Virus record (IMG/VR): IMGVR_UViG_3300031994_000047 | Span: 30,304 to 94,303 of that record | Length of the DNA: 64,000 bases | Direction: 5' to 3' (one strand) | Origin: a virus | Lineage: Duplodnaviria; Caudoviricetes | Shown: positions 1 through 64,000 of the stretch, in pieces | Numbering within the stretch: position 1 is the first letter of the stretch | Layout of the letters: each line of letters starts with the position of its first letter | Translations under genes and position numbers: made by a program | The notes under the pieces: model-generated | Database searches by the model: none | Seen by the model: the letters and a program-made list of their open reading frames with translations, nothing else | Told to the model about the DNA's origin: nothing

Positions 1-84
1 AACGGTTGGATTCCCGTCCTCATCTATTTTATAAAATGTTACGTCGCACACTTCTTGTATGCCGTAAGTATCAAGTATTGACAT
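1..84 (-). CDS. Tail-tube (major tail protein) paralogue, N-terminal fragment running off the window
   Basis: MSILDTYGIQEVCDVTFYKIDEDGNPTV is nearly identical to the N-terminus of 15110..15976 (MASILDKYGIQEVCDVTFYKLNSAGFPTV); AAGGAG RBS upstream. Confidence 0.8.
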   Translation of the reverse strand, partial: MSILDTYGIQEVCDVTFYKIDEDGNPTV

Positions 85-98
85 TTGTACATCTCCTT

Positions 99-1535
99 TT
101 AAGTTATTTGTTGCCAATAGTCGCCATTCCAGATTAAGAATTGTTTTGCAGTTGAATCGTACATTATTTGTCCAAGATAAGATCCAGCAGGTGGCATGTT
201 TCCACGTATAGTCGTTAATGTTACTCCAGTTGCAATTCGAGCTTCATTTGCAATATTCTAACTAATACAATATAAATTCTAAGAAGAATAATTGGTGATA
301 TTATTTGTATTTGTAGCGCGAAGAAAACAATAATCATCCGATCTTAAAGCATCTACAAAACACACATTATTCCGATATTCAAAATTTCCAGTAGCTGCTG
401 TTATAGAGAAAAAAACATTTCCTGCTCCCGCACTAGCACTTATTGCTCGAACTAGACAATTATTGATATGGAGATCTTTTCCACCCTATGCAAAAAATCC
501 TTTGAAAAAACTATTAGTAGATGGTAATGCGGAAAAATTCCCACTTTTATTTTCTAATTTATTTACACTACACTATTCAAAAGTAACATTTGAAACCGTA
601 TTGCAAAATAAACCGCACCAATTAACTTCTAAATTACTATTCGAATCACAATAGATATGAACATTTTTAAATGTTGAACTCGCTATACTATTTGCAAAAA
701 TTGGGGCGTTTCGATGACTAGAAACATAAATATTTAAATCTTGAAAATATGCACTCTAAATAGAGCTAAAAAATGGCTTATCCTTCGCCAGATAAATCGT
801 ATTACTATTTCCATATAAAGAAAAATCAACGTTGCTTGTAAGAGACCAATCTGATGAACTAGCAATTGCTATCTAGTACTTTAAAAATCCAGATTTAATG
901 TCACCTGAAAGCCATAAACTAAAATTATCCTAACTAACTTCAGTACCAGTTGTAACTTCTGTTCCCTAAAGATAGCTATTTTTTAAATACCCATTTCTAT
1001 AACTCCAAATTGTTTGATTTAATGCTGTCTTATCTAAAGAAAATCCATTAGGAGTAAATGTAACCATGCACCCATCAGGAGTATAAGTAGAAACCGCATT
1101 TTGAACAACACTTATTTCTTTTTTCCCATCATTTGTTTGCACCCATAACTTATTCTATCCATCCATTGGAACTACATAAATTTTATTAGAAGCCCAAGTG
1201 CCAGTAGTACCGCTTACATATTCAAAGGATGGTCTAGAGCTATCATTCACATATCCAATTGTAGCAAGCGATAATCCACTAGTAATATTAGCAGCAATAA
1301 GATCACTAACTGCACTTATAAATGCATTATTTGATACAAAAGCATTAATCTAACTACTAACTGCCTCAACAACATAACCACCACTAACTGCGCCAATATT
1401 ATTACGCGCATTGGTCTAATTTTCAGGAGTAAGAACCTAACGAGTAAATTTGACTGCACTTGCTTGCAATTCTGCAACCGCGTTTAAAAGTTCTTTAACT
1501 TCTCCACCGGTCTTATTTAAATTATAATAATTCAT
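99..1535 (-). CDS. Tail fibre / receptor-binding-like protein, 478 aa (TAG=Gln)
   Basis: Open from ATG 1535 (GGAGG RBS) to TAA 99 when TAG is read through; N-terminal FTRQVLTPENQTNARNNIGA is a fibre-type motif; Asn/Ser-rich, probably beta-rich body; position after the tail-tip genes. Confidence 0.7.
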
Positions 1536-1546
1536 TTGTCACCTCC

Positions 1547-4500
1547 TCACGGCACAGGTATGCGCCCCTCTGTAATCCATTCTCCGCCATAAAAGCGTGC
1601 GAAAGTAATACCATCATCTACATCTATTCTGACTCTCCATAATGCTATATCATTAGAACCATATCGGCTTGCCGCGTTATAATAAAACTCAAGATAAGGA
1701 TTGCCATACAACCCATAAATTGGACCCTATGGTCTATCACTTGGCGACACACCGCTAAGATCAACTTCTCCAAATCCCATTCGATTTATGCCATAAGAAG
1801 TCACAATCGGATTCTTATTTGCATTTAAAACACCAGTCTAAAGTGCGTCCATCGGCATTGTACCTGAATCCACAACTTTAGTCCAAGTTACACCACCATC
1901 AGTAGAAGAACATAATCCACGCGAAGTAAGTTTTGTCATAATATTAGGATTTTCTTTATCTATAACAGTATAACCAGTACCATCTTGAAGTATATTATTC
2001 ATATTACCGCTAATTTTTTGATTGGCTTGAATCGCTTCTTGAACTTTTTGCGCGCTCAATGCACCAGAAGAACTCAAAAGATTTGCCGCCCGCGCATAAG
2101 AACCTTGCGCGAACTATAAGCTCTATGTTTCAGCAGTTATTCTCTAAAACAAATCTTCAAACTAAGTCTTATAATTCTAAACTTTCACAACATCTTTTTC
2201 TGGCTCTTCAAAATAATAAGTAATCTCATATATATAAACAGGCTCTTTGTGTGGAGTCTTTACACCATAAACTAAATCATATCCAAAATACTCTACATCC
2301 TCAATAAATGTAATATCTCCCACATCAAAGTCTTTACCTTTGAACTCTTCAAGCGCGCCGACTCTTAGAACATCAATTGTATAAGATACTTCGGGGCGCG
2401 CGGATGTATAGGCAACTTGAAGTGCATCTAAGTAGTATAAATTATCATCATAATACTTTTCATCATTCCAAGTTCCTTCTTGGATAAAGCGCGAATATGA
2501 TTCATAGAATTTCTTTTCTGCATTAGAAATAGCCGCTTCATGGGCTTTAATTTCTATTTCTAAATCTTTAAGTTTCCCATCAATACCAGTTTCGCTTATC
2601 TACTTTCCATATGCCTCATACTACGCTTCAAACTTAGCTTTCTCAGCCTACGCATTTTTATACTTATAATATTCTGATTGAATTGAACTTACGCCGCCAC
2701 CTTGTGTTTTCTATTTACTAATGTAATTAAAAACGGCAACATCAAAGTTAGTATCACTAGGAGGAGCATCGCGCATAAGTGAACGGATTCGTTCTTTAGA
2801 ACTTATAATCTATTTTTCAGCGCTTGTACGACCTTCTTCTGCCATATTATAAAGCGCTAAAAACTTTTCTTTTTCAGTTATATAACTTTGTTTCAAAGCA
2901 CCCTTTTCAGTAAGAGGCTTTATATTCTTACTTAAAACAGTATAAAGACCTTCTGGTCCATACATATCTCTTGTCAACTATTTTCTATCAATCAAACCTT
3001 TAGAAATATAATAATCAAAATTCAGTATATAATCTGCGCCAGACGTATTGTCTTGCGCGCGACCTATCGCGCAGAAGCCATAGGTTCCAAATTCATTTGA
3101 ATTTTGTAAGACAATTGTTTTTGTTGAAAGTGCATTTGATTTTATATTTCGTTTAATAGATTTTAGATCTATGCCATATACAAAACCATATCCTAAATTC
3201 ACGCCGAGCGTTGTATCGCCTTTTTTAATACGAACTTTTTTCTATAAGATCATACCATCTTCATCGTGGTCAATAATAAATTGAACCCAACACTTAAATT
3301 GCTCAGCAATTGTTTGAAGAATATTGAAACGATTTGATTGTTTCGCGCTAATTGTAGCTTGGCGCTCATAGTTAAGATAAACGGGTTTAAGATTTGGATT
3401 AACCCAATCTACTTTATCTTGGTATAAATAGGCTAAATCCTTAATATCCGTAATATTTTGTTGTTCAGTATGATTATAATAATTATAACGAACATAGGCT
3501 AGTGGTTCAGCATCAAAATCTTCAACATTATCGGGTGTAATAACAACTGGATCTGATTGCCCATCTTTTTCTAATTTGACTTCAGGATAGAACCTAAAAA
3601 CATAAGGTCTTAATGGAGAATCTAAAGAGCCGCCACCCTATTCCTAGCTATATGTATATTCAGAGAACATAAACCCATACTTATAAATACCACCATCAAC
3701 AAATCCATTAAATTGCTCTTTTCGAGATACAGACTCAGTAATTTCAATCTCTATTGTCCAGACCATAATTTTAAAAGTTGGCGGAATTACAGCACTACCT
3801 TCTGGCTATAAGTAATTTTCTTTATAATCAGTCTACTCATCAGAGTTCTTTTTAATTTTTGCTTCAACACTATTAATTTTTAAGAAATCATTAGTGTTAA
3901 TATTCTATATTATGTCTCCACTATCCTGATAAATATATATATGTGGCTCAAGTGGCGCGCGTTTGTCTTGTACTGATATACGATTTAATTCTTCTATTTC
4001 TTCGTTAGTTACTAAAAGTTCATAAGAAACTCTATACTTATTACCTTTTACTAACCCATTTGGAAAGTATGTCGCCGCGCCCTATAAAGTAGTATTATAT
4101 AAATACTAATCAGGAATAAGTGCTAGTCCACCATAATCTGCACTATCTGAGCTTTGTCTAAACCAAGTTCTTTGTGCGTATCCATCTCGAAGAACTGCAT
4201 ATCCGATTGCTGGCTAAGATTTATTAGCATTTCTTCTAAAGAAATACCAATTCATACTATCTGTAAACTGCTCTGGATTTACAATTAAATTATTAACTGC
4301 CGTGCAATCAAGAGTATCGGTATCTGTAAAACGATAAATTTCGTCGTTGCTACTTCCCAATTGCCATATCTAACAAACTCGATTTGTTAATGGATCGCAC
4401 CTACTTTTTATATGATTTACTATCCTTTGCGCGCGATATTGAGTTGAAACTAAAGCATTCGCACTTAATGTAAAATATGAGGTACTCTAATCTTTTAAAT

Positions 4501-5941
4501 GAAAACTCCAAAGATTAGCATTATAGGTCGCCGCGAAATTATCTACATAACACTAAACTCCATTTATTACAAGCATTCCGTCTTTTTCAACAATCGGCGT
4601 GCTATCAACATAATAAAATCCAAATCGACCTAAATCTACCTAAGTATTGTCTTCATAAGTTTGAGTCAATAACTAACTAACCTAAGAATAGAATAACATA
4701 ACTCTCCCGTATCCAGATAAAACAATTCGTCCTTCGCCATTTTCTAAAATGGTAGTTACACCAGCGCCGCCATTTGGTGAATTAGCTTCATAAACCGGTT
4801 CTTCTACATACTCTCTTATCGTATCACTATTTTCCGCATCATAACTCCAATCTGTACCTTTCAACACATCCGTTATTAAGTTCGGAGCAGTATCAATATT
4901 ATTCTATAACTCAATATCATAAGTAAGATTAAAACCCTATCGTGACAACTCAGAAATAAACTAATCTTCGCAAGTATAAGTTATGAGTTTTGAATCAGAA
5001 CTTTCATCACAATTCTTTATGATAAAATCATACCACTTATCTTTCCATTTAACTTTCAATTTCTACTCATTAAAAAGATATTGAATAAATGGATTTATAT
5101 AATGATCATCATAAACTTGGATTCTTCGATAGATTAGAGGTGTCGTATCTGGCTAAACTGCAAGCGCTTTGTTTTCATTATTATGTTGCACGAAATATCC
5201 ATATAGACTCTCAATAATATCTAAATCGTAACACTCTCTTAGCATTTTAAATGTGAAAGTAGAAGTTCCGTTTATGTTCTTTGTTAAGACGGGTTCAAGA
5301 GCGGAGCATTGAGCTTTAAATGTGTCAGTGCCAATTATTGCAACTTTTTTCTCAGTCGGAATTTTTTTTAAAGACGGAACATCAACTAAATTTGGAAACT
5401 CTGATTCAAAAAACTATATCTATTCATGTGCCTCATAGAAAATTGAATCACTAGAATTTTCTCCAATCACACAGCAATAATTATAAACTAGTATTCCAAT
5501 ATTATTTGATAAAATAGTAGAAGTATTATCTAAATTATAAACCGCCTCTGGATATAATGTTCGACCGCGTACATTCTCATTATTATGCAATATCTAATAA
5601 TATAAACCCTCTTTTCTGTTATTAGACTATTTAATAAAAGTATAATTATATGAAGAATCCCAGTCATTATTGGGAATAGCAAGCCTTAAAGCGTGGTTAT
5701 ATCCAAATCCCCTATGTTCCCAACCATCTTTATATAAAGTCTTAATAAATGTAGCAGCCTTATTCTTATTTTCAGGAGTTTGATTCTCTTGTCTCCAATA
5801 TTCAAAAGTAAAAGTAATACCTTCTTTTGGAATAATCTCTTTTATTTGTGCTGAAGCCACGAGATAAAACCAACCTACAACAGATGGCTTAAATGTGTCT
5901 TCCCATACGCTTATTTCATAAGGTTCTTGTATTGCAGCCAT
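1547..5941 (-). CDS. Tail-tip (Tal-like / host-specificity) protein, about 1,464 aa (TAG=Gln)
   Basis: Track fragments 5627-5941, 4682-4867, 2978-3202 and 1838-2077 share one frame and each ends at TAG; ends at TGA 1547; follows Dit. Not every codon between fragments was checked. Confidence 0.7.
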
Positions 5942-5953
5942 TATCTCACCTCC

Positions 5954-7537
5954 TTAGAAATAGCGATAATCTAGCTTAAATGTAGAAGTTACATCATCAG
6001 CAGAAAGAATCGACATTGATGCCGGATTCCAAGCAGGAATCGTCACCGAAGGGATTCCAGTAGATGTTGAACTAATATAAATAACATAAGTTGCATCTGG
6101 TTGTATTTTTGGACTAATAGCACCGTTCTGAACATTCTCATATAAACTAATCTACTAATCACATAAAAAAGGAGTTGCTTTTATAACTCTATTTAATGAG
6201 CTTGGAGCAGTCGCACCACTACTTGGAGTACAAAAAACAGAAACCCAATAATTAGTTCCCGAACCACGCCCTCTATTTTTAAAGAAAGTAAAATAACTTG
6301 TTACTTCCGCGCCGAGTGCAGCCTCCGCAGGATAGTCATTCTTATCAAAATAAAACTCAGTAGGAGTTGAAAAAACTATTGTTGCGTTTTGTGCTGACTC
6401 TAATGTTGAACCGCCTTTAAAAACCCACTCATTACTTGTATTTTCAAAAGGACCATAACCAAAACCAAATGTATCACCAACATAGTTCTAAGCACTACTA
6501 AGACTCGTTTCTGTCATAAAAATAACTCGATTGGTAGGTCGTTTTGTCGGCTCTATCCAACCTTTAGTTCTATTACCAATTATTTCCACCTTTATTTCGC
6601 GCCCATCACTAATTGGTAAATTACCAAAGGTTCCAGATATAATATAACTATTATAAATAGTTCCAGTTGGAACTCTTTCGAAATTTGCTCCTTTTATAAG
6701 ATGTCTTTCCATATCAATCAATATAAAATCATCATTTGTATTAAGTTTTGTAGTTATCGCGCCCAATTGAAGGATATAAAGATTTTCATCACCAGCAGAG
6801 ATCCTTAAAGTTAAAGGCTCTTCCATAAGTTCAAAAGGAATATAAATTTTATATTCTGCTGGATAGTCTCCATTATTATATAACACAAGCTTTTTATCAG
6901 TAAAGTCTTGCGGACCAGCTTCTAAACCACTTGCTTCCGCCCACTCGCCAATATTCGGATAGTTAAATTCATCATACTGTGACAAATATGGATGCACAGC
7001 CCGCGCGAAAGGATCGTAGCAAATGAAGTTTATTGTACCCTCACCTTTATATACCCTTTCAAAAATTGGAGTAACCTCATCTTCTCTCACTCCAACTTCC
7101 TCATCAAAACACACATACTTAACTTGAAGAGGCTACTGTAACTTAACAGTATAAGCCTTGAAAGGATACTCATCAAAAATTAATTCTCCCATATTCTTTC
7201 CATCAAAGCGTTTTCTCAAGGCGCGCAGTTGTGTCTCAGACATATGGTCAAATGCAAATGAAACTTGGATCTAACGCGCATTATAAAAACTCTCGAAGTA
7301 ATAAGCCCCATCACGCCCAGGGGCTTGATAGGTCTTATCTTGAAAAGGGGGAGAAGTTATGTCATTATATCTTGAACCGTCACTGACACGAGTAATCCCA
7401 AAGTCGCTTGAGTGAACCCAATCAGAACACACTCTAGGTTTTGGTTCATCTTCAGTGGAAGGCTCAATCTCTTCAAAAGTTTCGCCAGGTAACACAAAGC
7501 AGAAACCTTCGAAATCTACTCTTTTAAATCTTTCCAT
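5954..7537 (-). CDS. Distal tail protein (Dit) with an inserted domain, 527 aa (TAG=Gln)
   Basis: Fragments 7271-7537 and 6488-7114 are in one frame and continue to TAA 5954; PGRDGAYYF and ELIFDEYPFKAY motifs, C-terminal YRYF; directly after the tape measure. Confidence 0.75.
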
Positions 7538-7595
7538 TGTCTTTCCTCCTTTAAACTCCTTTCTATTATAAGTGAGATTTTTGGACTATGTATAA

Positions 7596-7628
7596 AGAGA
7601 AATGGGTCATCGAAATGACCCATTCTCA
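7596..7628 (-). terminator. Hairpin after the tape measure gene
   Basis: gagaaatgggtcat-cgaa-atgacccattctc inverted repeat. Confidence 0.55.
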
Positions 7629-7637
7629 TATTTTGTT

Positions 7638-10600
7638 TTATCGGAGATAGCTTATGACGCGTGTGTTACGGTATTGTCCATCTTGGTAAATTTGTTGTTT
7701 AATGCGCGCGGCAAGTTGGTCTACGTCGTAATCAGATCCAATGTCGGCATCGATTTTTATGTCGAAGTATGTGTCACCAGTTAAGGAGTTTTGTTGAGTT
7801 GGATCGAAGTTACGAAGAATATCGCGGAGAGCGATAAAGTTTTGAGAATCGGATGGGTCTAGGACGACTTCGGGATGGGATTTTGTACCATCGAGCCAAG
7901 CAGGACCAGTAAAGTCTGCGAGACCACCTGCCTAATAGGTGAACCCAGCATTTGTGAGTTTTTTTCGAGTATATTCTGCCCAATCTTTCCAACTTGAGTA
8001 ATTCCAAATATAGGGAACTTTAACACTTCCAGAAGGTCTAAGATCCTTTTCCCCAGTCTTCACGCCAGGCAAATCCATAAAATTAAGATCCTTTAGAGCG
8101 TTCCAAATATCTGTTGGCATTAAATTCCCCTAAGACCAGTCCCACACATAATATGGATGATATAAACGAGAGCTATGATCGAGTTCATATCTTAACTTAG
8201 TTAATTTATCATACGTCTTTGTTATTGTATCATCGCTCCAAGTATTAACCTATTTTTCATCATAAAATTCGCTTTGCAAAATAGAATTCATTTTTCGATA
8301 AATGTCACCATCTCTAATAAGATTTTCTTCACTCTCAGAAATATTATCTTGACTAGTATTCTATTCTCCATTAGTTTCCTAAGTTATCTTATTTCTATTT
8401 CGTCTATTTTCAGCCGTCACGCCCATCTCTACAAGATCATAAATATATCCTTTTTCATTTCGTGCTTTGTTTAATAGATAAGAAGGCTATAGCTCTGGCT
8501 CTGATCCAAAAACTCCCTTTTGTTCATCGTACATAAGTCTATTCCAATCATCATAACCATAAATTTTATTTATTGCTTTTTTTGCTTCTTCTTCATCAAA
8601 AATATCTTTTGTACCTGGCTCTTCACCATCGCCAATAGACTAATTGCCCGTCTTATCAGCATCTTCTTTAGCTTTTGGTATCTTTTTTCCAAGTTCAACT
8701 AAATCGCCATCTGTTGCTAATTTATTACCTTTTGAGATATCTTTATTTATTTTTGTGGCACTTAATCCGCTTTCAATTTCTGTTTCTAAATCAGAAGTCC
8801 ACTTTTTCTATTGCGCATCAGTCATACCAAAAAATCCGTCTGCAGCCTATAAACGGCCAATAATTGATTTATCACCATTACTAAGCGCATCCTTCAAGTC
8901 TTGAATGTCTTTAGCTTTCCCGCCTTCTTGCCACATCTTATACTGACTCTATAAAACTTCAAGCTAATCAGTCTAAACTTTCATAACTTCTTCATTCTAA
9001 GTCTCAATCTCTTTCAGCGCGCTATCTACAATTCCATCAATATAAGACTCTCTTTTTGCATCCAATTCCTTCTAAGTCTTCATAATCTCAAGGCCATTTG
9101 CGCCAGTCGTATCTCTCTATAAATACGCAAGTCGATTCTCAAGTTCAGCAACTTCTTCTTCTTTTTTCGTGTTCTCTCTTATTTCTCTCTCAAGATCAAT
9201 ACTCTTCCTTAATTCATCAACAATTCTCTAATTACTTTGCTAAATTGCGTCATTTAATGCTTCTTGATCTTCAATTCTTTGTTCCCATTCTTTCTCTAGC
9301 ATATTTCCAAGACGATCTTCAAGAGTAATAATATCTTCGAGTCTTTCATCTTGTAAAGCCTTTAAATCATCAGTATTCTCATAAATCTCATCTTCTTTCT
9401 TACGAACCAAATCAACCGCTTTTTGTAACTCTTCACGATATTTATCTGCTGCTTCTGAATCATCTTTATCTGTCAATTTTGTATACGCATCGGTCATCTA
9501 AATGGTTCCAAACTCATCAACAGTAAAGTATTTCTATTGCTCAGCATATGTATGATCGACGCCGTTTTCATCTATCCAATGCTTGTTTCCAATATTCGCA
9601 AGTTCTTCCTTAGCAATTTCAAGTTCATTTTCCAAATTCTATCTTTGAAGCTATAATGCAGAAATCTCAAGCTCGCGCGCAGTTGTAACCTTTTGAATAT
9701 CAAGAGTTCCATCTGCAAGAAGTGCATTATATTCTCTCTAGTATTTTGAACGTTCTCTTTGAAGAGTAACTTGAATTTGATCCAAGTTATAAAGACGATC
9801 AATTTCATGAATAAAAGTCTCAAGACCTTTCGCGCCATTTTCAGTAGCAGTAATAAGATTCTTTAATGACTTTCCAAGATTCTCAGTACCTTCACCATAT
9901 TTCTTTTCAAGCTTTATGATATCTTCCCAAGCAATTCCTACTGCTAATGCTCTTTCTATAAGAATATCTGTAGCAGTATTTGAGATAAAATCTAATTCTT
10001 GAATTGTGTCTTGTATAGCAAGTTGAGCATCTGTTAAACCTTCATTATATGACTAAAGATATCCAACTACTTCTTTTGCAGTTTCTGGCTTAATAAACCA
10101 AGTTCCATCTTGCTTAAATGCTTTACCTTCAATATAATCTCCCATATGTGAATATAGGTTCTAATATTCTTCTTCTGTTAGCCCCTTATTTAACTGAAGT
10201 TTTAAAGCAATATCTACGAATTCTTGCCACTGGTCGGTTGTTTGCGCCATCTTACGACCAGCCTTTTCGCCATCTTTATACAGGATCTTAATTAATGCAT
10301 CAAAATCTTTTAAATCTACGCCTAAACTTTTAAGATAGTTGATAAACTATTGAACCGCAGGCATACCTTCTTTTGTTATATCAATACCTATTAAAGCCTA
10401 AGCAGCAATTTGTTGATTCTTACTAGATAGCTCATTAAAACTAAACTAAACACCAGAAGATTGTCTATGAACAGCTTCAGACTATTCCTTCGTTAATCCA
10501 TTGATCATATTATCCGCAAGCCCTTGTAAAATATCAAGAAGTCTACTTCCACCTGCTTTTTTATAATCATCTATAAAACTATTCAATTGTTCTTTTGTTA

Positions 10601-13600
10601 TAGTCCCAGCTTCAAATTCTGTTAAAAATTTTGAATTATTATTAAGTAAAGCATCTGATTCTAATTCAGCTATTTTTTCTGGAAACCTTGCTATTTCTTT
10701 TATTATATCCTGATTAAAGAGTGTTTTTGTCTTATACAAACCCGCTTTAGATAAGTCATCCTCTAAAATTCCTATATTATTTTCAATTAAATGTTCATAA
10801 TATTCTGGATCAAAATAAGTATTTGTTATAATTTCAGCTAATTTATCTCCATTACCAAAAATGTTAAGATCAATCATCGCTTTTTCAAAAGCTTTTTTAA
10901 CATTATCACTTTCACCGCTTAAAATAGCAGAAGCAATATCATCTAATTCTTCGGCGGTAACTTCTCTATCTGCTAGTCCACTCCAAAGTCCATAAGAACT
11001 TCCAATTAATTCATTAAATTCTGTTATACTACGATCTTTTATGGCTTGCTATATATCTTTATAGTTTGCAACTCTAAGTGTAAGTGGGCTTCCTATAAAA
11101 TGTTCCCACCACTGAATGCCAGTTGTAATTCCTCCAGAGCTTGCAATAGATGTCATTTCTTTATTTTCTGCTAGTGCGGCATTGTAATCTTCATAGGCTC
11201 TTTGAATATTAGACTGTCTTAGTTTAGACATCTCTGCTCTAAGACCTTCTTCGCCACCCTCTTTAAGTTTCCATTCGCCGTTTTCATAGGTAAAGAACTC
11301 TCTTAATCTAGGAATTGTCTTTAAAAGATTATTAACTGTATCATTTACTTTTTGTACTGATTGATTCCATTCATCGGTACCTTTTACTAACTCAGTAGTC
11401 TATTTTGAATATTCTGTTGTTAAGGTATCTAAAGCCTTCTCACAAGTATCGATTTCTTTGTTGGTCTCTTCAATTTTTTCTTTTAATTCTTCTTGCTTCT
11501 CTCTTAACTCATCAATTCTTCTTGAACTTGCGTTTGCAGCATCTGAAAAAGCTTTAATTGCTACAACTGCTCCCGCAATAACCGCAGCAATTCCAAGTAT
11601 CCACCAAAAAGCCGCTTGCATAATAACTCCTTTACCAGCAGCCTTTAAAGATTCATTACCTAAAGCCTAAATTGCTTGTCCTACTACTGGTAAAATGGCG
11701 CCGACAACCGATAATGCAGTACCAACTGTAGTTATTGCCTTACCAAAATCAGAAGTCTATTCTGGGTCCATCGCCGCAGAAAGCATTACTAGTGCAGTAC
11801 CAGCCGTTGATAAAGCCATACCCATTTTTTGAGTATCTACAGTAGTCTTTTGAGTTGTTAATCCAAATTCTAAGAATACCTTATCAACATTTTCTGCTGA
11901 CATACCAGTTGCAACTAAATTATTTCGTAAAGTTTCCACACTTCCATTAGCAGACTCAACCGCTTGAATCATCTAGCCAGTCTTTTCAGGATCTAAATTA
12001 GATTTTGTAATTAAACCATTCTAGCCAAATAGAAGATTATCTTGCTAATCAGAGCCGAAAGTTTTTTTCGCTAAAAAAGATGTCTTATTAAACCCAATTA
12101 AATTTTTAAAAGATCTTTTCTAACCTACTCCACTAACATTGGTCTTTTTTATCTCGCCTTCTACCGCAGCTTTAAATGCTTTTCCAGCTTCGGTTCCAGC
12201 CTCTCTAAATATTTTATTAATACTTCCAAAAAGTCCATTAAACACAGTTCTTGCAACCTTAAATCCACTCCAAAGCATTAGAATCTTTGGAAGAATTCCA
12301 GCCCAGCCATTTAATCCTTTTGTAATATTATTAATCGCATTAATAATACCAGTCAAGATATCTACAACACCCTTCACAAGATCAGATTCCATTAATCCCA
12401 TCGTAAAGGTATCATACGCATTTTGCAAACGATTTAATTTACTATCTAATGAATCTAGAGTCTTTCCAAATTGCTCATTAGATGCTCCAGCTGAATTTTC
12501 AGCAATGCTTACAAGTTCTTGTGTGCGCGCATAGTCTTGCATAAGTGCAATAAAACGCGATTGCTAACGCGAACCTGCCGCTTGTGTTGCAATATATCTC
12601 TATTGAACAGTGCTTAAAGTATCCCATTTCTCTGAAAGTTTCATAAGAATAGAATCCAAACCTTCAGTTCCCGCGAAGAAACCAGACATATCAATTCCCG
12701 CAACTTCTCTCAAAGCCGCAGAAATCTTGTTAAGATTTATAACTTCTCCTTCTTCATCTGTTCCAGTCAGTCCACCTTCAGAAGCAAGTTTTTTAACTTC
12801 ACCAAATCTAGAAACAATAGTTTTTAATGCGGTACCAGCAGTCTCAGGAGATTCTTGTGTAGTTTCAATAATCTATGTTAAGAATGCAGAAGTTGTTTCA
12901 AATTCCATACCCGCCGACTTAGCAAGTGAAGCAACTTTAGTCATAGCAGTTGAAATTTCATCCACATTAGCCGCAGCTTTAGCCGCAAGAGCAGAATAAA
13001 CATTATTGATACGTCCCGCACTAGCTTCATTAATTTCCATATTAAAACCACGCAAGGCGTTCGTCATACGTTTTGTAGCATCTTCCGCACCGAGTCCCGC
13101 AATACGAGCCATTTTTAGGGTTTCATTAGAAACTGCCATAACTTCATTTGTTTTTAAGCCCTATTGATAAAACAAAGTAGCAGACTCATATGCATCATGA
13201 ACCGATACACCAAGTTCATTTGCTCTACGTGTATATTCTGGTAACTGTGACCACATATCTCCAACAGAGAAGTTTGTAACCACAGCCGCTTCTGTCATAA
13301 CTTTGTCAAGGTCTTTAATAGTTGCAAAAGCCGAACGAGCCGCGCGCTTTAAAAGATTAATAGCATTTGCAGCGCCAAAGAAATAAGTAATTTTGTTTTT
13401 AAAATTCTCCATTTCTTGGTTCATTTCATTTTGAGCCTTTGCCGCGCCGAGCTATTCTTGAGTCATATTATCGAGCGCTTGAGCACCCTATTTTAACTCT
13501 CCAGTCTAAGCATCTATATATGCGTTGCCTTCGGCAAGTGCTTGCGCATAAAGCTTCGCAATTTCAGCGTTCTAGCCATCAACAATGCCTAAACGCTATT

Positions 13601-14240
13601 TAACCTCTGCTAAATTCTATGCTTTTTTAAGAGCATATTCCATCGCAGCAGCTAAATCTCGCATTTCTTTTGCATTAAAACCGCCGGCCTTGTTGAGTTT
13701 GGAAGTTGCTGTTATTGCAGCTTGTGCCGCCGCAAAATCTCCACTTCCCATTGCAGATTCAAAAGTGCCGACCGTTCCAGGAAGTTTTGTAGTGATTGCT
13801 GCTTTCGCGCGCTAATACTTTGTATTCTTCGCTTTAATAGATTTTGCCGCAATTGCGCCAATTTCAGTCTATGTCTATTTTATTGAATTATTGATGTCAT
13901 CAATCTATTGTTTTACACTCGCACTAAAAAAATCTTTTAATTTATCCTTTGGAATTTTATTTAAAAGTTCTGTTAAATGCGTCCAAGTATCGCCAATTTG
14001 TTTACTAGCCGTATTAAAAGCATTAATATCTTTATTGTCTTTTAGTCCGCGCGCGAGTGCCGCTCCAGCTTTCGCACCAGCATCCTCAATTTTTGTAAAC
14101 GCTTTTGAGAAAGATGACTAAAGTTTTTCAGGTACGCCTAATTTATTTAGAAATTCTTGAAGTTGCTTAGTTTTTGTAAGAGCGTCTTGAATGTCAGTTA
14201 CTACATTAAACTAAACAACTCTTTCAATTTTATCTGCCAT
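7638..14240 (-). CDS. Tape measure protein, about 2,200 aa (TAG=Gln)
   Basis: Nine track fragments (13424, 13139, 12542, 11972, 11621, 11231, 10877, 9497, 8120) share one frame from ATG 14240 to TAA 7638; TP901-type TMP core (AAAKAAANVDEISTAMTKVASLAK...); C-terminal GGLADFTGPAWLDGTKSHPEVVL. Confidence 0.9.
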
Positions 14241-14254
14241 TCTCCTTCAACTCC

Positions 14255-15037
14255 TTATATATCACTATTAATATCATCATTCAAAACTAAGAACTCGATA
14301 ATATGTGATTGACCTCTTTGTCCCACTGGAATAGCGCGTCCCTAAAAATCTAAAACATATGGATTACCATTTCTTCCAAGCATAAGACTTAAAGTACTTG
14401 TAATTTTAATTTTTGGGATTCGTATAATTCCAGTTTTTATAACTCCACTTACATCATCTTTTACTTTTGTTTGTCCTTCCAAATAAATATATCCATTAAA
14501 TAATCTCTAGTCAAATAAAAACGCATTATAACCATTATTATAATTATAGTTATAATAAACGCTTACTTCTTTAAAAGCATCATTAATTTTTATGCTTCGC
14601 GCGCTAAGTATTTCATATTGTAACTTTTCTCCAGTATTAAAATCATATATAAAAAGCAAATCGGCAAAATCTTTTGAAAGCGTTATAATTCCTTCTGCTG
14701 AACTCTCGAGATGTTCAGTAGTACTAATTTCAATTCGATCTAATTCCGAAGACTGAATAAGTCGTGAATTTTTCAAAAGTGCTAATTGCTCATTTGTCAT
14801 TGTGCCTTTTGAAAATTGAAGATTAATTTCTTTTACTGTATTCCAAAAAACCCAACTTCTGTTGCCAAATCCACCATCTGCGCTCACAAACTCAGAACTT
14901 TCTTGTAATCCAAATATTTCCAAATGATCGAAAAAAGCAATTGGCTCATTTTTCTCGATCTGTCGATTGCCTACTTGGAACGGATAGGTCGCGCGCAGAG
15001 TTATGTTATCGATTTCTCGAAAAGTAAATTCTGACAT
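14255..15037 (-). CDS. Second tail-tube paralogue, 260 aa (TAG=Gln)
   Basis: Aligns by eye with the major tail protein (PIAFFDHLEI..ADGGFGNRSWVFWNTVKEINLQF vs PVLFLDTLKI..AQGGKGNAPLIMWDYGKEITVTL; IRIPKIKI vs IVIPKAKV); reads through two TAGs to TAA 14255. Confidence 0.7.
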
Positions 15038-15109
15038 TCCTTTTTCTCCTTATAATAATAAAAGGTGAAGGAGTTTTACCTCCTCCACCCATTTTTAGTT
15101 TTTATGTTT

Positions 15110-15976
15110 TTAGGTACCAGGATTTTTTAAATCGTGGTTATGAATTAAAGTATGTGTAGCAGTTGTAGCATTTCCAGTCACATCATACTTAATCAATTTC
15201 ATCATAACTTTATCAGCAGGACGAAGCACTGTCAAGTTAAGATTGAAAACAGAAGGATCTCCACCAGCTTCAAGAGTTAGAGTGTTTTCAGCAGAAACTT
15301 TTGCCTTAGGAATAACGATCTGGAAGAACTCATCCTCACCAGATGCTTCATTTCTTGCATAAGTATCACCAACCACATAGTAGGTACCGGGGAAAGTATC
15401 AGCAGAAATTTCAATAATACCATAATTCTTAGCAACAACATCATAATTAATGAAAAGTCTGTCATTAGCACTTACTGTTGCATTAGATAGTAATGCACTA
15501 CCATTTGCATCAAAAACTTTTACATCAAAAGCTTGAGGTTCAGAACTTATCGTTGGTGCTGTTGTACTAAGAGTTGCCTTAGCCATCTTTCCATTTCCAA
15601 GATCAATGGTTAAGCCATCAACCATTGCTGAAACAGTAGTTTCTGATCCAACAGTATAAGTCATAGTTCTCATGATATACGGAGAAGAAACCGATTCATA
15701 AACATTTCCGTCACCATACATAACTGCAAGAGACTTCGCAGAGAAAAGCGCATCCTCAAGAGTCACTGTAATCTCTTTTCCATAGTCCCACATGATAAGA
15801 GGCGCATTACCCTTACCACCTTGAGCCATAGTAGTTTCAGCAGTAGTCTCAACAGTAGAGATCTTCAAAGTATCCAAGAAAAGAACTGGAACAGTAGGAA
15901 AACCAGCGCTGTTCAACTTATAGAAGGTAACATCGCAGACTTCTTGAATACCATATTTATCTAAAATACTTGCCAT
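15110..15976 (-). CDS. Major tail (tube) protein, 288 aa, no TAG
   Basis: Size, position between neck/chaperone genes and the TMP, GGAGG RBS, downstream terminator hairpin at about 15063-15091. Confidence 0.8.
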   Translation of the reverse strand: MASILDKYGIQEVCDVTFYKLNSAGFPTVPVLFLDTLKISTVETTAETTMAQGGKGNAPLIMWDYGKEITVTLEDALFSAKSLAVMYGDGNVYESVSSPYIMRTMTYTVGSETTVSAMVDGLTIDLGNGKMAKATLSTTAPTISSEPQAFDVKVFDANGSALLSNATVSANDRLFINYDVVAKNYGIIEISADTFPGTYYVVGDTYARNEASGEDEFFQIVIPKAKVSAENTLTLEAGGDPSVFNLNLTVLRPADKVMMKLIKYDVTGNATTATHTLIHNHDLKNPGT

Positions 15977-15996
15977 TTATAGCCTCCTATTAAATT

Positions 15997-16728
15997 TTAT
16001 TCTAAATTCGTCACCCAATATTTTGGATGAACCTTTTTACTATCAGCGCCCGCAAGTAAGGATTTAATATCAAGATCATATTTTTCTTTCTCTTGATATC
16101 TCTATAACAACATTTGCGCCGCCGCATAACTTAACTCTCCGATATTAAGTGGAGTTATTCCACAATTCATAAAGCAAAGTGAAGACATTAAAGTCTCAAG
16201 TGTAATGCCACCATTTTTTTGCTTTGCTTTAATTCTATCTCTCAATCGCGCCTTCGCTTTCATCTCTGCAATACGCGGATTAAGTTTTTTGTCTAACTTC
16301 TCAACTATCTTCTCACCAAGCGCCGCTCTAACGCAATTCTAAAAATCAAAATAGTCTTCTTCAGTTAAAAACCTTAAATTATCTCGTTTCTTTTTGTTAG
16401 TAATATCTCCAATTAGAAGCTATTTCCTTTCATACAAAAAGAACACATCTTCCCGAATAAAAAACTTAAAAGCGGCGACAACTAAATCTTTCATTTTCTA
16501 ATCATAAATTGCAAGATTAAAAAGTTGTTCAAAAGGAGAAAGCATTTGAGACAAATCAATTTTATTCTCAACATAAGAATCTTCTATATCTTCTCTCGTC
16601 ACTGTTAAAATTTGACGATAGAGAGAAAAATTCTCACAAGTTATAATTTCTCTTATTGTAGGAGGATATACATAACAGATATCTTTAAACTTTAGTGGCG
16701 CGCCAATGAATAAAGCTTCTTTATTCAT
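15997..16728 (-). CDS. Putative tail assembly chaperone, 243 aa (TAG=Gln)
   Basis: MNKEALFIGAPLKFKDICYVYPPTIREI...SLLAGADSKKVHPKYWVTNLE is open with readthrough; overlaps the upstream stop. Confidence 0.6.
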
Positions 16729-17215
16729 AAGTAGACACCTCAAAATTCATTTCATAGCAAGAAATTTCATCAGTTAAAAAGTTAATTGAGAACTCTCCGC
16801 CCCGAATTTTCCCAAGCCCATTAACAGATTTATTGTTTAAAGATTTTTCTATTTCTCCCATAATTGCGAAGGGGCGCAAATTAGAGTCTTTTATAAACCA
16901 CTACGTTAATGGTACAAAAACCTCAATTGCAAGCGACAAATCCTAAACTTCAGAATTAGTCGGATTTGTTTCTCCTCTTACAACTCTTAAAGAAATAATA
17001 CTTTGCGCCGTTTCTTTATATGCAATTCTAGGAACAATCTTAATGAGCTTCTCGTACACTTCTGATTTAATCTATTCTTCTGTTAGATCAGCGCCCGCCG
17101 CAGGATCCTTATCAGTATAATACAGAAGCTTCACAAGATTCTAATTATTCATTAGACGAGTTACAATTCTTTGTAACACAATTCCTAATTCTCCAAGGTC
17201 TCTAACATTACTCAT
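16721..17215 (-). CDS. Neck / tail-terminator-like protein, 164 aa (TAG=Gln)
   Basis: MSNVRDLGELG...NNQNLVKLLYYTDKDP...; TAATG coupling to the upstream gene; missed entirely by the standard-code track. Confidence 0.6.
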
Positions 17216-17946
17216 TAGTTATTACCTCCTTGAAGCCAATAGAAATCTTCATCATCTTCTGGCGTACTAGGATCTGGTTTTTGAGGCGGCGCGCTTAAAT
17301 CAAATTCGTAAACAGGATCAATAGTTACATACTCTACATTCTCAGTAGACTATATATCATAACCAGTAACTCTATAATATTCCTAAAAGGGCTTTTCTCC
17401 TACAATAAAATAGTCATCTCTTCTTACATACTAATTGCGCGGCATAATAAAGAAACTCGTCTTCAGATTCTCAGCATAAATAGTGTCCATACGACTACGA
17501 GATCGAATCTCATTCTTTAACATATTATCTTCTTGCCCATACATATATGCCCAAGATGTTTGCGCGCTACCGTCGCGCGCAGACCAGGTCAAGTAATGTG
17601 TCATTCGTAACATAATGTAACGATTATATCCACTTGCCTTAATCCTTTCGATATAATATACCATCCAAGGCTTCAATTCATTATCTTTATTTGGAAGCAT
17701 AAGAATTGTCCCACCTGGCATATTTAAATTTACATTTGTTAAAAGATAATGTAAAGTTTCAGTTTCATCCTATTTATACTTTTCAAAGCTTCCGACGTGT
17801 TCCGCACCATCATACTCAAATTTTATACGATAAACAGATCTAGCGAGATAAAGTTCAAAGCCTTTCTCTCGCTCGGTCTGGATTCTTGACTAATAATCAA
17901 TCCCATATCGGTTTAATCTAAGAGTATAGATATCATAATATTTCAT
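17215..17946 (-). CDS. Head-tail joining / neck protein, 243 aa (TAG=Gln)
   Basis: Extends track ORF 17431-17721 in both directions through TAGs; TAATG-coupled at both ends. Confidence 0.6.
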
Positions 17947-18203
17947 TATCCATCCTCCTTAGATATTAATCCCATACAATCAAAAATCGTCTTTCTAAAA
18001 TACTCGTATCGAAGATATCTTAGAGAGTTCAATTTATTAAGTAAAATATAATAGTTGATTGTTTTTTGATCTTCTTGAAAACCAAGAAGTTCAATAACTA
18101 AAGAATCTAAATAAGGAAGCCACTCTCCTCCTTTTTCAAATTCGCACAAAAGTCCAAATAGTCGATTCTTTAGTTTGTTAGAATAGCCTTCTGCTAGTTT
18201 CAT
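17946..18203 (-). CDS. Hypothetical virion-module protein, 85 aa
   Basis: Track ORF, translationally coupled to both neighbours. Confidence 0.7.
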   Translation of the reverse strand: MKLAEGYSNKLKNRLFGLLCEFEKGGEWLPYLDSLVIELLGFQEDQKTINYYILLNKLNSLRYLRYEYFRKTIFDCMGLISKEDG

Positions 18204-18631
18204 TCTACCTTTGAGGCTAATTGAGTATAATCGAAACTTTTCTTTTTAATAGAGCGGTAATACTTAGCTTCGAGCTTCTCAGCATTTTTTCTTTCTGCGG
18301 CAAGCATCTAGTTAAATTTATCGAGCAAGTTCGCTTGAGAGAAATCCCTTTCAATATACAAGGGTTTTACATTTTCCCAAGTCAAAATTGTTCTATTTAG
18401 CCATTCACATTTCATATAGGTTGCAAGAATCTAGATCTCATCATTCGTTAGAGTATCTACAAATCCCGCTTCTGTATAATCAAGTGAAACTCTAGGGAAC
18501 TTAAATTGAACAAGAGCCGCGCCAAGTAGTTGAAACAAATCTTCTTCAACTTGTGTTTCTTCCCATAGTTCCCATTCATCATCGAGAATTTTACTTAAAA
18601 ATGCTGCATAAACTTCATCAAAAGAGGTCAT
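18200..18631 (-). CDS. Head-tail adaptor-like protein, 143 aa (TAG=Gln)
   Basis: LTNDEI-Q-ILATYMKCEWL...; ends at TGA overlapping the next ATG (ATGA). Confidence 0.65.
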
Positions 18632-18634
18632 TTA

Positions 18635-19111
18635 TTATCCCTCCTGATTCATCTTCTTTAACCTCACAGCGCCGATAATATCTCTACCTGTAAGCTCCTT
18701 CAGAAATTCGTTCTTTTCAAAATCTAAAAGATGATTATCAATAGCATAATCAATTAAAAATCCAATTTGTTCAAGCGAAAGAGCCTTAACTTTTTCTTTA
18801 AATTCATCAAATGGCATAATTGTCATATAATTGCGCCGTTCCTTATCACTTAAAACAATAATATTAACTGGTTCGGTTGCATCTTCTGGTTCAAGTCCAA
18901 GTTCTTGCTTTTCAGTAAGATCTTCAATATATAATATTCCATTATCAATTGCATATTTTACACCAGGATAGTATAAAAGTTGTTCAAGCACTTCTTTTTC
19001 AATGTAAAAACTACTACCAGGCTGCCACATATGACGAAATCTTATTTCGGGCAAATAAATACCCGCAGGACTATTACTAACATTAGTAACCTTAATTTTG
19101 TTGTTTTCCAT
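18635..19111 (-). CDS. Hypothetical protein downstream of MCP, 158 aa
   Basis: Track ORF with AGGAG RBS. Confidence 0.75.
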   Translation of the reverse strand: MENNKIKVTNVSNSPAGIYLPEIRFRHMWQPGSSFYIEKEVLEQLLYYPGVKYAIDNGILYIEDLTEKQELGLEPEDATEPVNIIVLSDKERRNYMTIMPFDEFKEKVKALSLEQIGFLIDYAIDNHLLDFEKNEFLKELTGRDIIGAVRLKKMNQEG

Positions 19112-19136
19112 TATACTCCTTTAACTCCTTTTTAAA

Positions 19137-19163
19137 GAAGGGAGGAGTTTCCTCCTCCCCTCA
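19137..19163 (-). terminator. Terminator after MCP
   Basis: GAGGGGAGGAG-GAAA-CTCCTCCCTTC followed by a T-rich run on the minus strand. Confidence 0.65.
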
Positions 19164-19190
19164 AATTTATAATATATTAGATCTTATAGA

Positions 19191-20255
19191 TTAAAACCCA
19201 TAAGGATTTTCCATGGTTTGTGGAATATTGCTCATTTTATAAGTAGCCCAGTTATAATTAGTCAAAATAGCACAACCCATCTTCTTCCAAGCATAAAGCT
19301 CGATAGAATTATCTCTATTCTCATGATCCTTAATCTGAGTTTGACCCTCAAGCACAACCTTCACAACCTTCTCTTTTCCAGTAGGAAGTATGTAAGCAAG
19401 TTGAGGATCGATCCAAGTCTTAGTATTGGTTTCATCAATGAAAGACTGAGGAATCTGAACGATCGGCGCGCCACGGAAGATATTGATATATCCAGTTCTA
19501 TGAATGGCTTCAATATCATCTGGAGAATAAATACCAACCACAGGATTAGTATTAGCACCGCCAATAGGAACAATAGCATCAGGACCCATAGCCGCAACAA
19601 ACTCAGGTGGTGCAAAGATAGTCACACCATCACCATAAGCTCTTACGACGTTCATAAGTTGAACCATCTTATCAGCTTCAAAATCACCAAGGGCCTCATA
19701 TTTATTTGTATTTGGCATATTATTGAAAGCAGCACGAAGAGCCTTCTGAACTTCCATATAGACAGCATCAATCAAGCCATCGCTAATAATGCTAGCAACC
19801 TCTGCAAGAGACTCAGCGCCATCAAGCATACGCTCGAAGTCAATAGTAGCACCGCCACCAACTGCGTGAGCAGCAACTTCAAAAGTATTGCTATCAAGTC
19901 TGAAAGTTTCATAAACACCAGAAAGACCAACTTGAGTCAAAAACTTCTTAGCGCGCTCTTTACCAGCTCTCTTCTTAAAGATAGCCTTCTCACCTTGTGC
20001 CACAGTCTGCACCTCAGCGAAAGGAGCAAGAGCAGAAGCAACAGTCTTAGGAAGAACTTCATCAACACTCTCAACAATAATTTGATAAATGTCGTATCTG
20101 TTCTTCATAAACATATTAACAGAACCAGCAAGTTCCTTTAGACCATCGGCAAAAGCCGCATCCATATCAATTTGAGTTCCTTCCTTCGCATAGTTAGCAG
20201 GAACAGTGCCCTTAATTGCATGAAGGGCGATTTCTCTTAATTCACTAAAAGTCAT
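19191..20255 (-). CDS. Major capsid protein, 354 aa, no TAG
   Basis: Size and position after portal, protease and decoration; strong RBS AAGGAGG; biased codon usage; downstream terminator. Confidence 0.85.
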   Translation of the reverse strand: MTFSELREIALHAIKGTVPANYAKEGTQIDMDAAFADGLKELAGSVNMFMKNRYDIYQIIVESVDEVLPKTVASALAPFAEVQTVAQGEKAIFKKRAGKERAKKFLTQVGLSGVYETFRLDSNTFEVAAHAVGGGATIDFERMLDGAESLAEVASIISDGLIDAVYMEVQKALRAAFNNMPNTNKYEALGDFEADKMVQLMNVVRAYGDGVTIFAPPEFVAAMGPDAIVPIGGANTNPVVGIYSPDDIEAIHRTGYINIFRGAPIVQIPQSFIDETNTKTWIDPQLAYILPTGKEKVVKVVLEGQTQIKDHENRDNSIELYAWKKMGCAILTNYNWATYKMSNIPQTMENPYGF

Positions 20256-20274
20256 TATTATACCCTCCTTTCAA

Positions 20275-20811
20275 TTAAGCATTATAAACTTGGAACTTCA
20301 CGCCATACTGACCATCAGGCATTGTAGTACCCTTAACTGCGCGCAGAACAACGCCAACAGTAGGAACAGTAGTAGAAACAGCGATAGAACCATCAGAACT
20401 TGTAGTACCATAAACAGTACCACTCTCAACCGCCGACTTCAAAGCAGTCTCAGTAGCAAACTCAGTGGTATTATAAGAAATGCAGTTAGTAGTGAACTTA
20501 TCACCAACGGAAAGATAACCAAGACGAGGATAGAAGTCATTTGTTCCAAGAGCAAAATTCTTCAAACCAGGAGTTCTTTCATCATAAATGTGTTCTGAAC
20601 TATAATTAATAGCAACAGGAAGAGAGGTGTCAACTGCAAACTTCACAACTCTATTCACATTATCAACAGCAAGAATCATACCATTTTCGGCAACCTTGCC
20701 ATTAAAATCAGTGGTGTCTAGGGCACATTGAGCTTCAATACGACCATCTCTACGGAAGGCGCAGTTATTGATCTCAAGCTGACCATAGCCATCGATAACT
20801 AATCTAGCCAT
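20275..20811 (-). CDS. Capsid decoration / cement-like protein, 178 aa, no TAG
   Basis: Between scaffold and MCP; GGAGG RBS before ATG 20811; ENGMILAVD motif typical of genes in this position. Confidence 0.65.
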   Translation of the reverse strand: MARLVIDGYGQLEINNCAFRRDGRIEAQCALDTTDFNGKVAENGMILAVDNVNRVVKFAVDTSLPVAINYSSEHIYDERTPGLKNFALGTNDFYPRLGYLSVGDKFTTNCISYNTTEFATETALKSAVESGTVYGTTSSDGSIAVSTTVPTVGVVLRAVKGTTMPDGQYGVKFQVYNA

Positions 20812-20831
20812 TTTATATTCCTCCAAATATA

Positions 20832-22199
20832 TTATTTCTTGTATTTATCTAAAAAGGCTTCAATTCCAGATTTTGGCTGCTCCTTTGGAAGCACACCGCC
20901 CGCATTAGAATTTTTGAAGAAAGCAAAGTTTGTTTTCTTTAATTCATAAGCAAGTCTCATATCAAGTTCTTCAGCAGTATAAGAATCTAAGTTAGAAGAA
21001 TAAGTATCTAGGACTTCCTCAGACAACTTATCATTATACTCTGCAATTACAGCAAGTTTATTCTGTTTCTCAATATCAGACTTATATGTTCTTAAAGATT
21101 CAACTTCAGTCTTCAAACCTTCAAGTTCTGCGGTTTGCGCAGTATAAGTTGTATTAAGAGCGTCAAAATCATTTTGAATTTTTTCCTTATCCATTTCTAA
21201 AGTAGAAATCTAATTTGATTTCTCGTCTAATTTGGTGACATAATCTGCATTTTGAGTGTAAATTTCTTCAACCTTTTCAATCTTTTCATTTACAAGCTCA
21301 AAATTACCACCATTAAGTTCACGCAAACGATTTAAAACTGCGCGCTCTGTTTCAGTCACATCTTCAATAAAACAAACTTCTTCTTTTGTAATTTGAAGAC
21401 TATTGGTTTCATCGTTCTTCTAATAATAAGCTCTACGATGCGCGCCAGTCTCTGTATCCATTACAATTGCATACTCATCATAAACCGCGCAAATGCAAGA
21501 AGTGATAATCCAACCACCCTCTTCAGAGTACAAAGGGTTCAGTAAGGTCCAAAGAGCATCAAACTTCTCATCATCAGATAATTTAAAATTAAGCTTTGGC
21601 ATTGGCTCCTCCTTCTATAAACTAAATTGTTTTATTCTTTCTATTGTATCTTCAATTTGTTTCTAAAGGGTGAAGAATGAAGCCCCTTCAAAACAAGGCT
21701 CTACTTTATCTCCTAAAACCTAAAGTCCTAAGAAGGAGCCACTCTCAAAAACTGCATATTTCACACCTTGAATTATTTCAAAGTGGTACTTTAAAGTAGG
21801 CGGAAAAAGTTCCATTGAAAGTCCTTTTCCAGTTATGGTATTTGCTTCTGGATAAAGTGCAGTATAAAGCAAAACGTCCGCGCAAGCATATATTCTTTCC
21901 ACCCCATCTTCATCTAAATGAGGTTCCCACGCAAAGTTTAAATCTGCAGGAACGATACCATAAATGCGCCCCTCTGTTCTTTTTTTTCCATGATCGGTAA
22001 AATCATCAGTATCAAAAATTCCCTTTACTGGCACATAAGGAAGTGAATCAATAAGGCTCTATGCAAAATCGTCAGTTATAAAAGTACCATTACGATTCGC
22101 GCCCTTATAAAAAATTCTTGCGCGCGCTCTAGATAAAGTTTCATTTACCTAAGTTAATTCGCTATAAATCACTATAGGAAAATCTAAACTTATAGCCAC
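20832..22199 (-). CDS. Prohead protease-scaffold fusion, 455 aa (TAG=Gln)
   Basis: GTG 22199 to TAA 20832 joins three track fragments in frame; RIFYKGANRNGT, GLSMEL, FLGL-Q-VLGDKVEPCFEGA; coiled-coil acidic C-terminus. Confidence 0.75.
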
Positions 22200-22202
22200 T
22201 TA

Positions 22203-23672
22203 TCATTCACCTCCCTAATTATCAATTGCTTGTTGATTTTGAATCGTTTTGTCCGATTTATCCTCAAGCTTTTTCTCTGGTGCGCCAGGCTCTCCAGACT
22301 ATGTATAAGAAGAAGTAAGTGGGCGCATTTTATCAGCAAGTTGAAGCACATCATTTTCTAGGTCTTTAATATCAGTAAATTGCTTCTAAGTAAGACCCGC
22401 CGCAACTGCTGGCACTAAGAAACTGTAACCGCTTGAAGCAAGCTTCAATGCAGTTGTAATATACTCATCTTGATTATAATAACTTACGGGAAGAATTTCA
22501 AAGCTAAAGGAAATATTAGAATTACTAAACAAAGAATTCAAAATATTCGTAAAGAAATGTGCATATTTATTTCCAAGTATCATCATAAGAGATAAATCAT
22601 TTTTTATTGAAATTGGAATTGCTTGCGAGCCAGTCGGCGCAAATATTTCAGAACTTACACCAGCATTAGCATAAACATTTTGAAAGATTTGTTTAATTGC
22701 ATTTGCAACATTTTCGCCCGAAGTTTTAGATACGACCGCATCAACATCAGTATAAGTGGTTAAAACTGAAAGATTTTTATTTCCACTTAACATTTTTACT
22801 GAACCTTCATGCATTACTTTCGCTTCTTCTGGTTCAAAAAGTAATTGTCCATCTGTTAAATGTGGCACTTTTTGTACTATAATCTTTTTAATTTCTTCTA
22901 ATTGGCGCTCAAGATCTGTATCAATTGCCTAATCATATTTTAAAATATCTGGTATAATAGGTATAAGAATTGGCAAACTATCATCAAAGAAAGTAAAACA
23001 AACTCCCACATCTGCTGATACCATACACCAAGGATTTGATACTTTTCCTTTAGAATAACGTCTATAATGATTTGCGATCTCTTTAGGGTAAGTTTTTAAT
23101 GCGGTTTCTCTTAGATATTCATCAACAATAGAATCAAAATATGTTACCTTAAACTCTAAAATATCATTTCCATAAATATCTTTGTAAATAGAACGGCAAT
23201 ATTCTGTTGGCAAATCAAAAAGAACAAAACTATCTTTTGTTTTCTCTTGAATAATTCCATAATACGCGCCATAAATCAAAACTCGTAATGAAACACGAGT
23301 TAAGACTTCGCGCAAATGTAAATTTTCGATATAATCTAAAGAGGTATAATACTTCTTTAATATATTTTGGGTGGAGAGTTTACTATTGGTTCTTATATGA
23401 GGAATCAATAACCCGCTATATGTTAAAAGAGAAGCATAATACATTAAGATACGGCGATAAATTGCATTTCGATCATAGAAGTATCTTGAGAGATATTGTT
23501 GAGAAATTGCCTCACCAGAATTTATTATACGTTCTATTTCTTCAAGAGAGTAATCATATCGAGGAGAAAAATATTGAGAGTAATATGTTTCTTTCCAGGA
23601 CGCGGCATTTTTTGCTACGAGTTCGCGCGAAATGTTAGAGAAACAACTTAGATCTCTTTTCACATCTTTCAT
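22203..23672 (-). CDS. Portal protein, 489 aa (TAG=Gln)
   Basis: Track fragments 22929-23672 and 22386-22868 are in frame; C-terminal PLTSSYT-Q-SG; directly after TerL. Confidence 0.85.
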
Positions 23673-23674
23673 TT

Positions 23675-26580
23675 TTATCCTCCTGTAAAGAATACTAATT
23701 GTCTATTTGAAGATTGTTGGCGTTTATACCTTTTTAGATTTTCTTCTTCGAGTTCTTTTATGCGCCAAAGCCCATATTCAAAAGCAGAAAATTTATCTTT
23801 AGGAAAACGAGAATTTATTTTCTCTAAGACAATATCCAAACCGCTTCTTTTAAGTCGAAGATTCGCCATTTCTTCAAAAAGACGAGTAGTCATTTCATGC
23901 GGCATTAATCGTTGAGTTCGTTGCTCGAAACTCATTTTTTGACCTATTTTTGTAGCGAGTAATCTCGCGCGCGCCTCTTGTTCTGTAATAAGAAATCTCA
24001 CCATGCCGCTATTTACTCTTGTGTAAGCATTACTATGGATTTTTGAGTTAAGTGGTCCATTTGCTTTTAAAGAGTATAAGATTTGAGGCGCTTCTTTTGG
24101 CTAAACTTTTTGGTAATCTTTACTATTAAAGAAACCAAGTGGAGCAAGTTCCTATCCTTTTTCATTGAATTGGGTTTGAATCATTTCATCTGCAAGACCT
24201 ACCAGTTACCTTCCGCGCGAGTCGTTAAGTCGCGCGCGTTCATATGAACTGCTATATATTTCTATATAGTTGAGACTATATCTTTATCTTTTATAAGATA
24301 TCCCCTATTTCGACTCACTTGAGCCTACGGTATAAAACCTAGTCGTTGAACATTATTTAAGATTGGAAGTAACTTCGCGCCACATTCTACCATTTTTAAT
24401 CTTACCGATTATATCTGGATGTACACCATATTCATTAGATAAATCTATATTCCGTTCACCATTATTTCCACGGATATAAATTTCTTTTACCTAATTTGGT
24501 GTTAGCTTTGCAGCGCCATTCACTTTTGCTCGTAATCCATTTTCCATGGCGTGATGAATATTTTCTTCACAAGTTACCCATTCAAGGTTATATAAACAAT
24601 TATTTGTTTTGTCTCCATCAATATGATTAACTTGAAGTTGATCCATGTTTGGGACTGGACAAAAATTTTCCATTATCAGACGATGCACTGAATAACGATG
24701 AACCTTCTTAGGCGGTAAATCAGTTGAACATAATGCAACCTTCATATATCCATCCTTATCTTTGGTTTGAGAAAGAAATTTATTGCTTCTTTCACTCCAA
24801 ATTCTGCCATCATCTGTTACATAATAATTGAATTTTAATGGATACTTACAAATAGTAATTAGTTTCTTTTCCATATATATACACCTCCAATAAAAGTGTT
24901 TTTATCTTAAATCTTTGCTGCTGATTGTCCATAAGGAGTTTCCAGCAATTAAAGGGATTTTACTTGAGCATTTAGTCTACCCAAGCCGTTGCAATCCATC
25001 ACGACTTCTCGCGGATTAAATCTCTCAATCAATGTTTTCAAATCTGCTGCTTGGCGCGCGAAAGTTTTAGTTTCTGCTTGGCGTCCAATAACATATAAAT
25101 TAACGAGCGTAGCATAGTATTTTCCATTTCGCACTATAACTTTAAAGATACAAACAACAGATTGGTCGTGTAATCTACCTACCAATACTTTCTATATGAC
25201 GCGTTAAGTCATATACGTTCTCTTATGAACTGCTATATGTTTCCATATAGATAAGACTATATCTTTATCTCATAGAGATATTTTCCATTTCGATCTACTT
25301 AGATCTACTTCCTCTCGGAATAGTCGTTGAGCCAGTTTATACTGGCGCGGATTGGCTATTTTTTGTAGTACTTAGGTTTACACCATATACCATCTTGATA
25401 TTTGTTTCTACTTTCGTAACGTCATAATCTGAGGAAGATTATTTTAGTATATCAAGCTTTAAGCGTTCCCCGCATTAAAGAAAATTTACGCACACCGATT
25501 ACTCGGTGTGGGGACATAAATTTTATCCACCGAAAATAAGTAAAAATAATCGCTATTCTATAAACTTTTTTGCTGCCATTCTGGATTAACAAGTTTTCGA
25601 TATTTTCCAATTTTATTAAAATCAAACCAAGATTCTTTACTTCCCCCATCCCAAATTCCTAAATACTCTGCCGCAAAAGTCTTTTCATCATAAGAAGGAG
25701 AAAGCTTTAAGTTCTATACATACTTTTTATCAATAAGTCCGTGCAAAACTGGAATACGATAATCTAGCCCCATACAGAAACTAGTTTTAGGACTTATAAT
25801 TGATTGTTCAAGTACATCTATAAGCGCCGCATATGCGTAAGAAGATTTCTATCCCGCAGATGTAGCATATATAACTTGTGTATTAATAGACTCGTTTTGG
25901 TTTATAAGTCCATTTTCCATTCTTCTAGACACGTTCATCTAAGGAAGAATGATTTCTGCTATTGCGTCACCGTCCTAATCGCGCGCTTCATCTATGAGCG
26001 TTGCGTGCGTTCTAATTCCTCTGTCGGAATCAAGCGCACCGACCACTGATAATTTACTTCCATTTTTGAAGTATAACTCAGCATAATCTTTTGAAAAGTT
26101 CGCGCGCGGCTCTCCACCATAAACTTCTAACTCATCTTTTAATAGAGGCCAAATGCGCCATATCTCTTGAACTTTTTGTTTTGTTATCTTTGAAGCCTAT
26201 GACTTGTTCGGCGCAACGATAGAGCCAACATGATGTGGCAAGAACATACACTAAAGATACTTCGCAAGTATTGCAAGAAATGTTTTTGATGTAGCACGCG
26301 CCGCAGTAATGTACACATTCGTATATCTCATGCAGGCGCGCAAGAATAATCTCTAATAAGGAAAAAGCTTAAAATTTGATTTTACTGGAGTAATGTGATC
26401 CAAATATATATCAGGATACACAGTATATAGACTCCACATATTCGTTAAGAAATCTTCGTGCTATTCGAGCCAAGTGGGAGTAAGTATAACTCCTTTTTCT
26501 ACCTCAACACCGTCGCGCAACACACGGTCGCGCGCATTAAAAGTCATTATAGGCTCGCGCAGTTTAATAGGTTCTGACAT
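23675..26580 (-). CDS. terL: Terminase large subunit, 3 exons (26580-25525, 25182-24979, 24202-23675), 595 aa (TAG=Gln)
   Basis: LFPY-Q-R Q-motif, AARATSKT Walker A, TLIDE Walker B, YATSAG coupling motif; nuclease motifs SVD|VGR, DCNGLG|VGLAD and KDKFSA. Exon lengths 1056/204/528 nt are all multiples of 3. Confidence 0.9.
24203..24978 (-). mobile_element. Group I intron 2 in terL (776 nt) with HNH homing endonuclease
   Basis: P1 CUUGGGU/GCUCAAG with U.G at the splice site; AAUUGCUGGAAA (P), GUUCAACGACUA (R), AAGAUAUAGUCU (S); GAAA-loop P9; terminal G. Confidence 0.9.
24353..24874 (-). CDS. Intron-encoded HNH homing endonuclease, 173 aa (one TAG=Gln)
   Basis: VHRLI...QVNHIDGDKTNNCLYNLEW; continues KLTPN-Q-VKEIY into an HTH-like tail ending at TAA 24353. 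Confidence 0.85.
25183..25524 (-). mobile_element. Group I intron 1 in terL (342 nt, no ORF)
   Basis: P1 UCGGUG-GAU / GUC..CACCGA; CUCAACGACUA (R), AAGAUAUAGUCU (S); CUAUAUG-GAAA-CAUAUAG P9; terminal G; removal restores SVD-VGR. Confidence 0.88.
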
Positions 26581-27590
26581 TATACACCCCCTATTGCTCC
26601 GCCGCCATCAAACTCTTCGTTTTCAAATTGCTCGAAACCTTCGTTATCGTATTTATCTTCATCAAATTCAAATTGAATGCCATATATATCAGAGCTTTCT
26701 GTTTGAACGCCTTCTTTTGAATTTTCTTCTTGAATTGCTTTGAGTCGGCGCGTAATCTCATCACCAATACCACCTTCGTTAATATAGAGTCGTTGGTTAT
26801 AGGATTGGATGTTTTTAATTGTCTCGTCTATAACGTCGCGAGTCGCGCCATCGTAGAATTGGTTTTCGCGCCCGCGCTTTTCGAGCCAAACCGCAAGTTC
26901 TCCGAAGGAACTAAAATCATTGTCGTCTTTTGAGTTCTTTGGATTAAATTCTGCGGTTTTTACGAGTTTGTCATAAGAGGATAAGAATTTATCGACATCT
27001 TTGCTACCCGCGCGAATTTGTGAGTCAATTTCAAGTGAGAGTTTGCAAATCTTTTGAGCTTGGTCGATTTGAAGTGCGCCGTTTATGTTTTGTGTTGCGA
27101 CTAAGCCTTTGTATAGGTCTTCGAGATAATCGAGTTGTTCAGGTGAGTAGTTTGCGCCCCATTTCTTTTGAAGATCTTTAACTCGTTTTTCATCGAGAAG
27201 TGGAATCTCATACTCTATTTGTGAAGCCTCTTTGAGCTTTTGATATTGATGAAAGTAATCGATCCACCCAAGAGATTTGTATTCGTCTCCGCTAAAGGTG
27301 CGCGCGTATGTAGCCCAAGTTTGCGCTGGCTATGTAAGTTCAGATATGCGTTCCCACTCTTTTACAATGAAAGGAATATCTGCCCACTAACAGACTTTGT
27401 CTATTGCTTCCCAAGAAAATTCATTTTCCCGCAAATAGTATGTAACACAAGAATTACAGAGAGGAATATGTCCATCTTTGTAGAAGTAGGAGTGAGTGGG
27501 CGCGAACTCTTCGATGTCAAAGGAGCGACCGCATTGGGCGCACGTTTTAAGGTGGGACTCACGCTCTGGAATTTTAGGGATTATGGGCAT
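26580..27590 (-). CDS. Zn-finger protein upstream of TerL, putative terminase small subunit, 336 aa (TAG=Gln)
   Basis: CAQC..CNSC N-terminus, KWGANY motif, acidic tail; TAATG-coupled to terL. Confidence 0.6.
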
Positions 27591-27904
27591 TAGATTCCTA
27601 CCTCCGATGCCTCGCGCGCCGTTACTGGCGAAGAAGAATCAGAAGAAGAAGAATCAGTAGAAGGTTCTATTACTTCTTTTTGTTCTATCTTCGCGCGATT
27701 AGCATCTCCTAGAATTTGGACGAGTTCTTTTCTTCTTTTCTTACTTTGCTTCTCAAAAGAGTCCAACATAAGACCCAAAAGTACCCAAAAATCTGGAGTT
27801 TCGTCTTTCTAGAACTTAATGCCTAAAATGCGCGCGACCCCAAGAAAAATTTCGGGCTCTTTTATGCGCGCGACCTCTGTCGCGAATTTATCTTTTAATT
27901 TCAT
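27590..27904 (-). CDS. Hypothetical protein, 104 aa (TAG=Gln)
   Basis: ATG 27904 after AGGAG; extends the track ORF through one TAG. Confidence 0.6.
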
Positions 27905-27912
27905 TTTGTGTT

Positions 27913-29205
27913 TTATCTCCTTTTTAATTTCTCACATTCCTTACAGCGAGGACTAAGTCCGTCACTAGATCTAGCCCTTCTCACAAAGAAGCGTGGATCC
28001 TTGAGATAGACGCGGCCGCAGTCTTTGCAAACCTTAAAGTTTTCGGGGAAGGCGCAGTTTTCTAAGAGTTCTCGGTGTAATGCTGCCGCGCCCGCTATTT
28101 TCGGAATGATTTTCTTATAGAAAAGTACAGAGATGTAATTATCTGTATAGAGTTTGGAGTATTTTTGATTGATTTCATCTCGTATTAAGAGATTTGGGGC
28201 GCCCGCACTTTTGCGCATTAGAATGTGAGATTCTATGGGGCTGAGTCGCGCGCCCGTCACGTAGAAGTCGAATGTGTCGAGGAAGGGGCGCAATTCAGAG
28301 TAGAGTGATTGGGGGAGAGTTGATTCTGCGCGGAAGCGTGGAATAAGGGGTAGGAGGGCGCGCAAATGGGATTCGTTACGGAAGTCGAAGGAGAATTTAG
28401 TGGGGGTTGTGGGCGCCCATAAGCGCGATGAGACCGCGCGCAATACTGGCTCAGAGAGTGTAGTGGGAAGTGGGAACTATGGAGCCCAGAGAGGACTTGT
28501 GGGGTCTGAGGGTTTAGTGGGTTTTAGTCCGAATGGTAGGACGCATATATCTGCGCCGAAGATTGGGGGATCTTCGGTTGGAGTGGGTTCGAGTTTGCGC
28601 GGGAAGATTGTGGGCGCAAAAGAGTCTTTGTAGTAGAATTGCGAGCTTCGGAGTTGGACCAATTGGTGACGAAGCTTAAGGTATGAGTAGGGGGTTAGAG
28701 ACTTTGCGCGGGCTTCAAGGGCGGGGCGCGCAGAAGGGTCGATACGAGCTAGGAGTTCTTCGCGAGGGGTGGCGCCCGCATAAGTCGTTAGAATGTAGTC
28801 GGTTTCGTCAATTGTGTGCCAAAGGGACTCGAGTTCGCGCAAATGGGTCGGATTTGCGAGAGCTTGCGCGCGAGATCGTGAGAATTTTGTGGGTGGAATA
28901 CGAGGGCGCGGTGCGTCTAGTGGTTGGAGATCAATTTCGTTAAAAGCGGGATCTTCTAGGAGGGATTCGAGCGATTCTACGGGTTTTGAATCCCAAGTTT
29001 TATGGCGGGTTTCAAGATCAAGACCTTCTTGGCGCCCATTCTAGCCTTCGGAGTTTTTGCCCCAAAGGATATAGTTTGATAGGGTTTCGAGTTCAGTCTC
29101 GGAAAATTTTAAACGAGAGTGTTGCGCGAGAAAGTTTTGAACATATTGTGTGCGCTCTTCTCGGGTTTGGAGTGAGAAATTTAGGTTTAAGCGATTTTGG
29201 GACAT
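27913..29205 (-). CDS. Putative late-gene regulator (HTH-like region plus C-terminal Zn ribbon), 430 aa (TAG=Gln)
   Basis: Three track fragments are in frame across two TAGs; C-terminal CKDC...CKEC; first gene of the late operon. Function is inferred. Confidence 0.55.
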
Positions 29206-29540
29206 TATCCTAGCGGATATTCTAGCCAATATCTCCTAGTGGAGATATCCTATCGGGGATTTTGGCTAGTATTTGACCTCCTTTAAATTTTATGTGGGCG
29301 GGATATCCCTTTGGGATATCCCTTTAGGATATATCCTATCCTATTTATAGTATATACGAAATTGGGGTAGATGTCAAATTTTCGGGCTAGAAATTTCGGT
29401 TAGAAATTTCGGACTAGAAAGTCCCGAAAGAATATGCTGTAAGGAAATTTGAATTTTTAATGTTGTAAGGAAATGTTATATTTTTGATGTTGTAAGGAAA
29501 TGTTTCCAGGCGCGCACCCGGAAAATTTCCAGGTTTTGGC
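29205..29540. repeat. Repeat cluster at the divergence point
   Basis: Multiple GGATATCC-like palindromes; 3x (A)AATTTCGG-nn-TAGAAA; 3x TGTAAGGAAAT. Confidence 0.7.
29349..29377 (-). promoter_or_regulatory. sigma70-type promoter driving the leftward (late) operon
   Basis: TTGACA-17 nt-TATACT on the minus strand. Confidence 0.7.
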
Positions 29541-29710
29541 AAATACTGAATATACCCCCGACTCCCACCAAAAAATTTTTTTAACTTTTTTTCAAAAACC
29601 CCTTGACATTTTCTTTTTATTATGTTATCATAAGACCGTCGGGAGGGAACACCAAACGACACCACAGGTGACCGACGGCGCCATATTCCGTCGGAGAAGG
29701 AGATACTATC

Positions 29711-30004
29711 ATGGACGAAAAAGTTACCTATAGGGAACTCATGGAAAAGGTTCACGCTATGCCACGCGCTGGCAAAAAGCCTCACGGCTTTTATCTTGAC
29801 CTGGCGATTGATGAGGCACTTGAACTGTACAAGCAAGAGCATGGCTATAGAGTCACCTATTATGATGACAGTGTAACCGATGACCTCACCATGTTCGCAG
29901 GAACGCTTGAAGAATGCGAACACTACGCGCAGGAACACGCAACGGATGACCCACTAACCATCTGGGATAGCGATTGCAACGTGGTGAAGGAGGTGATAGC
30001 ATGA
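29711..30004 (+). CDS. Hypothetical early protein, 97 aa
   Basis: AAGGAG RBS; first gene of the early module. Confidence 0.8.
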   Translation: MDEKVTYRELMEKVHAMPRAGKKPHGFYLDLAIDEALELYKQEHGYRVTYYDDSVTDDLTMFAGTLEECEHYAQEHATDDPLTIWDSDCNVVKEVIA

Positions 30005-30405
30005 CCCGCTTCAAATTTGAAATGCTGGACTGCTATCCTCACAACGCGGGCGCGCGGATAGAATGCTCTATCCGCTTCAGGCTGACGGGCGACGCGGGAC
30101 GGCTTGACAATGTGCGGGCTGACCGCGGGAGCGACGTGCTGACCTATCAGGTCAAGAGCGCCCGCGCAACAGTCGCCCACGGCACTGACCTGAGAGCCTA
30201 CCTGGCAAGCGATGCGAGTACTGAATATATCTATGGAACGCGAGACGGACAAGCTTACGTGATGAACCGCGAGACCTATATAAGCTTTTGCGAGAGGTTC
30301 GGAGCTATCACGAGAGACAGTGAAAAGAACGGCGGTGAGCAAAAGATACGACTCGGGCACGAAACGAAGGCTCTGCTGAGGTGGCTCGAGGAGCGGGTGG
30401 ATTGA
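30001..30405 (+). CDS. Hypothetical early protein, paralogue A, 134 aa
   Basis: AGGAGG RBS before ATG 30001; paralogue of 31278..31673. Confidence 0.8.
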   Translation: MTRFKFEMLDCYPHNAGARIECSIRFRLTGDAGRLDNVRADRGSDVLTYQVKSARATVAHGTDLRAYLASDASTEYIYGTRDGQAYVMNRETYISFCERFGAITRDSEKNGGEQKIRLGHETKALLRWLEERVD

Positions 30406-30529
30406 CCACCCGCCCCACCCAGGCGGGTGAGATGGTCATCCGCTCGGGTATTCACAGACTGTTTACAATTCGGCTCTTGACAAAGCGAGAGCCAGATGGT
30501 ATAATAAAGGCACAAGGAGGATGAAGCTA

Positions 30530-30661
30530 ATGTATGAACTGAGAGTCAATGGAGAGACCGTCCAGGTCATAAACGGCGCTGAAGCCGCGGGCGCCGCCTA
30601 TTGCGAGGCAAGAGCGCGCTACAGCGAGATGGCGCTTATCGAACTCATAGAGGTTCGATAA
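30530..30661 (+). CDS. Small early protein, 43 aa
   Basis: Own promoter, AAGGAGG RBS, MYELRVNGETVQV... Confidence 0.7.
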   Translation: MYELRVNGETVQVINGAEAAGAAYCEARARYSEMALIELIEVR

Positions 30662-30758
30662 GCCCTCTCACCAGGCAAGACGTTCATAATTTATTAACAA
30701 TCAAGCTATTGACAAATCAAATATAATATGTTATAATACAATCACAGGAGGAAGAAAA

Positions 30759-30905
30759 ATGAGTATTGAGAAAAGAATTGAAGAAAATGAATACAAAATC
30801 TGGCTTATCGAGGTATCAACGGATTTTTTGAGTGAAAAGGACTGGGACAAAATCCGCGCGCTTCAGCGTGAAAACAGAGAACTTAAGAAGATTCTGGAAA
30901 AGTAA
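30759..30905 (+). CDS. Small early protein, 48 aa
   Basis: Own promoter, AGGAGG RBS, MSIEKRIEENEYKIWL... Confidence 0.7.
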   Translation: MSIEKRIEENEYKIWLIEVSTDFLSEKDWDKIRALQRENRELKKILEK

Positions 30906-31277
30906 AAGGGTTATGACTTTATCACAATAAAGTGATAAAGTTATAATTTACTTCAAGTTAGTTATGACTAACTTTGTGCCCGGGCGTTCAGTTAGTTATA
31001 ACTAACTTTACAGTAGTTCGGGTTAGTCATGACTAACTTTCTATAATAAAATTGTGAATAAATTGTAAACAATTAAAAAAAGTATTGACTTTTCCTTTAA
31101 TATATGATATAATAGACTGGGGTAGAAGGGGAAGGTTGATCTGCGGTTAGTTATAACTAACTAATTCCAGAATTTTTGTTCATAAAAAATTCATAAAGAA
31201 ATTTTGCGAAAACTATTGACAAATCTGCCCGAGCGTGATATAATATACTCGTAAGATAAAGAAAGGAAGTCACAACA

Positions 31278-31673
31278 ATGACCAAATTCAACTTCACTCT
31301 TCTCAACAACTACAAGAACAATGGACAGAATGTCGAGCAGTCAATCAGGTTCACTCTCACAGGCAAAATCGAAAAAGCCGACAACATCGCCCACAACAAA
31401 GGCACTGATTGCCTCAACTACCAAATCAAGAGCGCTCGCGCTACAGTATGCAAGGGACGGAACCTTAAAACTTATCTTGATGAAGACGCAAGCAAGGCTT
31501 ACATATACGGCACGCTTGATGGAATGGCTTACATAATGAGTCGCCAGGAATATGAAAACTTTATAGCGAATTTTGGATCTCTCACAAGAGAAAGCGAAAA
31601 AAATGGCGGCGGCGAAAAAATTCGACTCGGACATGAAACGAAAAAAATGCGGGAATGGTTGGAGAGACTCTGA
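31278..31673 (+). CDS. Hypothetical early protein, paralogue B, 131 aa
   Basis: Shares SIRFxLTG, YQxKSARATV, YIYGT and TRxSEKNGGxxKIRLGHETK with 30001..30405. Confidence 0.85.
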   Translation: MTKFNFTLLNNYKNNGQNVEQSIRFTLTGKIEKADNIAHNKGTDCLNYQIKSARATVCKGRNLKTYLDEDASKAYIYGTLDGMAYIMSRQEYENFIANFGSLTRESEKNGGGEKIRLGHETKKMREWLERL

Positions 31674-31837
31674 GTCTCTCCAAATTTTTGCCCATAAAGT
31701 TAGTCACAACTAATCGCGCCCGGGCGGATCCCGAGATTATGAACATTTTGTAAACAATTCAGGAATCTCTTGACTTTTCTGAAAAACTGTTGTATAATAT
31801 ACTCGTAAGATAAAGAACACAAAAGGAACTTCCTACA

Positions 31838-32074
31838 ATGAAAGAATATCAAGAATTTATCTCGCGCGCGATAGGACTCATCATCGGGGCTCTTCTCTCC
31901 ATAGTCCTAATACTTGTAGTTGGCAACTATGTCGGAGCTATAGGACTGGGCATTCTGTTCGTCGGCTACTTTACGAACTTTATGTATAACATAAAGAAAG
32001 AAAAGCCCTATTTGGTGTTAAATCTCATTTTTCTTGTTTGGACTTTTCTCTGGTTCATAGCGAGCATACTTTAA
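31838..32074 (+). CDS. Small membrane protein, 78 aa
   Basis: Three hydrophobic segments; own promoter and RBS. Confidence 0.75.
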   Translation: MKEYQEFISRAIGLIIGALLSIVLILVVGNYVGAIGLGILFVGYFTNFMYNIKKEKPYLVLNLIFLVWTFLWFIASIL

Positions 32075-32280
32075 AATGATTCCCTCTCAATCTGGGCGCG
32101 ATAGTGCGCCCTTCCTTCTTTGCATGAGTTAGTCATAACTAACTTGTGCCCGGGCGCATCAGTGCAATTTATGAACAATTTGTAAACAATTCAAAATTCT
32201 ATTGACTTTTGCTTTTTCATATGTTATAATATACCCGTAAAGAGGACAAGGACAGTCCAAAAAACCGAGGAGGAACCACA

Positions 32281-32556
32281 ATGATGAATAATAAAATTTA
32301 CTGGGTGAGCGCGAAGGCGGTTGACGGAACAGTTATCTCCAAGAAGTGCATAAGCCGCGAGCTGGCTTTTCAGTATCACTGCGCGCTGAGTGAGTGCGAT
32401 GACCTTGCAAGGCTTGACCTACTGGACGCTTTTACAGGCGAGGTTCTTGACCCAAAGGAAGAGTTCTGGAAGATTGCGGAACCCAAAGAAGAGGAAGAGG
32501 ACGAAGAAGAAGAGGAAGAAGAGGACGATTTTTGGAAGTTCAAAATGGAATGGTGA
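32281..32556 (+). CDS. Early protein with a poly-Glu/Asp tail, 91 aa
   Basis: GAGGAGG RBS; EEEEDEEEEEEEDD. Confidence 0.75.
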   Translation: MMNNKIYWVSAKAVDGTVISKKCISRELAFQYHCALSECDDLARLDLLDAFTGEVLDPKEEFWKIAEPKEEEEDEEEEEEEDDFWKFKMEW

Positions 32557-32691
32557 GGGCCATTCCTTCGCCCGGGCGCGCACCAGATTCGGTAGACTAG
32601 ATCCAACATACCACCAGACCCAGGCGAAAAAATTTTTTAATTTTTTTAGAAAACCACTTGACAAATGGCGCAAGGTGTGATATAATATAGA

Positions 32692-32914
32692 CACTGAGGG
32701 AGGGGAAGCAAAGCCCAAAAGCACCGAAGAGGGTGAGGGTGTGACCCACGAGAGTCTGTAAGCCTTCCACGATAAAGTCCTCGACCGCATGGAGTCCTGT
32801 TGTGCGGTATATAAGTGTGAGCCAAGCCTTTAAGTGGGCAACCCAAAGCCTTTGGAAAGGGGACGGCAGGACAAGGCACGAGGCGGAGCAATTACGATTG
32901 CTCCCCCTATTTTT
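32692..32914 (+). ncRNA. Candidate ncRNA of about 220 nt
   Basis: Consensus promoter and terminator (GGAGCAAT-tacg-ATTGCTCC..TTTT) with no RBS-led ORF between them; internal hairpins. Confidence 0.5.
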
Positions 32915-33041
32915 ATGAAGTGGTTAATTATAACTAACCGACCGGGCGAAGAAAAAATTTTTAAAAACTTTTAAAAAACTATTGACAAATCTAAAAAATT
33001 ATGTTATAATATTCCCAGAAAGAAAGAGGAGGAATAAAAAA

Positions 33042-33338
33042 ATGAAGTATTCAAATCCCGAAGGTTCCATAAACTTGAACGAACTGTTCAAACTCGCGGC
33101 GGGTCTTCATGCACGCGGAAAGAAAGTCGAGGTTCGGTCACTTCATGGAGGCGCGCAGGTTTTGGTTTACAACGACGAAAATGAAAGAGAATGGGATGCG
33201 GTCTGCCACTCGTTCTCATACGGAGGAGACAGGGGACTCATTGAGATAATGGGAGGACCAGTCGAAGATTCCGACGATGTCGAAGGATACTTGACCGCCG
33301 ATGAAATACTCGCGCGCATTGATAGAGAAGAGTCGTGA
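33042..33338 (+). CDS. Hypothetical early protein, 98 aa
   Basis: GAGGAGG RBS before ATG 33042. Confidence 0.75.
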   Translation: MKYSNPEGSINLNELFKLAAGLHARGKKVEVRSLHGGAQVLVYNDENEREWDAVCHSFSYGGDRGLIEIMGGPVEDSDDVEGYLTADEILARIDREES

Positions 33339-33483
33339 AACTCTTCTCCGTCGCCCGGGCGCGAATTGTGAACAATTTGTAAACAATTAAAAATTCTATT
33401 GACAGATTTAATTCAATAGTGTATAATATACTCGTAAGATAAAGAGAAGGAACAACTCTTAAAAACCAGAAAGAGGATAAAAA

Positions 33484-33858
33484 ATGGGAATGATGATTAA
33501 ACAGAACAAGTCCGCCGTTGAGAACTCAAAGCGCGAACAGGCTATCAAAGCCGCGCAGACCCTCAAGCAGTATTGCGCAGAGAAAAAGGGCAGTTGCGAA
33601 GGTTGTTTGTTCCTCGCTGGATGTTGCCTGCTTCAGGACCATGAGCCCGAAGACTGGGATATTCCTTCCACTCCCGTCACTCGCGAGGAAATGCACAAAT
33701 ATGTCCGCACTTTTGAGCGCACTGTTTTCTTCGCGCGCAATGGGCGCACCACTGCGGCAATGTTCAGCGGCAAACTCTATACCGTCACGAGGTATTATAA
33801 GGACGCGGAGGACGAACTCGTTGCGAAATACGAACTTCTGAAAAAGATTTTCGGATAA
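33484..33858 (+). CDS. Hypothetical early protein, 124 aa (Cys cluster)
   Basis: Track ORF, promoter, RBS. Confidence 0.75.
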   Translation: MGMMIKQNKSAVENSKREQAIKAAQTLKQYCAEKKGSCEGCLFLAGCCLLQDHEPEDWDIPSTPVTREEMHKYVRTFERTVFFARNGRTTAAMFSGKLYTVTRYYKDAEDELVAKYELLKKIFG

Positions 33859-34003
33859 GACGAGTTCAGTGCGAAAAATGGGAAGAAATTCCCATTTTTC
33901 GTAGTGTGCCCGGGCGCATTCACAATTTGTTTACAATTTTTCTCTTGACAAAATTAACTTTATGTGTTATAATATTTACAGAAAAGAAAAGCGAGGTAAA
34001 AAA

Positions 34004-34342
34004 ATGATTTTCAAATCCAGAAAACAATATCGCAAGTTTGCCACCTATTTTCAGGTAATCAAGAAAACCGAAATTTCTTTTGAAAAACAAGTTCCTATTC
34101 CATGGCAATCTGAAAAAGAGTGTCTTGAAGGATACTTAAAGGGAATGGAGAAATATTATAACATAGGGCGTTATGGTATTTATCTAAAATCTGAATATTA
34201 TCACAATCGTCCTACTGTTCCTCTGGTAGTTAAGCGCATCGAAATTGAAGCCGAATTTTATCTCGACGGGCGCAAAGAATTACAAAAATATAGAAGTAGA
34301 CTCTCTAAAAAAATTACGGAAATCGACTACCTCTTGGGGTGA
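34004..34342 (+). CDS. Hypothetical early protein, 112 aa
   Basis: GAGGT RBS before ATG 34004. Confidence 0.7.
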   Translation: MIFKSRKQYRKFATYFQVIKKTEISFEKQVPIPWQSEKECLEGYLKGMEKYYNIGRYGIYLKSEYYHNRPTVPLVVKRIEIEAEFYLDGRKELQKYRSRLSKKITEIDYLLG

Positions 34343-34677
34343 GTCGATGCCCGGGCGCGCCGTCATTTTGCACAAAAACCGGTGAGAAATTCCCGAAAGT
34401 TTGTGCATTTTGACGATTGACTTTCCAGGTCTCTTATGCTATAATATAATCGTCAAGGGGAGAGAGCCGAGAGTAACGGCACCGAGTACAAAATAACGAG
34501 GTTAAGTAGTCAAATAATAATAGACCAAATTTCAAAAAAATGAAAAATTTTTTGAAAAACCCCTTGACAAATCCGCGGAAGCGTGATATAATATAAGTGT
34601 CGAGAGGGAGAGAGAGTAACTCCCTAAAAGACAAAAACTGCGCGCCGACTGCGTAAAGTCGGAGAAAGGTCAATACC

Positions 34678-35103
34678 ATGACTAACAGAGAATTTTTCGC
34701 CGCCATCGTCAAGAACGAGAACATTGACGAGGCTCTGCGCCAGCACGCGCAGGAAGCCATCGCGAAGCTCGATGCGACTCTCGCCAAGAGAGCCGAGAAG
34801 CCCACGAAGGCGCAGGAAGCCAACAAGCCCATCGCTGAGGCGATTATGAAGGCTTTTGGTGAGAACCCCAACCTCGTCGTGACCGCCTCTACCGTCGCAA
34901 GCGGTACGAAGGTTTCCGTCCAGAGAGCAAGCGCGATTCTGCGCGGACTCGTCGCGGACAAGAGGCTTGAGGGCTTCGACGCGAAGGTCAAGGTCGATGG
35001 CAAGAGTCGGAAGGTGAAGTGCTATCGACTCCCGAAGGTCGAGGAGACGGTCGAGGAGACCGCTTCCGAGGAGACCACTTCTGAAGAGACTTCCGAGGAG
35101 TGA
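34678..35103 (+). CDS. Coiled-coil plus winged-helix DNA-binding-like protein, 141 aa
   Basis: TASTVA..VSVQRASAILRGLV..KVKVDGKSRKVKCY; paralogue of 42749..43159. Confidence 0.7.
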   Translation: MTNREFFAAIVKNENIDEALRQHAQEAIAKLDATLAKRAEKPTKAQEANKPIAEAIMKAFGENPNLVVTASTVASGTKVSVQRASAILRGLVADKRLEGFDAKVKVDGKSRKVKCYRLPKVEETVEETASEETTSEETSEE

Positions 35104-35311
35104 GAACGGAGAGAGGGGCGGAGTGATACCGCCCCTCTCTTTTGCGCGCGAGTTAGTCACAACTAACTCCACCCGGGCGCACAGTTAGACCTTATAGGTC
35201 TAAGATTCCGGAAATTAAATTATGAACAAATTGTAAACAATTAAATTAGGACTTGACATTCCCTTTATTGTGTGTTATAATATACTCACAAAAGAAAGGA
35301 GAAGAAAAAAA

Positions 35312-35509
35312 ATGTGGATTTTAACTTTAGAAGATGTTACTTGGCGTTTTTCTACGGAAGAATTAGCAAGAGACGCAATCGAATTTTTTGAACTTGATGA
35401 AAACGATTACGATCTTGAATTCTGCAATAGTACCGATGATGAAGAAATCATTGAGAGATTTCAAAATGAAAACTTCAAACCCGAAAAATATGGACACAAG
35501 GAGGATTAA
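35312..35509 (+). CDS. Acidic small protein, 65 aa
   Basis: AAGGAG RBS; own promoter. Confidence 0.7.
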   Translation: MWILTLEDVTWRFSTEELARDAIEFFELDENDYDLEFCNSTDDEEIIERFQNENFKPEKYGHKED

Positions 35510-35512
35510 AAA

Positions 35513-35704
35513 ATGACAATCAATGAGTTTATTAAAATCTTAAAATCTCATAAAGTAGATTTTGAAAAAGATTTGTGCGTTGCTATGGGAGAAGATGACG
35601 GAGAAGATTTTCATATCGAAGAGGGTCACTTATCTGTGTTTCTTGTAGGGACAGAGTGGGGAGAAAAAATCGAGCATCATTTTCTCGACAATGAAAGAAA
35701 ATAA
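35513..35704 (+). CDS. Hypothetical protein, 63 aa
   Basis: AAGGAGG RBS. Confidence 0.7.
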   Translation: MTINEFIKILKSHKVDFEKDLCVAMGEDDGEDFHIEEGHLSVFLVGTEWGEKIEHHFLDNERK

Positions 35705-35912
35705 AAATGAGTCGGCGCGGATTCGCGCCGATCTTTTGCCCCGGGATGGTTAGTCACAACTAACTCGCGCGAATATAATTAGACCTTAAAGGTCTAATAA
35801 ATTCTGAAAATTAAATTATGAATAAATTATGAATTTTTGAAATAAGTCTTGACAATCCCGAAAGTTTATGATATAATATACTTGTAAAAAAAAAGAGAGA
35901 GGGAATAAAAAA

Positions 35913-36185
35913 ATGAAATACGAATTTCAAAAAGAATTTTTTGTTGTGTATGATTTAGATACTAAAAATGGAAAATTATTTCATCTTTGGACAAACCTTA
36001 TTCACTTTTTAACAGATGAAGTTATGAAGGGCAGTTGCCGCATTATCTATGATGGAGACTGCTGGCGTATGCCAAAAAGTTATGCAGAATGTTTTGACAC
36101 TCTTTGGAATGTCGAAAGTCTTGATGACTTGAACGAAATTCTTGAGGACTTGTATCGAGTTCAATTAGTTCATTTCGAGGACTGA
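35913..36185 (+). CDS. Hypothetical protein, 90 aa
   Basis: Promoter, RBS. Confidence 0.75.
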   Translation: MKYEFQKEFFVVYDLDTKNGKLFHLWTNLIHFLTDEVMKGSCRIIYDGDCWRMPKSYAECFDTLWNVESLDDLNEILEDLYRVQLVHFED

Positions 36186-36212
36186 GTTGAGGCTTCGGTC
36201 TCAACCATATAT

Positions 36213-36306
36213 GGGGTGGTCGATTTGAGTATATGGACAAGTCTTAATCCGTAAAAGTCCCATTGGGTCAGATTAAACGCGGGTTCGAATCCCGTCCACT
36301 CCACCA
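36213..36306 (+). ncRNA. tRNA-like RNA (94 nt) with an Ala acceptor identity and no canonical anticodon arm
   Basis: GGGGTGG/CCACTCC-A-CCA (G3.U70); T-arm GCGGG-TTCGAAT-CCCGT; 6-bp GATTTG/CAAGTC arm; TTAATC/GATTAA stem with a 21-nt loop. Confidence 0.75.
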
Positions 36307-36476
36307 TAGGGCGCGTCTTGCGCCTTTTCTTTGTTAGACCTTAAAGGTCTAACTCCCGGGCGCAATTTATGAACAAATTGTAAACTCGAAAATTTTTTTT
36401 GATTTCCTCTTGACAAATCCGCGCGCGTGGTGTATAATATACTCGTAAAGAACAAAAGACGAAAGGAACAAAAAAA

Positions 36477-36953
36477 ATGAACACTTTACTTCTCTTTATC
36501 ATTTTGAACGCGGTCAATGTCCTTGTGCAGACCATCAAGTCAATTTGCACCGTCAAAAGCGGTAAGACTGTCGCCGCCCTCGTGAACGCCGTCGCCTATG
36601 GTATATATACGGTTGTTCTGGTCTATATGACCTGCGAGCTCCCTCTCTGGGAGAAGGTGGTAATCGTCGGCGGGTGTAACCTCGTCTGTGTCTGGATTGT
36701 GAAATTTCTGGAAGAAAAGATGGCGAAGGACAAGCTCTGGAAGATATCCGCGACAATCTCCCAAAAGATGGAGCAGATGGCAACTGACCTCTTGAATGAA
36801 AAGAAACTCTCCTTCTCGCTTCTCGATATTGAAAACGGCGATTACAAGCGGTTTGAAATCTACTCCGCAACGCAAGCCGAAAGTATGGAAGCGAAGAAGA
36901 TTCTTGAGGCGGTCGGCGCGAAGTATTTCGTGAGCGAAAGCAAGACACTTTAA
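36477..36953 (+). CDS. Membrane protein, UPF0316/DUF5698-like, 158 aa
   Basis: Three N-terminal TM segments (NVLVQTIKSICTVK..AALVNAVAYG) plus a small soluble C-terminal domain. Confidence 0.55.
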   Translation: MNTLLLFIILNAVNVLVQTIKSICTVKSGKTVAALVNAVAYGIYTVVLVYMTCELPLWEKVVIVGGCNLVCVWIVKFLEEKMAKDKLWKISATISQKMEQMATDLLNEKKLSFSLLDIENGDYKRFEIYSATQAESMEAKKILEAVGAKYFVSESKTL

Positions 36954-37170
36954 GACGATGAGGGCGCGCAAGCGTCCTCCTCCTTCTTCCGCGCGGTTAG
37001 TTGCGACTAACTCCGCGTACCCGGGCGAATTAGACCTTTTAGGTCTAATAAGTCCGAAATATGAATAATTTGTAAACAATTAAAATAAGTCTTGACTTTT
37101 AGAGAAAATCGTGTTATAATATACTCGTAGAAAGGACAAGGAAAGTCCAAAAAACCAGAAAGAGAACGAT

Positions 37171-37443
37171 ATGAATTATATCAAGGATTGTCCCGTCGTC
37201 AAGTTGTATGTAAACGATATCGCGCAGATTGTTGACGATTCGTGGGTTGATATCTACGAATGGTCAGAAGAAAAGGGCGAAATCGTTTGTATCTACAAGG
37301 ACGAACCAGGCGCGCCCAATGCTTCAGATGATATTCTGAGAAGAGAAATCGATGTTATCTATCCCGAAGACGGAGAAGACCGTGATGGCGATGGATATAC
37401 CGAAAGAGTTCTTTCAATTATGTTGAAGGATGCGCAGATTTAA
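37171..37443 (+). CDS. Acidic hypothetical protein, 90 aa
   Basis: Track ORF, promoter. Confidence 0.75.
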   Translation: MNYIKDCPVVKLYVNDIAQIVDDSWVDIYEWSEEKGEIVCIYKDEPGAPNASDDILRREIDVIYPEDGEDRDGDGYTERVLSIMLKDAQI

Positions 37444-37650
37444 TCTGCGCTTCCCTCTCCGCGCGAGTTAGTCACAACTAACTGCGCGAGTATATTAGAC
37501 CTTTTAGGTCTAATACTATACCCGGGCAAATTATGAACATTTTGTAAACACTCAAAATCTTTTCAAAAACTATTGACACCGCGCGCAAAGTATGATATAA
37601 TATAGACACTAAAGGAGACGGACACTCCAAAAAACCAGAAAGAAAAACTT

Positions 37651-37875
37651 ATGTCCAAAGAGAAGTTTGTCATCAAAGTTGCGCTTAAAAATGGCACAAT
37701 TATGAAGGGACCAGATCGTTATGCTCGTGATGCCGCCATAGTAATTATCGAAAAAATTTTTGAGGAATTTACAAAAGATACCCCAGAAACCGAAAAAGGT
37801 GAACGATATTTCAGAGGTATGGGAACATTTTTCCCTGTTGAGCAACTCTCAGGGATATGGTTTGAAAAAGAATAA
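37651..37875 (+). CDS. Hypothetical protein, 74 aa
   Basis: Track ORF, promoter. Confidence 0.7.
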   Translation: MSKEKFVIKVALKNGTIMKGPDRYARDAAIVIIEKIFEEFTKDTPETEKGERYFRGMGTFFPVEQLSGIWFEKE

Positions 37876-37890
37876 AAGGAGAAAAAACTT

Positions 37891-38115
37891 ATGCTGACCG
37901 AAAAAACTATTAAATTCACACTTGACGATTGCGAGCGCGCCTCAATTAGTCGTTCACTTTCCGTATTGAGCGAAATATGCGATAATATGGATTCTGAAGA
38001 TAACGTTGTTATCAATCACGAGGTATATGATAAGGACTTCGTAGAAAATACAAAACTTCTTTTGTCTGAACTTTGGGCGATTGGTAGAGACCCGTTCTTT
38101 ATAACAAGAGACTAA
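37891..38115 (+). CDS. Hypothetical protein, 74 aa
   Basis: AAGGAG RBS; terminator follows. Confidence 0.7.
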   Translation: MLTEKTIKFTLDDCERASISRSLSVLSEICDNMDSEDNVVINHEVYDKDFVENTKLLLSELWAIGRDPFFITRD

Positions 38116-38272
38116 AAGAGACTTCGGTCTCTTTTTCTTTTATTAGACCTTAATGGTCTAATTTAATGCCCGGGCGCATTTATGAACAATTTATGAATTT
38201 TCAAAATAAAACTTGACAAATTTAAAAATTTGTGTTATAATATTTATAGAAAAAAAGAAAGGAAAAGAAAAA

Positions 38273-38545
38273 ATGAAGGTTGTTGTTATCTATGAAAATA
38301 ATCACGGTATGATTGGAATTGCAAATAATTACTACAATGCAATTCGTCTCCTTTTAGAGGAACAATGGATTACTTATGAAACTACCATATATAATAGAAA
38401 AACTTCTCATTGGGACTTTATTGAAGAATATTTAGGCGAAAATTGGGAAGAGGATTTACTGAACGAATGCGACCTTGATACTTTTAATGAAATTTTTGAA
38501 GATTGGTTAGAATTGTCTCTAATAGAAGTTTATGGCACAGATTAA
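38273..38545 (+). CDS. Acidic hypothetical protein, 90 aa
   Basis: AAAGGA RBS before ATG 38273. Confidence 0.7.
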   Translation: MKVVVIYENNHGMIGIANNYYNAIRLLLEEQWITYETTIYNRKTSHWDFIEEYLGENWEEDLLNECDLDTFNEIFEDWLELSLIEVYGTD

Positions 38546-38736
38546 GTGCCTTTTCCTCATTAGACCTTATAGGTCTAACTTCCCGGGCGCCGGACTTTAC
38601 CACACTAAAGTGATACCACACTAAAGCGATAAAGTGCGCGCAAAATTTTTTTTATTTTTTTTGAAAAACCCCTTGACAAATCCATTTTTATGGTGTATAA
38701 TATACTCGTAAGATAAAGAAAGGATGTGGTGCTTAT

Positions 38737-39114
38737 ATGGCAACCAACGAAAACAAACTGAAGAGCGCTCTCCGCGCGAACTGCCTCAAAATCTGTCTTG
38801 AGGCACTCATCGCCGCAGGTGAGGATGTCCGAATCGTCGGCTCAGGGTCTATCGCTTATCCCTGTGTCGATACCGAAGGGAATGAAAGATGGTGTGAAGT
38901 CACCGCAAAAATCCCGACGGGCTCTCGCGATGGTGAACCCTATGATGGGTACGCTCTCGAAGCCGACTACAAGTTGAAGCTTGAGAACGATGCGGCAAAA
39001 GCCGCCGCCAATGCCGCCAAGAAAGAGGCAAAGATTGCCAAGGACAAGGCAGCGCGTGAGGCGAAGGCGAAGGCAAAAGCCGAACGCGAAGCGAAGAAGA
39101 AGGAGGCGGAGTAA
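38737..39114 (+). CDS. Hypothetical protein with an Ala/Lys-rich helical tail, 125 aa
   Basis: Track ORF, promoter, terminator. Confidence 0.8.
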   Translation: MATNENKLKSALRANCLKICLEALIAAGEDVRIVGSGSIAYPCVDTEGNERWCEVTAKIPTGSRDGEPYDGYALEADYKLKLENDAAKAAANAAKKEAKIAKDKAAREAKAKAKAEREAKKKEAE

Positions 39115-39314
39115 TCCGCCCCTTTTCCTTTTCCTGGAAGTTAGTCATGACTAACTGCCCGGGACGAATTAGACCTTATAGGTCTAACAACCGGGCGGGC
39201 GCAATTGTGAACAAATTGTAAACTTGAAAAATTTTCAAAAACCCCTTGACAATCTCCTCCCCTTGTGCTATAATATACACAGAACGAAAGAGAACAAGAA
39301 AGGAACTCAACCGA

Positions 39315-39977
39315 ATGGACAAGCGCAAACACTACTACCTCACAATCGACACGGAGACCGCGAACTCCCTTGATGACCCGATGATGTATGACCTCGGCGG
39401 GGCTGTTCACGACAAGCAGGGCAATGTCGTCGAAACTTTCAGCTTCATCATTTATGAAGTCTTCTGCCTGGACCGCGCCCTCTTTGATACTGCGTACTAT
39501 GCCGAAAAGCGCCCCCTCTACGAGGAAGCCCTCGCGCGCAACGAACGCCGCATCGTCTCAATCTACACCGCGCGCAACTACCTGCGCGAACTCTGCGAGA
39601 AGTACAACATAAAGGCGATAATCGCCCACAATGCGCGGTTTGACTACTCCGCAACCACCAAAACCCTCCGCTATCTCACAAAGTCGCGCGCTCGCTACTT
39701 CCTCCCCTATGGGATTCCCGTCTGGGACACTCTCAAGATGGCGCAGGATACAATTTGCAAGCAAAAAACCTACATTTCCTGGGCGCGCGAGAATGGGTAC
39801 ACGATGAAGAACGGAAGACCGCGCGCAACTGCCGAAATCCTCTACCGATACATTAGCGGCACGGAAGATTTTGAGGAGTCCCACACTGGGCTTGAAGATG
39901 TGCTAATCGAAAAAGAGATTTTCGCGCACTGTATGCGGCAACATAAAAAGATGAGGAAAAATTTATGGGAGAGTTAA
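39315..39977 (+). CDS. DEDDh 3'-5' exonuclease, 220 aa
   Basis: IDTET (ExoI), AHNARFD (ExoII), HTGLEDV (ExoIII). Confidence 0.85.
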   Translation: MDKRKHYYLTIDTETANSLDDPMMYDLGGAVHDKQGNVVETFSFIIYEVFCLDRALFDTAYYAEKRPLYEEALARNERRIVSIYTARNYLRELCEKYNIKAIIAHNARFDYSATTKTLRYLTKSRARYFLPYGIPVWDTLKMAQDTICKQKTYISWARENGYTMKNGRPRATAEILYRYISGTEDFEESHTGLEDVLIEKEIFAHCMRQHKKMRKNLWES

Positions 39978-40039
39978 GACTCTCCCAATTTTTTCCATCT
40001 CAATTCCCGGAATTAGACCTTATAGGTCTAGTTTTGCCC

Positions 40040-41500
40040 GGGCACAAATTTTTATCAAAGTCAAGTCTTTTATGTAACAAAATTTTAGATTTTGTGTAAC
40101 GAAATTTTGAACGAATTCACGGCACCAGAATTGCCAATTTTTGGCAATTCCCACGACTGCGTCAAAATTGCCAATTTTTACCAATGAGTGCCGTGTCAAA
40201 TTTTATCGGCGAAAAAATTTACCATTTTTTGGCAGCTGCAAGAGCTGCGAAAGCTACAGCTGCGTCGTGTCAAATTTTAGGAGCTACGACACAGCTGCAC
40301 AGAGCGCGCCGAAATTTTTAGGGGTTTTAAAATTTGACAGCTGCGTCAAATTCTGAGAGCTACGAAAGTTCCAGGAGCTACGAATTTTTAGAGCTACAAA
40401 AATTTGATAAGGAGTTGAAAGGAATTTTTGCTAGGCACATAATACTAGCAATATATTTCTAGCAATATAATTCTAGTAATATAATACTAGCAAAGCCTTG
40501 CTAGCCTAGCTCTGCTAACTTTTTCCTCTTCTTTCTCTCTTTTATTTCTTTCTAATTTTTTCTTTTATTTTTTCTTTAAATTTTTCTAATTTTTTTCTAA
40601 ATTTTTCTTTTTTTAATTTTAAAATCTTTACAAATTTGAAGTTTTTATTCTCTTTAATCTTAAAATTTCACATTATTTTTAAGGGACCCTCTGTCGTTAC
40701 ATCGGGTCCTATATCGAGCAGAAGTTCTCTACTGGCTTCTCTGAGCTAGCTCCTTTTCACCCAAATTTTTTCTCTCTTCCCTTCTCCTATTCTTTTCCTA
40801 TTTTCTCTTCTCACATAAACCCAAAAGCCCCTAAACTCTCAAATCTTCTATCTCCTCTTACGATCTCTTTTCGCGCGAACCCCATTTTCCCTCTCACTAC
40901 ACCTTCTTCCAATTTAATTCCTCTTAATCTTCTCCCCTTTCTCCCCTTCAATTTCTACCCCTTCTTCTCTTTTTTCCCTATACGCTACGAATTTCAATTT
41001 CTTTTTCCACCTCTACGCTACGAGTTTGCTTCGCAAACCCGTAGCTTAGCCACGCCATAAGTTCGCTTCGCGAACAGATGGCTAAGGGCGCACGAGTTTT
41101 GGCTCCGCCAAAACCCGCGCTATAGCCATCACTTCTTCTTCTCTTTCATTTTGTCTTTTAACGCGCCCAAGTTTTTGCTTCGCAAAAACCCGGTCGCTAA
41201 CCGATAAAGAAAAAAGAAAGGGTTTTAACCCTTTCCTCTATTATATATTATATTATATTTCTTGCTTACATCAAAATGTAAACTTTTGCTCACATTCTTC
41301 TAAAATTTTGGTGCATCTAATCTTTTGGAAAATTTTGAGCTTTCTTTTTCCCAATTTTTTTGACACAACTGCGCCCAAGGCATAAATTCCTTTGATGTAA
41401 TCCCAAAAACTCATAAAATTTCTAGAAAATTCTGGATTACATCCGCGCGCGAAGCATAAAATCCTTTGATGTAATCCCACAATTCTTAAAATCTATGAAG
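40040..41500. repeat. Non-coding convergence region with short direct repeats, an AT-rich tract and four hairpins (origin candidate)
   Basis: GCTACGA, TGCCAATTTTT, GTCAAATT, CTAGCAATA and CCTTTGATGTAATCCCA repeats; T-rich 40520-40680; GCTTCGC/GCTCCGC hairpins 41015-41200. Confidence 0.6.
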
Positions 41501-41566
41501 GCGCGCACATTTCTAGCCCACATAACCGAAAAGAGATAAGACCATTTAGATCTTATCTCTCTTATC

Positions 41567-41923
41567 TTACTCATACTTCAAATTCTTCAAATTTTTCGCG
41601 CCGTATTCTTGGAATTTTTCACGGACTCGCGCATTTTGTGTAGACACGACAATCGGAACTTCCCACAAACTCGGCAATTTCTCATTTATAAAACAGAAAG
41701 CATTAAATCCAGTTGCATCAAGTCTTATTCTTTTGATCGTAAGGCGCGCGCCTTCATAAAATTCTTGCATCTCTATGAAATGCTTCAAAAAGAGGCTTAA
41801 GTTTGTCCCATTTTTGAAGATCAAAGCTTCGCGCGGAGCATCTGCGCCGCACCAAAGCTCTAATGCGCGCCCTGCTTTAAATCCATTCCGAAAGGCAACC
41901 TCACTTGCTCTGTAAGCATCCAC
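41567..41923 (-). CDS. Hypothetical protein, 118 aa
   Basis: Track ORF followed by a hairpin at about 41532-41565. Confidence 0.6.
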   Translation of the reverse strand: MDAYRASEVAFRNGFKAGRALELWCGADAPREALIFKNGTNLSLFLKHFIEMQEFYEGARLTIKRIRLDATGFNAFCFINEKLPSLWEVPIVVSTQNARVREKFQEYGAKNLKNLKYE

Positions 41924-42383
41924 TTAACTTTTCCTCCATTTCCTTAGCTTTTTCAGGATTTTTTCTTATCCAGTCGATTGCCCACTCAGTAGCAACCCAT
42001 TCACTTCCCATATCAAAATACTGGTCTATCATAAGATCCGAACTCGCGTCAAACATAAATCTTATTCTCAGACTATTCTCTTCTTCGAGTATATCTTCGG
42101 GAGTCTCTTCATAATACTCATCAAGAGTATAAAAATGTCCAATCTCGTGTAAAAGAGTCATCAGAGCAATAGACCAGTTCTCCTCGAACTTATGCGCCGC
42201 GCGCAAATGTCTCATAAAATCAGCGCTTTCATCTTCAGAATCGAAATCGCCGCCAATAGTAAGGATAGAAGTCGCCGCATTATATGCAGTATCATCTTCC
42301 AGATCCACTTCAACTTCAAGTTCTCCATCGGTAATCTCGTCCACAATCTCTCCAATGACCGCGCGCATAAGTTCAGTATTCAT
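41901..42383 (-). CDS. Zn-metallopeptidase-like protein, 160 aa
   Basis: LLHEIGH (HExxH) plus downstream EWVATEWA. Confidence 0.65.
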   Translation of the reverse strand: MNTELMRAVIGEIVDEITDGELEVEVDLEDDTAYNAATSILTIGGDFDSEDESADFMRHLRAAHKFEENWSIALMTLLHEIGHFYTLDEYYEETPEDILEEENSLRIRFMFDASSDLMIDQYFDMGSEWVATEWAIDWIRKNPEKAKEMEEKLSGCLQSK

Positions 42384-42400
42384 AAGTTTCTTCCTTTCGT

Positions 42401-42628
42401 TTAGTCGTCTATATCAGATTCCAATACACCTTTTAACTCATCTAAGGTCACGATATCCTCAAAAGCCAACTGATGCAATTCACACTCTGCGGCGCTCGCT
42501 TCTCCATAAGTTTCCAGGACTCTTTCTAGCGCCGCTCCAAAGCAATCTCCAACCGTCAATCCCGCCTTTTCTTCCTGGCACTCGATAATGTCATTATAAT
42601 ACTTAATTCGATACAGATAAAAGTTCAT
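42401..42628 (-). CDS. Hypothetical protein, 75 aa
   Basis: Promoter and RBS upstream. Confidence 0.7.
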   Translation of the reverse strand: MNFYLYRIKYYNDIIECQEEKAGLTVGDCFGAALERVLETYGEASAAECELHQLAFEDIVTLDELKGVLESDIDD

Positions 42629-42748
42629 TTAGTTTTCTCTCCTCTTCCTTTCTTTCTATATATATTATAGCATAAATTTCTGGAAAATTCAAATTTAAAA
42701 GCCGAAAGGAGAAGACTCGAAAGCCTTCTCCTTCCCATAATGCGCGCC

Positions 42749-43159
42749 TTACTGCGCGAGACCGTAACCAATGTGCTTGCCCTTGCCCTTAACCTTGACA
42801 TCGCCCTTTACGACAGTACCGTCGGCAACAAGAGACTTCAGAAGGGAAGGAACCGCCTGAGGCTTAATCTCCAGACCCGCCTCGGCAATCAGAGTGGAAG
42901 CAGTCTTGAACTCAGTAGCGCTCATAGCGCCAACCAGAGCCTCTCTGATAGGAGCCTTCTCGGCATCCTTCTCAGCCGCCTTCTCCGCAACCTTAGCGGC
43001 GCGAGCAGCATTGGTCTTGTCCAGACCCTCAATCAGACCCTTCAGAGCCTCGGTCAGATCAGCCACATTCACAGTCTCCTCACCGACCTTAACCTCGGTC
43101 TCCACATCCTTGAGCATAGCAATCGCAGTCTCGTAAATCTCTCTCTTAGTAAGCTTCAT
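42749..43159 (-). CDS. Coiled-coil plus winged-helix DNA-binding-like protein, 136 aa
   Basis: KTASTLI..IKPQAVPSLLKSLV..VKVKGKGKHIGY; strongly biased codons; terminator at 42706-42734. Confidence 0.7.
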   Translation of the reverse strand: MKLTKREIYETAIAMLKDVETEVKVGEETVNVADLTEALKGLIEGLDKTNAARAAKVAEKAAEKDAEKAPIREALVGAMSATEFKTASTLIAEAGLEIKPQAVPSLLKSLVADGTVVKGDVKVKGKGKHIGYGLAQ

Positions 43160-43169
43160 AGTGTTTCTC

Positions 43170-43535
43170 CATTTCTTGCGTAGGTCGCAACCCTAAATTA
43201 GTTTTGTTTTATTCCAAAGCGAAGATTACTTTCTCCGCGCTTTGTCCAATTTGTAGGCGGCATTGTCCCAACCACCGGAAGGCTTTGCTCTTTTGGTCGA
43301 AGCCGGTTCTTGCCTACTTAGCGCGAGGTCGAATGGACACCCGCGTTATACTGAGCTTTCGGACTTGCTTACGCCTTGTTGGCGCGTGGTCCTTGTTGAC
43401 CATCTCTCTACGAATGGCGGTGCTCTTCAACCGAATTACGAACCTCAGCGCGTCTCGGTCTTATTGGAGGTTGTTTCCAGTGTGATTTGAGTAGAACTCG
43501 GTTCACACTCCGCGCACTTTCTATCTCTCTTACTT
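43170..43535 (-). ncRNA. Long structured leader or ncRNA (about 365 nt) upstream of the wHTH gene
   Basis: Promoter at about 43540-43575, GC-rich hairpins, no RBS-led ORF. Confidence 0.4.
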
Positions 43536-43584
43536 TCTATATATATTATAACAGAAATTTCAGAGATTTTCAAATTTTTTAGTT

Positions 43585-43960
43585 TATAAACCGAAGATTG
43601 ATTCTTCGTTTGTTGGCGTAGAAGAGGAATCAGACGCATCTAATTCCTCTGGGCTTAGTCCGCAGACATAAGCCGCGATTCGAAATTGACAGTCTCGGCA
43701 TTACAACCCAACCTAGATGGACTTTGTAAACTTCACTCCTGCTGTCACAGCGCAATCACCACTTGCGATTTTTAATCTCTGCGTTTAAAGAGAGGTGGCA
43801 TCTTCTTTTTTCCTTTGTAGGTGCGTAAAGAGTTCAGAAACGCGGCGCCTTTGCGTTAGCCGAAGCTTTTTGGAGGCGTAATTTGTTGATGGGCGACTCA
43901 CATAGGCAAAAGCCCAACGCGCTATGCAACGCATTTTTTCGTACTTTCTCTTCCGATCTT
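43585..43960 (-). ncRNA. Candidate ncRNA of about 375 nt
   Basis: Own promoter at about 43965-44000, multiple hairpins, no credible ORF. Confidence 0.4.
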
Positions 43961-44129
43961 TCTATATATATTATAGCAGAAATTTCGGAGTTTTTCAAAT
44001 TTTCAGTCTGTCTTTTTTGTAGAAGGTCGAGCACGATTTCAAGACCTTAGGGACGGCGTTCACTCTGTTTGATTCCCTTTCCTTACCTTCTATATATATT
44101 ATAGCAGAAAATCTAAAAACTTTCAAATT

Positions 44130-44369
44130 TTAATCTCCAATTATTTCATTGGAGATATCCACCCATATAGGAAAGATCTCAATATCCGAAATCCCTTCAT
44201 CTTCAAAATCAGTTGTCTCAAAGACACCTCCGCAACAGCCACAAATCAGATACTTCTCAAAGCCAATGCCGCCGAGACGATTACCCTCGTCATCTGTAAA
44301 CCGAACTTGCATCGGTCTAATAAAGTAGCGAATAATTCCCTTTTCATCTCTTATGACATTCTGTTCCAT
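44130..44369 (-). CDS. Hypothetical protein, 79 aa (ICGCCG)
   Basis: Promoter, RBS; resembles 59208..59447 (PxQVRF...GIxF..Y). Confidence 0.7.
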   Translation of the reverse strand: MEQNVIRDEKGIIRYFIRPMQVRFTDDEGNRLGGIGFEKYLICGCCGGVFETTDFEDEGISDIEIFPIWVDISNEIIGD

Positions 44370-44446
44370 TTCGATTCCTTTCTGCGGCGGACCGCTCTCT
44401 CACTTTCTATATATATTATAGCATAAAATCTTTTGAATTTCAAATT

Positions 44447-44617
44447 TTAAGGCTCCAGTTTCCAGAACCAGCCAAACGACCTATAGGCTTCTGCCTCGCC
44501 CGCAGTCATTCGCGCGGCTTCTGTCACATCAAAAGACCACTTTGCACCATCAGGCGCAATAGAAACGAGGTACTTTGATCTACCCTTCTCTACTATATAC
44601 ACAACATACTTTCTCAT
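44447..44617 (-). CDS. Small protein, 56 aa
   Basis: Promoter, GAGGT RBS, MRKYVVYIVEKG... Confidence 0.6.
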   Translation of the reverse strand: MRKYVVYIVEKGRSKYLVSIAPDGAKWSFDVTEAARMTAGEAEAYRSFGWFWKLEP

Positions 44618-44684
44618 AAACGCTACCTCTTTTCTTTCTTTCTATATATATTATAGCAGAAATTTCGGAGTTTTTCAAATTTTC

Positions 44685-44966
44685 TTACCACACATCTTCA
44701 GAATAGAGTTCGTTATAGGTTTCGTTTAATGGAACTATGAGTTGATTCGCGGCGACCGCAATTTTCTTTGCCTCAATACGATCTACAAAACGGTCATTAG
44801 AAGTCCAAAAGCCTTGAGTGCAGTAATAAAATTTTTCACGAATATTCATAGCGCGCATCAACTCAAATATGTCACAATGACGAAACGCAGTCAGAACCAT
44901 CGGATAAGTAGATAAGCTTTTATTAGCGACTTTGATAGCCGCCGCAGTGATTCTTTCTTGTTCCAT
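44685..44966 (-). CDS. Conserved phage hypothetical protein, 93 aa
   Basis: RH..QGFWTS..RFVDRIEA..IA....Q..LYSEDVW, a pattern common in large phages. Confidence 0.75.
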   Translation of the reverse strand: MEQERITAAAIKVANKSLSTYPMVLTAFRHCDIFELMRAMNIREKFYYCTQGFWTSNDRFVDRIEAKKIAVAANQLIVPLNETYNELYSEDVW

Positions 44967-45031
44967 AGCCGATCTCCTTTCTTTCTTTCTATAAATATTA
45001 TAGCATAAAATTTAGAGATTTTCAAATTTTC

Positions 45032-45607
45032 TTAGAGTTGGGCTTTGCACTCCTTAACTTTTGCCTCACATTCTCCTATAATCTCTTCAATAGAGACGGG
45101 CGCGCATTGGTGTGAGTCCACGCCGCAGTGGTACATATAAGGTATATCATCAAAGAAGTTTGTAGTCTGGTGAGTATGCCCATAAAGCCCAATAGTGCAT
45201 TGTCGCAAAGATTCTTTCTCAAAATTTGAAGTCATAGTAGGGAAATGTGACAAATAGAAGTGATATCCATCATAGTTGAGCCTTGCGGCAAGTGTGACTT
45301 CTACAACATTTGGCAAAGTTCGATATAGTTGTTCACGCGCAAGTGTATCGTGATTCCCAAGGATTATGTGAAGCTCTCCATTTAGATGCTTTATGAGGTT
45401 TAATCCAGATTCATAGGCTTGCGCGCTAGCTCCACCGAGCATAAGATCACCGAGTATATAGCCTACTTCATCCGCGCGAACCCTTTGATTCCAATTTTGA
45501 ATAATTGCCGCATTCATTTCTTCTACAGAATCAAAACCGCGCGCTTCGTATATGAACTCTCGATTGTGGTTAAAATGAAAGTCACTTGAAATCCATATCT
45601 GTCCCAT
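45032..45607 (-). CDS. Calcineurin-like metallophosphoesterase, 191 aa
   Basis: SDFH, LGD, GNHD, HFP and GHTH motifs. Confidence 0.85.
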   Translation of the reverse strand: MGQIWISSDFHFNHNREFIYEARGFDSVEEMNAAIIQNWNQRVRADEVGYILGDLMLGGASAQAYESGLNLIKHLNGELHIILGNHDTLAREQLYRTLPNVVEVTLAARLNYDGYHFYLSHFPTMTSNFEKESLRQCTIGLYGHTHQTTNFFDDIPYMYHCGVDSHQCAPVSIEEIIGECEAKVKECKAQL

Positions 45608-45608
45608 A

Positions 45609-46115
45609 TTACTCCTCCTCATATACATTCATTCCAAAGAAAGAACGCGGCAACTCATGATATTGACAATATTCCTCTAATACAGATACTTGCGCGCGAG
45701 TAAGATCGTCATACATTCCATCTTCGTAGTAATATTGTGTCATAAGAGAAGTTTGAGCTTTAACCCAACCTCTCTTTATAAGTTCATCACTCGCTGGTCC
45801 TATATCAAGATCAAGTCCAAACAAATCTTCAACAATATACTCGGCATCAACATCGTGGCACTCGTCTCCCCAAATACCACCACTTGGATCAACCCATATC
45901 TCGGTTTCTTTTATAGAGCTTTTCATCCAAGAGAAACCAGTCAACATAAAAAGCTCGTGCCAGCCATCACATTCAATCTTTTCGTCAGTAGGAATATCTT
46001 CTGTAGAGTTGCGCACAAAGAATCCACTACGCCGATTAAATAGAACTTGTGGATTGTGTTCAGATTGTTCATACCAGTTGCCATTGAATTTTATGAAAAT
46101 CATATTATTCTCCAA
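45609..46115 (-). CDS. Hypothetical protein, 168 aa
   Basis: Track ORF, coupled to neighbours. Confidence 0.7.
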   Translation of the reverse strand: MENNMIFIKFNGNWYEQSEHNPQVLFNRRSGFFVRNSTEDIPTDEKIECDGWHELFMLTGFSWMKSSIKETEIWVDPSGGIWGDECHDVDAEYIVEDLFGLDLDIGPASDELIKRGWVKAQTSLMTQYYYEDGMYDDLTRAQVSVLEEYCQYHELPRSFFGMNVYEEE

Positions 46116-46127
46116 ACTTTTAGTTTC

Positions 46128-46643
46128 TTACCTTCTCCCATATCTATGCGTATCTTTCCAGAAGAGAAGCCATTGTCTGATATGACTTGTAGCATAGTTA
46201 TTACTTTCATTGTCGAATTTTTCAAAGCCAATAGGCATTTCAGCAATAGCAAGATTTTTTTCAGTATCTATTACTACCCAAGTTACGCCATTATAAACGA
46301 ACTTGTCACCAACAGGAATAAGATTAAGTAGTGTATCATGTGGGTTATATCTCAAAGCTGGTCGAACAGCGTGATAGCCATTTTCGATACTATCGCCAGA
46401 TTTAAATATAGAGCCGAGACCAGAAACAAGAGCTGCACTATGAGAATCACAACCAGGCGACCGTAACCACCACCAGCAATTTATTATAGGTATATTTTCT
46501 TTATATTTATTATACTCTTTTGCACTCAAAAGAAAAATAGGATCATTTGCAATAGATTCCTCTTCTACCTCTTTCTTTTTCAGCTTTTCAATCTCGTCTC
46601 CGAGCTCTTTATATCTCTTTTCCAGTTCTTTTAGATCTTCCAT
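46128..46643 (-). CDS. DUF6273-like protein, 171 aa
   Basis: IFLLS..EY, WWWLRSPG, VRPAL, NNYATSHIRQWL. Confidence 0.65.
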   Translation of the reverse strand: MEDLKELEKRYKELGDEIEKLKKKEVEEESIANDPIFLLSAKEYNKYKENIPIINCWWWLRSPGCDSHSAALVSGLGSIFKSGDSIENGYHAVRPALRYNPHDTLLNLIPVGDKFVYNGVTWVVIDTEKNLAIAEMPIGFEKFDNESNNYATSHIRQWLLFWKDTHRYGRR

Positions 46644-46648
46644 AGCCC

Positions 46649-47359
46649 TTACTCCTCCATCACAACACAATTCACAATTCCGCTATACGCAGTACACGCA
46701 TCAAGGGCGCAAATTCCTTCTCTTTCAAAAGGTGTAAAATCTTCCCATTCGTTACTCGCATCGCCAAGTGCATAGTTTGCCCAAGAACAATGCCAGTGAC
46801 CACAGTAAATAGTCTTGTCACTAACTCTTACACCATCACTCCAACAAGCTACGCCGTTGAGCCAGCGCGCACTCTCCCAGGCGGATTCTGGGGCATCGCG
46901 CCATTTTTCAACGAAATCATAGCGTTCATAATCAGTCGTAAAACCTTTCCGCTCAGTGTGACAAGGAATCCAACCGTGAACAAAAATTCCAGTCTTCGTC
47001 TCTGCATAAACACACAATGCGCTATGATAACTCAAAAGCAAATCAAACTTATCTGCCTCTTTTATTACGTCGTAGGTTTCCGCAGTTCCATTATGATAAT
47101 CGTGAGAAAGATTATGTCCTCTCAAGATGCGATCTTCCATAAGATCTTCGTGGTTTCCTCTGACCAAGATTCTGCGCGCGGGATTAACCTTATTCATCAC
47201 AAAGTCTAAACATTCAATAGGCTGAGGACCTCTATCATACAAGTCACCCAGACTTACAAAGCAGTGATTAGGATTATGGAGATCATAACCCGCCGCATCA
47301 AGAGCCGCGCACATTTGGTCATAAAAACCGTGTACATCGGTTACAATAAAATATCTCAT
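46649..47359 (-). CDS. Ser/Thr phosphatase-like metallophosphoesterase, 236 aa
   Basis: DVHG, GDLYDRG, RGNHE, HG, GHWH. Confidence 0.85.
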   Translation of the reverse strand: MRYFIVTDVHGFYDQMCAALDAAGYDLHNPNHCFVSLGDLYDRGPQPIECLDFVMNKVNPARRILVRGNHEDLMEDRILRGHNLSHDYHNGTAETYDVIKEADKFDLLLSYHSALCVYAETKTGIFVHGWIPCHTERKGFTTDYERYDFVEKWRDAPESAWESARWLNGVACWSDGVRVSDKTIYCGHWHCSWANYALGDASNEWEDFTPFEREGICALDACTAYSGIVNCVVMEE

Positions 47360-47362
47360 TTT

Positions 47363-47557
47363 TTACTCCTCTTCTATCATCGTAAAGCCGCAAATTGGGC
47401 AACCAAATCCTTCTTCGGTATTGAAATCTTCGTCTTTCCAATCACAGAGATAGACCGGTTCTCCACATTCAGGGCAAGTAAACCAACCCTCTTCACGATC
47501 AATACACATTCCATACTCTTCATCTGCGGCGGTACAAAGTCTATCGAATATATCCAT
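47363..47557 (-). CDS. Small Zn-ribbon protein, 64 aa
   Basis: CPEC...CPIC. Confidence 0.7.
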   Translation of the reverse strand: MDIFDRLCTAADEEYGMCIDREEGWFTCPECGEPVYLCDWKDEDFNTEEGFGCPICGFTMIEEE

Positions 47558-47573
47558 TTATAGTTTCTTCCTT

Positions 47574-47849
47574 TCAGTGCTCATATTCTGGAAAAAATTC
47601 GTCGAACACAACTTCATCTGTTTCACAGTCCTTAAATTTAACTTCCATATCTGGTCTCCAACTAGCGTAGTAAAGTTTTCGACCGTTTACGCAAAGTTCA
47701 TCAAGCTCTTCATCACTACAATCGCTAAAGATTACAACCCGCGCGGCGTCTCGAAACAGACGATCAATCTCAGAAGAATGATAAGATTTTACATAAAACT
47801 CTTCGGGTTCATACCCAAATCTATAGACATAATAATTCTTCGCGCGCAT
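47574..47849 (-). CDS. Hypothetical protein, 91 aa
   Basis: Promoter, AAGGAG RBS. Confidence 0.7.
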   Translation of the reverse strand: MRAKNYYVYRFGYEPEEFYVKSYHSSEIDRLFRDAARVVIFSDCSDEELDELCVNGRKLYYASWRPDMEVKFKDCETDEVVFDEFFPEYEH

Positions 47850-48117
47850 TTGAAATCTCCTTTTCTTTTTCTATATATATTATAGCATAAAATTCTTAAA
47901 ATTTCAATTTTTATCTTCCTTCTTTTATAATCTCCACAATCGTATGGATAATAACATAAACGATTGCAGTAATTGCTACTGCGTATCCCAATCCGATAGT
48001 GGGAATACAAAGAAAAAGAATTGCAAGCACTAAAAGCACAAGATCCATTTTACTCTTCTCCTCCCATTAGACTCCAAATAAAAAGAATTAAAAGGGTTAA
48101 ATCAACTGCGCCAACAA

Positions 48118-48588
48118 TTATACATTCCATTTTAAATCTCCTTGTACTATATGCACATAATCAAATCCTTCAGAAGCTCTCGGAAGAGTCATAAACTCCG
48201 CCATTCTCCGTATTACTTCTACTGGAACCTTGCGCGCCCTTTGATCCTGTCTTTTAATACACTCTTCAATAGGAGTATTAAAGAAGTAGCAAGCGCACCA
48301 GCAATTTATGCCCTCAATCCAACTCAGAACTTTCTTACGATCTCTTTCTTTAAGGTTAGTTGCATCAAACATCACTTTCTTATCATCAGAAAGAAGAGAC
48401 TGGATTCTATCTTTTGCAATCATAAAGACCTTAGAGTTTTGAGACTGATCAGACTCATCGCCGCATATTTCCGCGCGGATAGCATCAGTTGAAACAATCT
48501 CGGTATCGGGATAAAATTCTTTAAATTGTTTACAAAAAGTAGACTTCCCACTTCCAGGCAGTCCGCCGACCATATAAAACTCAGCCAT
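48118..48588 (-). CDS. Polynucleotide kinase-like P-loop protein (AAA_33), 156 aa
   Basis: GLPGSGKST, STDAIR, DATN, R..R.RKVP. Confidence 0.85.
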   Translation of the reverse strand: MAEFYMVGGLPGSGKSTFCKQFKEFYPDTEIVSTDAIRAEICGDESDQSQNSKVFMIAKDRIQSLLSDDKKVMFDATNLKERDRKKVLSWIEGINCWCACYFFNTPIEECIKRQDQRARKVPVEVIRRMAEFMTLPRASEGFDYVHIVQGDLKWNV

Positions 48589-48598
48589 TTTATCTCTC

Positions 48599-49189
48599 CT
48601 ATTCTACAATTTTTATTTGATATCCAAAGACAGAACCTTTTCTTTTTGCAACTCTATCTTTTACAGTATTCATAATTCCATCTATTGTATATCGAGCTTT
48701 TTCGTTTGGACCCATTCTCGATTTTATAAACTCTGAAACTTGTTTGATAGATAATTGTTTTTCTCCCACATGAGGAACACAAATTATCATTTTTGTATCT
48801 TCAGAAAGAGAATTTTTTCTTTTTAACAAATCAGCAACAGTATTGCCATCTTCAAATATTTGGTCACTCTGCGCCCGTCGCTGGTTCTCTTGTCTAGTAA
48901 CCCACTCAAGATTTGTAAGAGCATTGTTTCTCTTGTTGTGATCTAAGTGGTCAACCGTTAAAGACTCAGCTTCTATCGTAGGTCTCCAAGTGTGCATCAC
49001 AACTCTATGCGCCGACGTATATCTCGGATTTGAACCGTAGGTATAAACGTACAAATATCCGTCATCCTTAACTTTCGGAGCAAGCGGTTTCTTTTCTCTG
49101 TTACGAAAATGCCCCTTATTTGAAACCCAAATTTCAAACTGTTTATTCCACTTCCAACGCTCAATCGAGAGTGAGATTCTTGGTAACAT
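48599..49189 (-). CDS. Free-standing HNH endonuclease
   Basis: HRVV..TVDHLDHNKRNNALTNLEWV; ends at TAG, or 3 codons later at TAA if read through. Confidence 0.85.
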   Translation of the reverse strand: MLPRISLSIERWKWNKQFEIWVSNKGHFRNREKKPLAPKVKDDGYLYVYTYGSNPRYTSAHRVVMHTWRPTIEAESLTVDHLDHNKRNNALTNLEWVTRQENQRRAQSDQIFEDGNTVADLLKRKNSLSEDTKMIICVPHVGEKQLSIKQVSEFIKSRMGPNEKARYTIDGIMNTVKDRVAKRKGSVFGYQIKIVE

Positions 49190-49287
49190 AAAACTTTTAC
49201 TTCCTTTCCTACTTTCTATATATATTATACCATAAAATTTTTAAAAAATCAAATTGCCTTGAGCGTTTGCACGCCCAAGGCTCTTCG

Positions 49288-50520
49288 TTAATGTTTCAAT
49301 AGATATTCGCGACTGACATTCTTAAAGGATCTTTGTCCATCTTGGCTTCTATAAACCCATCCTTCGCGCGGACCAGAACCAACAATACAAGGACCATCTG
49401 CATCAAGCTTTAAAGTCTCCATATCATCAGGAAGTATGTACTGAGTATCAACGATAGGAACCCAAGAAATCCCAGCGAGTTCACAAATCTTCGATGCCTC
49501 AATGCTGCTAATGCGCCCGACGTCAGATCTAATAAAGTTATAACCAAAGAAGCACAGTTCTTTGAACTTATGTGGGTTGCCTTGAATAGAAGGACCGCAA
49601 ATTTCACCTTGCAAGCACACATAGTCCAAATCATGATTTAGCAGATATCCCTTTAAGAAGTCAAAGATATGATACTTATCTGCCATCATCCAATACACAT
49701 TTCCTTCAATCTCAGTATGATAGTTCTTCTGAGAAGGAGTCAACTGCCGCACATTACGAGAACAAACATACTGCTCAAACTTGCGCCGACCCTTGCGCGC
49801 GAGAATATAGGTTGAAGAAGTTCCATCGAGCTTTTGAGTCTTAACCCAAGGCTCTTTATCTTTTAAGAGCTCTGGGCAATTTTCTGCCCTCTCTTCATCA
49901 GTCGGTTTGACGAATGGAAACTGAGTCGGAAATTTCTTATTGTCTTTCTTCTTACTTCCAAAGAAGATAAACAAAAGCTTCCTACCCAAGTTATACTTCA
50001 TAAGCCAACGAAATACTGGCTTCTTAAAGAGCTTAGCGTGACGCGCTGCCATAGACTTATACTTATCTATACCCGAACCCTTGCGCGCGTTATCTTCAGC
50101 AGAAGCATAAGTTACACCCAATACATCAGTCAGAAATCTTGCTTCACTATTCAATACATCTGCGCCCGAAGCAAGGGCTAGCTGAAGAGTTGCCATCCAT
50201 ACTGGACATCTTCCTTCATTATCAACCCAAGCACTCAGCGGTATCAAAAGCCCCTGTGATACAACTCCTCTGATCTTCTGTGACTTAATCTTAAAGTTCT
50301 TTGAGCGCAAAAACTCCATAGCAGAAAAAGGAGGCTTATCAGGAATAAGAGAGTCAATTTCAAAATAGACCGCATAATCTCCAGCCTTAAACTCTCCCTT
50401 TCCTACGACACAATTCCAACCACCAACTCGCGCGCACTCAAGTCGATCGGCGTTCATAGGAAGAATTTCATCAACTTTCACTAGGTAAGCTAATTCTCTC
50501 TTTGAATCCTTATTTAACAT
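49288..50520 (-). CDS. RNA ligase, DRB0094/Rnl5-like, 410 aa
   Basis: N-terminal OB-like domain (ADRLE..YFEIDS..RGVVSQGL); KLDGTS motif I; QGE, EGWV, SFKNVS. Confidence 0.85.
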   Translation of the reverse strand: MLNKDSKRELAYLVKVDEILPMNADRLECARVGGWNCVVGKGEFKAGDYAVYFEIDSLIPDKPPFSAMEFLRSKNFKIKSQKIRGVVSQGLLIPLSAWVDNEGRCPVWMATLQLALASGADVLNSEARFLTDVLGVTYASAEDNARKGSGIDKYKSMAARHAKLFKKPVFRWLMKYNLGRKLLFIFFGSKKKDNKKFPTQFPFVKPTDEERAENCPELLKDKEPWVKTQKLDGTSSTYILARKGRRKFEQYVCSRNVRQLTPSQKNYHTEIEGNVYWMMADKYHIFDFLKGYLLNHDLDYVCLQGEICGPSIQGNPHKFKELCFFGYNFIRSDVGRISSIEASKICELAGISWVPIVDTQYILPDDMETLKLDADGPCIVGSGPREGWVYRSQDGQRSFKNVSREYLLKH

Positions 50521-50537
50521 TTTATTTTATCCTTTCT

Positions 50538-51071
50538 TTATATAATTTCTATTGCACATTTTTCCATTACTTTTAATGCTGCTTTATGATTGTCAGGTGT
50601 AGTTCCCGCGCAACAAGAGGCTTCAACTGCAATCTGAAGACTTGGGCGCAAAGATCTGAGCATCAAAGCATTCGATATTACACATATATCAGTACAAACA
50701 CCACAGAAAGTTACATTTTCATATTTCTCACTGTCAATATATTTCAGAAATTCTATGGTGCCAAAAGTTTTTTTCTTAAAACTAAGTTGATAAGATCTCG
50801 TAAGTTCGTGCTGTCTATTCAAAGCCTGGAATACTTCATAATTCATTTCCCAACCACTTGTTCCAAGCTCACAATGAAAAGGAATCTGTTCAGCCTCTTC
50901 GGTTACTTCATATCTTTCGCGCAAATGGGTGTCCATTGTGAAGAAGATATCCCCTTTCCAATAGTCTATAAGATCCACAACATTGGGAACTATGTCGCGC
51001 GCGGCTTGTGATCCGAGTTTTCCATCTATGAAATCATTTTGCATATCAACAACTATTAAAAGACTTTTCAT
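50538..51071 (-). CDS. pncA: Nicotinamidase / isochorismatase-family cysteine hydrolase, 177 aa
   Basis: VVDMQNDF, DTH, HC, K.TFG, GVCTDICV. Confidence 0.8.
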   Translation of the reverse strand: MKSLLIVVDMQNDFIDGKLGSQAARDIVPNVVDLIDYWKGDIFFTMDTHLRERYEVTEEAEQIPFHCELGTSGWEMNYEVFQALNRQHELTRSYQLSFKKKTFGTIEFLKYIDSEKYENVTFCGVCTDICVISNALMLRSLRPSLQIAVEASCCAGTTPDNHKAALKVMEKCAIEII

Positions 51072-51082
51072 TTTACACTCCT

Positions 51083-51331
51083 TTAAGTCCAAGTTTTCTG
51101 ACCTAAAATACAATGACAAATACCTGAGCCTCCGTTAGATGGATGATTAGGACAATATCTACAAGTTTCGGGAATATTAGCTAAAGAGTTACTCACATAG
51201 GGAAGAGAGTTATTTAACTCCTAAGCCGCGCGTTTACAACTTTCAGCAGATATATCTCCAAATTTTACATAACTATAAAATGGACATTCATCTTTAAAAC
51301 AATCTTTAAAGTCATTATAGGGACACTTCAT
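51083..51331 (-). CDS. Cys-rich small protein, 82 aa (one TAG=Gln)
   Basis: AAGGAG RBS; CRYCPNHPSNGGSGICHCILG lies after the TAG. Confidence 0.6.
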
Positions 51332-51343
51332 TTTATACTCCTT

Positions 51344-51550
51344 TTAATTATAAGGATAGTGTGAAAGCGAGAGTGGAATCGAAAGTAACTCACTTAACTC
51401 TTTTCTCTTGCGCGCCTTCTCTTCGTCATAGGCTTTCTTTTCTTCATCGGTCATTTTAGCATAGGCTTCAGCCTCTTCTTTCTGCCGACGAAGGAAATCT
51501 TCGTGTTCTAATTCTCTTTGGTGTTTGTAGTGAGTTTTAAGTATATTCAT
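51344..51550 (-). CDS. Hypothetical protein, 68 aa
   Basis: AAGGAG RBS. Confidence 0.65.
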   Translation of the reverse strand: MNILKTHYKHQRELEHEDFLRRQKEEAEAYAKMTDEEKKAYDEEKARKRKELSELLSIPLSLSHYPYN

Positions 51551-51781
51551 TTTATACTCCTTCAAAAAGATCCGTATTTATGAACACCTTTGTCACACAC
51601 TTCTTACAGAAATAGACAAACTTTTGATTGGGGTAAACCCACTAATACTTTGGAGATATTAAATCTCCACAAATAGCGCAAGGTATATTCTCTTCGAAAT
51701 TAAGTTCTATTGATTTAAATGTGAGTTCCATTTTATTCTCCACAAATAGGACAAGTAGATTCACAAAGCATATAGGTTCCT

Positions 51782-52207
51782 TTATCTCCTACAAATATAC
51801 TCGCCCGTATGAACAATATACGCAGAATCCGTTATCCTCTCAAGCATTTCAATAGGCTGAATAAATTCGTCATCCTCTTTTATTTTCCAAACACCTTCAT
51901 CATATATGTACATATGGTACAAATCATTCATATAAAAAATTTGATCATGGTGATCATTATCACAAGGAATCAGTCTAACTCGATATCCATTGTCAAAAGA
52001 ATACCAGTCATTTTTATCAGTCGATATTCTTGCTTCGCAAAGACTTGTATTTGAAGGATTGTAGAAAAACTCTCCAAATATATTATGCGCTCTTTTAGGA
52101 AGTCGAATCCAGATTCTTACTTTCTCAGGACCACCATGTTCATACACGAGTTTCTGAAAGTCATTGAGTTTATTCATTGTAGGTATCTCAAATTTAACAT
52201 TAGACAT
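51782..52207 (-). CDS. Hypothetical protein, 141 aa
   Basis: Track ORF, RBS. Confidence 0.7.
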   Translation of the reverse strand: MSNVKFEIPTMNKLNDFQKLVYEHGGPEKVRIWIRLPKRAHNIFGEFFYNPSNTSLCEARISTDKNDWYSFDNGYRVRLIPCDNDHHDQIFYMNDLYHMYIYDEGVWKIKEDDEFIQPIEMLERITDSAYIVHTGEYICRR

Positions 52208-52224
52208 ATTTACTTACTCCTTTC

Positions 52225-52434
52225 TTAAACTCTTGCTACACTATACTGCTTTATATGCTGATTGTAATACTTCCCAACACTCGGCGCACTCACAAGATTT
52301 CTAAACTCATACTCAGGCACATTCGGATACTCATACTCGCGCCCTTGCTTAAATTCAATTCTTAGAGTCTGAGTTTCCTTGTCATAAGATGCGCTATTAA
52401 TAGCAGATGAACTAACAGAAATCTTCTCAAACAT
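52225..52434 (-). CDS. KTSC-domain protein, 69 aa
   Basis: SSSAINSASYD..TLRIEFK.G..YEY.NVP......LVSAPSVGKYYN..IK. Confidence 0.85.
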   Translation of the reverse strand: MFEKISVSSSAINSASYDKETQTLRIEFKQGREYEYPNVPEYEFRNLVSAPSVGKYYNQHIKQYSVARV

Positions 52435-52570
52435 TTTCTTCATTCCTTTCTTTATGCTTCGTGCGTATATTCTCTTCTTTTTCCTTGCGAGTTTTAGTGC
52501 GCCGCATAGGCGGGATTGGAGGCTTGCGGCGACTCTTACGATCTTCTTTTTCTTTCGTTTTCTCAAGCAT
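52427..52570 (-). CDS. Small basic protein, 47 aa
   Basis: Own promoter and AGAAAGGG RBS; MLEKTKEKEDRKSRRKPPIPPMRRTKTRKEKEENIRTKHKERNEENV; stop overlaps the KTSC start. Confidence 0.6.
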   Translation of the reverse strand: MLEKTKEKEDRKSRRKPPIPPMRRTKTRKEKEENIRTKHKERNEENV

Positions 52571-52650
52571 CTCTCGAAGCCCCTTTCTCATTTTCTATAT
52601 ATATTATAGCATAAATTTTAAAAATTTTCAAATTAAAAGGAAGCATTTAA

Positions 52651-53298
52651 TTACCAAATGCTTCCTACCTTTTCCATATTCAAAACTAAGCCTTTATATT
52701 GATCTAATATTGCCACATTACCCGCGCGCCGTATGCGCGAATCAAGGTGTTCTTTACTTACAATAAACTCACAAACACAACCGCTTCGATATGAGATCTT
52801 ATGCGTTGAATCTGTATCCTTGTATGCTTTGTAATCTCCCACTACTATTGTATATGTGCTTTGATCTGTCGTAATTTCGACGATATCTCCAATTACATAT
52901 CCCCATCCGTGACCAATCGCCGCAAGCGGATATTCAGAATGGTATAAGAATCCATACTCGCCGACTTCTGCTTCGTGAACTATCTTCCATTGTTTAGAAG
53001 TGGTGTTAGTGATTGCATTTGAATACTCAAAGCATCTAAACCCAGTGTCTTTGCCCACATTAACCGCGCGAAGGCTCTTCTGTTTTGCGCCGGACGCCGT
53101 CTCTGTCACGACAGGGACAGTGGGCGCGCAGACGCAATCAGAGATCGGGCGCATTGGATAAGCAGGACTCCCAACTTTCGCCGTCTCATATACTTTCTCT
53201 TCAAAAGTATATATACCCTCTCGCGCAAAGGGGCGGGCGCAACTCACCAGCAAAATCACACACGCCCCAGCACACAGTAACTTCCAGACCTTATTCAT
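52651..53298 (-). CDS. Putative lipoprotein, 215 aa
   Basis: MNKVWKLLCAGACVILLVS-C lipobox-like signal. Confidence 0.55.
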   Translation of the reverse strand: MNKVWKLLCAGACVILLVSCARPFAREGIYTFEEKVYETAKVGSPAYPMRPISDCVCAPTVPVVTETASGAKQKSLRAVNVGKDTGFRCFEYSNAITNTTSKQWKIVHEAEVGEYGFLYHSEYPLAAIGHGWGYVIGDIVEITTDQSTYTIVVGDYKAYKDTDSTHKISYRSGCVCEFIVSKEHLDSRIRRAGNVAILDQYKGLVLNMEKVGSIW

Positions 53299-53734
53299 CG
53301 GTATCCTCGAATGAAGTATTACTCCAAGTAGGCGCCGCATCAAATACTTTATGACAATAAGATATCGCATACTTATCATCTTTGAAGAACTCTCTCCACT
53401 CTTCATTCGTATCAATATCAGTAGTAGAAAGAATAAATTCTATTTCAGGGTGCTTGTGCGCCAATTCTTTCATATCATCGGTTGAAGTTTCCCAGATCCA
53501 CGGATCATTATGGTTATAAACTACCTCATATATAGGATCAATATACGCGTCAAAGTTCATATCGAAATCTTTATGATAGGTGGTATCAAGATCCTCGTGA
53601 GAGGTTATAATCTCATAGAGATCTCGCGCAATAGAAGTTACGAGACTACGAATTGCAACACTTTTTGTAATTCCGCGCGCCTCGTGGATTTCTTTTTCGA
53701 GTGTGGGAGAGTCGATAGAGTAGAAGCACAGCAT
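53291..53734 (-). CDS. Hypothetical protein, 147 aa
   Basis: Promoter, RBS. Confidence 0.65.
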   Translation of the reverse strand: MLCFYSIDSPTLEKEIHEARGITKSVAIRSLVTSIARDLYEIITSHEDLDTTYHKDFDMNFDAYIDPIYEVVYNHNDPWIWETSTDDMKELAHKHPEIEFILSTTDIDTNEEWREFFKDDKYAISYCHKVFDAAPTWSNTSFEDTDE

Positions 53735-53799
53735 ATAGGGTACCTTCCTTTCTTATTTTCTATATATATTATAGCAGAAATTTTTTTAAATATCAATTT

Positions 53800-55542
53800 T
53801 TAATATATATCATTAATAGTCATGCCACCACTTGATCCAAAATCATAAGCAGAAGTTAAAACTTTTTTTAAATCAAATCTTAAATTAACACGATCAATAT
53901 ATGTTTTACTTAATATTTGGAACCCTTCTTCTTTACCAACTTCAAGAACTCTTGCACCATATTGTGGTCCTTTCCAATCTTTATCTTTTGCCGCATCTTT
54001 TTCTTTTTCTAAAATTTTTGCTTTTTTATTTATTTCCGCAGAAAAAGTTACCTATAAACGGTTATATTGATTTTCATAATCTGCTAATTGTTTAATTATA
54101 TATTCTATTATTAAATAAGTAGGATATAAAATAATATTATCAATAACAAAAAAAGTGTTATTGCCTCCCGTAAATATAAAAGATCCATCAAATCTTTTAG
54201 ATAAGGTGAAGGCATCAAACCCCACAAAAAAACCTATATCTTCTGCAAGAATTCGATTTATAATTTCTCTTATACCCTATAGTTTGCTATTATATTGTTG
54301 CCCAGTACTTTTATTTACACCTTTTGCCTAAAGTCCCTTTTTTTTGCTTTGAGAAGCTCGCTTAGAAAACCATAATGTATTAGCTATTAGATAATCTAAT
54401 AATTTCTAGTCTTCTTTATTTATATAATTATATCTATAGTTTTGTAGTTTTTCTTTTAAAGACAAATACTAAATTTTATCGTGTAGTTTAATTGGCTAAA
54501 TAAAATTATCTGAATCGTCTTCTAATCTTTTTAAGAAGGTACTTGAATTTTTATCTTGCGCTCTAACTATAAAACCATTTTTATTCTATAATACCCAGTC
54601 AGAATGAGATTGTCCACTTTTTGAAGTTAGTGTCATGTCTTGAATTGAACGACCAAACTTTTCTCTTACCTACTTTATTAAATCAGCCTCGCTTTTTTTG
54701 CCCACATTTATAGCTTTAAAACTAAGCTAAATACCCTTATCTGTTTCAATAGCTTTCCAAAGAGCATCTTTAAAATCTTCACCAAGCCAACCCTAAATAT
54801 TTGAGCTATCTCGCAAAGAAACGGCATTATCCAATGCACGATAAAAGGGATTTTTTAAATTGGTTAAAAAATTCTTTTCTATGTCTTCAGCATAACCACC
54901 CTATGCTAAATTTTTCTTAAAATCATCTATAAAAGCACCCCATATTTTATCTTTATCTATCGGAGAAATTTTTTTTAAGATTTTTTTCACATCAGAATGA
55001 AAAGATTTAGATGGTGTAAAATAATGTCTTTCTTCTTGAAGTTGCTCATTAAAAACCTTTATTAATTTTTTATTAATATCCTACTAAGAATTATTACTTC
55101 TTTTATTAAAAATATATGAGACTAAATAGCTTGTAGCCTCATCAAAATTTGAACTATGCTCTATTTTCTCCAAGGTCTTTTTTGCAGTTTGAGTAATATT
55201 TTCTTTTATAAATTGAGAAATACTTTCTCCATTAAACTAAACCGCAGATAAAATAACATTTATAAAATCTGGATTTCTTATTACTTTTAAAGCCTCTTTT
55301 ATATAGTTATCAGGGTAAAACAACTCTTTAGAAACCTACTAATAAGTTTTTCCATCTAAAAATTTATCAGCTTCTGCTTTTAAATAATCTCTAATTTTTT
55401 CTAAATTATCTATCGCGTTTCCTAAATTCTAGGCGGTTGAAGAACCAACTCCTAGCTAGTGAGCAGCATCTAAACGAAAATTAAAGATATCGCTATGAAT
55501 ATATGGACGGTTTTGTTCCAAAAACTAATTACTTATTGCCAT
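53800..55542 (-). CDS. Large AT-rich hypothetical protein, about 580 aa (many TAG=Gln)
   Basis: ATG 55542 just after the phoH stop and TAA 53800 are in frame; invisible in the standard-code track; interior not fully checked. Confidence 0.6.
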
Positions 55543-55548
55543 AAGTTC

Positions 55549-56370
55549 TCACCCCAATAACTTCTCTGCTAATCGCGCGACCGGACCTCTTTCGCATTTC
55601 TCAAGTTCCACAAATCCGAACTCCTTCTCGCCACTTAGTCTCTCAACAATCCTCTCCAAACCTTGTGACTTCTCAAAAGCAGTCCTATCACGCTACACAA
55701 TATCACCATCAATCCAAATCTAAGAACCCTCATCCACTCTACACATTAGCATATACAAGTGCTCAAGTGTTAGATTCTCCGCTTCCATAACATAAACAAT
55801 AGAATTTCTAATACTGCGCCCGCGCGCAAAGCCAAGTGGCATTATCTCTAAATGTCCACTTCCAATTAACTATTCCAAACCATCATAGCCGCCGCAGTGG
55901 TCTGCGAAAGGCAGCACATAATTCAACATCTTTGCGTTTACATCACCAGGAAGCGCGCCAAGTGCATCGGTTTCTCTTACTTGGACATTATTTCGTACTA
56001 CACAAATTTTCTCGAATTTTCCTTTTTGTATCGCTTCAAGCGCGCCAACAACGCAACCGAGTGTTTTACCACTACCAGCGCGCCCCATAATCAACTTAAT
56101 CGGCACATCGTCCGCGCGCAACAAATCAATCATACATCTCTACTAAGGATTGCGCGGCTTCATTTCTCCACTAAAACTATTCTATAAAGTCTAAAACTTA
56201 ACAGGAATAAATTTAGAATCTTTTAATTTGAAGTAATCTTTTATTTCACCCTCGCTCTAAACTAAAAGATATTGATTTTCTTTAAAACCTTCAATCTAAA
56301 GTTCTCCTTTATATAAAAGGTCTAGGTCATCTGCGCCGAGTTCTTTTATGTCATATCCTTTGTAACTCAT
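55549..56370 (-). CDS. phoH: PhoH-family ATPase, 273 aa (TAG=Gln)
   Basis: KPRNP-QQ, GRAGSGKT, LGALPGD, RGRSI, EAENL, GDIV-Q-RD; TAGs fall on conserved Gln positions. Confidence 0.9.
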
Positions 56371-57017
56371 TTAGTATTCTATACCTCCTAAAAGAAAACA
56401 GAAATATCATCAACCCAATCAGTAATGACGCCTTTTTCTTTTAGTATATCACCTCGAAGATACCAGTCTTTTACGATATTTTGTTTGACTTCTTCTTCTG
56501 TAAAGAGAGTATGTTCAATATAGAACTTTTCCATTTTCTAGACCTAAATTTTATAATCATCCATCATAGCCTAAACTTCTGCAAAAGAACCGCCAACATT
56601 CTCGCATCCACCCTAATGGAAGATGAAATATGAACTATGAAGTGCAAATCTTTTATGACAAGCAAGATATATCATAGATGCCGCAGAAGCCACAAGTCCA
56701 AGCGCATATCCATAAACTGGAGTCTTTGAAACATTTATCATAGATACAACAGTTTCCTCTACATCCAACGATCCGCCTGGACTATTAAAAAATATACGGA
56801 TTGGCTTGCGCCCATTCTCTGGAAGCGCGCGGTCTTCTCTATTCCAATATATAATTTTAGATACAATATCTAATGTATCTCCATCTATTTCTTCGTTTAT
56901 CCAAATAACTCTATTTTTTAAGTCATCATAATACTACAAAAGAGTAGGGTCTGGTAATGCAAGTGAGGGGTCTATAGTTTCACTTACTAATAATTCTACA
57001 AAGTCCTTGTTATTCAT
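56367..57017 (-). CDS. clpP: ClpP-like protease, 216 aa (TAG=Gln)
   Basis: FNSPGG, ASAAS, FH-Q-G; the readthrough frame ends at TGA overlapping the phoH ATG. Confidence 0.85.
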
Positions 57018-57168
57018 TGATACACCTCCATAGACTTCTCTTATACATAAGTGAACTTTCGCGCCCATCTTTATACAAAAGAAAAGAGACTAAGTATCAC
57101 CCTTAGTCTCTAAAATCTTTATTCTACAATAAGGAGTTATTCGATCGTCTCCCAACCGATCAAATTAC

Positions 57169-57474
57169 TTACCAAAAGAAATTAAACAACGAATCAAAAA
57201 ATGCGTCTGAAATTGCGCCCTTGCCCGCGTAGGTTGCGTGGTAAGAGCCATAGTCTTCTACGAACTTTTCGATGAGTTCGTTCAGTTCCTTGCGCGCAGC
57301 CGCAACAGATTGAATCTTATCTTCAATCTCTTGCGCGCGAGCCTTTCGCTCAGAGAGTTTCTTCTCTTCTTCGATTTTCTTTTTCTTAGCTTTATCAAGG
57401 GCGAGAGTTTCAGCCTTCTCACACTCTTCAACTGTCTTATAAAATTCCTTTGTAACGTCAGAATAAATTCTCAT
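57169..57474 (-). CDS. Conserved phage coiled-coil protein, 101 aa
   Basis: MRIYSDVTKEFY..FVEDYGSYH; AGGAGG RBS. Confidence 0.75.
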   Translation of the reverse strand: MRIYSDVTKEFYKTVEECEKAETLALDKAKKKKIEEEKKLSERKARAQEIEDKIQSVAAARKELNELIEKFVEDYGSYHATYAGKGAISDAFFDSLFNFFW

Positions 57475-57540
57475 TATGAACCCTCCTATTGATTCTAAAT
57501 GATAAACAGAAACCGCGCTCTTCACACAAATAGAGCGCGG

Positions 57541-58220
57541 GAAAAGAGAAAGATTGTGATCTCTTTACTCGTTTTTCTTAACGACAAGGGCTACTTGCCT
57601 ATTCCTATTTCCGGACCACGGGTACTTTTACGCGTCATTTCACCGCTCACGCCGCCATAGGTGCGGGGTAGACTTTTAACTATTATAAGGGCGTCCCACT
57701 TATGCAAGTTAAAAATCTTATAGTTTCATCACTCCTGAAACTCAGTCCTCATAGGTTATGATCCTTTGAGTCTACTTGAAATCGTCCCACTCACGCTTGG
57801 GCGCGCCAGAACATTAGGACGAACTGGTGTCTACAACTTCACGCAATTACTACGCTAGATTTAAGGCTTCTAGATCCGTAACTGATATCTTTACATTCGA
57901 GAGTAGCACAATTACCACAAGACTCTCCCGCGCCCATGTCGTACGCGTCACGAGCAAGCTCTTAATTTAACTTCTTATAAAACCCGCGAGCGGCGCTCTT
58001 ACCAAGCCCCAATACGGAGAACTAAATTGTATAGTCTCTTAGTTCCAAGGACCACATTTCGCTAACGGGGAAATGCCAATAACGGAATTAACAACGCGAA
58101 TTCAACGGAGGAGTATTCTAACAGAAATACTCAAGCTGACGCCGCGAGTGCACTTACAGCGATTTAGGCTACTTTAGCGCTTCTTTGGAAGTATAATTTT
58201 GGACAACTAGGTCTCGCGCT
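57541..58220 (-). ncRNA. Large structured ncRNA candidate (GOLLD/ROOL-like, about 680 nt)
   Basis: ORF-free, GC-enriched, starts immediately after a tRNA CCA, many hairpins, AAGUAG loop-E-like motifs, GACUCA...UGAGU pairing; hairpin at 57513-57540. Confidence 0.55.
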
Positions 58221-58295
58221 TGGGGGCGAAGGAGGGAATCGAACCCCCGACCTCCGGATAATGAAACCGGCAAGCTACCACTGCTCCACTTCGCG
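58221..58295 (-). tRNA. tRNA-Met(CAT), initiator-like
   Basis: Cloverleaf, CAT anticodon, C1 mismatch, encoded CCA. Confidence 0.85.
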
Positions 58296-58388
58296 ATATA
58301 GAATTTGAAGCTCTCTTTCATTTTCTATAAATATTATACCAAAAATTTCAGAAAATTTCAAATTTTGGAAGCTCTCAAATTTTCAAAA

Positions 58389-58826
58389 TTACACTAAATC
58401 TTTTTCCGACACATCGTCGCCACATTCGCAACCAAAATATAGTGTAGTTTCTGCTGAACTTATTCCTTGAAGAAATTCGATATAAGATTTTGCATACTCT
58501 ACTTCTTTTCTTTCTTCAACAAGTTCTTCTATAAAATTTTGTGCTTCTTCGATAGCCGAAAGACGATCTTCAATAGAAGTTTCTTTCATATCAACAATGA
58601 GCTTTATACGGAGTTGCGCGCGATTTATCGAGTCATTATAGTTTTCGATCTCGATTTGAAGTTTGTCAGAAGCAGTGGAAAGCTTTTGATCCGAAAGTCG
58701 CATAATATGTTGCCAGGGAGCGTTTGACAAAGCTTCAGAAATTTTAGAACTGCCGCAGAAGCATCCAAGCTGGACAAATTCTGCGCCGCCTTGCTTGCGC
58801 GCAAAGATATGAGTATATTCAGACAT
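58389..58826 (-). CDS. Hypothetical coiled-coil protein, 145 aa
   Basis: Promoter, AAGGAG RBS. Confidence 0.7.
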   Translation of the reverse strand: MSEYTHIFARKQGGAEFVQLGCFCGSSKISEALSNAPWQHIMRLSDQKLSTASDKLQIEIENYNDSINRAQLRIKLIVDMKETSIEDRLSAIEEAQNFIEELVEERKEVEYAKSYIEFLQGISSAETTLYFGCECGDDVSEKDLV

Positions 58827-58892
58827 TTGAAAACTCCTTTCTTTTCTTTCTGTATATATTATAGCAGAAATTTTAAAAGATTTCAAATTTTG

Positions 58893-58971
58893 TGGTCTCG
58901 GAGGCGCCGCTCGAAGACGCAGTAATGTCCTGATCCCAAATCAGGCGGGGTCCCTCTTCCCCTACTCCGAG
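58893..58971 (-). tRNA. tRNA-Pro(TGG)
   Basis: CCTGA-TTTGGGA-TCAGG anticodon arm, CCA. Confidence 0.8.
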
Positions 58972-59077
58972 ATATATATTTATGAATAATAGGCTGTTCC
59001 TTATTCCATTTAACATTTATGTCTCTTCAAATTCATGTCGACGCTTACTTTTGAAGCCTTGCACCTATTATTCAATT

Positions 59078-59152
59078 TGGCGGCGGGCGACGGTGCCGCC
59101 CCGTCATCTTCGGTTTTAGAGACCGATGCATTTGCTGATATGCTAGCCCGCA
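59078..59152 (-). tRNA. Amber suppressor tRNA (anticodon CTA), probably Gln
   Basis: TCGGT-CTCTAAA-ACCGA anticodon arm; acceptor TGCGGGC/GCCCGCC-G-CCA (open first pair, G73); own promoter at about 59165-59208. Confidence 0.9.
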
Positions 59153-59207
59153 ATCTCTCTTAACTTTCTATATATATTATACAAAAATTTTTATAGATTT
59201 TCAAATT

Positions 59208-59447
59208 TTAATAATCTATAAAACGAGAAGGCTCTCTAATTCTTGTTTTAAGTTCATTCCAACTTAACTCAACAATTGCATCGTCTTCTTTGACCCCATC
59301 TTCTGCGGCAAGTCGAATAATGTCTTCGCTTAAAAATACCATTCCATCCCAGCCGTCAACTACATATTCGTGGAACGCAATTCCATAACCATAACGCTCC
59401 CAATCTCTTTGATAGAATCGAACTTGCACTGGATGATCGTAATACAT
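59208..59447 (-). CDS. Hypothetical protein, 79 aa
   Basis: GAGGAG RBS. Confidence 0.7.
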   Translation of the reverse strand: MYYDHPVQVRFYQRDWERYGYGIAFHEYVVDGWDGMVFLSEDIIRLAAEDGVKEDDAIVELSWNELKTRIREPSRFIDY

Positions 59448-59469
59448 CTTAAACTCCTCGTTTTATTTT

Positions 59470-59545
59470 TGGAGCCCCCGTCGGGGTATGATCCCGAATC
59501 AGTAGATTACAAATCTACCACACTCTCCATTTGTGCTACAGGGGC
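59470..59545 (-). tRNA. tRNA-Thr(TGT)
   Basis: GTAGA-TTTGTAA-TCTAC, CCA. Confidence 0.85.
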
Positions 59546-59553
59546 AAATATCC

Positions 59554-59786
59554 GAGACACTTTTTTTAAAGCAGGAATACCTGACAGTCGGCGAACTAAA
59601 GCCAAAAATTGCTGGAAGTGTCTCTACAACATTAAAATAACCAAGGCGCCTTTTGGTAGCAGAAATTAAAAGTTTCTTCCAATTAAAAATTGCTGTAGGC
59701 GCCTTTTCATTAATCATAAATCAAGACGGCTAAATTAAATTCAATATCGGCGAATTTTTTCTAAAGAAGATTGCTGAAACCGTCTT
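59554..59786 (-). ncRNA. Three tandem stem-CAGCAAU elements (59723-59786, 59643-59705, 59554-59624)
   Basis: AAGACGG/CCGTCTT, AAGGCGCCT/AGGCGCCTT and GAGACACTT/AAGTGTCTC stems, each 5' strand followed by CAGCAAT. Confidence 0.7.
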
Positions 59787-59793
59787 TTAAAAC

Positions 59794-61350
59794 TTAAAGT
59801 TCAGTTACGACCTTATCGTATCTTTCGTCCATTAAAGCCGTAAGCATAACATTTATAGGATCAATAGTTTCCTTCTTTTGGATCTTTCCATTTTCCATAG
59901 TGTACTCAACAGTAGTTCCATCAATTACAGACTTAAACAAAGAAGGAGAATATCCGCTAACCATAGCGCAATTTTCACCATTAACAGTTTCTTGGAACAT
60001 ACCCTTATCGCTAGCTCTTACATTCCAATAAACAATCGCAGGCATAGTATATCCATAAGACTCATACTTAGCGCGCATTTGGCGCATAAAAGTCAAACCA
60101 GAATTACGAGTCTTAGTCTTTGCATAACGATTAGAAAAATCGTAGTAATACTCAGTGGTTGCCGCATCGAACTGCATATCAGAAATAATATACAACTTCT
60201 TAGGCATATCCTTATCCTTAAGGTGCGCGCTAACTGCGGTTTGGAGAATCAAATCAAATACTGCTTCGAGGTTAGTATTTGAATCCCAATTAGCTCGCTC
60301 CATATTCTGAACCTTAGAGTAAATATCTGCGCCAATAATGGACTGAAGCTGAGGTCTCGCAGAGAAGGTAATGAAATGCCCCTTAAAAGGTCCACGGCAC
60401 TTATCTGCGCAATACATACCAAGAGAAAGAGCAACTTCGATAGGAGTTCCACTCATAGATCCAGAAGTATCTACAACGCAGATTCCAGTCTCTTCTCTTC
60501 CCTCAAGATAATTAGGCAAAGACTTCCACATCTTATCAAGCATTTCTCGTGACAAAGTATCCCCGCTAGGAAGTCGAAGCGCCTGATGTACAATATCTAC
60601 AGGGAAGAGCGCAGTTGCATTTATCTTTCCAGTAGTCAAATAGCGAGAATATCTATTATAATCGTGACGTGCGAAAGCCTTACGATAGTTAAGATGTGCC
60701 TTGCCAGGGACGGTATCATACTTAATATCTTGCCATCTGTTCTTGCTCATCTTCTGCTCTACAATATTGATATGAGATCTAAGAGCAGAAAGAATCTTAC
60801 GATACTGACGAGGAGTCATCTTCAGATTAATTCTTATATCGCGCGCAATAGCACGGGTTCTAGGAGATGAAGTATTCTCAGAAGGAAGCCACTTAGCAAG
60901 AAGAGAAATAGACTTTCCATTTCTCATACCAGTCAAATCCTCATCAATCTGAGTTGCAATAAACTTATAGATAGACTGACGAGTTCTAGGTGCAAACGCA
61001 TACAAAAGATCATCACTGCGACCATATTCCAAAAAGTTAGGAAGGTTTGCGATTACATAGCGAGGATGAAATTCTGCTAGCCACTTAGAAATAACGCGGA
61101 AAACTCTACGCATACCCTGACCACCGCGGCAGTCTCTAATATAAAACCAGAGACGAAGCGCGAGGTCCTTATTTTCTTCAAAAGCCTTCTCAAAAGTAAG
61201 AGTAATCTGAGAATCGGGCGCATCCTTCATCGCGCCGAGACTTCCAAATGCGTCTAATACCGCATTATTGGTTGACTTCAGCGCGCCCGCGCCATTTTCA
61301 GTCTCAGTAAAGTTAAATTCGTTCTTAAGATTCTTCAAAAATTCATTCAT
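59794..61350 (-). CDS. Ro60/TROVE-like (DUF2828-type) protein with a C-terminal vWA domain, 518 aa, no TAG
   Basis: TENGA, RDCRGGQGMR, AKWLPSE, YRKILS.LR, VVDTSGSM (MIDAS), ISDMQFD, YWNV, SGYSP. Confidence 0.8.
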   Translation of the reverse strand: MNEFLKNLKNEFNFTETENGAGALKSTNNAVLDAFGSLGAMKDAPDSQITLTFEKAFEENKDLALRLWFYIRDCRGGQGMRRVFRVISKWLAEFHPRYVIANLPNFLEYGRSDDLLYAFAPRTRQSIYKFIATQIDEDLTGMRNGKSISLLAKWLPSENTSSPRTRAIARDIRINLKMTPRQYRKILSALRSHINIVEQKMSKNRWQDIKYDTVPGKAHLNYRKAFARHDYNRYSRYLTTGKINATALFPVDIVHQALRLPSGDTLSREMLDKMWKSLPNYLEGREETGICVVDTSGSMSGTPIEVALSLGMYCADKCRGPFKGHFITFSARPQLQSIIGADIYSKVQNMERANWDSNTNLEAVFDLILQTAVSAHLKDKDMPKKLYIISDMQFDAATTEYYYDFSNRYAKTKTRNSGLTFMRQMRAKYESYGYTMPAIVYWNVRASDKGMFQETVNGENCAMVSGYSPSLFKSVIDGTTVEYTMENGKIQKKETIDPINVMLTALMDERYDKVVTEL

Positions 61351-61361
61351 TTTTAATACCT

Positions 61362-61419
61362 AGACTCTCAAAAATAATATCCAAATTATTATTATAAAAA
61401 ATAATTGCTGTAAGAGTCT
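61362..61419 (-). promoter_or_regulatory. stem-CAGCAAU element in the 5' UTR of the TROVE-like gene
   Basis: AGACTCT-TA-CAGCAAT...AGAGTCT ends 11 nt before the ATG; promoter at about 61445-61482. Confidence 0.7.
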
Positions 61420-61485
61420 TTTATCCTTTCCTTTTTTTCTTTCTGTAAATATTATAACATAAATTTTAAAAGATTTCAAATTTTC

Positions 61486-61596
61486 AAGACACTATTTAGT
61501 GCTCTACCAACTGAGCTAAAACACAACTTTGTGTCTATGGGATTCGAACCCATAACCCCTGCATTCTGAGTGCAAAGTAATTGCTGTAAGTGTCTT
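61486..61596 (-). ncRNA. stem-CAGCAAU element containing a circularly permuted tRNA module (Y-RNA/YrlA-like)
   Basis: AAGACACT..AGTGTCTT closing stem; inside are an anticodon-like hairpin, T-arm ATGGG-TTCGAAT-CCCAT, capped acceptor AGACACA-AAGT-TGTGTTT and D-arm GCTC-AGTTGGTA-GAGC. Confidence 0.75.
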
Positions 61597-61672
61597 TGGT
61601 AGCGGCAGGGAGGGTTGAACTCACCTTTTTAGCGTTGAAGGCGCTATGTACTAACCGTTATACGATGCCGCC
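61597..61672 (-). tRNA. tRNA-Glu(TTC)
   Basis: TAGCG-CCTTCAA-CGCTA, CCA. Confidence 0.85.
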
Positions 61673-62227
61673 AGATTGTTTATTTGATCGTCTTTTATTA
61701 TTACAAGATATACATCTTTTAGCATTTTTTGTAATTACTTTTCCACAATCAATACAATAGTTTAGCGTATGCTCTTTATGCTATTTATTTTTACCATTTG
61801 TTGTATCCAGCTAATAATTACAATTAGGACAAACCCAACGAAGATTTTCTAATCTATCATCAGTGTTTTTCCCATTAATATGGTCTAAAATTAAAGTTAG
61901 CTCTTTATTGTTCCAAAATGGCAACTAGCCACAAATTGAACATTTATATTCCGAATAATTTCCTTTATAATACCATTCTCTTAAAGTTTTCTGAGCAGCG
62001 GTTGAGTTTTCTATAAATATATTTTCAACAGAGCGTTTAGTTGGATTTGTGTTTGAAGTAAAATGAGAAATAGATAAATTTAAAGATTGAATCCGTAATT
62101 TCAAATTAGCTAAAGTTTTACCTGAAAAAGAGTTGTAACCCAACTAAAGCAAACAATTCTTATAGCTTGTACTTTCCTATACAATTCTAGCAAATTCTTC
62201 ATCAGAATACTAACTTAAAATAGACAT
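61658..62227 (-). CDS. HNH endonuclease, 189 aa (TAG=Gln), stop codon inside tRNA-Glu
   Basis: CSICG, LDHINGKNTDDRLENLRWVCPNCNY-Q-LDT, second Zn finger CIDC..CISC. Confidence 0.85.
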
Positions 62228-62239
62228 TAATATCTCCTT

Positions 62240-62266
62240 GTCACTCACCATTTAGACGATAGCGCC
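62240..62266 (-). pseudogene. 5' remnant of a tRNA-Glu-like gene
   Basis: GGCGCTATCGTCTAAATGGTGAGTGAC resembles the 5' third of tRNA-Glu (GGCGGCATCGTATAACGGTTAGTAC). Confidence 0.55.
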
Positions 62267-62273
62267 ATATAAG

Positions 62274-62349
62274 TGGTGGGAGTGGAGGGAATCGAACCCT
62301 CGCCCTACGGTTTAAAAGACCGTTACTCTACCAACTGAGTTACACTCCC
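62274..62349 (-). tRNA. tRNA-Lys(TTT)
   Basis: ACGGT-CTTTTAA-ACCGT, CCA. Confidence 0.92.
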
Positions 62350-62606
62350 ATAAGCCAATAAATAACATATAAGAGCCAGTATCCCGCGCGCAAGCATAAA
62401 TTTTCATCATCATTTAAATCTACATCTTTTGTATGAGATCTAAACAATCCAATCTCGTATAAGAAATTATGCGCGCACCATTCTGCGACATAACTCTCAA
62501 TAGAACGATTCTTTCCTAAAAGCCCTTTATCATAGAAATCTATGACTCGCGCGCGGATGTCAGCAATAGCAGTAGTTTTGTAACTGTCTTTTATGTGTAA
62601 GTTCAT
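62340..62606 (-). CDS. Hypothetical protein, 88 aa (stop inside tRNA-Lys)
   Basis: RS..SY..EWCAHNFLY..G..RSHTKDVDL. Confidence 0.65.
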   Translation of the reverse strand: MNLHIKDSYKTTAIADIRARVIDFYDKGLLGKNRSIESYVAEWCAHNFLYEIGLFRSHTKDVDLNDDENLCLRAGYWLLYVIYWLMGV

Positions 62607-62715
62607 TTTCTTTTAAGTTGTGTAAATGCAAGTATAAGTTGTACAAGACAAATTACACAAATCGCAAAAGAAAAATTTCCCATACACATTTCATTCCAAA
62701 TCGTTTCCCAAAACA

Positions 62716-63042
62716 TTATGACTTATACTTTTCGTTAAGAGTTTCATCTAGGACGCCGAGCGTAGCTTCAAGAGTTTCATATGCCTCATCGAGACTATTT
62801 TCTCTCTCATAGATTTTTCTATCAAGCCCATCATACTGCTCTTCAAGTTCAGAAAGAATCCTTGCGTGATGTTTAATGCGCGCCCTTGCAACTTTCACAT
62901 CGCAACGAGCTTGCGCGAGACGCTTTCCGTATTCAATATCGAAAGTGTCAAGAGGACTACATTTTGCGCGACCTTTGTATTCTTTGCCCGCGAAATGCGA
63001 AACACAAACGACTTCTTTCTTCCCAAAGTAAAACTTATACAT
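62716..63042 (-). CDS. Hypothetical protein, 108 aa
   Basis: G.AKCSPLDTFDIEYGKRLA.AR, a motif common in phage proteins; promoter, RBS. Confidence 0.75.
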   Translation of the reverse strand: MYKFYFGKKEVVCVSHFAGKEYKGRAKCSPLDTFDIEYGKRLAQARCDVKVARARIKHHARILSELEEQYDGLDRKIYERENSLDEAYETLEATLGVLDETLNEKYKS

Positions 63043-63111
63043 AACTTATCTCCTTTTTTATTTTCTATAAATATTATAGCATAAATTTTTTGAAATGTCA
63101 AAATTTCTTAG

Positions 63112-63185
63112 TGGAGTCCGTAGCGAGTGCTGCCCTCGCGCCCGAAGCTTGGAAGGCTTCTATACTACTGTTATACGACACGGAC
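63112..63185 (-). tRNA. tRNA-Gly(TCC)
   Basis: GAAGC-CTTCCAA-GCTTC, CCA. Confidence 0.85.
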
Positions 63186-63188
63186 AAG

Positions 63189-63265
63189 TGGTGGCGCCTG
63201 TGGGACTCGAACCCACAAAACCACGCTTTTGAGGCGCGTATGTCTACCAGTTGCATCACGACGCC
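63189..63265 (-). tRNA. tRNA-Leu(CAA), short variable region
   Basis: CGCGC-CTCAAAA-GCGTG, Leu-type D arm, CCA. Confidence 0.8.
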
Positions 63266-63268
63266 ATA

Positions 63269-63352
63269 TGGTGTGCAAAGTGGGATTTGAACCCACAAGC
63301 CAAAGGCAAAAGTTTCTAAGACTTTCATGTCTACCGGTTCCATCATTTGCAC
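63269..63352 (-). tRNA. tRNA-Leu(TAG)
   Basis: AAAGT-CTTAGAA-ACTTT, variable arm, CCA. Confidence 0.88.
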
Positions 63353-63355
63353 ATA

Positions 63356-63440
63356 TGGTAGGGGAAGTGGGACTCGAACCCACACGCTTTGCGGCATCGC
63401 GTCTTAAGCGCGATGTGGCTACCAATTACACCATTCCCCC
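63356..63440 (-). tRNA. tRNA-Leu(TAA)
   Basis: TCGCG-CTTAAGA-CGCGA, variable arm, CCA. Confidence 0.9.
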
Positions 63441-63446
63441 ATAGAT

Positions 63447-63533
63447 TGGTGCGCCGGGTTGGAGTTGCACCAACGATGTTTCTCGTGTTATGGTTTTACA
63501 GACCACTGCCCTCGCTGCTAGGCATACCGACGC
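63447..63533 (-). tRNA. tRNA-Tyr(GTA)
   Basis: GTGGT-CTGTAAA-ACCAT, long variable arm, CCA. Confidence 0.85.
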
Positions 63534-63539
63534 ATATAG

Positions 63540-63616
63540 TGGTGCACCATCTTAGAATTGAACTAAGGACCTTCGACTTATGAGATCGTTGCTCTAACCA
63601 ACTGAGCTAATGGTAC
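63540..63616 (-). tRNA. tRNA-Met/Ile2(CAT)
   Basis: CGAT-CTCATAA-GTCG, CCA. Confidence 0.85.
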
Positions 63617-63619
63617 ATT

Positions 63620-63694
63620 TGGGGTAAGAGATCGGTTACGATCCGACGTCAGAGGAGCCACAATCCTCCGTTCTACCATTGAACTACTCTCACC
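63620..63694 (-). tRNA. tRNA-His(GTG)
   Basis: GAGGA-TTGTGGC-TCCTC, G-1/C73, CCA. Confidence 0.85.
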
Positions 63695-63705
63695 ATTTAG
63701 ATTTT

Positions 63706-63781
63706 TGGCGGTTCTACCGAGGTTTGAACTCGGATTTTCAATGTGACAGACTGATGTTTTAGCCGCTTAAACTATAGAACC
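63706..63781 (-). tRNA. tRNA-Asp(GTC)
   Basis: TCAGT-CTGTCAC-ATTGA, G73, CCA. Confidence 0.88.
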
Positions 63782-63789
63782 ATATATTT

Positions 63790-63866
63790 TGGAGAGAAGG
63801 AACAGATTCGAACTGTTGAATAACGGTTTTGCAAACCGCCGCGATACCAGACTACGCCACCTTCCC
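63790..63866 (-). tRNA. tRNA-Cys(GCA)
   Basis: GCGGT-TTGCAAA-ACCGT, U73, CCA. Confidence 0.88.
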
Positions 63867-64000
63867 ATTTACCACCACATAGCGGGCGCAATTATCGCCC
63901 AAGCTTCAAGAACTTCTTTTTCTTCTTCATAGGTATCAATTTTTTGTTCTGAAAAGATTATATTCAAAAGACCAATCATATGTCTTATAAGTTCTTTTTG

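Follow-up and report, generated by a model that had tools for sequence, protein, structure and literature searches.

What is the short RNA with an alanine-type acceptor end that appears to be encoded among the small early genes of a gut phage, and what might the phage use it for? The stretch of DNA that was analysed, referred to here as the window, makes up the final 64 kb of an IMG/VR virus record of 94.3 kb from sheep gut, estimated with CheckV to be 76% complete. Long open reading frames (ORFs) appear on its minus strand only when TAG is taken as a sense codon, and the phage, a gut phage of Firmicutes type, translates TAG as glutamine. The earlier note on this DNA had described a 94-nt RNA with G3.U70, A73 and CCA, and the RNA is confirmed at 36213-36306 on the plus strand; the span given there, 36186-36330, adds the flanking hairpins. 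Judged on its sequence, the locus appears to be a phage gene for a small, non-decoding tRNA mimic of alanine identity, a description to which folding, a metagenome copy and a chance search all contribute.

The predicted transcript starts with GGGGUGG and ends with CCACUCC-A-CCA. The 5' strand of its acceptor stem (36213-36219, with the G of G3.U70 at 36215) pairs with the 3' strand CCACUCC, which carries U70 at 36300 and is followed by the discriminator A73 and an encoded CCA (36296-36306 together). This gives a 7-bp stem of the tRNA or tmRNA type (G1-C72, G2-C71, G3.U70, G4-C69, U5-A68, G6-C67 and G7-C66), in which all seven pairs have a pair probability above 0.96. The T arm, GCGGG-UUCGAAU-CCCGU (36279-36295), has the usual 5-bp stem and a 7-nt loop of the UUCGA type, and aligns to the Rfam tmRNA model RF00023 with the asterisk that marks top posterior probability. 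A closed helix with no decoding loop replaces the anticodon arm (36244-36276): the stem UUAAUC/GAUUAA, with its strands at 36244-36249 and 36271-36276, encloses a 21-nt loop that includes a small CCC/GGG hairpin. The body beyond the acceptor/T-arm minihelix amounts to 57 nt. A 7-nt anticodon loop is absent from both predicted folds, as are a CUA and any plausible tag frame, and the only match to the complement of the 21-nt loop within the 64-kb window is the loop itself. The closed arm in the anticodon-arm position implies that the RNA cannot read a codon.

The 6-bp stem with its 21-nt loop, as described in the earlier note, does exist, but it belongs to only one of two nearly iso-energetic folds. 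In the cloverleaf fold, at a predicted -25.4 kcal/mol, a candidate D arm at 36222-36243, made of the 6-bp stem GAUUUG/CAAGUC and the loop AGUAUAUGGA, is followed by the UUAAUC/GAUUAA stem and its loop, a 2-nt linker and the T arm. The rod fold, at -26.8 kcal/mol, instead pairs 36222-36228 with 36268-36274 (GAUUUGA/UCAGAUU) and extends this helix by AUGGAC/GUC(C)CAU. By textbook tRNA numbering the cloverleaf would hold U8, A14, G15 with C48, G18G19 and A21, which we take to form a normal tRNA elbow. The RNA may thus adopt the cloverleaf of a tRNA, complete with D arm and full tRNA core but with a dead anticodon arm. The two folds place G23G24 (36235-36236) differently, in a loop that would engage the T loop in the cloverleaf and in a paired stem in the rod. 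Because no diverged homologue was found, covariation backs neither the cloverleaf nor the rod.

The combination of a T arm, a 7-bp acceptor stem and a terminal NCCA is rare enough to be informative. A search for it in the window and in 200 random 64-kb sequences matched to it in dinucleotide composition recovered only the real tRNAs and the 94-nt RNA from the window, and two matches from all 200 random sequences, or about 0.01 such motifs expected by chance per 64-kb window. This result argues that the motif is not a product of chance.

Assigning the RNA to a known class is less straightforward. ARAGORN calls neither a tRNA nor a tmRNA at 36213-36306, relaxed settings giving only a poor 'Phe(aaa)' fold, and no Rfam family matches there at its gathering threshold. 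In a whole-genome search with RF00023, the gathering cut-off of which is 47 bits, the RNA reaches 35.1 bits as a global match, hardly more than the 34.6 bits that an ordinary tRNA-Lys encoded by this phage obtains in that search; on a shortened region, the 3' part matches at 22-24 bits. The near equality with tRNA-Lys implies that nothing beyond the G-rich acceptor stem, the T arm and ACCA contributes to the score, and the 3' end that had been likened to that of tmRNA is instead generically tRNA-like. The features specific to tmRNA are absent. In place of the unpaired D loop expected between the acceptor stem and helix 2a, which would be about 10-16 nt long and contain GG..UUCGAC, there is only UCGAU (UC, then stem), and 94 nt leave no room for a resume codon, a tag reading frame and pseudoknots; the claim that there is no tag reading frame therefore holds, also in that ARAGORN finds no tmRNA. 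Nor is the RNA a canonical tRNA, for which a cloverleaf with a 7-nt anticodon loop and either at least 29 bits on RF00005 or an ARAGORN call were looked for and not found. Two more specific candidates were rejected. The ten codons from UUA to UAA that follow AAGUC could be read as a hidden tag frame, but they have no alanine resume codon and no ARAGORN call and are attributed to chance; a suppressor tRNA is likewise discounted, as the central arm has no CUA and the real tRNA(CUA) lies at 59081-59152 on the minus strand. To judge from sequence features, the RNA is not a demonstrable fragment of tmRNA. It seems best compared with the TLD-only tmRNAs of phages, yet is placed outside the tmRNA family, as a variant and not a member, because the D-loop signature and the score both fall short.

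The closest precedent is found in Mycobacterium phage DS6A, listed as 'TLD only' by Hudson, Lau and Williams (PMC4131195) and located at JN698994: 28478-28560 (tmRNA Website tmID 11587). Like the 94-nt RNA, the DS6A molecule is phage-encoded and 80-95 nt long, with a G3.U70 acceptor, a canonical T arm, a closed helix for an anticodon arm and no tag frame. Unlike it, the DS6A molecule has the D loop of tmRNA (..GGUGGUCGAC), and its RF00023 score is 43.2 bits, whereas the 94-nt RNA has only UCGAU in this place, can form a 6-bp D stem and encodes its CCA. There is no significant inner sequence similarity between the two, and the host and phage lineage differ. Citing Mao et al. 2009, PMC4131195 reports strong inhibition of tmRNA in E. 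coli by a DS6A-like molecule, whether or not this can be charged, and suggests titration of SmpB as a possible cause; the account of DS6A in the 2025 tmRNA database (PMC11915505) repeats this inhibition, again from Mao et al. 2009, and adds CDS-less forms from plastids. Such tag-less alanine-type tRNA mimics occupy only a few sentences of the literature, all on DS6A. Bacterial tmRNA TLDs (RF00023) and the CDS-less tmRNAs of organelles also share G3.U70, A73, the T arm and the lack of an anticodon with the 94-nt RNA, which in comparison with bacterial tmRNA lacks the unpaired D loop, helix 2, the pseudoknots and the tag, and falls below the family cut-off.

The genomic setting suggests a gene that is expressed directly after infection. 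A row of small genes in the standard code occupies the plus strand at 29.6-40 kb. Perfect TTGACA-17-TATAAT promoters number 15 in it, and the majority have the TG of an extended -10 box; about 20 weak matches are expected overall from the scan used. This region looks like an early module for a sigma-70-type host polymerase, in keeping with the placement originally proposed. The cassette bearing the RNA has its own perfect promoter with TG at 35849-35877 (plus strand), followed by a 90-aa ORF (35913-36185, plus strand) without Pfam or PHROG matches. No other good plus-strand promoter was seen between this one and the RNA, hence none that would serve the RNA separately, and the ORF and the RNA are probably co-transcribed. 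The position between two hairpins is as the earlier note had it. The upstream one (36186-36205) has an 8-bp stem, a TTCG loop and no T run, and is separated by CATATAT from G1; the downstream one, at 36308-36326, is an intrinsic terminator made of a G+C hairpin and then TTTTCTTTG. A second hairpin at 36333-36353 marks the cassette boundary, and the next perfect TTGACA-17-TATAAT promoter lies at 36410-36438, all on the plus strand. In metatranscriptomes from two sheep-gut runs, the matching contigs are short and cover the promoter and a portion of the 90-aa ORF, and none covers the RNA, which counts neither for nor against expression. The 13 tRNAs that ARAGORN finds in the window all lie on the minus strand at 58221-63866, so that the RNA is indeed 22 kb away from the tRNA cluster and on the opposite strand.

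Sequences from other sources bear on both the conservation of the RNA and its mobility. When JGI/GenBank metagenome contigs were scanned with a pattern reduced to the acceptor stem and the T-loop core, nine loci emerged. In one metagenome contig from a related phage (L096), all 94 of 94 nt are identical to the RNA. The BLAST match between the window and this contig runs from ATAT, about 4 nt before G1 (36209-36212 in the window), to about 10 nt beyond CCA, which implies that the conserved unit coincides with the predicted RNA. The surroundings differ: the copy lies 3' of a different ORF of 74 aa, for which BLASTP shows no resemblance to the 90-aa ORF, and other hairpins flank it, including one at the position of the upstream hairpin. 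The first cassette of the contig, which neighbours the copy and is homologous to 38659-39155 of the window, is only 79% identical to it over 502 nt. The upstream ORF was considered as a conserved partner protein and rejected, the two ORFs being unrelated and without family matches.

Contigs from two independent gut runs, of sheep and cattle (X3 and X4), also cover the RNA, and among the differences listed none falls inside it, while in X4 the upstream 90-aa ORF differs by about ten substitutions and an insertion of 9 nt. The RNA looks selected, and the sequence comparisons are good, if non-conclusive, evidence of purifying selection; identity across two contexts could stem from recent recombination instead of long purifying selection. 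The same runs reveal strains without it. In an X4 contig of a more diverged strain, 36204 is followed by six other letters and then by 36334, an exact loss of the RNA and its terminator (36205-36333), and a contig from X3 skips the whole RNA cassette. In these public runs the joints of the strain variants, 35797 to 36362 and 36204 to 36334, fall at hairpin boundaries, and variants of the early region fit cassette shuffling. From these sequence comparisons, the RNA behaves as a discrete, accessory module of about 100 nt that is exchanged between early cassettes and present only in some strains. An identical copy in another cassette and a clean presence/absence variant thus add signs of both selection and modular mobility.

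Searches further afield returned no relative. No similar DNA was found in GenBank phages, and none in IMG/VR, whether sought through the neighbouring protein, a structured pattern or words from the inner sequence; the structured pattern gave 48 IMG/VR matches, of which two had a paired acceptor stem, both unrelated to the RNA. No relative was found in bacterial genomes, and the 3' 26 nt are matched in none of 185,579 species genomes. These data bear on the idea that the locus is a decaying tRNA, a tmRNA remnant or an attP segment copied from the 3' end of ssrA or of a tRNA gene in the host, with no function of its own, which might be read into the absence of ARAGORN and Rfam calls and of the RNA from most relatives; it is largely refuted and very improbable, given that every stem is intact, that the two contexts are 100% identical with sharp boundaries at the RNA ends, that the 5' acceptor strand is present though an attP core has no need of it, that no tyrosine or serine recombinase (integrase) was found in the 76% complete record, and that the 3' end has no bacterial match. 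Nor do the relatives have a full tmRNA or a normal tRNA-Ala at this place, which, with an unexpressed and decaying copy here, would have spoken against the original proposal.

Anticodon-less RNAs of alanine type do recur among related phages. Relatives were retrieved through the exonuclease gene that lies 3 kb downstream of the RNA, giving 31 viral contigs with 42-76% protein identity, and in all 31 the 94-nt RNA is absent within 10 kb of that gene. A scan of 19 full records with RF00023 identified no full-length tmRNA and three anticodon-less alanine-type RNAs, at loci that differ from that of the 94-nt RNA. The closest relative of the phage carries one of 96 nt (G001; L081:1501-1596 on the minus strand, which is L050:10863-10958 on the plus strand), scoring 36.2 bits and lying 200 nt downstream of the exonuclease gene. 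Its predicted fold is a type-II-like cloverleaf. As in the 94-nt RNA, the 6-bp D stem directly adjoins the helix that follows; there are also a long variable arm and an interrupted anticodon-like arm, in which the loop is UGCAAAU and position 33 is a G. None of the tools identifies it as a tRNA. The other two have 80 nt, 39.4 bits and the D loop UAACGGUUUCGAG (G011; L102:1501-1580, plus strand), and 83 nt, 51.2 bits, above the cut-off, and the D loop ..GGGUGUUCGAC (G012; L104:1501-1583, minus strand), the latter within a tRNA cluster. A near copy of the 80-nt RNA (L114:3925-4004, minus strand) has a compensatory change of A7-U66 to G7-C66 and is the only one of these last three to encode CCA.

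These three mini-tmRNAs, L102, L104 and L114, are canonical TLD-only molecules with a tmRNA-type D loop and an 18-nt loop, UUAA..CC.AAGUG..CU. They resemble the 94-nt RNA in coming from the same clade (exonuclease 63-66% identical), in their alanine identity, in lacking an anticodon and a tag, and in being sporadic; they differ from it in their tmRNA D-loop signature, their scores of 39-51 bits and their loci, one being in a tRNA cluster. A homology between the central arms, suggested by eye and in a MAFFT alignment by a shared UUAA..UCCG..AAGU, was dropped after a shuffle test, as local alignment of the 94-nt RNA with the L102 and L104 loops is no better than with shuffled sequences (p 0.2-0.4). 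G3.U70 and A73 are present in every anticodon-less mini RNA found in the clade, namely the 94-nt RNA, L081, L102, L104 and L114. Some alanine-accepting, non-decoding RNA is carried by four of the 20 TAG-recoded records of the clade, in at least three unrelated-looking versions, and because no such RNA is found in the rest of the clade, the 94-nt RNA is dispensable. Some relatives have a normal tRNA-Ala(UGC) together with a tRNA(CUA).

Three RNAs from unrelated contigs may be mentioned alongside these. One viral contig (L005) has the tmRNA D-loop signature and 53.7 bits on RF00023. The RNA at L094:1728-1821 (plus strand) has 94 nt, the same GGGGUGG/CCACUCC acceptor stem and the same upstream arrangement of hairpin, TATAT and GGGG as the 94-nt RNA, with an enlarged anticodon loop, a 4-base anticodon (cgaa) in ARAGORN and 41.7 bits on the Rfam tRNA model. 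That at L040:1036-1123 (plus strand) has an alanine-type acceptor stem, the 8-nt loop CUUUCUAU, which contains CUA, and a long variable arm. The inner similarity of the 94-nt RNA to L094 and L040, as to L099, is not significant.

A role can be proposed from the acceptor end. Minihelices with G3.U70 are sufficient substrates for AlaRS, and the first four acceptor pairs and A73 of the RNA are as in tRNA-Ala and tmRNA. Alanine acceptor-T-arm minihelices, as studied by Francklyn and Schimmel, are reportedly AlaRS substrates in the form of laboratory constructs; the 94-nt RNA has every element sufficient for alanylation, and differs in being a natural gene and in its additional body. The completeness of this identity set implies that AlaRS should charge the RNA and that EF-Tu should bind it. 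The reading preferred here is that it competes with host tmRNA, damping trans-translation and tagging early in infection, by analogy with DS6A; a probability of roughly 40% is attached to this. Host RNA polymerase would transcribe the RNA early from 35849-35877 together with the 90-aa ORF, RNase P would free it at the junction between AUAU and G1, where the U at -1 suits cleavage, and its 3' end would be trimmed to the encoded CCA ahead of the terminator. Host AlaRS would then charge it through G1-C72, G2-C71, G3.U70, G4-C69 and A73, as AlaRS biochemistry suggests, and EF-Tu, from what is established for tmRNA, would bind the charged acceptor and T arm. In this state it could vie with host tmRNA and Ala-tRNA for SmpB, EF-Tu, AlaRS and the empty A site, such that the rescue of stalled ribosomes and proteolytic tagging would be damped or redirected.

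The notion of a decoy for SmpB, EF-Tu or AlaRS had been raised in the earlier note, and gains support from the inhibition of tmRNA in E. coli by the TLD-only RNA of DS6A, in so far as the cited accounts describe it. Also counted in its favour are the two relatives in the clade that have canonical TLD-only tmRNAs (39.4 and 51.2 bits, against 43.2 for DS6A). Against it count the absence of the D-loop signature that SmpB contacts, the absence of an SmpB gene from the phage record, and the lack of inner similarity to TLD-only RNAs. Should the RNA prove to be charged and to act on either SmpB or EF-Tu, it would offer a compact, natural means of inhibiting trans-translation and of studying this process; if not, another use of Ala-tRNA mimicry would be indicated.

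An alternative that is judged somewhat unlikely leaves trans-translation aside, and takes the RNA to be a decoy for a defence enzyme that attacks the acceptor ends or bodies of tRNAs, or a client of the phage's own RNA repair by its RNA ligase and Ro60-like protein. The phage has at least 13 tRNAs and a suppressor, encodes an RNA ligase (49288-50520) and a Ro-like protein (59794-61350), and the cloverleaf fold, on a textbook reading, keeps the tRNA core (U8, A14, G15, G18G19, A21 and C48), all of which would suit such a conflict. A decoy for an anticodon nuclease, however, would require an anticodon loop, and the strict alanine identity of all the mini RNAs in the clade would go unexplained. 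The version involving Ro also meets objections. YrlA-type Y RNAs (RF02553) are likewise tRNA-shaped non-coding RNAs, and this phage also has a Ro-like protein, but the ends of a Y RNA form a Ro-binding stem and the Ro gene is adjacent, whereas those of the 94-nt RNA lie in an acceptor stem, the CAGCAAU handle motif is absent and the Ro-like gene is 22 kb away.

A broader form of the interference reading would connect it with the genetic code of these phages. TAG-reassigning gut phages would recurrently acquire diverse alanine-chargeable, anticodon-less mimics (cloverleaf, type-II-like and TLD-only) as interchangeable early modules that disable or hijack host ribosome quality control, meaning tmRNA-SmpB and perhaps Ala-tailing RQC, and so spare ribosomes at in-frame TAG from rescue and tagging; the 94-nt RNA would then represent a new structural class with a full tRNA core. 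Such a link would be important if true, and is so far only an idea, considered unlikely. No evidence was obtained for the relevance to ribosomes pausing at TAG that had been suggested at the outset, only four of 20 TAG-recoded members of the clade carrying any such RNA, and no link between stop-codon recoding in phages and tmRNA was found in the papers searched.

In both contexts the RNA follows a small ORF, within its 3' UTR and always between hairpins. This could be taken to mean that it acts in cis, as a processing or stability module: RNase P and 3' trimming enzymes would use it to set and protect the terminus of the early mRNA upstream, and the alanine features would be incidental. Such tRNA-like structures are, by textbook accounts, substrates of RNase P. 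Such a module would, however, be present in only one of about 15-21 early cassettes, downstream of unrelated ORFs in the two contexts, and the identity between these extends over all 94 nt, loops included. The alanine set, which recurs in the clade, and the encoded CCA also exceed what processing needs, and this explanation is regarded as quite unlikely.

A shade less credible again is a tag-less rescue RNA, which, charged with alanine and acting with host SmpB, would free stalled ribosomes by adding only an alanine, replacing host tmRNA in such a way that phage proteins escape being marked for degradation. The structural features that favour interference with rescue favour this equally, and CDS-less tmRNAs thought to be functional are known from the mitochondria of jakobids and from some plastids (PMC11915505; PMC4131195). 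The UAA triplets in the central arm could be invoked as well, but are expected by chance in an AU-rich loop, and ARAGORN recognises neither a resume-codon context nor a tag frame. Without a reading frame there would be no termination after transfer, and the D loop required for docking of SmpB is absent.

Several other features of the window concern RNA. The tRNA(CUA) at 59081-59152 (minus strand), an amber suppressor with the anticodon loop CUCUAAA, scores 38.1 bits on the Rfam tRNA model and is missed by ARAGORN; it has an odd T loop, GGCGGCA instead of UUCGAAU, its D region contains CAGCAAAU, a sequence similar to the CAGCAAU handle, and it is the likely decoder of the TAG-to-Gln recoding. 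The Ro-like 'RNA-binding protein' (DUF2828/DUF7788) adjoins the tRNA cluster and, together with the RNA ligase (PHA02142 OB-fold and RNA_ligase), both on the minus strand, provides the phage with a sizeable toolkit for RNA repair and RNPs. A group I intron (RF00028, 70 bits) lies at 25233-25534 on the minus strand, inside the late TAG-recoded region. Within the early module, the plus-strand ORFs at 29974-30405 and 31278-31673, of 143 and 131 aa, are paralogous and share motifs such as YQ.KSARATV and GHETK.

What the first reader, a model, noticed from the sequence alone, without database searches (positions are those of the whole stretch)
59554..61596. Ro60/TROVE-like vWA gene bracketed by five covarying stem-CAGCAAU RNA elements: candidate new ribonucleoprotein system
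Seen: five elements on the minus strand (61486-61596, 61362-61419, 59723-59786, 59643-59705, 59554-59624). Each is a 7-9 bp closing stem whose 5' strand starts AG(A/G)C and is followed by an invariant unpaired CAGCAAU, then a variable 35-85 nt cargo. The stem sequences differ (GACACU/AGUGUC, GACUCU/AGAGUC, GACGG/CCGUC, GGCGCCU/AGGCGCC, GACACUU/AAGUGUC) but always pair, which is covariation within one genome. I saw the motif only around this gene. Known: Ro60/Rsr proteins (helical ring plus vWA) bind adjacent Y RNAs through a stem joining the 5' and 3' ends and tether effector modules. The motif here is not the GNCGAANG box of bacterial Y RNAs. Inference: a DUF2828-type protein with its own family of Y-like RNAs carrying interchangeable effector loops.
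Basis: partly seen in the sequence, partly recalled or inferred. Interest (0 to 1): 0.92.

Follow-up and report, generated by a model that had tools for sequence, protein, structure and literature searches.

The report
Phage Ro60-like protein with handle RNAs
A phage gene for a ring-shaped, Ro60-like RNA-binding protein sits among five small RNA genes that share one conserved "handle"; the same pairing recurs in many phages and bacteria, so these RNAs are probably the protein's partners, in a family I found in neither Rfam nor the papers I searched.

Summary
Five minus-strand elements share a 7-9 bp closing stem, an unpaired CAGCAAU and a variable cargo. They are the only such elements in the 94-kb phage record.

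The 518-aa protein (Pfam DUF2828 + DUF7788) folds like Ro60: VIA Z 17.8 over 406 residues, with an intact MIDAS motif. Pfam TROVE does not hit it.

A covariance model built from short elements found 153 matches in 90 phage loci. It found 168 more in 80 bacterial and archaeal loci that contributed no seed. All 321 lie on the gene's strand. A T5-like phage and a canonical-TROVE phage (Bxz1) gave none.

Element 1 carries a circularly permuted, complete tRNA body and scores below threshold for YrlA. The other four match no Rfam family.

The handle (AAG start, covarying stem, CUUACAGCAAU, CUUGU end) mirrors Dictyostelium Class I RNAs.

Best reading: these are Y-RNA-like partner RNAs of a divergent Ro60 clade, cut out of tRNA operons. 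Binding has not been shown. This is a new variant of a known kind.

This scan has noted the same system before, on DNA of at least 265 other genomes.

The parts
61597..61672 (-). tRNA-Glu (UUC) with encoded CCA. Its 3' end abuts the first base of element 1.
   Evidence: ARAGORN; Rfam tRNA 47.7 bits; sequence
61486..61596 (-). Element 1: handle (AAGACACU / AGUGUCUU + UACAGCAAU) carrying a circularly permuted complete tRNA body. Order: anticodon-like arm with loop CUCAGAA, T arm, acceptor hairpin closed by a 4-nt loop, D arm.
   Evidence: Fold z -3.05; YrlA RF02553 35.4 bits, E 2e-6, below the gathering score of 69; after in-silico permutation ARAGORN (relaxed threshold) calls a tRNA with anticodon CAG
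61451..61479 (-). Sigma-70-like promoter TTGAAA-17-(TG)TATAAT, placed to drive element 2, the gene, elements 3-5 and tRNA-Thr.
   Evidence: 11 of 12 consensus positions with an extended -10; consensus match only, not shown to be active
61362..61419 (-). Element 2: minimal handle RNA in the gene's 5' leader. Its 3' strand ends 11 nt before the AUG and runs into a possible AGG ribosome-binding site.
   Evidence: model R1 49 bits; 13 of 15 bases identical to the Rfam Class I consensus
59794..61350 (-). 518-aa Ro60-fold protein: helical-repeat ring (DUF2828) plus vWA domain (DUF7788) with a DxSxS MIDAS motif. No in-frame TAG.
   Evidence: Pfam E 1e-37 and 2.9e-50; AF2 model pLDDT 80.9, pTM 0.80; Foldseek and VIA-align put Ro60 first; invariant D294/S296/S298/T359/D391
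59723..59786 (-). Element 3: minimal handle RNA starting 7 nt after the stop codon. Its stem includes a G-U wobble.
   Evidence: R1 45.7 bits
59643..59705 (-). Element 4: minimal handle RNA with a GC-rich stem (AAGGCGCCU).
   Evidence: R1 43.5 bits; fold z -2.71
59554..59624 (-). Element 5: handle RNA with two small hairpins in the cargo, ending 8 nt before tRNA-Thr.
   Evidence: R1 33.2 bits
59470..59545 (-). tRNA-Thr (UGU) closing the array. RNase P cleavage at its 5' end would set the 3' end of element 5.
   Evidence: ARAGORN; Rfam tRNA 54.3 bits

Best explanation
**Core claim (about 0.8).** The 518-aa protein belongs to a divergent branch of the Ro60 (TROVE + vWA) ring proteins, the DUF2828/DUF7788 family. 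The five elements are its Y-RNA-like partner RNAs.

**The handle.** Each RNA has a common protein-binding part:
- a closing stem that joins the 5' and 3' ends, with conserved outer pairs (W-A-G-R-Y on the 5' side, R-Y-C-U-W on the 3' side);
- an unpaired N-CAGCAA-U on the 5' side, facing an A-rich 3' strand;
- a conserved G(U) tail.

Each RNA also has a free cargo. In element 1 the cargo is a whole permuted tRNA body. In elements 2-5 it is small hairpins or AU-rich loops.

**Making the RNAs (inferred, about 0.6).** The RNAs are transcribed inside the phage's tRNA operons. Element 1 follows tRNA-Glu. Element 2 lies in the gene's leader. Elements 3-5 lie between the stop codon and tRNA-Thr. They are probably released by the enzymes that trim tRNAs.

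**Function (inferred).** By analogy with Ro60 and Y RNA, the protein grips the handle while the cargo tethers or decoys host factors such as exoribonucleases, tRNA-recognising enzymes or tRNA-directed defence nucleases. An anti-defence or RNA-protection role has odds of about 0.35.

**Feedback (inferred, about 0.3).** Binding of the protein to element 2 in its own leader may repress its own translation.
For: **Protein.**
- Ro60 structures are the ten best structural matches: 1yvr at Z 17.8 with 406 residues aligned, and the phage phiLo Ro60 (9kop) at Z 16.5. vWA-only matches reach Z 11 or less. Foldseek gives E 1e-7 to 8e-5.
- The MIDAS residues are invariant in 49 homologues.

**RNA family.**
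- The sequence-only 5' motif occurs 177 times on the gene strand and 6 times on the other strand in 84 loci.
- 88% of these have a downstream complement of at least 6 bp, against 28% for shuffled 5' strands.
- Own 3' strands pair over at least 7 bp in 57% of cases, against 18% when the variable stem bases are swapped between elements.
- 6 of 7 stem pairs covary. None of 500 shuffles reaches the observed covariation score.

**Association with the gene.**
- Model R1 gives 153 matches at E <= 0.1 in 90 phage loci. It gives 168 matches at E <= 0.01 in 80 bacterial and archaeal loci that supplied no seed. All are on the gene strand.
- In the whole genomes of wV8, A511 and Snenia the only matches lie within about 1.5 kb of the gene.
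- A T5-like phage with no such gene gives none. Bxz1, which has a canonical TROVE Ro60, gives none either.

**Context.**
- The loci hold 409 same-strand tRNAs. Elements are packed 0-20 nt from tRNAs or from each other.
- There is a promoter-like site upstream of element 2 and no terminator-like site inside the unit.
- 28 of 85 loci have an element ending 60 nt or less before the start codon. In KVP40 a mini-handle encloses the ribosome-binding site and the AUG.

**Published support.**
- Ro60 binds the stem of Y RNAs, and the tRNA-like YrlA lies next to Rsr (PMC4201824).
- A phage Ro60 binds adjacent Y-like RNAs and host PNPase (PMC12135203).
- Bas63 gp130 is Ro60-like, lies just upstream of the tRNAs and counters the ppl defence system (10.1101/2024.10.10.617714).
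Against: - No experiment here shows that the RNAs are made, where their ends lie, or that the protein binds them.
- Sequence methods do not link the protein to TROVE. The fold match has rmsd 4-5 A and 10-16% identity.
- Thirteen of 85 loci have no element by my descriptor within 3 kb. KVP40 has only a weak 5-bp version.
- Cargo of the short elements shows no conserved motif, so an effector role for it is conjecture.
- That Bas63 gp130 belongs to this family rests on the wV8 locus and the preprint's description. I did not check it on the Bas63 record.
- The two negative-control genomes are single examples.
Confidence: 0.78

Rival explanations
1. The elements are punctuation or stability signals of phage tRNA operons. 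They would be processing sites for RNase E, RNase III or RNase P, or protective hairpins, and they would act without the DUF2828 protein. On this view the link to the gene arises only because the gene lives in tRNA clusters.
For: The elements are packed among tRNAs at tRNA-like spacing. Element 1 abuts the CCA of tRNA-Glu and element 5 lies 8 nt from tRNA-Thr.
Against: A T5-like phage with a large tRNA cluster but no DUF7788 gene has no match. In Snenia, Staphylococcus phage BE02 and Campylobacter phage NCTC12673 the elements hug the gene, with few or no tRNAs between. A conserved unpaired hexamer plus a conserved G tail across phages of Actinobacteria, Firmicutes, Proteobacteria and Cyanobacteria points to one shared recognising factor, and the only shared neighbour is the gene.
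Confidence: 0.1
2. The elements are ordinary members of the known YrlA/Y RNA family, and the protein is an ordinary Rsr. Nothing is new apart from annotation.
For: Element 1 matches RF02553 over the full model at E 2e-6. A published-type mycobacteriophage YrlA next to a true TROVE gene also scores only 32.5 bits, so sub-threshold scores are normal for phage members.
Against: The YrlA match rests on the tRNA-like module. The basal helix columns are mispaired. The GNCGAAN0-1G Rsr box is absent. Four of the five elements have no tRNA-like part and no Rfam match. Pfam TROVE does not hit the protein. The CAGCAA model finds nothing in Bxz1, whose RNA has a GCCGAG box instead.
Confidence: 0.05
3. The elements are only cis-acting translational operators or attenuators of the DUF2828 gene and its neighbours, not free-standing RNAs.
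For: Element 2 lies in the leader. 28 of 85 loci have an element 60 nt or less upstream of the start codon. The KVP40 mini-handle contains the ribosome-binding site and the AUG.
Against: Most elements lie far from any start codon, downstream of the gene or between tRNAs. Several per locus carry tRNA bodies, which is not what operators look like.
Confidence: 0.05
4. The elements are DNA-level repeats, such as recombination, homing or packaging sites, rather than RNAs.
For: They are repeated and contain inverted repeats. An HNH endonuclease gene lies nearby.
Against: Strand bias is absolute: 321 matches on the gene strand and none on the other. The stems covary in sequence while keeping pairing. 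They include G-U pairs that would be A-C on the other strand (element 3).
Confidence: 0.02

Closest known systems
Ro60 (Rsr, TROVE2) with Y RNAs: bacterial and mycobacteriophage YrlA/YrlB (Rfam RF02553; Chen et al. 2014, PMC4201824) and Thermus phage phiLo Ro60 with Yrl1/Yrl2 (PMC12135203; PDB 9KOP, 9L5Y)
   Same: - The protein is a helical-repeat ring plus a vWA/MIDAS domain.
- Several small RNAs are encoded beside the gene on the same strand.
- Each RNA has a stem that joins its 5' and 3' ends, next to a conserved unpaired motif.
- One RNA per locus often carries a tRNA-like module with T arm, acceptor hairpin and D arm in permuted order.
   Different: - The protein is not detectable as TROVE by sequence. 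It falls in Pfam DUF2828 + DUF7788.
- The conserved box is CAGCAA(U), not GNCGAAN0-1G or CGAA.
- The outer stem pairs and a 3' G(U) tail are conserved.
- Element 1 keeps an anticodon-like arm, so the handle is inserted between the D arm and the anticodon arm rather than replacing the anticodon arm.
- Most members are minimal RNAs of about 60 nt with no tRNA part.
Dictyostelium Class I RNAs (Rfam RF01414; Kjellin et al. 2021, PMC7919456)
   Same: - Length is about 60 nt.
- The RNA starts with AAG.
- A short stem joins the ends and covaries in sequence.
- An unpaired 11-nt motif lies next to the 5' strand. The Rfam consensus reads uCCUUACAGCAAUua; element 2 reads CUCUUACAGCAAUUA.
- The RNA ends CUGU (here CUUGU or CUAGU).
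- The rest is variable.
- Genes occur in several clustered copies.
   Different: - They are eukaryotic, with a DUSE promoter, and were reported as unique to dictyostelids.
- The known direct binder is the RRM protein Rnp1A.
- The Rfam model scores the phage elements at only 10-15 bits, against a gathering score of 41.5.
- I did not test whether dictyostelids encode a DUF2828 protein.
Bas63 gp130 (Felix O1-type coliphage; PhageMaP preprint 10.1101/2024.10.10.617714)
   Same: It is a Ro60-like phage protein encoded directly upstream of the tRNA array. The authors guessed that some 'tRNA genes' might be Y RNAs. In the Felix O1-type phage wV8 I find three to four CAGCAA handle elements interspersed with those tRNAs.
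   Different: The preprint identifies no RNA and no motif. Its finding is functional: loss of gp130 sensitises the phage to the ppl defence system. I did not verify on the Bas63 record that gp130 is the DUF2828 homologue.

Membership tests
Ro60 / TROVE protein family (Pfam PF05731 + vWA) | Ring of helical repeats followed by a vWA domain (overall fold) | tested here: met
   AF2 model with pLDDT 80.9. Ro60 chains are the ten best matches: Z 17.8 to 11.8 with 380-411 residues aligned. Foldseek E 1e-7 to 8e-5.
Ro60 / TROVE protein family (Pfam PF05731 + vWA) | MIDAS motif (DxSxS...T...D) in the vWA domain | tested here: met
   D294, S296, S298, T359 and D391 are invariant in 49 homologues.
Ro60 / TROVE protein family (Pfam PF05731 + vWA) | Match to the TROVE profile, or sequence similarity to solved Ro60 proteins | tested here: not met
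   Pfam reports only DUF2828 and DUF7788 at E <= 1. phmmer and a 49-sequence profile against PDB sequences find no Ro60. The TROVE profile does find the Bxz1 protein.
Ro60 / TROVE protein family (Pfam PF05731 + vWA) | Binds Y RNA through the terminal stem | not testable with these tools
   Needs immunoprecipitation, gel-shift assays or a structure.
YrlA Y RNA (Rfam RF02553) | Score at or above the gathering threshold (69 bits) | tested here: not met
   Element 1 scores 35.4 bits. Elements 2-5 give no match. A Bxz1 YrlA-type RNA also scores only 32.5 bits, so this test is weak for phage RNAs.
YrlA Y RNA (Rfam RF02553) | GNCGAAN0-1G box next to the 5' strand of the terminal helix | tested here: not met
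   The box is absent from all five elements and CAGCAAU occupies that position. Bxz1 has GCCGAG there.
YrlA Y RNA (Rfam RF02553) | tRNA-like module (T arm, acceptor-like hairpin, D arm) | tested here: met
   Met by element 1 only. About 44% of long-cargo elements in other loci carry a GGTTCGA T-loop.
Dictyostelium Class I RNA (Rfam RF01414) | Score at or above the gathering threshold (41.5 bits) | tested here: not met
   Best scores are 14.6 bits (element 2) and 10.3 bits (element 4); E 0.38 and 4.7 in the own genome.
Dictyostelium Class I RNA (Rfam RF01414) | AAG start, covarying stem of about 6 bp joining the ends, 11-nt motif with U, C, C, A, A at positions 3, 6, 9, 10, 11, CUGU end, length about 60 nt | tested here: met
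   The consensus of 33 phage elements is AAAGACACUUACAGCAAU...GUGUCUUGU. The features are as described in PMC7919456. The phage 3' end is one base longer (CUUGU or CUAGU).
Dictyostelium Class I RNA (Rfam RF01414) | DUSE promoter about 60 nt upstream; dictyostelid host | tested here: not met
   This is a phage locus with a sigma-70-like promoter and tRNA-operon context.
   All five elements meet this. The family is supported by 321 strand-consistent matches in 170 loci.

The most novel reading that the evidence does not exclude
The phage and bacterial CAGCAA-handle RNAs and the dictyostelid Class I RNAs are one RNA family. Their common partner is the DUF2828 Ro60-like protein. Class I RNAs have been unexplained since 2004 and are thought to be unique to social amoebae. 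On this reading they would be the 'Y RNAs' of a second Ro-like ribonucleoprotein lineage shared by viruses, bacteria and eukaryotes, possibly spread by gene transfer.
Probability: 0.3. Interest if true: 0.92.

Novelty: new variant of a known kind. Interest (0 to 1): 0.8.

Why it matters
**A partner for a large uncharacterised family.** DUF2828/DUF7788 is large. More than 6,000 clusters at 90% identity have E <= 1e-10. It occurs in 700 phage records, including Felix O1-type phages, KVP40, A511, Staphylococcus, Campylobacter and cluster L mycobacteriophages. It also occurs in many gut and rumen bacteria. Giving it a defined RNA partner turns a domain of unknown function into a testable ribonucleoprotein.

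**A wider view of Ro60 and Y RNA.** The system would extend beyond TROVE proteins, with a second and different recognition code.

**tRNA decoys and phage defence.** Several members carry whole or partial tRNA bodies and lie in tRNA operons. One family member is reported to counter a bacterial defence system. The system may therefore explain how large phages protect or mimic tRNAs during infection.

**Class I RNAs.** The match to the Class I handle gives a concrete protein candidate for an old open question in Dictyostelium biology.

Tried and rejected
- **Locus search with the single protein.** In viral contigs it found no relatives. An alignment was needed.
- **Rfam.** At gathering thresholds it reports only tRNAs and a group I intron in the window. 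Permissive scans of the element regions gave only chance-level matches such as snR82, sau-41 and Yfr10.
- **Sequence searches for Ro60.** Searches with the protein, or with a 49-sequence profile, against PDB sequences did not find Ro60. Only the fold comparison did.
- **Shared cargo motif.** The 8-mer UUCGCCGA shared by elements 3 and 5 looked like a second motif. It is not found in cargo elsewhere, so I dropped it.
- **Bas63 record.** I guessed accession MZ501108. It is the T5-like Bas27, so I used it as a negative control instead. Bas63 itself was not examined.
- **Protein atlas.** It returned only viral and bacterial DUF2828 clusters. That says nothing about eukaryotes.
- **Papers not held.** Avesson et al. 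2011 (the four Class I-binding proteins) and the Sim et al. 2020 review are not in the library.
- **Literature searches.** Searches for DUF2828, DUF7788, Ro60 + phage, and Ro-like + phage found no description of these RNAs.
- **Wrong frame.** Translating 61673-62273 in frame 1 with TAG=Q used the wrong frame. The ORF list gave the right one.
Full report
**1. What is in the sequence**

On the minus strand the region reads, 5' to 3', as follows.

| Feature | Coordinates |
|---|---|
| tRNA-Glu with encoded CCA | 61672-61597 |
| Element 1 | 61596-61486 |
| Promoter-like site TTGAAA-17-(TG)TATAAT | 61479-61451 |
| Element 2 | 61419-61362 |
| 518-codon ORF | 61350-59794 |
| Element 3, starting 7 nt after the TAA stop | 59786-59723 |
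| Element 4 | 59705-59643 |
| Element 5 | 59624-59554 |
| tRNA-Thr, 8 nt further on | 59545-59470 |

No terminator-like site lies between the promoter and tRNA-Thr, except one chance-level hit inside the ORF. The simplest reading is a single transcript: element 2, the gene, elements 3-5 and tRNA-Thr. Element 1 belongs to the upstream tRNA-Glu unit.

**2.

Each element has an 8-9 bp closing stem. After 0-2 nt comes CAGCAAU, then 34-87 nt of unrelated cargo. The stems differ in sequence but always pair. Element 3 includes a G-U wobble.

The bare heptamer is not rare in the window (19 matches against 10.3 expected). The composite AGRY-N4-5-CAGCAAY is rare. It occurs six times in the whole 94,303-bp viral record. 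Five of these are the elements; the sixth has no stem. A covariance model run without filters finds only these five in the window.

**3. The protein**

Pfam assigns DUF2828 (E 1e-37) and DUF7788 (E 2.9e-50), and does not assign TROVE. An AlphaFold2 model built on 49 homologues has pLDDT 80.9 and pTM 0.80.

Foldseek against the PDB ranks Ro60/TROVE structures first, with E from 1.3e-7 to 8e-5. These include the phage phiLo Ro60, Xenopus and human Ro60 and Deinococcus Rsr. VIA-align gives Z 17.8 to 1yvr over 406 residues and Z 16.5 to 9kop. Matches that cover only the vWA domain stop at Z 11.

The MIDAS residues D294, S296, S298, T359 and D391 are invariant. Sequence searches against PDB chains do not find Ro60.

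So the protein has the Ro60 architecture but lies outside the TROVE sequence family. Some database records already call homologues 'Ro-like RNA binding protein' or 'RNA-binding protein'.

**4. The RNA family and its link to the gene**

The tests below used 80 IMG/VR loci fetched with the protein alignment, plus annotated phages.

- *Strand bias of the 5' motif.* The sequence-only motif AGRY-N4-5-CAGCAA occurs 177 times on the gene strand and 6 times on the other strand.
- *Pairing.* 88% of these have a downstream complement of at least 6 bp, against 28% after shuffling the 5' strand.
- *Covariation without circularity.* When only the variable stem bases are swapped between elements, pairing of at least 7 bp falls from 57% to 18%.
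- *Alignment-based covariation.* In a MAFFT alignment of 33 short elements, six of seven stem pairs change on both sides. None of 500 shuffles reaches the observed covariation score. These rows were chosen for pairing, so the swap test is the fairer measure.
- *Model search in phage loci.* Model R1, built from that alignment, gives 153 matches at E <= 0.1 in 90 phage loci.
- *Model search in an independent set.* R1 gives 168 matches at E <= 0.01 in 80 bacterial and archaeal loci that supplied no seed. All 321 matches are on the gene's strand.
- *Whole genomes with the gene.* In wV8, A511 and Snenia the only matches lie within about 1.5 kb of the gene.
- *Genomes without the gene.* The T5-like Bas27 has many tRNAs and no DUF7788 gene, and gives none. 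Bxz1 has a canonical TROVE Ro60 and no DUF2828 gene, and gives none. These are two single controls.

The consensus handle is (W)AAGRY-NNN-N-CAGCAA(U/A) ... A-rich ... NNN-RYCU(W)-G(U). The G after the stem is conserved in 91% of elements whether or not it can pair.

**5. Relation to known RNA families**

*YrlA.* Element 1 matches Rfam YrlA over the whole model, but at 35.4 bits against a gathering score of 69. The match rests on the T arm, acceptor hairpin and D arm. The columns of the basal helix are mispaired. A similar element next to the Snenia gene scores 39.3 bits.

A published-type YrlA next to the true TROVE gene of Bxz1 scores only 32.5 bits. It has a GCCGAG box where the elements here have CAGCAA. 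Sub-threshold scores are therefore normal for phage tRNA-like Y RNAs. The handles, however, differ.

*The cargo of element 1.* In silico I removed the handle and joined the D-arm side to the anticodon-like arm. ARAGORN, at a relaxed threshold, then calls a complete tRNA with anticodon CAG. The cargo is thus a full, circularly permuted tRNA body with the handle inserted between the D arm and the anticodon arm. In YrlA, by contrast, the anticodon arm is replaced by the protein-binding helix (PMC4201824).

*Elements 2-5.* They match no Rfam family.

*Cargo across loci.* About 44% of long cargoes carry a GGTTCGA T-loop. Short cargoes share nothing beyond the A-rich 3' strand.

**6. Resemblance to Dictyostelium Class I RNAs**

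This lead came from earlier notes of this scan, and I checked it in part.

The Rfam RF01414 consensus reads uCCUUACAGCAAUua where element 2 reads CUCUUACAGCAAUUA. Kjellin et al. 2021 describe Class I RNAs as follows (PMC7919456):
- about 60 nt long;
- starting AAG and ending CUGU;
- with a covarying stem of about 6 bp that joins the ends;
- with an unpaired 11-nt motif in which U, C, C, A, A at positions 3, 6, 9, 10 and 11 are nearly invariant.

The phage consensus AAAGACACUUACAGCAAU...GUGUCUUGU fits every point.

The Rfam model nevertheless scores the phage elements at only 10-15 bits. The paper reports Class I RNAs as unique to dictyostelids. I could not test whether dictyostelids encode a DUF2828 protein. 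I treat common ancestry and a common partner as the novel case, not as a finding.

**7. How it most likely works**

*Shown.* The protein has a Ro60 fold. The RNA family has a conserved handle. The RNAs are linked to the gene in a strict, strand-specific way, and they sit in tRNA operons.

*Inferred.* The protein binds the handle as Ro60 binds the Y RNA stem. The RNAs are released by tRNA-processing enzymes. Two local facts fit this: element 1 begins right after the CCA of tRNA-Glu, and element 5 ends 8 nt before tRNA-Thr. Across loci, elements lie 0-20 nt from tRNAs or from each other in roughly 40% of the neighbour gaps measured. The cargo, whether a tRNA body or small hairpins, would tether or decoy host factors.

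*Published parallels.* Y RNA tethers Ro60 to PNPase. YrlA is a substrate of tRNA enzymes (PMC4201824). The phiLo Ro60 and its RNAs bind host PNPase (PMC12135203). The Ro60-like gp130 of the Felix O1-type phage Bas63 counters the ppl defence system, and its authors guessed at Y RNAs among the adjacent tRNA genes (10.1101/2024.10.10.617714). In the Felix O1-type phage wV8 I find the handle elements interspersed with exactly those tRNAs.

*Possible feedback loop.* A third of loci have an element 60 nt or less upstream of the start codon. Here element 2 ends 11 nt before the AUG. In KVP40 a 5-bp mini-handle encloses the ribosome-binding site and the AUG.

**8. Novelty**

Ro60 with Y RNAs is a known kind of system. 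Here the protein clade, the recognition motif and the mostly minimal RNAs differ from it. I found no Rfam family and no paper that describes these RNAs. I rate it a new variant of a known kind.

The scan has recorded the same system before, on DNA of at least 265 other genomes. I scored only what I tested here.

**9. Other features of the phage**

The phage reads TAG as a sense codon. Frames of at least 100 aa cover 57% of the window under the standard code and 87% with TAG as sense. The longest frame is then 2,202 aa with 52 in-frame TAGs. PhoH-like and ClpP genes align to Pfam straight through 8-9 in-frame TAGs. A tRNA with anticodon CUA lies at 59152-59081.

The Ro60-like gene itself contains no TAG.

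Noticed in passing
whole window; for example 7641-14246 (-), 1550-5953 (-), 55552-57164 (-): The phage uses TAG as a sense codon. Coverage by frames of at least 100 aa rises from 57% to 87% when TAG is read through. One frame of 2,202 aa holds 52 in-frame TAGs. PhoH-like (130 bits) and ClpP (71 bits) genes align through 8-9 TAGs. Stop-codon recoding is a known phenomenon in gut phages.
   Followed up: partly
59081-59152 (-): A tRNA with anticodon loop CUCUAAA (anticodon CUA, an amber suppressor) and encoded CCA. Rfam finds it at 38.1 bits; ARAGORN missed it. It is the likely decoder of the recoded TAG.
   Followed up: partly
61658-62251 (-): A 197-aa HNH-endonuclease-like ORF between tRNA-Lys and tRNA-Glu. 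It is open only if six in-frame TAGs are read as sense. The Pfam HNH_3 match is weak (E 0.0011).
   Followed up: partly
25233-25534 (-): A group I intron: Rfam RF00028, 70 bits, above the gathering score. The host gene was not examined.
   Followed up: no
63101-63073, 61479-61451, 59204-59176, 58886-58858, 58361-58333 (all -): A series of near-perfect sigma-70-like promoters (TTGAAA or TTGACA, 17 nt, TATAAT). They divide the tRNA and small-RNA region into short units.
   Followed up: no
L092:2966-3005 (Vibrio phage KVP40, upstream of KVP40.0300): A mini-handle, GACAU-UUUACAGCAAU...AUGUC. Its loop holds the GAGGA ribosome-binding site and its 3' strand is the gene's own AUG. This suggests translational autoregulation by the Ro60-like protein.
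   Followed up: partly
L093:1507-2058 (Listeria phage A511, upstream of gp57): A ROOL RNA match (RF03087) at 87.5 bits, just under the gathering score of 99.1. It lies in the same tRNA/small-RNA region as the handle elements.
   Followed up: no
L001:4863-4972 (Synechococcus phage B23): A 110-nt 'tRNA-OTHER' annotated directly after a 48-nt handle element at 4808-4855. Rfam tRNA scores it 51.4 bits over a long span, so it may be a tRNA with an insert or a handle-linked tRNA body.
   Followed up: no
L106 (JAGCWW010000043.1, 126.7-kb contig of a yak-rumen 'Acholeplasmatales' MAG): The closest homologue in the cellular genome collection, at 55% identity. It is probably a related phage contig binned into a MAG, which hints that the window's phage comes from a rumen or gut habitat.
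   Followed up: no

What the first reader, a model, noticed from the sequence alone, without database searches (positions are those of the whole stretch)
61486..61596. Circularly permuted tRNA nested in a CAGCAAU element
Seen, in 5'->3' order: anticodon-like hairpin (UGCA-CUCAGAA-UGCA), GGUU linker, canonical T-arm (AUGGG-UUCGAAU-CCCAU), a 7-bp acceptor-like stem capped by AAGU with no CCA, UA, then a canonical D-arm (GCUC-AGUUGGUA-GAGC). The RNA starts right after the CCA of tRNA-Glu, so tRNA processing would release it. Known: YrlA Y RNAs have the T-acceptor-D permuted module but replace the anticodon arm with the Ro stem. Inference: this RNA keeps an anticodon-like loop as well, so it could be an uncharged tRNA mimic or a decoy for anticodon nucleases.
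Basis: partly seen in the sequence, partly recalled or inferred. Interest (0 to 1): 0.85.

Follow-up and report, generated by a model that had tools for sequence, protein, structure and literature searches.

The report
Scrambled-tRNA partner RNA of phage Ro-like protein
A rumen/gut phage encodes a small RNA that contains a whole tRNA in scrambled order, held shut by a conserved "handle". It is one of five handle-bearing RNAs around a gene for a Ro60-shaped protein, so it most likely belongs to a widespread, still undescribed phage relative of the Ro/Y-RNA particle.

Summary
An 8-bp closing stem and a single-stranded ACAGCAA motif enclose an anticodon-like hairpin, a T arm, a capped acceptor hairpin and a D arm. 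The element starts one base after the CCA of tRNA-Glu.

It is not a decayed tRNA pair. My covariance model finds the same design in 23 relatives. 93% of cells are paired against 67% in shuffles, all 23 pairs show changes on both sides, and the tertiary 15-48 pair covaries.

Five handle RNAs flank a DUF2828 gene (59794-61350) on the same strand. The predicted fold of that protein matches Ro60 best (Z 12-16.5). In 80 related loci, handle motifs lie 165:6 on the gene's strand. They also occur in Felix O1-type, Tsamsa, A511 and cluster L phages.

Rfam YrlA scores 35 bits against a cut-off of 69, so this RNA works like YrlA but is not a member. The handle motif matches that of Dictyostelium Class I RNAs.

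The canonical anticodon-like loop is unusual among scrambled members, and it varies in near relatives. The anticodon-nuclease decoy idea therefore stays speculative.

This scan found the same family before on other DNA. I found no paper that describes it. Protein binding and function are inferred, not shown.

The parts
61597..61672 (-). tRNA-Glu(UUC), ending in an encoded CCA directly upstream of the element
   Evidence: ARAGORN; Rfam tRNA 47.7 bits
61485..61596 (-). Handle RNA 1, the finding: closing stem, ACAGCAA motif and a circularly permuted, capped tRNA body, ending in a trailing G
   Evidence: Sequence; fold; model R1 99 bits; covariation in 23 relatives
61589..61596 (-). Handle, 5' strand of the 8-bp closing stem
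   Evidence: Pairs with 61486-61493. This helix is 94.5% paired in 68 distinct relatives, and all 8 pairs change on both sides
61581..61587 (-). Single-stranded ACAGCAA motif of the handle
   Evidence: Nearly invariant in alignment A2. Matches the consensus of Rfam Dicty_Class_I_RNA
61557..61577 (-). Anticodon-arm-like hairpin, 5-7 bp, loop CUCAGAA (61570-61564) with U33 and A37
   Evidence: The loop G at 61566 is A in near relatives
61537..61553 (-). T arm, 5 bp, loop UUCGAAU
   Evidence: T helix 98.3% paired, and all 5 pairs covary
61519..61536 (-). Acceptor-like 7-bp hairpin capped by AAGU, without CCA
   Evidence: All 6 modelled pairs change on both sides in relatives
61501..61516 (-). D arm, 4 bp, loop AGUUGGUA, preceded by UA at 61518-61517
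   Evidence: U8 and A14 are conserved, and the 15-48 pair covaries
61486..61493 (-). Handle, 3' strand of the closing stem, followed by the conserved G at 61485
61451..61479 (-). Sigma-70-like promoter (TTGAAA, 17 nt, TATAAT with TG; 11 of 12) between RNA 1 and RNA 2. Consensus match only
61360..61419 (-). Handle RNA 2: short cargo with a D-loop-like hairpin. It lies in the leader of the Ro-like gene, and its 3' strand abuts the ribosome-binding site
59794..61350 (-). 518-aa DUF2828 + DUF7788 protein, predicted to have a Ro60-like ring plus a vWA domain
   Evidence: Pfam and PHROG phrog_850; AF2 model pLDDT 81; Foldseek top 12 hits all Ro60; VIA-align Z 12.2-16.5 over about 400 residues
59722..59785 (-). 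Handle RNA 3 (UCAGCAA variant of the motif)
59642..59704 (-). Handle RNA 4
   Evidence: 33.8 bits; z = -3.96
59553..59623 (-). Handle RNA 5 (CCAGCAA variant), 8 nt upstream of tRNA-Thr
59470..59545 (-). tRNA-Thr(UGU), which closes the unit

Best explanation
The element is a small non-coding RNA of a large, uncatalogued family of 'handle RNAs'. These accompany the Ro60-like DUF2828 protein of phages in the way Y RNAs accompany Ro60. Shown: a 7-9-bp stem joins the two ends of the RNA. It is followed by single-stranded ACAGCAA and closed by a 3' U-U/A-G. This handle is constant, while the enclosed cargo varies. Here the cargo is a complete tRNA body in permuted order, with its chain broken between positions 26 and 27 and its acceptor end capped. 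Covariation of all helices and of the tertiary 15-48 pair indicates that it folds into a tRNA-like L shape. Inferred: the RNA is co-transcribed with tRNA-Glu and released by the tRNA-processing enzymes. The handle binds the Ro-like protein encoded 135 nt downstream. The tRNA look-alike, which cannot be charged, is thereby displayed on the protein ring to engage a tRNA-binding factor. That factor could be a repair or modification enzyme, a nuclease, or a host defence protein. Which factor it is remains unknown.
For: Anatomy and fold. Family status: model R1 gives 69 hits at E <= 0.01 in 80 DUF2828 loci, all on the gene's strand. Of these, 23 are full scrambled members: 93.2% of cells are paired against 66.7% in shuffles (0 of 500 shuffles reach that), slid controls reach at most 44%, and 23 of 23 pairs change on both sides. 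The handle helix is 94.5% paired in 68 distinct sequences. The 15-48 pair is A-U in 12, G-C in 5, G-U in 4 and other in 2. Linkage to the protein: all five AGRY-type handles of the 94-kb genome lie within 2.1 kb around the gene, on its strand. In the related loci there are 165 plus-strand against 6 minus-strand handle motifs, and 64 of 80 loci hold at least one. Starting from the RNA motif alone, 13 of 33 closed handles have a DUF2828 gene in the same short locus, all on the same strand, at a median distance of 201 nt. Of nine further records searched, seven hold the gene elsewhere. Protein fold: Ro60 structures are the 12 best Foldseek hits and the 10 best VIA-align hits, at Z 12.2-16.5. Cultivated phages have the same scrambled-tRNA handle RNA beside the gene: wV8 (Felix O1 type), Tsamsa and Snenia. 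Published hints: Bas63 gp130 is described as Ro60-like and as a counter to the Ppl defence, and its authors guess that neighbouring 'tRNA genes' are Y RNAs (PMC11482910). Listeria phage CKA15_055 is Rsr-like by HHpred and is found in virions (PMC12282133). The same phage encodes an RNA ligase.
Against: No binding, expression or end-mapping data exist for this RNA. Contigs from an RNA library cover the locus without differences, but they cannot show transcription or RNA ends. The protein has no sequence-level match to any Ro60 in the PDB, and Pfam assigns DUF2828, not TROVE. The Ro likeness therefore rests on a predicted model with TM only 0.37-0.53. The handle does not resemble the Ro-binding helix of YrlA. 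The covariation alignment was fitted to the model, which favours pairing. My 'not closed' control for the motif-to-gene association was confounded: 5 of 10 such records also hold the gene.
Confidence: 0.62

Rival explanations
1. It is a real but permuted or split tRNA gene. The capped acceptor is opened by RNase P and 3' trimming with CCA addition. The handle helix holds the two pieces together or directs excision and ligation, and the product decodes CUG or UUG codons.
For: All four tRNA arms are present with canonical U8, A14, G18-G19, T loop, U33 and A37. The anticodon CAG is absent from the phage's own tRNA set. The 3' half is most like the phage's short tRNA(CAA), and near relatives have CAA instead of CAG. 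Some relatives (L026, L029, L031) carry ACCA in the acceptor cap and a Tyr-like anticodon arm. The phage encodes an RNA ligase. M. smegmatis YrlA is a substrate of RNase P and of the CCA-adding enzyme in vitro (PMC4201824).
Against: The closing helix is an uninterrupted 8-bp stem with no bulge-helix-bulge. The same handle encloses many cargos with no tRNA features at all, including four in this window. In most scrambled relatives the hairpin at the anticodon position has a loop that is not 7 nt. No bacterial or phage pathway for permuted tRNAs is known to me (own knowledge).
Confidence: 0.05
2. It is a decoy. The displayed anticodon-like arm, with or without the Ro-like protein, soaks up a tRNA-cleaving or tRNA-sensing host defence protein.
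For: The tRNA body cannot be charged. The loop geometry is canonical (5 bp, 7 nt, U33, A37). The loop differs by one base from that of the phage's own tRNA(CAA), and in near relatives it is identical. Eight normal-order cargos in relatives carry true anticodon loops with U33 and A37. The Felix O1-type homologue of the protein is reported to counter a defence system (PMC11482910).
Against: Most scrambled relatives lack an anticodon-like loop, and many handle RNAs have no tRNA-like cargo. The one defence system linked to the protein so far, Ppl, is proposed by its authors to degrade DNA, not tRNA. Nothing here identifies a target.
Confidence: 0.15
3. The handles are cis-acting signals rather than parts of stable RNAs. 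They could be processing sites for the tRNA operon, or operators through which the Ro-like protein controls its own mRNA. In that case the tRNA-like cargo is incidental.
For: Handle RNAs sit between tRNA genes, 0-8 nt from them. RNA 2 lies between a strong promoter-like site and the ribosome-binding site of the gene.
Against: The cargo helices and a tertiary pair covary, so the cargo fold is under selection. The motif is the same in phages of Gram-positive, Gram-negative and actinobacterial hosts, which points to a phage-encoded partner rather than host RNases. Autoregulation through RNA 2 is compatible with the main explanation.
Confidence: 0.1
4. It is a pseudogene: a chance fusion of the 3' half and the 5' half of two neighbouring, decayed tRNA genes.
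For: Tandem identical tRNA genes with a short spacer would give exactly this order of arms. Rfam tRNA gives two partial sub-threshold hits.
Against: Covariation is seen in every helix across 23 relatives. The element has no close paralogue among the phage's 14 tRNAs. The design is conserved in phages of unrelated hosts.
Confidence: 0.02

Closest known systems
YrlA-type bacterial and phage Y RNAs with Ro60/Rsr (Rfam RF02553; Chen et al. 2014, PMC4201824)
   Same: Both have a T arm, a capped acceptor-like hairpin and a D arm in permuted order, with 15-48 covariation. Both are enclosed by a terminal stem. Both are encoded on the same strand next to a ring-plus-vWA RNA-binding protein, and both occur as several paralogous RNAs per locus.
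   Different: The score is 35.4 bits against the cut-off of 69, and the outer YrlA helices are not matched. The terminal module is a different conserved handle (stem plus ACAGCAA). The D arm is joined to it by a 7-14-nt linker rather than a continuous stem. A separate hairpin occupies the anticodon-arm position. The neighbouring protein is DUF2828, not a Pfam TROVE protein.
Thermus phage phiLo Ro60 with Yrl1 and Yrl2 (PMC12135203; PDB 9KOP, 9L5Y)
   Same: A phage-encoded Ro60-type ring with phage-encoded partner RNAs upstream of its gene. It is the best Foldseek match of the model.
   Different: phiLo Ro60 is a canonical Ro60 homologue. Its Yrl RNAs are described as stem-bulge-stem with a CGAA motif, not as an ACAGCAA handle with tRNA cargo.
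Dictyostelid Class I RNAs (Rfam RF01414; Kjellin et al. 2021, PMC7919456)
   Same: A short stem joins the 5' and 3' ends. It is followed directly by a single-stranded 11-nt motif whose Rfam consensus contains CUUACAGCAAU, identical to the window's RNAs 1 and 2. Both start with AAG, have a conserved 3' tail after the stem, and carry variable cargo.
   Different: Class I RNAs are eukaryotic, 42-65 nt long, driven by the DUSE promoter, end in CUGU, and are reported as unique to Dictyostelia with an RRM protein partner. The score here is only 14.6 bits against 41.5. I did not test whether dictyostelids encode DUF2828 proteins.
Circularly permuted tRNA genes of Cyanidioschyzon merolae and split tRNAs of Nanoarchaeum (own knowledge; reviews listed)
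   Same: The 3' half is encoded upstream of the 5' half, and a helix brings the outer ends together.
   Different: Those genes are matured through bulge-helix-bulge cleavage and ligation into ordinary tRNAs. Here the helix has no such motif, the acceptor is capped by 4 nt without CCA, and the same helix frames non-tRNA cargos.

Membership tests
YrlA (Rfam RF02553) | Score at or above the curated gathering threshold (69 bits) | tested here: not met
   35.4 bits for window 61469-61582. The Snenia homologue scores 39.3 bits.
YrlA (Rfam RF02553) | Permuted tRNA-like module (T arm, acceptor-like hairpin, D arm) with R15-Y48 covariation | tested here: met
YrlA (Rfam RF02553) | Outer helices, that is the Ro-binding stem of the consensus | tested here: not met
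   The outer helices are marked as non-standard pairs in the cmscan alignment. A different closing stem forms instead.
YrlA (Rfam RF02553) | Encoded within about 4 kb and on the same strand as a TROVE-domain Ro60 orthologue | tested here: inconclusive
   The neighbour lies 135 nt away on the same strand. Pfam gives DUF2828 + DUF7788, not TROVE, and there is no PDB sequence hit. The predicted fold does match Ro60, at Z up to 16.5.
YrlA (Rfam RF02553) | [quoted passage not shown] | not testable with these tools
   Needs biochemistry.
DUF2828-associated 'handle RNAs' (uncatalogued; defined here and in earlier notes of this scan) | A 7-9-bp covarying stem joining the 5' and 3' ends | tested here: met
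   8 bp here. 94.5% paired across 68 relatives.
DUF2828-associated 'handle RNAs' (uncatalogued; defined here and in earlier notes of this scan) | Single-stranded ACAGCAA 1-3 nt after the 5' strand, and a conserved G 1-2 nt after the 3' strand | tested here: met
DUF2828-associated 'handle RNAs' (uncatalogued; defined here and in earlier notes of this scan) | Same strand as, and close to, a DUF2828 gene | tested here: met
Dictyostelid Class I RNA (Rfam RF01414) | An 11-nt motif adjacent to the 5' strand of a short terminal stem | tested here: met
   10 of 11 positions match for RNA 1, and 13 consecutive consensus bases match for RNA 2.
Dictyostelid Class I RNA (Rfam RF01414) | Gathering score of 41.5 bits, length 42-65 nt, CUGU 3' end, dictyostelid origin with DUSE promoter | tested here: not met
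   14.6 bits for RNA 2 and no hit for RNA 1. RNA 1 is 112 nt long and ends in CUUG. The source is a phage record.
Canonical tRNA | Called by ARAGORN, or Rfam tRNA at 29 bits or more | tested here: not met
   Not called by ARAGORN. Partial Rfam hits of 21.2 and 17.8 bits.
Permuted tRNA genes (C. merolae type) | Bulge-helix-bulge at the junction of the outer ends | tested here: not met
   The closing helix is an uninterrupted 8-bp stem.
Permuted tRNA genes (C. merolae type) | Maturation into a contiguous tRNA that can be aminoacylated | not testable with these tools
   Needs RNA end mapping and charging assays.

The most novel reading that the evidence does not exclude
Handle RNAs and the DUF2828 ring form an ancient, modular RNA-protein particle. 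Its handle is shared with the unexplained Class I RNAs of Dictyostelium. Its exchangeable cargos, among them complete scrambled tRNAs with anticodon arms such as this one, are displayed as baits that neutralise or redirect tRNA-directed host immunity or RNA-repair enzymes during infection.
Probability: 0.1. Interest if true: 0.9.

Novelty: new variant of a known kind. Interest (0 to 1): 0.7.

Why it matters
Ro60 and Y RNAs are a classic but still poorly understood RNA-protein particle. This locus belongs to a second, much more widespread phage version. It has a different protein family and a different, sharply defined RNA handle, and it occurs in model phages (Felix O1/Bas63, A511/P100, Tsamsa, cluster L mycobacteriophages) where it can be tested at once.

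Two published puzzles would be connected by it. One is the Ro60-like Bas63 gp130, which counters the Ppl defence. The other is the Rsr-like virion protein of Listeria phage CKA15 and its abundant unexplained RNAs.

The identity of the handle motif with that of Dictyostelium Class I RNAs offers a testable lead for RNAs that have had no known mechanism for twenty years.

This member is the clearest case I saw of a complete tRNA, anticodon arm included, rebuilt in permuted order on the handle. That makes it a good construct for structure work and for partner fishing.

Tried and rejected
- A blastn search of the locus against GenBank phages found nothing.
- A single-protein scan of IMG/VR found no relative. 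An alignment was needed.
- The contig of the 94%-identical protein P0001 could not be fetched.
- A profile search of PDB sequences found no Ro60. Only the fold comparison did.
- MAFFT alignments of the RNAs were not consistent with the structure, so I used a covariance model.
- Reads: only Logan contigs were available. An RNA-library contig spans 60505-61800 with no differences, but this shows neither transcription nor RNA ends.
- My control for the reverse association failed. Pattern matches without an exact 3' complement were meant as chance matches, yet 5 of 10 of their records also hold the gene. Many are probably real handles with imperfect stems.
- The supplement of Chen et al. 2014 is not held. 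I cannot say whether any DUF2828 phage RNA was in their list of 22 phages.
- The most highly transcribed region of CKA15 (26,236-26,727) maps onto the ROOL-like RNA of A511-type phages, not onto the handles. It therefore gives no direct expression evidence for handle RNAs.
- The ESM Atlas search gave only DUF2828 clusters and nothing on eukaryotes.
- RtcB was not found in the genome. The T4 Rnl1 search was uninformative, because its control rang nowhere.
- The exact handle motif occurs no more often in the window than in shuffles when 2 mismatches are allowed. Only the motif together with a closing stem is specific.
- I rejected promoter, terminator and mobile-element readings of the repeat. 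The stems covary, the strand bias is 165:6, and there is no U tract.

Full report
WHAT IS THERE. The window is the last 64 kb of a 94.3-kb IMG/VR virus record that is about 76% complete. DNA and RNA libraries from sheep and cattle gut and rumen hold near-identical sequence.

The feature lies on the minus strand. Read 5' to 3', tRNA-Glu(UUC) ends with CCA at 61597. The next base starts an 8-bp stem, 61596-61589 paired with 61493-61486. This stem encloses, in order:
- a single-stranded stretch containing ACAGCAA (61587-61581);
- a hairpin of 5-7 bp with the 7-nt loop CUCAGAA;
- a 5-nt linker;
- a textbook T arm;
- a 7-bp hairpin capped by AAGU, in the place of the acceptor stem;
- UA;
- a textbook D arm;
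- a 7-nt linker.

A conserved G (61485) follows the stem. The MFE structure is exactly this five-way junction (-33.9 kcal/mol, z = -3.05, 0 of 200 shuffles as good). The RNA is a tRNA whose chain is broken between positions 26 and 27 and whose acceptor end is closed. ARAGORN does not call it. Rfam gives only YrlA at 35.4 bits (cut-off 69) and two partial tRNA hits.

IT IS A FAMILY, NOT A WRECK. The gene 135 nt downstream (59794-61350) encodes a 518-aa DUF2828 + DUF7788 protein, PHROG 'RNA-binding protein'. Using an alignment of its relatives I fetched 80 IMG/VR loci. A simple scan, and then a covariance model built from five sequences, found the same design repeatedly.
- There are 69 hits at E <= 0.01, every one on the strand of the DUF2828 gene.
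- 23 of them are full scrambled-tRNA members.
- On these, 93.2% of cells pair against 66.7% in column shuffles (0 of 500 shuffles reach that). Slid controls give 36-44%. All 23 pairs show changes on both sides.
- The alignment was fitted to the model, which favours pairing. However, the acceptor and T stems have quite different sequences in different loci.
- The tertiary 15-48 pair is A-U in 12, G-C in 5, G-U in 4 and other in 2. This is the same signature reported for YrlA (PMC4201824).
- The element has no close paralogue among the phage's own 14 tRNAs.

The 'decayed tandem tRNA' alternative is therefore rejected.

THE HANDLE. It consists of a 7-9-bp stem joining the ends (usually AGAC/GUCU or AGGC/GCCU at its base, with freely covarying inner pairs), then 1-3 nt, then ACAGCAA, and after the 3' strand U-U/A-G. 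Across 68 distinct sequences this helix is 94.5% paired, and each of its 8 pairs changes on both sides.

The cargo between the handle strands is exchangeable:
- short hairpins, often D-loop-like;
- tRNA bodies in normal order, in which the handle stands in for the acceptor stem;
- scrambled tRNA bodies like this one.

The 94-kb genome has five such RNAs, all within 2.1 kb around the DUF2828 gene and on its strand: 61485-61596, 61360-61419, 59722-59785, 59642-59704 and 59553-59623. The last ends 8 nt before tRNA-Thr. The best sigma-70-like site of the region (11 of 12, with TG) lies between RNA 1 and RNA 2. RNA 1 would then belong to the tRNA-Glu transcript and RNA 2 to the leader of the protein's mRNA. 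This rests on a consensus match only.

LINK TO THE PROTEIN. In the 80 loci a stricter handle scan gives 165 matches on the gene's strand and 6 on the other, and 64 loci have at least one.

Going the other way, I scanned IMG/VR for a 14-base handle pattern. Of 33 matches whose stem closes, 13 have a DUF2828 gene within the short fetched locus, all 13 on the same strand, at a median distance of 201 nt. Only 2 of 50 non-closing matches do. Of nine closing matches without the gene in the locus whose records could be searched (a tenth record was not held), seven have it elsewhere in the record. The non-closing class proved a poor control at record level, since 5 of 10 such records hold the gene. 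It probably contains real handles with imperfect stems.

THE PROTEIN IS RO60-SHAPED. An AlphaFold2 model from 35 sequences has pLDDT 81 and pTM 0.79. Its 12 best Foldseek matches in the PDB are all Ro60: Thermus phage phiLo, Xenopus, human and Deinococcus Rsr (E from 2.6e-7, TM 0.37-0.53). VIA-align gives Z 12.2-16.5 over 373-411 residues covering both ring and vWA domain. The next rows, which match the vWA domain alone, stay at or below 9.7. A sequence profile finds no Ro60 in the PDB, and Pfam does not call TROVE. This is therefore a fold-level likeness based on a prediction.

CULTIVATED PHAGES AND LITERATURE. The protein has homologues in 700 GenBank phage records. Handle RNAs, including a scrambled-tRNA member, lie beside it in three of the four cultivated phages I examined:
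- Bacillus phage Tsamsa, just after its tRNA-Glu;
- Felix O1-type phage wV8, between annotated tRNAs;
- cluster L mycobacteriophage Snenia.

Listeria phage A511 has three short handles just upstream of the gene. The Snenia RNA also stays below the YrlA threshold, at 39.3 bits.

I found no paper that describes the handle or these RNAs. Three papers touch the protein:
- A preprint reports that Bas63 gp130 resembles Ro60, counters the Ppl defence, and lies upstream of tRNA genes 'possibly Y RNAs' (PMC11482910).
- Listeria phage CKA15_055 is Rsr-like by HHpred, is present in virions, and lies downstream of three very highly transcribed regions guessed to be Y RNAs (PMC12282133). The strongest of these maps to a ROOL-like RNA, not to the handles.
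- LeBron gp53, annotated 'Ro-like', is toxic when over-expressed (PMC13148394).

The canonical phage case, phiLo Ro60 with Yrl1 and Yrl2, has different RNAs (PMC12135203).

THE CLASS I RNA LIKENESS. The consensus of Rfam's Dicty_Class_I_RNA contains CUUACAGCAAU directly after its terminal stem. RNA 2 of the window matches 13 consecutive consensus bases, and RNA 1 matches 10 of the 11 motif positions. The published description of Class I RNAs fits the handle design: a short stem joining the ends, an adjacent 11-nt unpaired motif with T, C, C, A, A fixed at positions 3, 6, 9, 10 and 11, a start with AAG, a conserved tail after the stem, and a variable remainder (PMC7919456). The score is far below threshold (14.6 against 41.5 bits), and those RNAs are reported as unique to Dictyostelia. 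I treat this as a shared design and a lead, not as membership.

THE ANTICODON-LIKE ARM. A hairpin at the anticodon-arm position is common in the scrambled class, but its loop has 3 to 9 nt. Among 28 distinct T-arm cargos, ten have a canonical 5-bp/7-nt hairpin 3-6 nt before the T stem, all ten with U33 and A37. Eight of the ten are normal-order cargos. Of the scrambled ones only the window's qualifies cleanly. The L026 group also has an anticodon arm, but with a long variable region that this test could not see.

Contigs from two other DNA runs, about 99% identical in this stretch, carry A instead of G at 61566. This changes the 'anticodon' CAG to CAA. The loop then equals that of the phage's own unusually short tRNA(CAA), whose 3' half is also the best match to the element's 3' half. 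This is suggestive of mimicry of one particular tRNA, but it could be coincidence. Nothing here identifies a nuclease or any other target.

HOW IT MOST LIKELY WORKS. Shown:
- the fold is under selection;
- the handle is conserved;
- the RNAs are physically and directionally linked to a Ro60-shaped protein gene in many unrelated phages.

Inferred:
- RNA 1 is released from the tRNA-Glu transcript by tRNA-processing enzymes;
- the handle is the binding site of the protein;
- the tRNA look-alike, which cannot be charged, is a displayed module that engages a tRNA-binding factor. This is analogous to Y RNAs tethering Ro60 to PNPase (PMC4201824; PMC12135203).

The phage also encodes an RNA ligase (49288-50520), which fits an RNA-damage or RNA-repair setting.

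The rivals are a functional split tRNA, a pure decoy, a cis-acting signal and a pseudogene. They are weighed in their own sections.

STANDING. The RNA works like YrlA but fails its membership test. It belongs to an uncatalogued family with its own handle and its own protein family. This scan has met the same family many times before on other DNA. I re-derived the main points independently here. I rate it a new variant of a known kind, the Ro/Y-RNA-type particle with tRNA mimicry.

Noticed in passing
window 63189-63265 (-): The tRNA called Leu(CAA) is only 77 nt long with a short variable region, unlike the two other Leu tRNAs (84 and 85 nt) and unlike bacterial Leu tRNAs in general. Its anticodon loop differs by one base from the hairpin loop of RNA 1.
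   Followed up: partly
window 25233-25534 (-): A group I intron (Rfam RF00028, 70 bits against a cut-off of 50).
   Followed up: no
window 59081-59152 (-): A tRNA found by Rfam (38.1 bits) but not by ARAGORN.
   Followed up: no
window 49288-50520 (-): A 410-aa RNA ligase (PHA02142 OB fold + RNA_ligase; phrog_968), flanked by an HNH endonuclease and an isochorismatase-family gene.
   Followed up: partly
window 61925-62143 (-): A short ORF with weak GIY-YIG/HNH endonuclease similarity between tRNA-Glu and tRNA-Lys. It may be a remnant of a homing endonuclease in the tRNA array.
   Followed up: no
window 31201-31260 and 37557-37620 (+): Two near-identical promoter-like blocks (ACTATTGACA, about 17 nt, GATATAATATA) upstream of short ORFs. 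They are probably a conserved class of phage promoters.
   Followed up: no
window 40241-40514 (+): A dense cluster of short direct repeats (AGCTACGA- and ACAGCTGC-type words, then repeated CTAGCAATATA units). It looks like an iteron or origin region.
   Followed up: no
L086:1507-2058 (Listeria phage A511): A ROOL-like RNA just below Rfam's threshold (87.5 against 99.1 bits), about 950 nt upstream of the DUF2828 gene. By coordinates it corresponds to the most highly transcribed region reported for phage CKA15 (26,236-26,727).
   Followed up: partly
L026, L029, L031: about 2309-2444: A scrambled-tRNA handle RNA with a Tyr-like anticodon arm (loop CUGUAAA), a long variable region, and ACCA inside the acceptor cap. 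It looks like the 3' half plus the 5' half of a complete tRNA-Tyr.
   Followed up: no
L017:1063-1190: A variant in which an anticodon arm (loop CUUCUAA) follows the D arm while another hairpin precedes the T arm. The chain break therefore lies at a different position of the tRNA body.
   Followed up: no
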